Shown: piece by piece, positions 1 through 16,051 of the stretch
How positions within the stretch are numbered: position 1 is the first letter of the stretch
How the letters are laid out: each line of letters opens with the position of its first letter
Source of the DNA: Candidatus Altarchaeum sp.
Lineage (GTDB): Archaea > Altiarchaeota > Altiarchaeia > Altiarchaeales > Altiarchaeaceae
Reading direction: 5' to 3'
Assembly (NCBI GenBank): GCA_018260615.1
Contig: JAGWDQ010000002.1
Location: forward strand, 1-16,051
Length of the DNA stretch: 16,051 nt
The notes under the pieces: generated by a model
What the model saw: the letters and a program-made list of their open reading frames with translations, nothing else
Told to the model about the DNA's origin: nothing
Database searches by the model: none
Translations under genes and position numbers: made by a program

Positions 1-7533: not shown

Positions 7534-8055
7534 TTATATAATACTTAAATAATATATTGTTTTAGTAATTAAAATAAATAGAAATCCAATCCCTAAAATA
7601 ACATACCCCCATTTTGTCAACTTGGCCTTTTCCCCTATTATCTTTTGGTTCTTACGATTATTAAGATATACCTCATGGAATAGTGCCAACTTGAAATTAT
7701 AACTTGCTTTTTTTACATATTTCTCGAAAAACTCTTTGACTTCCGGACCAATACAGAAATATCTTTGTCTGTATGCTAAAAAAGATAAGATGCCACTAAT
7801 TACAACTAACAATAAACTCAAACAAAAAAGAGCAGATACGAGCACATTTTCAAAGTTAATTGTCTGTAAAAAGTCTTTTTGTGCCACCATATAAGTTATG
7901 ATTATTCCGATAAATCCCATCATAACTTCTAATGTTCTATTGTATCTATTAAAGGCGTTTTCCTGAACATTGACTTGTCTTATGAGTTCTTCATAAATTG
8001 TATCAATATTGCTTTCAATATTCTCTAATTCTTCCTTTGTCATATTAGGATCCAT
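7534..8055 (-). CDS. Hypothetical 3-TM membrane protein, reminiscent of Pycsar-effector/DUF5706-like membrane proteins
   Basis: Helical N-terminus, two TM segments (VMMGFIGIIITYMV; LVSALFCLSLLLVVISGILSFLAY), a P-containing soluble linker, then N...K and a final TM (WGYVILGIGFLFILI). Family assignment is by architecture only. Confidence 0.45.
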   Translation of the reverse strand: MDPNMTKEELENIESNIDTIYEELIRQVNVQENAFNRYNRTLEVMMGFIGIIITYMVAQKDFLQTINFENVLVSALFCLSLLLVVISGILSFLAYRQRYFCIGPEVKEFFEKYVKKASYNFKLALFHEVYLNNRKNQKIIGEKAKLTKWGYVILGIGFLFILITKTIYYLSII

Positions 8056-8152
8056 TATTCCTTATTTTATGTTATCAGTATTAAGTAAAAACTTAATAAA
8101 TTTACTATAATTAAATGTTGATAATAAATAAAGAGGCAGTTGTAAAATTTAC

Positions 8153-8275
8153 TTATTCAAACGCCGCTGCATAAATGTCCTCAAGTTTTAATATGTTTCC
8201 TTTCTTTTCAAATAACTTTCTTATTATTACCTTTTGTGCCTTATTCTTTATGGTTCCTATCCTCAATGCACCAAT
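8153..8275 (-). pseudogene. Orphan duplicate of the last ~40 codons of mtd
   Basis: 123 nt align ungapped to 8608-8730 with 5 mismatches. Homology stops exactly at the TAA and continues weakly, with indels, to about 8292. Confidence 0.93.
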
Positions 8276-8286
8276 CCAGTTCCCTT

Positions 8287-8424
8287 CTATTTTCCCCCAA
8301 AAATGGCATTCAAAAATGCAAGAAATGTATCCCTTATAGGTGGAACAAATGCCGCTATCACAATAAATATTACTATGATTACGACTGCAAACGCTAATGA
8401 GGGTATTCCCAATATATTAGGCAT
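8287..8424 (-). CDS. Small membrane protein, 45 aa (MPNILGIPSLAFAVVIIVIFIVIAAFVPPIRDTFLAFLNAIFGGK)
   Basis: Read by hand. taaaaa-ATG start context, one clean TM helix and an amphipathic tail. The plus-strand 8234..8431 ORF is its antisense shadow. Confidence 0.7.
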   Translation of the reverse strand: MPNILGIPSLAFAVVIIVIFIVIAAFVPPIRDTFLAFLNAIFGGK

Positions 8425-8607
8425 TTTTTAATATTTTATTAATAATAATTGGACTTCAAAGATAATAAATAAAAATAAAAGGTATCTTCTCAAAATTTCA
8501 GAGTAAAATAAAAATCTGACATTTTTCACCGAAAAATAAAGCCATATAACTAAATTTACCTTGTTTTATTGAGAAGATACAATAAAAGTTTCAAACAAAT
8601 TCAGAAA

Positions 8608-9489
8608 TTATTCAAACGCCGCTGCATAAATGTCCTCAAGTTTCAGTATATTTCCTTTCTTTTCAAATAACTTTCTTATTATTGCCTTTTGTGCCTTATT
8701 CTTTATGGTTCCTATCCGCAATGCACCAATTCCGGTTCTTCCTTCAATTTCTTTGCAGTCATCATTTGCTTCAACACCTTCAATTCCGTAAGGAGGATAT
8801 GCATTAACATCTGCCAGAATTTTAACAAAATTATATTTGCTCCATATCGCTTTACTTACCAATGTGATTTTCGGAGGTCCTGTTGTTACAATTATATTCG
8901 GCTTAAATTCCTCAATTACCTTAATTGTATCTTCATCACTTCTGACTTCATACGCTTTTATATCCGCACTATAAACCTTCCTGACTTTTTCTATTGCATC
9001 CATTGCCCTGTCTAATTTTCTAGATGTTACTGCAACATCCACTCCTTCCTTTATGAGTAATGCGGCTATTCTTAATCCGACGGGACCTGTTCCTGCAAAG
9101 ACAATTGCCTTTTGTCCTTTTAAATTTTCTCCTTTTTTAGTGTATGTTTCCTTAATCTTATACGCACATCCCGCAGCGGTTGTATTTGAGCCATCCGTAT
9201 CAGCAACAATTGACACCTTAAACGGATTGAACATCTGCTTAACTGCAATTTCCATCATTTCATCGCCTTTTACAACATCATGTCCTCCGATAAATATTGC
9301 AGTATTTATCAAATCCTTCGGACTTCTCGGAAATATTATATCATTCACGAGTGCGGGAATTTCTTCGGCAGATACATTCACATACGGTACAACTGCAACA
9401 TCTTCAACCGCATCATACGCCTCTATAATGTCAAACGGGCTTGCGTGCTTTTCCATACTTATATAAAACAACATCTTTTTCATTTTCAT
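8608..9489 (-). CDS. mtdB: NAD(P)-dependent methylene-tetrahydromethanopterin/tetrahydrofolate dehydrogenase (MtdA/MtdB family)
   Basis: N-terminal SPFD..AYDA, IFPRSP and TAIFIGG motifs, DxxGSNTTAA, Rossmann AGTGPVG, TSRK, LADVNAYPPYGIEG, GIGALRIG. Adjacent to mch. The MtdA versus MtdB subtype cannot be resolved by eye. Confidence 0.85.
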   Translation of the reverse strand: MKMKKMLFYISMEKHASPFDIIEAYDAVEDVAVVPYVNVSAEEIPALVNDIIFPRSPKDLINTAIFIGGHDVVKGDEMMEIAVKQMFNPFKVSIVADTDGSNTTAAGCAYKIKETYTKKGENLKGQKAIVFAGTGPVGLRIAALLIKEGVDVAVTSRKLDRAMDAIEKVRKVYSADIKAYEVRSDEDTIKVIEEFKPNIIVTTGPPKITLVSKAIWSKYNFVKILADVNAYPPYGIEGVEANDDCKEIEGRTGIGALRIGTIKNKAQKAIIRKLFEKKGNILKLEDIYAAAFE

Positions 9490-9590
9490 GCTTTCATTTT
9501 TAAAATCTTTTTTTAAAATTTTTGATTATTTTTTTATTTTTTAAAATTTTTAAATTTATTCTAAGGATTACTTTTTTTTCTTTTCGGCGA

Positions 9591-9632
9591 TTTCAAAGCT
9601 TGCCTTTGAAATACAGGAACGAAGTGAGCGTA
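9591..9632. repeat. Repeat array E: two 21-nt modules
   Basis: tttcaaag-CTTGC-ctttgaaa (9591-9611) followed by tacag-GAACGAAGTGA-gcgta (9612-9632). Homologous to the reverse complement of 4744-4785. Confidence 0.85.
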
Positions 9633-9778
9633 GTTTTCTTTTTTTCTAAAAAAGAAAAGTGCAACACACATCTTTTTCATCTTGGTGTTTTTATTTTTTT
9701 ATCTTTCTTTTATTTTTAAAATTTATTTTTAAAATTTATCAAATTTTTACCTGAATTTTTAAATTTACCTTTAAATTT

Positions 9779-10702
9779 TTATAAAATTTTGCTTATTATA
9801 TCATCATTTACATGTCCGCTAACATAGGTCTTATTATTTTCTACATCGTTTATTGTAATTTTTGCAGGTGCAAATATCCCGAGATCTATTTTATAAAAGT
9901 CCCCTCCGGCTTCTGTGAATATATCTTTAAACGGCCTCCCGTAAGCAGGTGAAGATGATGAAGAAACATTGTTAGTTAAATTTTCATCCCAGCCATTAAC
10001 ATTTATTGTAACATCTGCACCATAAATCAGTGCGTCATTTGAAGTGTGCATTATATCTGCATTTAACTTTGGAATCGGAGCAAATCCCTCGCCGCTGATT
10101 GCTTTATTCGTGTCAAATTTAAGATAATCCATTCGGTAAAATCCCATTTCAACAACTCTTGCCAGAACATTTATTAATCCGACCATTGAGTCACCTCTGA
10201 ATGCCCCTACAATAACCTTCTTTGCTTTTGTTTTTTCCAAAATTTTCTTTGCTGTTTCTTCATTCGGCATGACATTTGTTTCCAAAAGAAGTGCTGCTTT
10301 TTCCGGATTTTCAAAATAACCAATACGCTCAATTGTTTCCTTTGGAACTCTTGCTGCTATTTTTGCCGGACCCGAACCAATCAATATTTCAGTTCCGAGC
10401 TTAAGTCGCCATCCTGCCATTTGACAGGAAAGCGTTGCAACAGAAGGATGTTCCGGAATGGACACATAAATTTTGTTACCATTGATAGAAATTTTTCCAA
10501 TACCTCCCATTGCTGCCTCTGCTGCAATTATTCCAAATTTAACATTATTACCCGCATCTTTTGTCCTGTCGGTAACGCCCATATCAAGCACAATTACCTC
10601 TCCGCCTGCACTGCTTTCACCACCTTCAACCTTTATAATTTTTCTTTCGGTTTCAATCGTATCAAGCAGCTCGTATGCCTTTTCATTTACTTCAAGATTC
10701 AT
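9779..10702 (-). CDS. mch: Methenyltetrahydromethanopterin cyclohydrolase
   Basis: LDMGV, AAMGGIG, P.VATLSCQMAGW, GSGPAK, LETNVMP, VLARVVEMG, NDALIYG, SSSSPAYGRPF..IF.EAGGDFYKID.GIFAPA motifs. Confidence 0.95.
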   Translation of the reverse strand: MNLEVNEKAYELLDTIETERKIIKVEGGESSAGGEVIVLDMGVTDRTKDAGNNVKFGIIAAEAAMGGIGKISINGNKIYVSIPEHPSVATLSCQMAGWRLKLGTEILIGSGPAKIAARVPKETIERIGYFENPEKAALLLETNVMPNEETAKKILEKTKAKKVIVGAFRGDSMVGLINVLARVVEMGFYRMDYLKFDTNKAISGEGFAPIPKLNADIMHTSNDALIYGADVTINVNGWDENLTNNVSSSSSPAYGRPFKDIFTEAGGDFYKIDLGIFAPAKITINDVENNKTYVSGHVNDDIISKIL

Positions 10703-10910
10703 TTTATTGATTTAATTAAAATTTTATTAAAAATACATTATTGATTATAAATTATAATATAGAAACAAACTATAAATTGAAATCTAAACTATGTGAAATT
10801 TTGTGTGAAATTTATTATAAATTTATTATCTATATTCTTAATTACTATTCCTAATTATCTAATCAAACAATAATAAATCAAACAATACAAATAAAAAGAA
10901 CAAGTTGAAG

Positions 10911-11150
10911 ATGGAAGAAAATAAATTTATGAAACCTTTGGACGCATTAGGAAACGCTTTGGGCAGAGAAGTGATTGTGAAGACAAAAAACGGGCTTGAA
11001 ATTTCAGGAACACTGAAGGCATTTGACATGCATGTGAATATTGTATTGGGAAATGTCCGTTTTAAAGACAAAGATACGGAAGGAAACATAATTGAAAAAC
11101 GAGTGGAACAAATCTTTATAAGGGGCGATATGATAGTTATGGTAATATAA
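10911..11150 (+). CDS. Sm-like archaeal protein (SmAP1/Lsm)
   Basis: KPLDAL, Sm1 motif (GTLKAFDMHVNIVL) and Sm2 motif (IFIRGDMIVMV), upstream of rpl37e as is usual in archaea. The start could be 10911 or the MKPL ATG further in; the track TTG at 10905 is less likely. Confidence 0.93.
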   Translation: MEENKFMKPLDALGNALGREVIVKTKNGLEISGTLKAFDMHVNIVLGNVRFKDKDTEGNIIEKRVEQIFIRGDMIVMVI

Positions 11151-11180
11151 ATACAAATAAATGCAAAATAATTATAAAAA

Positions 11181-11354
11181 ATGAGTAAGGGAACACCAAG
11201 TTTCGGAAAGCATAATAAAGGGCATGTTCATATTTTATGTGCGCGATGCGGGAAATTTTCATTTCATCATGTAAAAAAAGTGTGTGCATCATGCGGTTTC
11301 GGAAGAAGTAAAAGGATGAGGCCCAGTAAGCAAAAGGATGTAGTAAAGAGGTAA
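11181..11354 (+). CDS. rpl37e: 50S ribosomal protein L37e (57 aa)
   Basis: Translated by hand: [57 protein letters not shown], with a C4 zinc ribbon. Missed by the ORF track. Confidence 0.97.
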
Positions 11355-11628
11355 TGAAAATCACCTCATTTTCAAAATCAATAGATTTTGTAAATCCACG
11401 AACGAAGTGAGCGGACTTCGTTCGGAAATTTAAAAAACTCCGGAGGCTGTCTAATAATTCAATTTTAACCTCGCTGTCGTAAAAACCTTCAAGGTTTTTA
11501 GGATACTAAAAATGCTCGTAGCATTTTTACTATCGCAAAAATCTGCAAGATTTTTGGGATATTCAAAAATGCTTGAAGCATTTTTGATATTGCTCGGATA
11601 TTTTCAAAATCTGTTGATTTTGAAAATC
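11355..11628. repeat. Repeat array F
   Basis: Core at 11400-11410, four hairpins at 11480-11500, 11507-11529, 11536-11556 and 11564-11586, and TTTTCAAAATC-tgtt-GATTTTGAAAA near 11601-11626. Confidence 0.9.
11399..11424. terminator. 10-bp perfect inverted repeat downstream of rpl37e (possible terminator or RNA-stabilising hairpin)
   Basis: CGAACGAAGT-gagcgg-ACTTCGTTCG, formed by two opposed core motifs. Function is inferred from position only. Confidence 0.3.
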
Positions 11629-11697
11629 ACACTGAATTTACTCGTAAAAAAGAGGCATTTCAAATTTATTTGAAATATTTAAATCGCACTATGTAGT

Positions 11698-12246
11698 ATG
11701 GAAACAATTATGAAACTCCTCTGCATAACAGGAATGCCCTGTGCAGGAAAAACAACGGCAATAAAAATTTTAAGCAGTAAATTTTCTGTTGTAAGCATGG
11801 GGGATGTTATAAGAAGAGAGATGAAGGAAAAAAACATAGATGAAGATATGAGAGAATACAGCACAGAGCTCAGAAAAAAAGATAAGGGCTATGTGGCAAA
11901 AATCTGCATACCCGAAATAACAGAAATCGCAAAAATTTCAAAGACATGTATCGTTGACGGAATAAGAAATTACGAAGAAGTCGGAGAATTCAGGAAATTA
12001 TATAATGTGGTATTGCTCGCAATTCACGCATCGCCCAAGAAAAGATACGAAAGATTTACAAACAGACAAAGATCCGATGACAACTTGACTTATGACGGAT
12101 TTATAAACCGGGATATTGCCGAATTAAACTGGGGACTGGGAAATGTTATCGCATTAAGTGATTTAATAATTAGCAACGAAGATGATGATGCGGAGAAATT
12201 TAAAGAAAATTTAATTGTCGAAATTTCCCGAATAGAAAAATTATAA
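11698..12246 (+). CDS. P-loop nucleotide kinase, UPF0200 / archaeal COG0237 (dephospho-CoA-kinase-like) family
   Basis: ITGMPCAGKT Walker A, SMGDVIR, VDGIR, HASPKKRYER, R.RSDD, RD..EL.WGLG.VIA.SD motifs. The substrate is not established. Confidence 0.85.
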   Translation: METIMKLLCITGMPCAGKTTAIKILSSKFSVVSMGDVIRREMKEKNIDEDMREYSTELRKKDKGYVAKICIPEITEIAKISKTCIVDGIRNYEEVGEFRKLYNVVLLAIHASPKKRYERFTNRQRSDDNLTYDGFINRDIAELNWGLGNVIALSDLIISNEDDDAEKFKENLIVEISRIEKL

Positions 12247-12376
12247 TAAATTACTTTAAATTTATTAACTAAAAAATATAATTTATTAAAGCAAATAATA
12301 AAGCAAATAAAGATAATAAAAAAATAATAAAAAACAATAAAAAATAACAAAAATAAATAAAAATCAAATATTTAAA

Positions 12377-13114
12377 ATGTTCACCGCAAAAACATCGAAG
12401 GTAAAGGACTTAAAAAGAGCCATAGAATCCGTATCGGTTCTTGTTGATGAAGGTACTTTAAACATATCTTCAAAAGGTATTGATATAAAAGTAATAGACC
12501 CGTCTCAGATAGCAATGGGAATATTAAACATACCCAAGACAATGTTTGAGGACTATACTCTTGAAGGAGATAAGGATTTGGTTGTCGGAATGAATTTTCT
12601 TGAACTTTCAAAGCTGATGAAGAGAGCCCGTTCGGATGATACGGTTGAATTAAAGATTGACAGTAAAATAGGGATTAAATTTAAAGGAAAAACAACCCGG
12701 GACTATGAATTAGGCATTCTTGAAACATCGACACCGTCAAGAGAGCCAAAGATAGAAACAGTTGACGAGATTAAAATTGCAGGAAATTTATTCGCAGACC
12801 ATGTAAAAGATATAGAAATGGTCAGTTCAAAAATAGCAGTTGAATTTAACAGCAAAGGAGTTGTGCTTTCCGCAGAAGGAGATGTAACAGAAGTAACGAT
12901 AGAAATTTCAGATGAAAATTTAATAGAGAAGAATGTGAAGGAAGATGCAAAAGCAACATTTTCAATTGAATATTTAAAAAATTTAATCACCGCGGCAGAT
13001 GCAGATACAATTATCTCATTAAAGCTTAAGACAAATTCTCCGATGGTGTTAGAATATAGTATCGGCGATGGAAACGTAAAATATTATCTGGCACCCCGAA
13101 TTGAAGGTGTTTAA
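12377..13114 (+). CDS. pcn: DNA polymerase sliding clamp (PCNA)
   Basis: 245 aa, with LVDEG, VIDPSQIAM, G.N..EL.KL.KRA, ATFSIEYL, L.L.T.SP..LEY and YYLAPRIE motifs. Confidence 0.97.
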   Translation: MFTAKTSKVKDLKRAIESVSVLVDEGTLNISSKGIDIKVIDPSQIAMGILNIPKTMFEDYTLEGDKDLVVGMNFLELSKLMKRARSDDTVELKIDSKIGIKFKGKTTRDYELGILETSTPSREPKIETVDEIKIAGNLFADHVKDIEMVSSKIAVEFNSKGVVLSAEGDVTEVTIEISDENLIEKNVKEDAKATFSIEYLKNLITAADADTIISLKLKTNSPMVLEYSIGDGNVKYYLAPRIEGV

Positions 13115-13159
13115 TTTGATTAGGATAATAATTAAAAATAAAAATTTTAATATATAAAA

Positions 13160-13396
13160 ATGACAAAGTATGAAATAGGAAGACAAATAGGAAACAGGAA
13201 AGTGATAACGACAAGCGGAGAGCCGGTTGGGCAATTGTATGACCTTGAAATGGAAACAAACGGAAAACTTAATAGTCTGGTAATATTGCCGGATGTAAAT
13301 ACAAAAGCAACATTTCCAAAGGACGATAAGGGAAGGTTTGTTATTCCTTACAGCATGGTCAATGCGATTGGACAATATATTGTAATTAAGGCGTAA
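13160..13396 (+). CDS. PRC-barrel domain protein (CdpB-like)
   Basis: Single-domain 78 aa protein with GRKVITTSGEPVGQLYDL and FVIPYSMVNAIGQYIVI patterns. Confidence 0.85.
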   Translation: MTKYEIGRQIGNRKVITTSGEPVGQLYDLEMETNGKLNSLVILPDVNTKATFPKDDKGRFVIPYSMVNAIGQYIVIKA

Positions 13397-13400
13397 AACA

Positions 13401-13652
13401 ATGAAATATAATGTCGGAGCAACAATAGAGGAGCCGGGAAATAGTACGCTGAATAAAACATCTTCATGGAGAGTGTTGAAACCACTTGTTGAGAATTGTA
13501 CGAAATGCGGATTATGTGCTACATTTTGCCCCGAAGGAATTATTCAGATTAAAGAGAAAGCTGTGATTGATTATGATTATTGCAAAGGATGTGGGATTTG
13601 TGCGGAAGAGTGTCCTGTAAAAGGTATCAAAATGGTCATGGAAACCAAATAA
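13401..13652 (+). CDS. porD: 2-oxoacid:ferredoxin oxidoreductase delta subunit (2x[4Fe-4S])
   Basis: EPGNS..NKTSSWRV.KP, CTKCGLCATFCPEG and DYDYCKGCGICAEECP motifs. Whether it serves the pyruvate or the ketoisovalerate enzyme cannot be determined. Confidence 0.85.
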   Translation: MKYNVGATIEEPGNSTLNKTSSWRVLKPLVENCTKCGLCATFCPEGIIQIKEKAVIDYDYCKGCGICAEECPVKGIKMVMETK

Positions 13653-13702
13653 AACAACAAAATTATTTTAAATTTATTATTTTAAATTTCAGTTAGCGAA
13701 AA

Positions 13703-13795
13703 ATGCCATGCGGAAAAAAAAGAAAAAAGCAAAAGATGCGGAAACATAAATTGGAGAAGCGACAAAAATTATTAAGAAGCCAGCACAGCAGATAA
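13703..13795 (+). CDS. 30-aa basic peptide, bS22/mS38 (AURKAIP1/COX24 C-terminal, DUF1713)-like ribosomal protein (MPCGKKRKKQKMRKHKLEKRQKLLRSQHSR)
   Basis: Read by hand. gaaaa-ATG context, about half Lys/Arg/His. The MP[CS]G[KR]KRK..K...HK..KR pattern matches my recollection of Bacteroidetes/spirochaete bS22. Confidence 0.72.
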   Translation: MPCGKKRKKQKMRKHKLEKRQKLLRSQHSR

Positions 13796-13816
13796 TTGTA
13801 TGGTCTTAAAATTTTC

Positions 13817-14179
13817 ATGATGGATACAAAAAGAGGACTGATAGGAATTGTTGCGGGATTTGTTTTCTATGTTCTTTTTACATCTCCTGATATCGGAAAT
13901 TTTTCATTTTTATTACCTGTTTTTTTATTTTTAACTGGCATCGGAATTGGCTATTTTATAAAGAAATTTAAGGACTGTTTAATATTCGGAGGAATTGCAG
14001 GTCTTATCGGAGTTGTTGTTGTTCTTGCGTTAAATTTTGGATCTTTAGATAATGATTTAATCGGGAAGGCAATTTTAAATGCAATGGGATTATTTTTCGG
14101 ATTCGGATTCGGAGCAATATTATATTACAGGGTTACGAGAAAAAGAAAAATAATGGAGAAAATAAATAAAGGTAAGTAA
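13817..14179 (+). CDS. Hypothetical small membrane protein with four TM helices
   Basis: Four Gly-rich hydrophobic segments and a basic C-terminal tail. ATG at 13817 or 13820 is preferred over the TTG at 13796. Confidence 0.75.
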   Translation: MMDTKRGLIGIVAGFVFYVLFTSPDIGNFSFLLPVFLFLTGIGIGYFIKKFKDCLIFGGIAGLIGVVVVLALNFGSLDNDLIGKAILNAMGLFFGFGFGAILYYRVTRKRKIMEKINKGK

Positions 14180-14184
14180 ATATT

Positions 14185-14754
14185 ATGCGTAAAATTGCGA
14201 TGAGCGGGAATTCGCGATGTGCGGAGGAATTTATAAAGCGAATAAGTGATGATAAAAATGTAAAATTTCTCGGCCAGTGGATTCCTGAAAATTTGCCGGA
14301 AATAATTGATGATTTTTCCGAAATTAAAATTCCGGATTTTGTTTTTTCGGCAGATGTTGTGCTTGATTATACAAAACATCAGGATGTGCCATATCTGTTA
14401 AAAGATGCAAAAAAGGTCATAACAACATCAAAGTGCAATTTAAAGAATGTAATTTGTGCAGATTGTTTTTGTGCGATTAATATAACTGAAAAATTCGGAA
14501 TACCTGAATTTAAGGTAAGGATAAGCAAAGGCAAAATAAAAGGTATAGAAGTTTTGAAATCATCTCCCTGTGGGGCGGCATTTATTATCGCAGAGAAATT
14601 TAAAGATGTAACTCCTGAAGAGGCATTAAATAAAGTTGGCTTGCTAACGCAATATGAGTGTAAAGGAAAAGGCGGACCGGATAGTTCTATTCATAAAGCA
14701 GCGGAGATTCATAAAAATGCGCTAGAAGATGCGATAATGAAAGCAAAAATTTAA
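14185..14754 (+). CDS. DUF166-family protein
   Basis: [35 protein letters not shown] and IHKAAEIH motifs. Confidence 0.7.
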
Positions 14755-15527
14755 ACCCTGACATTAATTCCTTTTTCTTTTAAAAATTTCTTAACAGCCT
14801 GAATCGGATATTCGTCAAAATGAAATATGGATGCAGCCAGCGCAGCACTTGCTTTTGTTTTTTTGAATACCTCATAAATATGCTCGGGATTTCCAACCCC
14901 TCCGGATGCAATTACCGGAATATTTAAAATTTCTGAAATTTTTTCGGTTAAATTTAATTCAAAGCCCTCTTTTGTTCCGTCTCTGTCCATTGAAGTCAGC
15001 AAAATTTCTCCCGCTCCCAATTGTTCGCATCTGCCTGCCCATTCAACTGCGTCAATTCCTGTTTCCTGCCTTCCTCCGTAAATGAAAACTTCGTAACTGC
15101 TTTTGGTTTTGCCTGTTTTTTTTGCATCAATTGCGATGACAATGCACTGGCTTCCGAAAATTTTTGACGCCTGCTTTATAAATTCGGGATTTTTTATTGC
15201 AAAAGTATTTACGGCAACTTTATCTGCACCGACATTTAAAATTTTATTTATGTCTTCAATTGTTCTGATTCCGCCTCCCACTGTTAAAGGAACAAAAACA
15301 CTTTCTGCTGTTCTTTCAATGACATCAGTCATAGTTCTGCGTTTTTCGTAAGATGCGGTAATATCCAGAAAGACAATTTCATCGGCACCGTCTTTATAGT
15401 ATTTTTCTGCAAGAATTTCGGGAATTCCGGCGTAAATTATGTTTTTAAATTTTTTGCCTTTGACGACCCTTCCTTCGGGGATACTTAAATCGCAGTCAAG
15501 GCAGGGGATTATTCGTTTTGTGAGCAT
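14751..15527 (-). CDS. hisF: Imidazole glycerol phosphate synthase, cyclase subunit
   Basis: [60 protein letters not shown] and ALAASIFH motifs. Confidence 0.98.
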
Positions 15528-15581
15528 TTTTTGATTTTAAGTTAAATTTGTTAAGTTAAATTTGGTTTAAATTTTATTCGT

Positions 15582-16051
15582 TTATTTTAGAAATTTTTTA
15601 AATTTTTCGGCATTTTCTTTATCCCATTCAAATAGACTTATTGAAAATTCTTCAATAACTTCTTTAAGTCCTTTCTGAACTTTATCTGTAAAAAGCAAAT
15701 TTCTAACATCATCAGGGAGTTCTTCAAAATTATCTGCAATCACCTCTGCAATATACCGTGCCGCTGATTCTTTTTCTGCTAGCTTAAACAATAAATCTCT
15801 CACATCTTCGGGAAGTTTATCAAAATTATCAACAATCGCCCGTGCAACATATTCGGCAGCAGAGTCCTTTTCTGCCAATTTAAAAAGCAGGTTTCTCACA
15901 TCTTCGGGAAGTTTATCAAAATTATCAACAATCGCCCGTGCAACACCTCCGGCAGTAGAGTCCTTTTCTGCCAATTTAAAAAGCAGGTTTCTCACATCAT
16001 CAGGGAGTTTATCAAAATTATCAACAATCGCCCGTGCAAGATATTCGGCAG
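15582..16051 (-). CDS. HEAT/armadillo-like alpha-solenoid protein with 32-aa repeats, 5' end outside the window
   Basis: The frame stays open to the window end (...AEYLARAIVDNFDKLPDDVRNLLFKLAEKDS...). The track start at 15995 is an internal GTG. Repeat unit LLFKLAEKDSxAxxVARAIVDNFDKLPEDVRN. Confidence 0.8.
   Translation of the reverse strand, partial: AEYLARAIVDNFDKLPDDVRNLLFKLAEKDSTAGGVARAIVDNFDKLPEDVRNLLFKLAEKDSAAEYVARAIVDNFDKLPEDVRDLLFKLAEKESAARYIAEVIADNFEELPDDVRNLLFTDKVQKGLKEVIEEFSISLFEWDKENAEKFKKFLK
15703..16051. repeat. Coding tandem repeat, 96-nt period, at least 3.6 copies
   Basis: Units start at 15703, 15799, 15895 and 15991. The 15799 and 15895 units differ only in a short patch (catattcggcagcag versus cacctccggcagtag). 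Confidence 0.95.

What the first reader, a model, noticed from the sequence alone, without database searches (positions are those of the whole stretch)
11466..11609. A core module split exactly in its loop by a 113-bp four-hairpin block, with no target duplication
Seen: the intact 31-mer taacctcgctgt|tgctcggatattttcaaaa (reverse complement of 10-40) appears here as taacctcgctgt (11466-11477), then 113 bp, then tgctcggatattttcaaaa (11591-11609), with no base lost or duplicated (1-nt junction ambiguity). The break is in the loop of GC-TGTT-GC. Inference: a snapshot of how arrays grow, by precise insertion into hairpin loops. Lack of a target-site duplication fits single-strand HUH-type cut-and-join chemistry or loop-initiated recombination rather than DDE transposition.
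Basis: partly seen in the sequence, partly recalled or inferred. Interest (0 to 1): 0.72.

Follow-up and report, generated by a model that had tools for sequence, protein, structure and literature searches.

The report
Nested hairpin repeats in hairpin loops
A short hairpin repeat in this groundwater archaeon (Candidatus Altiarchaeum) is cleanly interrupted in its loop by two copies of a smaller hairpin repeat; this is one of dozens of such loop insertions in the genome, which show that these gene-less mobile repeats build arrays by jumping into each other's hairpin loops, by an enzyme still unknown.

Summary
The reverse complement of 10-40 is an intact 31-mer. At 11466-11609 the same 31-mer is split by exactly 113 nt that fold into four hairpins, with no base lost or gained and 1 nt of junction ambiguity.

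It is not a one-off. In this 2.2-Mb draft genome I found 329 intact cores and 41 strictly defined split cores. Removing the insert restores a canonical loop in 28 of 33 distinct cases (controls 25-30%).

The 113-nt block is a doublet of two subfamilies (80% identical) of a ~56-nt two-hairpin unit. In 21 of 29 occurrences this unit lies inside a core loop, in at least six core variants.

Core-plus-hairpin modules of ~46-48 nt also insert into loops. Of 25 paralogous filled/empty sites, 16 lie in loops, mostly just 5' of TGC or TCG.

The composite in the window has a 95% identical copy on another contig with different flanks. It therefore probably arrived here already split. Three congeneric genomes lack the whole array at this spacer.

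No target duplication is seen. No HUH, serine or matching transposase gene was found, so the proposed chemistry remains unsupported. Haloquadratum SMR-A elements are the closest known parallel. Earlier agents of this scan reported the same repeat family on other contigs of this genome.

The parts
11466..11477 (+). Left half of the host core hairpin: outer-stem 5' arm, TC, apical GC and the first three loop bases
   Evidence: Exact 12-mer; 44 copies in the genome. 23 are intact cores, 5 are followed by the two-hairpin unit and 16 are followed by another core.
11478..11533 (+). Unit A: a 56-nt two-hairpin small repeat, of the subfamily that is always first in doublets
   Evidence: nhmmer hit 1-56. 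93-98% identical to the first units at C70, C111, C26, C117 and C87, and 80% identical to unit B. Hairpins at 11477-11503 and 11507-11529.
11534..11590 (+). Unit B: a 57-nt two-hairpin small repeat, of the subfamily found alone or second in doublets
   Evidence: nhmmer best hit. 95-98% identical to single units inside other core variants at C117:26220, C148:5896, C13:12498 and C68:35055. Hairpins at 11531-11561 and 11563-11587.
11591..11600 (+). Right half of the host core hairpin: last loop base, apical GC, TC and outer-stem 3' arm
   Evidence: Exact continuation of the 31-mer. The same unit/right-half junction recurs at C56, C117, C148, C79 and C111.
11600..11627 (+). A/T-rich hairpin that completes the core-plus-hairpin module
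   Evidence: 12-bp stem in the DNA fold. 93% complementary to 11368-11395 (I12). Homology with the C70 copy ends inside its 5' arm at 11609.
10..40 (-). Intact reference copy of the 31-mer, part of a longer element cut by the contig end (1-77)
   Evidence: Exact match. About 18 genome copies share the same ~37-nt left arm.
11361..11428 (+). Neighbouring core interrupted by an inverted core-plus-hairpin module
   Evidence: Bracket parse (C2 + 11361, gap 50) and sequence reading.
11355..11680 (+). The whole hairpin array in the L37e-kinase spacer, derived in this lineage
   Evidence: The orthologous spacer is 44 nt in G001 and two CCXY01 contigs, about 20 nt in G002 and about 44 nt in G003, with no array.
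3962..4130 (-). Another split core in the window: a 151-nt gap between the two half-core words, of which about 148 nt is nested modules inserted in a TTC loop
   Evidence: C2 - 11922, gap 151. An empty form occurs 17 times elsewhere.

Best explanation
The split core is a nested insertion within a genus-specific family of gene-less mobile hairpin repeats. The host is a ~22-nt core hairpin that, with the A/T hairpin after it, forms a ~46-48-nt mobile module. Its 4-nt apical loop carries two tandem members (subfamilies A and B) of a ~56-nt two-hairpin repeat. Shown: both this unit and the core-plus-hairpin modules insert precisely into the apical loops of other hairpins of the family, usually just 5' of TGC or TCG. 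They leave no target duplication, and this produces Russian-doll arrays. Shown: the composite here has a near-identical copy elsewhere, and the whole array is absent from the same spacer in relatives. Inferred: the composite was copied into this spacer already split. Inferred, with low confidence: the chemistry is a single-strand cut-and-join on extruded or replicating hairpin DNA, similar to IS200/IS605-derived or SMR-type elements, carried out by an enzyme that is not identifiable in the assemblies.
For: Recurrence:
- 329 intact versus 41 strict split cores (33 distinct). 28 of 33 restore a canonical loop (TGTT, TCTT, TTC, TATC) once the insert is removed, against 25% and 31% in two controls. 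Junction ambiguity is mostly 0-1 nt.

The two-hairpin unit:
- 21 of 29 blocks lie directly after a left half, all in one orientation.
- The hosts span at least six core variants that differ on both arms, while the units stay 93-98% identical.
- A copy in G001 sits in a core loop in the opposite orientation.

Filled/empty paralogs for single modules:
- There are 25 distinct sites, 16 of them in predicted apical loops (control 27%).
- T is at +1 in 19 of 25 (control 36%), and TGC or TCG follows in 10 of 25 (control 2.8%).
- One module sits in only 1 of 6 copies of a TnpB element, which gives the polarity of insertion.
- A three-level nest is visible at C18:3489.

This locus and the family:
- A 95% identical composite lies at C70 with different flanks.
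- Relatives have a 20-44-nt spacer here.
- The family is restricted to the genus: 241, 49, 136 and 63 hits in four genomes and 0 in 37 others. A collection scan named the relatives as Ca. Altiarchaeum/Altarchaeum.
- The hairpin is real: the outer-stem partner bases covary in 242 of 251 intact cores across three pair types.
Against:
- No transposase that fits was found in four assemblies that are 65-87% complete. Y1_Tnp, Y2_Tnp, Resolvase and Viral_Rep were absent. One tyrosine recombinase was found in 3 of 4 genomes and one IS110 in G000 only. The Y2_Tnp and Viral_Rep searches also found nothing in any of the 14 control genomes, so those two blanks carry little weight. Multi-copy gene families other than TnpB are not transposases.
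- Many split cores are copies of a few composites, so there are fewer independent events than sites.
- Mismatched outer arms are commoner in cores split by the unit (3 of 11) than in intact cores (9 of 251). This could point to recombination between different cores.
- Some module junctions outside loops share 5 nt with the flank. This could be a short duplication or microhomology.
Confidence: 0.68

Rival explanations
1. Composite first: the long form (left half, internal hairpins, right half) is the original element, the two halves are its ends, and the short 'intact' cores are deletion derivatives.
For: The unit is rarely found outside a core (21 of 29 blocks). Within G000 it always has the same orientation. 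Composites are copied as wholes: C2 and C70, and three copies of a 163-nt composite at C111, C26 and C117.
Against: Intact cores outnumber split ones 329 to 41. Nearly identical units sit in at least six core variants whose arms differ by paired changes. Quite different inserts (core-plus-hairpin modules and a third hairpin unit) occupy the same loop position. Modules are seen entering unique sequence, namely 1 of 6 TnpB copies. A G001 copy is inverted within its host core.
Confidence: 0.1
2. No dedicated enzyme: hairpin loops are break or stalling points. Repair or template switching then copies neighbouring repeat modules into the break, guided by short microhomology.
For: No matching transposase was found. 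Junction overlaps of 1-5 nt are frequent. Tandem 21-, 34-, 42- and 47-nt duplications typical of slippage coexist in the arrays. Mismatched outer arms occur in some split cores.
Against: Inserted modules have the same fixed ends at unrelated targets. The same 39-nt module lies in a core loop and in a different repeat. Loops are restored without loss in 28 of 33 cases, which is unusual for break repair. A sequence rule applies at the site, with TGC or TCG after it (40% versus 2.8%).
Confidence: 0.17
3. Chance resemblance or assembly artefact at this locus.
For: Short-read assemblies can collapse or mis-join short repeats. The contig starts inside a repeat copy.
Against: The match consists of an exact 12-mer plus an exact 19-mer. 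The same composite sits on another contig in a different context. The site lies 4 kb or more from the contig ends, between single-copy genes.
Confidence: 0.03

Closest known systems
SMR-A small mobile repeats of Haloquadratum walsbyi (Dyall-Smith et al. 2011, PMC3119063; read)
   Same: Both are transposase-free archaeal repeats that make no target duplication. Both have a strong preference for inserting into the palindromes of other mobile elements. Both are abundant, and in both the mode of mobilisation is unknown.
   Different: SMR-A elements are about 110 bp, have prominent inverted terminal repeats and target near-terminal palindromes of PATEs and IS605-type transposons. Here the units are 46-57 nt, made of two hairpins with at most weak terminal symmetry. 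They target apical loops of their own family and nest recursively. I saw no sequence resemblance but did not test this with a formal comparison.
IS200/IS605 transposons and their gene-less derivatives (PATEs); established model of single-strand 'peel and paste' by a Y1 HUH TnpA
   Same: Two subterminal hairpins, no inverted terminal repeats, no target duplication, and insertion next to a short specific sequence.
   Different: No Y1 TnpA was found in four genomes of the genus. The conserved target bases lie 3' of the element as I oriented it. The TnpB element of this genome has terminal inverted repeats and 7-8-bp flank repeats, and its ends are unrelated to the cores.
REP/BIME repeats with RAYT transposases of bacteria (established knowledge)
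   Same: Short imperfect extragenic palindromes with covarying stems, clustered in mosaic arrays between genes.
   Different: No RAYT (Y1 family) gene was found. There is no conserved tetranucleotide head of the REP kind. Nesting inside loops is not the described way in which BIMEs are built.
Classical MITEs (DDE-mobilised); Ca. Altiarchaeum hamiconexum is reported to have the highest MITE density among archaea (PMC11602168)
   Same: Small, non-coding, abundant and intergenic, and they nest in one another.
   Different: They lack the 10-15-bp terminal inverted repeats and the 2-10-bp target duplication that define MITEs.

Membership tests
IS200/IS605-type (including PATE-like derivatives) | A Y1 HUH transposase (PF01797) encoded in the genome to act in trans | tested here: not met
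   0 matches in G000-G003, while 6 of 14 control genomes gave matches. The assemblies are 65-87% complete, so absence is not proven.
IS200/IS605-type (including PATE-like derivatives) | Subterminal hairpins at both ends and no terminal inverted repeats | tested here: met
   The unit consists of two hairpins, and the module of a core hairpin plus an A/T hairpin.
IS200/IS605-type (including PATE-like derivatives) | No target-site duplication | tested here: met
   Canonical loops are restored in 28 of 33 distinct split cores, with ambiguity mostly 0-1 nt.
IS200/IS605-type (including PATE-like derivatives) | Insertion next to a fixed tetra- or pentanucleotide, in one orientation | tested here: inconclusive
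   T at +1 in 19 of 25 sites and TGC or TCG in 10 of 25. The motif is short and the sites are partly related. The unit has one orientation in G000 but the opposite one in a G001 copy.
SMR-A-like small mobile repeats | No transposase, no target duplication, insertion into palindromes of other mobile elements | tested here: met
   definition taken from PMC3119063.
SMR-A-like small mobile repeats | About 110 bp with prominent inverted terminal repeats | tested here: not met
   Units are 56-57 nt (113 nt only as a doublet). Their ends share only a few bases in inverted order.
MITE (DDE-mobilised) | Terminal inverted repeats of 10 bp or more and a 2-10-bp target duplication | tested here: not met
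   Neither is present at the loop insertions. A 5-nt flank match is seen at only a few non-loop sites.
REP/RAYT | A RAYT gene flanked by REPs | tested here: not met
   No PF01797 match.
Integron-type cassette or attC site | A tyrosine recombinase with crossover in a conserved site, so that sites stay whole after insertion | tested here: inconclusive
   One tyrosine recombinase was found in 3 of 4 genomes. The junctions of the unit share a five-base motif around the joining point (T, a purine, T, then a pyrimidine and G) with the loop target. However, junction overlap is 0-1 nt, too short for a 6-8-bp staggered exchange.

The most novel reading that the evidence does not exclude
These repeats may be moved by an undescribed mechanism that recognises the single-stranded apical loop of a DNA hairpin and joins a two-hairpin element into it without duplication. 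The enzyme would be either a new family or a host enzyme put to this use. Hairpin arrays would then grow recursively from the inside, which is a mode of transposon targeting and array growth not described for any family.
Probability: 0.2. Interest if true: 0.8.

Novelty: new variant of a known kind. Interest (0 to 1): 0.55.

Why it matters
Altiarchaeum is reported to be the archaeon most densely packed with miniature mobile repeats (PMC11602168), yet I found no paper that describes how they are built or move.

This locus and its genome-wide counterparts give a clean rule: insertion goes into hairpin loops, next to TGC or TCG, with no duplication. The rule explains the nested architecture of the arrays. 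It also suggests that these hairpins are extruded or single-stranded in vivo.

The rule narrows the search for the responsible enzyme, which no known transposase family in the assemblies accounts for. The same puzzle has stood since 2011 for the SMR elements of Haloquadratum.

Tried and rejected
The single metagenome scan returned only loci at 86% identity or less, and these have the short, array-free spacer.
- Rfam gave no family match in the window.
- The promoter/terminator scan gave nothing above shuffles, with no terminator-like sites.
- Target duplication was rejected for loop insertions. A 3-nt duplication model for the unit fails because the flanking triplets differ among copies.
- Pairing of the two half-cores is not predicted in the minimum-energy fold of the composite. 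I therefore do not claim that the split core still folds.
- Enzyme candidates: Y1_Tnp, Y2_Tnp, Resolvase and Viral_Rep gave no match. For Y2_Tnp and Viral_Rep the controls did not ring either, so those two blanks are weak. Rep_1 gave sub-threshold hits that turned out to be a rolling-circle Rep-like gene on small contigs of G002 and G003. It has no homolog in G000, and those contigs carry no cores.
- TnpB element ends are unrelated to the cores.
- Multi-copy gene families of G000 are ATPase_2, TPR, Schlafen/AlbA_2, RadC, PIN and others, not transposases.
- Strict orientation of the unit was rejected as evidence for a strand-specific mechanism once the inverted G001 copy was seen.

Full report
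**Observation**

The window is a whole 16,051-bp contig (C2) of a 2.23-Mb, 148-contig, 33% GC draft genome.
- The reverse complement of 10-40 is a 31-mer.
- Its first 12 nt recur at 11466-11477 and its last 19 nt at 11591-11609, separated by exactly 113 nt.
- Nothing is lost or duplicated, and one T can be assigned to either side.
- As single-stranded DNA the 113 nt fold into four hairpins (z = -10).
- The 31-mer occurs 20 times exactly in the genome, the left half 44 times and the right half 26 times. From base composition I expect about 0.1 copies of the 12-mer.

**What the core is**

The core is a ~22-nt hairpin.
- It has a 5-bp outer stem with a conserved A-A mismatch, a TC/TC internal loop, a 2-bp apical stem (GC/GC, AC/GT or AT/AT) and a 3-4-nt loop.
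- A structure-only scan finds 927 such hairpins against about 460 in shuffles.
- The second outer-stem base matches its partner in 242 of 251 intact cores, using three pair types. The pairing is therefore maintained.
- Each core is normally followed by an A/T-rich hairpin. Together they make a ~46-48-nt module.
- The family is restricted to the genus: 241, 49, 136 and 63 pattern hits in G000-G003, none in 37 other genomes of the class, and none for the reversed control pattern.
- A scan of species-representative genomes names the carriers as Candidatus Altiarchaeum/Altarchaeum and Altiarchaeales MAGs. It also returned three stray contigs.

**What the 113 nt are**

The block is two tandem copies of a ~56-nt two-hairpin unit. 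The two copies belong to different subfamilies and are 80% identical to each other.
- Unit A (11478-11533) is 93-98% identical to the first units of five other doublets.
- Unit B (11534-11590) is 95-98% identical to units that occur singly.

An nhmmer search finds 29 blocks of the unit in the genome.
- 21 lie directly after a left half-core, all in the same orientation.
- Their hosts represent at least six core variants that differ on both arms.
- The other eight blocks are one solitary copy, one weak partial hit, one ambiguous case and five blocks within three copies of a larger repeat.

Nearly identical units in different, internally consistent core variants argue for repeated entry into core loops rather than a single ancient composite. 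In G001 a unit sits in a core loop in the opposite orientation.

**Generality of loop insertion**

A bracket-style parse with 13 left and 10 right core words gives 329 intact cores and 71 split candidates, of which 41 are strict (33 distinct sequences).
- The inserts are the two-hairpin unit, a third hairpin unit, or, most often, other core-plus-hairpin modules, some nested two or three deep.
- One example is C18:3489. There a module lies in the loop of the A/T hairpin of a module that itself lies in a core loop.
- Removing the insert restores a canonical loop in 28 of 33 cases, against 25% for random genomic segments and 31% for shuffled inserts. Junction ambiguity is 0 nt in 12 cases, 1 nt in 10, 2 nt in 3 and 4 nt in 3.
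- Right halves rarely stand alone.

I also searched for paralogous empty sites of single modules.
- There are 25 distinct filled/empty pairs with ambiguity of 2 nt or less.
- 16 lie in a predicted apical loop (control 27%).
- T follows the insertion point in 19 of 25 (control 36%), and TGC or TCG in 10 of 25 (control 2.8%).
- One module sits in frame in one of six 92-96% identical copies of a TnpB element, which shows the direction of the change.

**This locus**

The composite from 11463 to 11609 is 95% identical to C70:50515-50661. The flanks on both sides differ, and the C70 copy carries the left arm of a longer element that the window copy lacks. The split core was therefore most likely copied here as a unit, which makes the locus a product rather than a snapshot.

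The whole array is lineage-specific. The L37e-kinase spacer is 44 nt in G001 and in two CCXY01 contigs, about 20 nt in G002 and about 44 nt in G003. The window holds further split cores at 11361-11428 and at 3962-4130 on the minus strand.

**Mechanism**

The anatomy is as follows:
- two-hairpin elements without inverted ends;
- no duplication;
- a short target motif exposed in loops.

This resembles single-strand transposition of the IS200/IS605 type and the SMR-A elements of Haloquadratum. SMR-A elements also make no duplication, target palindromes of other elements and have no known enzyme (PMC3119063).

Gene content does not support a specific chemistry.
- Y1_Tnp, Y2_Tnp, Resolvase and Viral_Rep were not found in four genomes. 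For Y2_Tnp and Viral_Rep the control genomes also gave nothing, so those two blanks are weak.
- One tyrosine recombinase is present in three of the four genomes, and one IS110 in G000 only.
- A rolling-circle Rep-like gene lies on small contigs of G002 and G003, with no link to the repeats.
- No multi-copy gene family other than TnpB looks like a transposase.
- The assemblies are 65-87% complete.

I therefore hold nested insertion as well supported (0.68) and the cut-and-join chemistry as an inference. A repair or template-switch origin (0.17) and a composite-first history (0.10) are not excluded.

**Novelty**

A survey paper notes that Ca. Altiarchaeum hamiconexum has the highest MITE density among archaea (PMC11602168). 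Full-text searches found no description of these modules or of loop insertion. Earlier agents of this scan described the same family as nested mobile hairpin repeats on other contigs of this genome. This report adds the loop and TGC/TCG target rule, the A/B doublet, the paralogous composite and the empty orthologous spacer.

Noticed in passing
G000 contigs C13, C24, C119, C70, C69, C42 (loci L030-L032 and others): The six-copy TnpB element has ~15-bp terminal inverted repeats and 7-8-bp direct repeats of the flank in at least four copies. This is unlike classical IS200/IS605 elements. Copy C42 carries a 48-nt core-plus-hairpin module in frame within tnpB.
   Followed up: partly
L042 (G002:C130, 4013 bp) and L043 (G003:C189): Small contigs, one with a 91-bp terminal overlap (so circular), encode a 364-371-aa protein with rolling-circle Rep motifs (histidine-hydrophobic-histidine and a tyrosine motif). 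They may be plasmids or viruses of Altiarchaeum. G000 has no homolog.
   Followed up: partly
L066 (Patescibacteria MAG contig) and L085 (Gammaproteobacteria MAG contig): The core motif occurs once in each, inside a similar 9-bp stem context that the two bacterial contigs share. L061, binned as Acetofilamentum, has 33% GC and looks like a mis-binned Altiarchaeum contig.
   Followed up: no
window 1-77 (minus strand): A truncated copy of a roughly 150-nt element. Its ~37-nt left arm precedes the intact 31-mer in about 18 genome copies, often at contig ends, and one copy lies next to a tRNA gene.
   Followed up: partly
window 1032-1115: Four tandem 21-nt core hairpins without A/T hairpins between them. 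Their outer stems differ by paired changes. Paralogs with 42 nt fewer exist.
   Followed up: partly
window 4744-4847: The last ~100 nt of the ORF at 4212-4847 run through hairpin modules. Pfam gives no match for this ORF.
   Followed up: no
G000 cores split by the two-hairpin unit: Outer arms are mismatched in 3 of 11 cores split by the unit, against 9 of 251 intact cores. Pairing may no longer be maintained once a core is split, or the halves may come from different cores.
   Followed up: partly

Follow-up and report, generated by a model that had tools for sequence, protein, structure and literature searches.

The locus and its upstream spacer

The window (the whole stretch of 16,051 nucleotides that was analysed, from Candidatus Altarchaeum sp. 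of the Altiarchaeota) holds on its forward strand an ATG-to-TAA frame of 30 codons, given in Table 1 with the stop codon included. A sequence-only reading had earlier placed a gene for a 30-residue peptide at these very positions, and both frame and translation are exactly as it gave them. A ferredoxin gene ends 50 nt upstream of the ORF and a gene for a small membrane protein begins 22 nt downstream. Further genes in the window encode PCNA, a PRC-barrel protein and a DUF166 protein, and farther away lie the genes of two methanopterin-pathway proteins, Mch and Mtd; given neighbours such as PCNA, Mch and Mtd, the contig is archaeal. Scanning the window for Rfam families and tRNAs gave nothing that overlaps the ORF.

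Table 1. Features at and directly upstream of the 30-codon ORF (positions in the window).
Feature	Position	Strand	Basis
Ferredoxin gene, 2x[4Fe-4S]	13401-13652
Putative archaeal promoter: AT-rich spacer between genes, two TTTAAATT boxes	13653-13702	+	sequence; TATA-like boxes of orthologues
TTTAAATT boxes	13667-13674 and 13681-13688	+	sequence reading
bS22-type peptide gene (highly basic product)	13703-13795	+	ORF, orthologues, purifying selection, PDB matches, shuffle controls

The start context of the ORF had also been called strong. This holds only in part. One of the two boxes in the spacer begins 36 nt and the other 22 nt ahead of the ATG, and outside the window's genus a TATA-like box begins 27-33 nt before the ATG at about 20 of 30 orthologous loci. 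A Shine-Dalgarno-like motif is absent before the ATG of the ORF. The fixed position of the TATA-like box in the loci of other families (-33 to -27) makes the spacer a predicted promoter, and its spacing suggests that the peptide mRNA is leaderless or has a short leader.

Conservation in Altiarchaeota and likeness to bS22

Sister genomes were the place where, according to the sequence-only reading, the peptide should recur. A profile built on 20 Altiarchaeota orthologues (alignment A1, 30 columns) finds credible orthologues in 48 of the 61 Altiarchaeota species genomes, including all 13 high-quality ones, and never more than one credible match per genome (searches at the phylum and class level cover the identical 61 genomes). 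With a single sequence as query the peptide is found in 33 of 41 relatives. The full-length form starting with MPCG is present in 43 of the 61 genomes, and five genomes from two genera carry a variant in which the first four residues are MGVS and the remainder is conserved; this start presumably resembles that of actinobacterial bS22. The peptide measures 28-30 residues in the 20 orthologues of A1 and up to 31 in variants, and 13 of the 30 columns are invariant.

The nucleotide changes between orthologues show the pattern of a coding sequence. Over the first 26 codons the entropy at codon positions 1, 2 and 3 is 0.38, 0.31 and 0.99, respectively, and the codon differences comprise 1775 synonymous against 954 non-synonymous changes (dN/dS of about 0.07, NG86). 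Within the coding region nucleotide identity is 0.79, whereas the two flanks of 60 nt reach 0.33 and 0.27. The 30-codon ORF is a real gene under purifying selection, which gene finders have missed.

Genes next to the orthologues vary by family (TFIIB, a metallophosphoesterase, PheRS, ThiI or Memo); since the neighbours change from family to family, the peptide gene is a stand-alone unit, always located on archaeal DNA. One Altiarchaeota family has a Memo-family gene upstream of it, at a distance of a few hundred bases (G025:C12, G058:C85, G016:C14, G018:C4 and others). Another family (8 genomes, 63-87% complete) yielded neither the peptide nor eL41, and a search with PF08213 as well as a look beside the Memo gene found nothing there. 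A further genome has two short stretches (G036:C123:1962-1991 and 2117-2146) that may have arisen by partial duplication of the start of the gene.

The four genomes of the window's genus stand apart in the C-terminal third (A1 columns 17-30), which is derived, contains an acidic residue and has far fewer Lys and Arg, so that these two residues make up about 47% of the peptide against about 69% in the phylum consensus. Contacts of the tail, including any with the large subunit, may therefore differ in this genus from those in the rest of the phylum.

Running the A1 profile against 177,635 distinct PDB sequences gives exactly three chains at E <=10, and all of them are bS22 from ribosome cryo-EM maps: Borrelia burgdorferi (8fmw_V, the best PDB match, E 4.8e-6), Porphyromonas gingivalis (9i5v_10, E 1.1e-4) and Flavobacterium johnsoniae (7jil_5, E 3e-4). 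The three chains align to A1 gap-free over residues 1 to 28-29, as had been proposed from a bS22 sequence pattern, and that pattern agrees with the sequences of the solved chains. Eight of the 13 residues invariant in A1, those of the N-terminal hook included, are identical in all three. In a reciprocal search of 68,952 six-frame genome segments, the window ORF is the top match for each bS22 (E of about 0.02), with the next match at E >=1.8.

Because such peptides are compositionally extreme, a shuffle control was performed with 20,000 composition-preserving shuffles per bS22 chain. The real chains score 24-30 bits against the A1 profile, whereas the shuffles have a mean of about -5 bits and peak at 16.5, and none of the 60,000 reaches a real score. 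Smith-Waterman z-scores against bS22 range from 6 to 11. The concern that short Lys/Arg-rich sequences align easily by chance, raised together with the original proposal, is hereby answered in favour of a specific likeness; taken with the archaeal genes on either side, this supports the idea of a bacterial-type peptide in an archaeon.

The proposed search with the COX24_C (DUF1713) profile gave a more mixed outcome. COX24_C (PF08213) is the sole Pfam family matched, and it is matched by 15 of the 20 A1 members, but every match is below threshold: the best E is 0.067, and the window peptide itself reaches 9.2 bits (E 1.5) where the gathering cut-off is 23 bits. No NCBIfam model matches the window peptide. 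The COX24_C model also misses the Bacteroides thetaiotaomicron control genome, even though bS22 of Bacteroidota is structurally proven, and seems to be blind to the MPxG subtype; given this miss, the Pfam shortfall says little here. The closest ESM-Atlas clusters do carry COX24_C (score 0.95, 200 of 256 features in common). In a library of 1.84 billion proteins only 13 relatives are present, all unnamed or labelled 'hypothetical protein', which can be attributed to the fact that genes this short are rarely called. On the bacterial side, a scan of genome contigs confirmed the peptide at at least three Marinimicrobia loci.

eL41/eS32 and the other archaeal phyla

The known occupant of the equivalent ribosomal pocket in archaea and eukaryotes is eL41/eS32 (PMC7005279), the patchy distribution of which in archaea has been recorded before (PMC3353972, PMC9258230). 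Any likeness of the peptide to this protein is beyond detection: the A1 profile scores -4.1 bits against P. abyssi eL41 and -1.9 bits against yeast eL41, Smith-Waterman z-scores centre around 0 (range -1.7 to 2.1), and hhalign of A1 against five archaeal long-form eL41 sequences (alignment A2) gives a probability of 0.4%. A PF05162 search does not match the window peptide either. As this Pfam model stays below its cut-off even in control archaea, archaeal eL41 sequences were used as queries for the genome searches.

Whether a separate eL41 gene exists had been named as a check, and none that is credible was found, neither in the window's own genome (87% complete) nor across the 61 Altiarchaeota genomes. 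Among 140 archaeal genomes from other phyla, 41 are matched by the same query, which is thus able to detect the protein. When both queries are considered over the 201 archaeal genomes searched, none is matched by both the bS22-type peptide and eL41.

The single eL41 match in the phylum was rejected as contamination. The gene itself is a genuine eL41 and immediately precedes a 16S rRNA gene on a 1.6 kb contig (C397) of bin G059, but this 16S has only 70-73% identity to all Altiarchaeota 16S sequences (about 72% to the second copy of the bin itself) and the eL41 has 81-90% identity to that of unrelated small-genome archaea; the bin is rated 6% contaminated. An eL41 gene directly upstream of 16S rRNA is also seen in several small-genome archaea (L021 39-140, with the 16S starting at about 380; L057; L060).

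Outside Altiarchaeota the bS22-type peptide was found in 3 of the 140 archaeal genomes, none of which has an eL41 match. Two of these three belong to a second phylum (42 species genomes of 0.5-2.2 Mb), in which 24 genomes carry the peptide; its one marginal eL41 match (E 0.009) is in a genome lacking the peptide. In a third, large phylum with genomes of 0.5-1.9 Mb, to which the last of the three belongs, 75 of 251 sampled genomes are positive and the distribution by family is sharply clade-wise, with 11/11, 20/20, 9/9 and 23/28 in some families against 0/50, 0/24 and 0/15 in others. No credible eL41 was found in the sampled genomes of the third phylum, and for many of them neither peptide nor eL41 was found. 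None of the peptide-positive genomes in the second and third phyla has an eL41 match.

Peptides from all three archaeal phyla are nearly identical in pattern. At position 17 nearly all archaeal copies have Leu, against Arg in 10 of 10 clearly bacterial-type sequences. The signature is not absolute, since Leu17 also occurs in one peptide whose contig carries a bacterial-type secretion-tail gene.

On archaeal metagenome contigs, too, a Memo gene is located a few hundred bases before the peptide gene, here with a histone gene in between (L034 811-2318), the histone gene being directly upstream of the peptide gene on L034 and L035; the Memo proteins of these contigs have at most 44% identity (<=44%) to any Altiarchaeota Memo. 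In the second phylum the peptide gene follows a gene for a Glu/Lys-rich, coiled-coil-looking protein of about 250 residues (L062 3150-3899 (-), L064 3142-3900 (-)). No Pfam match was obtained for this protein; its versions in two families share 31% identity, an indication that it and the peptide form a conserved two-gene unit.

In the other two phyla and on the metagenome contigs, many orthologues start 5-8 nt after a strong ribosome-binding motif of the GGTGA type. Several use a start codon other than ATG, namely ATT (L065, L070, L080 and L081) or GTG (L064, L068 and L034/L035), and these starts partly explain why gene callers miss the orthologues.

Probable placement, alternatives and known systems

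Bacterial bS22 sits in a pocket formed by 16S h2, h27, h44 and h45 beside the decoding centre and touches H68/H70 of 23S (PMC10618245, PMC12123416). The pockets of bS22, mS38 and eL41 are considered equivalent (PMC10618245, PMC7005279, PMC12123416, PMC10085706). Overall, we regard the ORF as a genuine archaeal bS22-family ribosomal micro-protein of the MPxG type, most likely taking the place of eL41/eS32 in Altiarchaeota, with a probability of roughly 0.78; the analysis shows that the gene is real and conserved, that its likeness to bS22 is specific and that eL41 went undetected, and ribosome binding and the exact pocket are inferences. The 30-residue peptide most likely fills the small-subunit h27/h44/h45 pocket near the decoding centre. 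Given the identity of 8 of the 13 invariant residues to the solved bS22 chains, the simplest reading is that the archaeal small subunit carries the peptide in the same place. The peptide's N-terminal hook would reach into the pocket that h2/h27/h44/h45 form in 16S rRNA, with the basic C-terminal helix following h44/h45 toward the large subunit and probably adding an intersubunit contact. The peptide would hereby occupy the slot filled by eL41/eS32 in eukaryotes and other archaea. As neither peptide nor eL41 was found in some lineages, the pocket can apparently stay empty, or hold some filler that escaped detection, and the bS22-type peptide may be non-essential.

It might be argued that the peptide, though a true bS22 homologue, acts in archaea as a free polycationic binder of DNA or RNA (for example on chromatin or small RNAs) outside the ribosome. 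Very basic short peptides can indeed bind other nucleic acids, the gene is never located beside ribosomal-protein operons (its neighbours include histone, Memo, TFIIB or ferredoxin genes), and the lineages without both peptide and eL41 would fit as well. Nonetheless, the identical residues in the ribosome-modelled chains include the hook that is buried in rRNA, constraint across three archaeal and several bacterial phyla is better explained by a fixed rRNA pocket, and bacterial bS22 genes stand alone too (PMC10618245), which together make such a role improbable. Still less likely is a divergent archaeal eL41/eS32 orthologue with nothing bacterial-type about it. The expected pocket and size class are the same, the 37-residue archaeal eL41 has the same hook-plus-helix layout (PMC7005279) and a single universal name, uS22, has been proposed for bS22 and eL41 (PMC10085706); against this stand the negative profile scores, the z-scores around 0 and the hhalign result given above, the absence of the tryptophans typical of eL41, and the gap-free alignment to bS22.

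Short Lys/Arg-rich ORFs deserve suspicion in general, as runs of AAA and AGA arise easily in an A-rich genome, and one could think of a chance ORF in an AT-rich spacer or of bacterial contamination of the assembly. With orthologues in 48 of 61 genomes, mostly synonymous change, unconserved flanks, and archaeal genes on both sides on the same contigs (PCNA, Mch and Mtd in the window; TFIIB and PheRS at orthologous loci), we give such an artefact next to no credence.

How a bS22-type peptide came to reside in archaea is a separate matter. The near-identical patterns, Leu17 and the linkage to Memo across divergent Memo proteins point to long residence in archaea rather than to a recent transfer. 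Tentatively, and with considerable doubt, bS22 could be one form of an ancient pocket-filling ribosomal peptide rather than a bacterial invention; Altiarchaeota and several small-genome (DPANN-like) archaeal phyla would have kept it by vertical descent, and eL41/eS32 would have replaced it later in eukaryotes and the remaining archaea. An ancient inter-domain transfer of a ribosomal protein is the alternative, and would be an unusual event in its own right; the roughly 28 alignable positions are too few to separate ancient transfer from common descent.

Ribosomal proteins serve as a reference set that separates the domains of life, and bS22 is listed among them as bacteria-specific. It has been described in Actinobacteria, Bacteroidota and Spirochaetota, with more bacterial cases expected, and the searchable literature holds no report of an archaeal bS22. 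A near-identical peptide that is fixed across one archaeal phylum and present in two more changes this listing: the flanking genes are archaeal, and the hosts span three archaeal phyla. The peptide is also a candidate for the 'missing eL41' of papers on archaeal ribosomes (PMC7005279, PMC3353972, PMC9258230), and it is relevant to the proposal that bS22, mS38 and eL41 should share a single universal name (PMC10085706, PMC10618245). Genes of 28-31 codons, some started with ATT or GTG, are systematically missed in archaeal annotation. If the reading of vertical descent were true, the prefix 'b' would be wrong and the pocket at the decoding centre would have been occupied since before the split of bacteria and archaea.

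Among the known systems, the archaeal peptides compare with MPxG-type bS22 in both size (28-31 residues, within the 28-33 of this type) and basicity (Lys+Arg about 69% in the consensus, 47% in the window's genus). The bS22 of B. burgdorferi (PDB 8FMW chain V) has 28 residues, shares the first four residues with the archaeal peptide, and was likewise previously unannotated with a non-ATG start, as in several archaeal orthologues (PMC10618245). It differs in its bacterial host and in having Arg17 instead of the Leu17 of nearly all archaeal copies; putative TATA-box promoters or ribosome-binding sites of the GGTGA type precede the archaeal genes. The bS22 proteins of F. johnsoniae (7JIL chain 5) and P. 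gingivalis (9I5V chain 10) share the MPxG hook, His-Lys at 15-16 and the basic helix and C-terminus (PMC12123416), but they come from bacterial hosts and have Ser or Asn at residue 3 where the archaeal peptide has Cys; the peptide of the window's genus has a far less basic C-terminal third than these two. Actinobacterial bS22 and mitochondrial mS38 make up the only Pfam family matched (PF08213, COX24_C), although the window peptide remains below the gathering cut-off and mS38 is much longer. Archaeal and eukaryotic eL41/eS32 (for example that of P. abyssi, PDB 6SW9) is similarly a tiny basic peptide, in the same presumed h27/h44/h45 pocket and reaching the subunit interface (PMC7005279), but shares no detectable sequence similarity with the archaeal bS22-type peptide.
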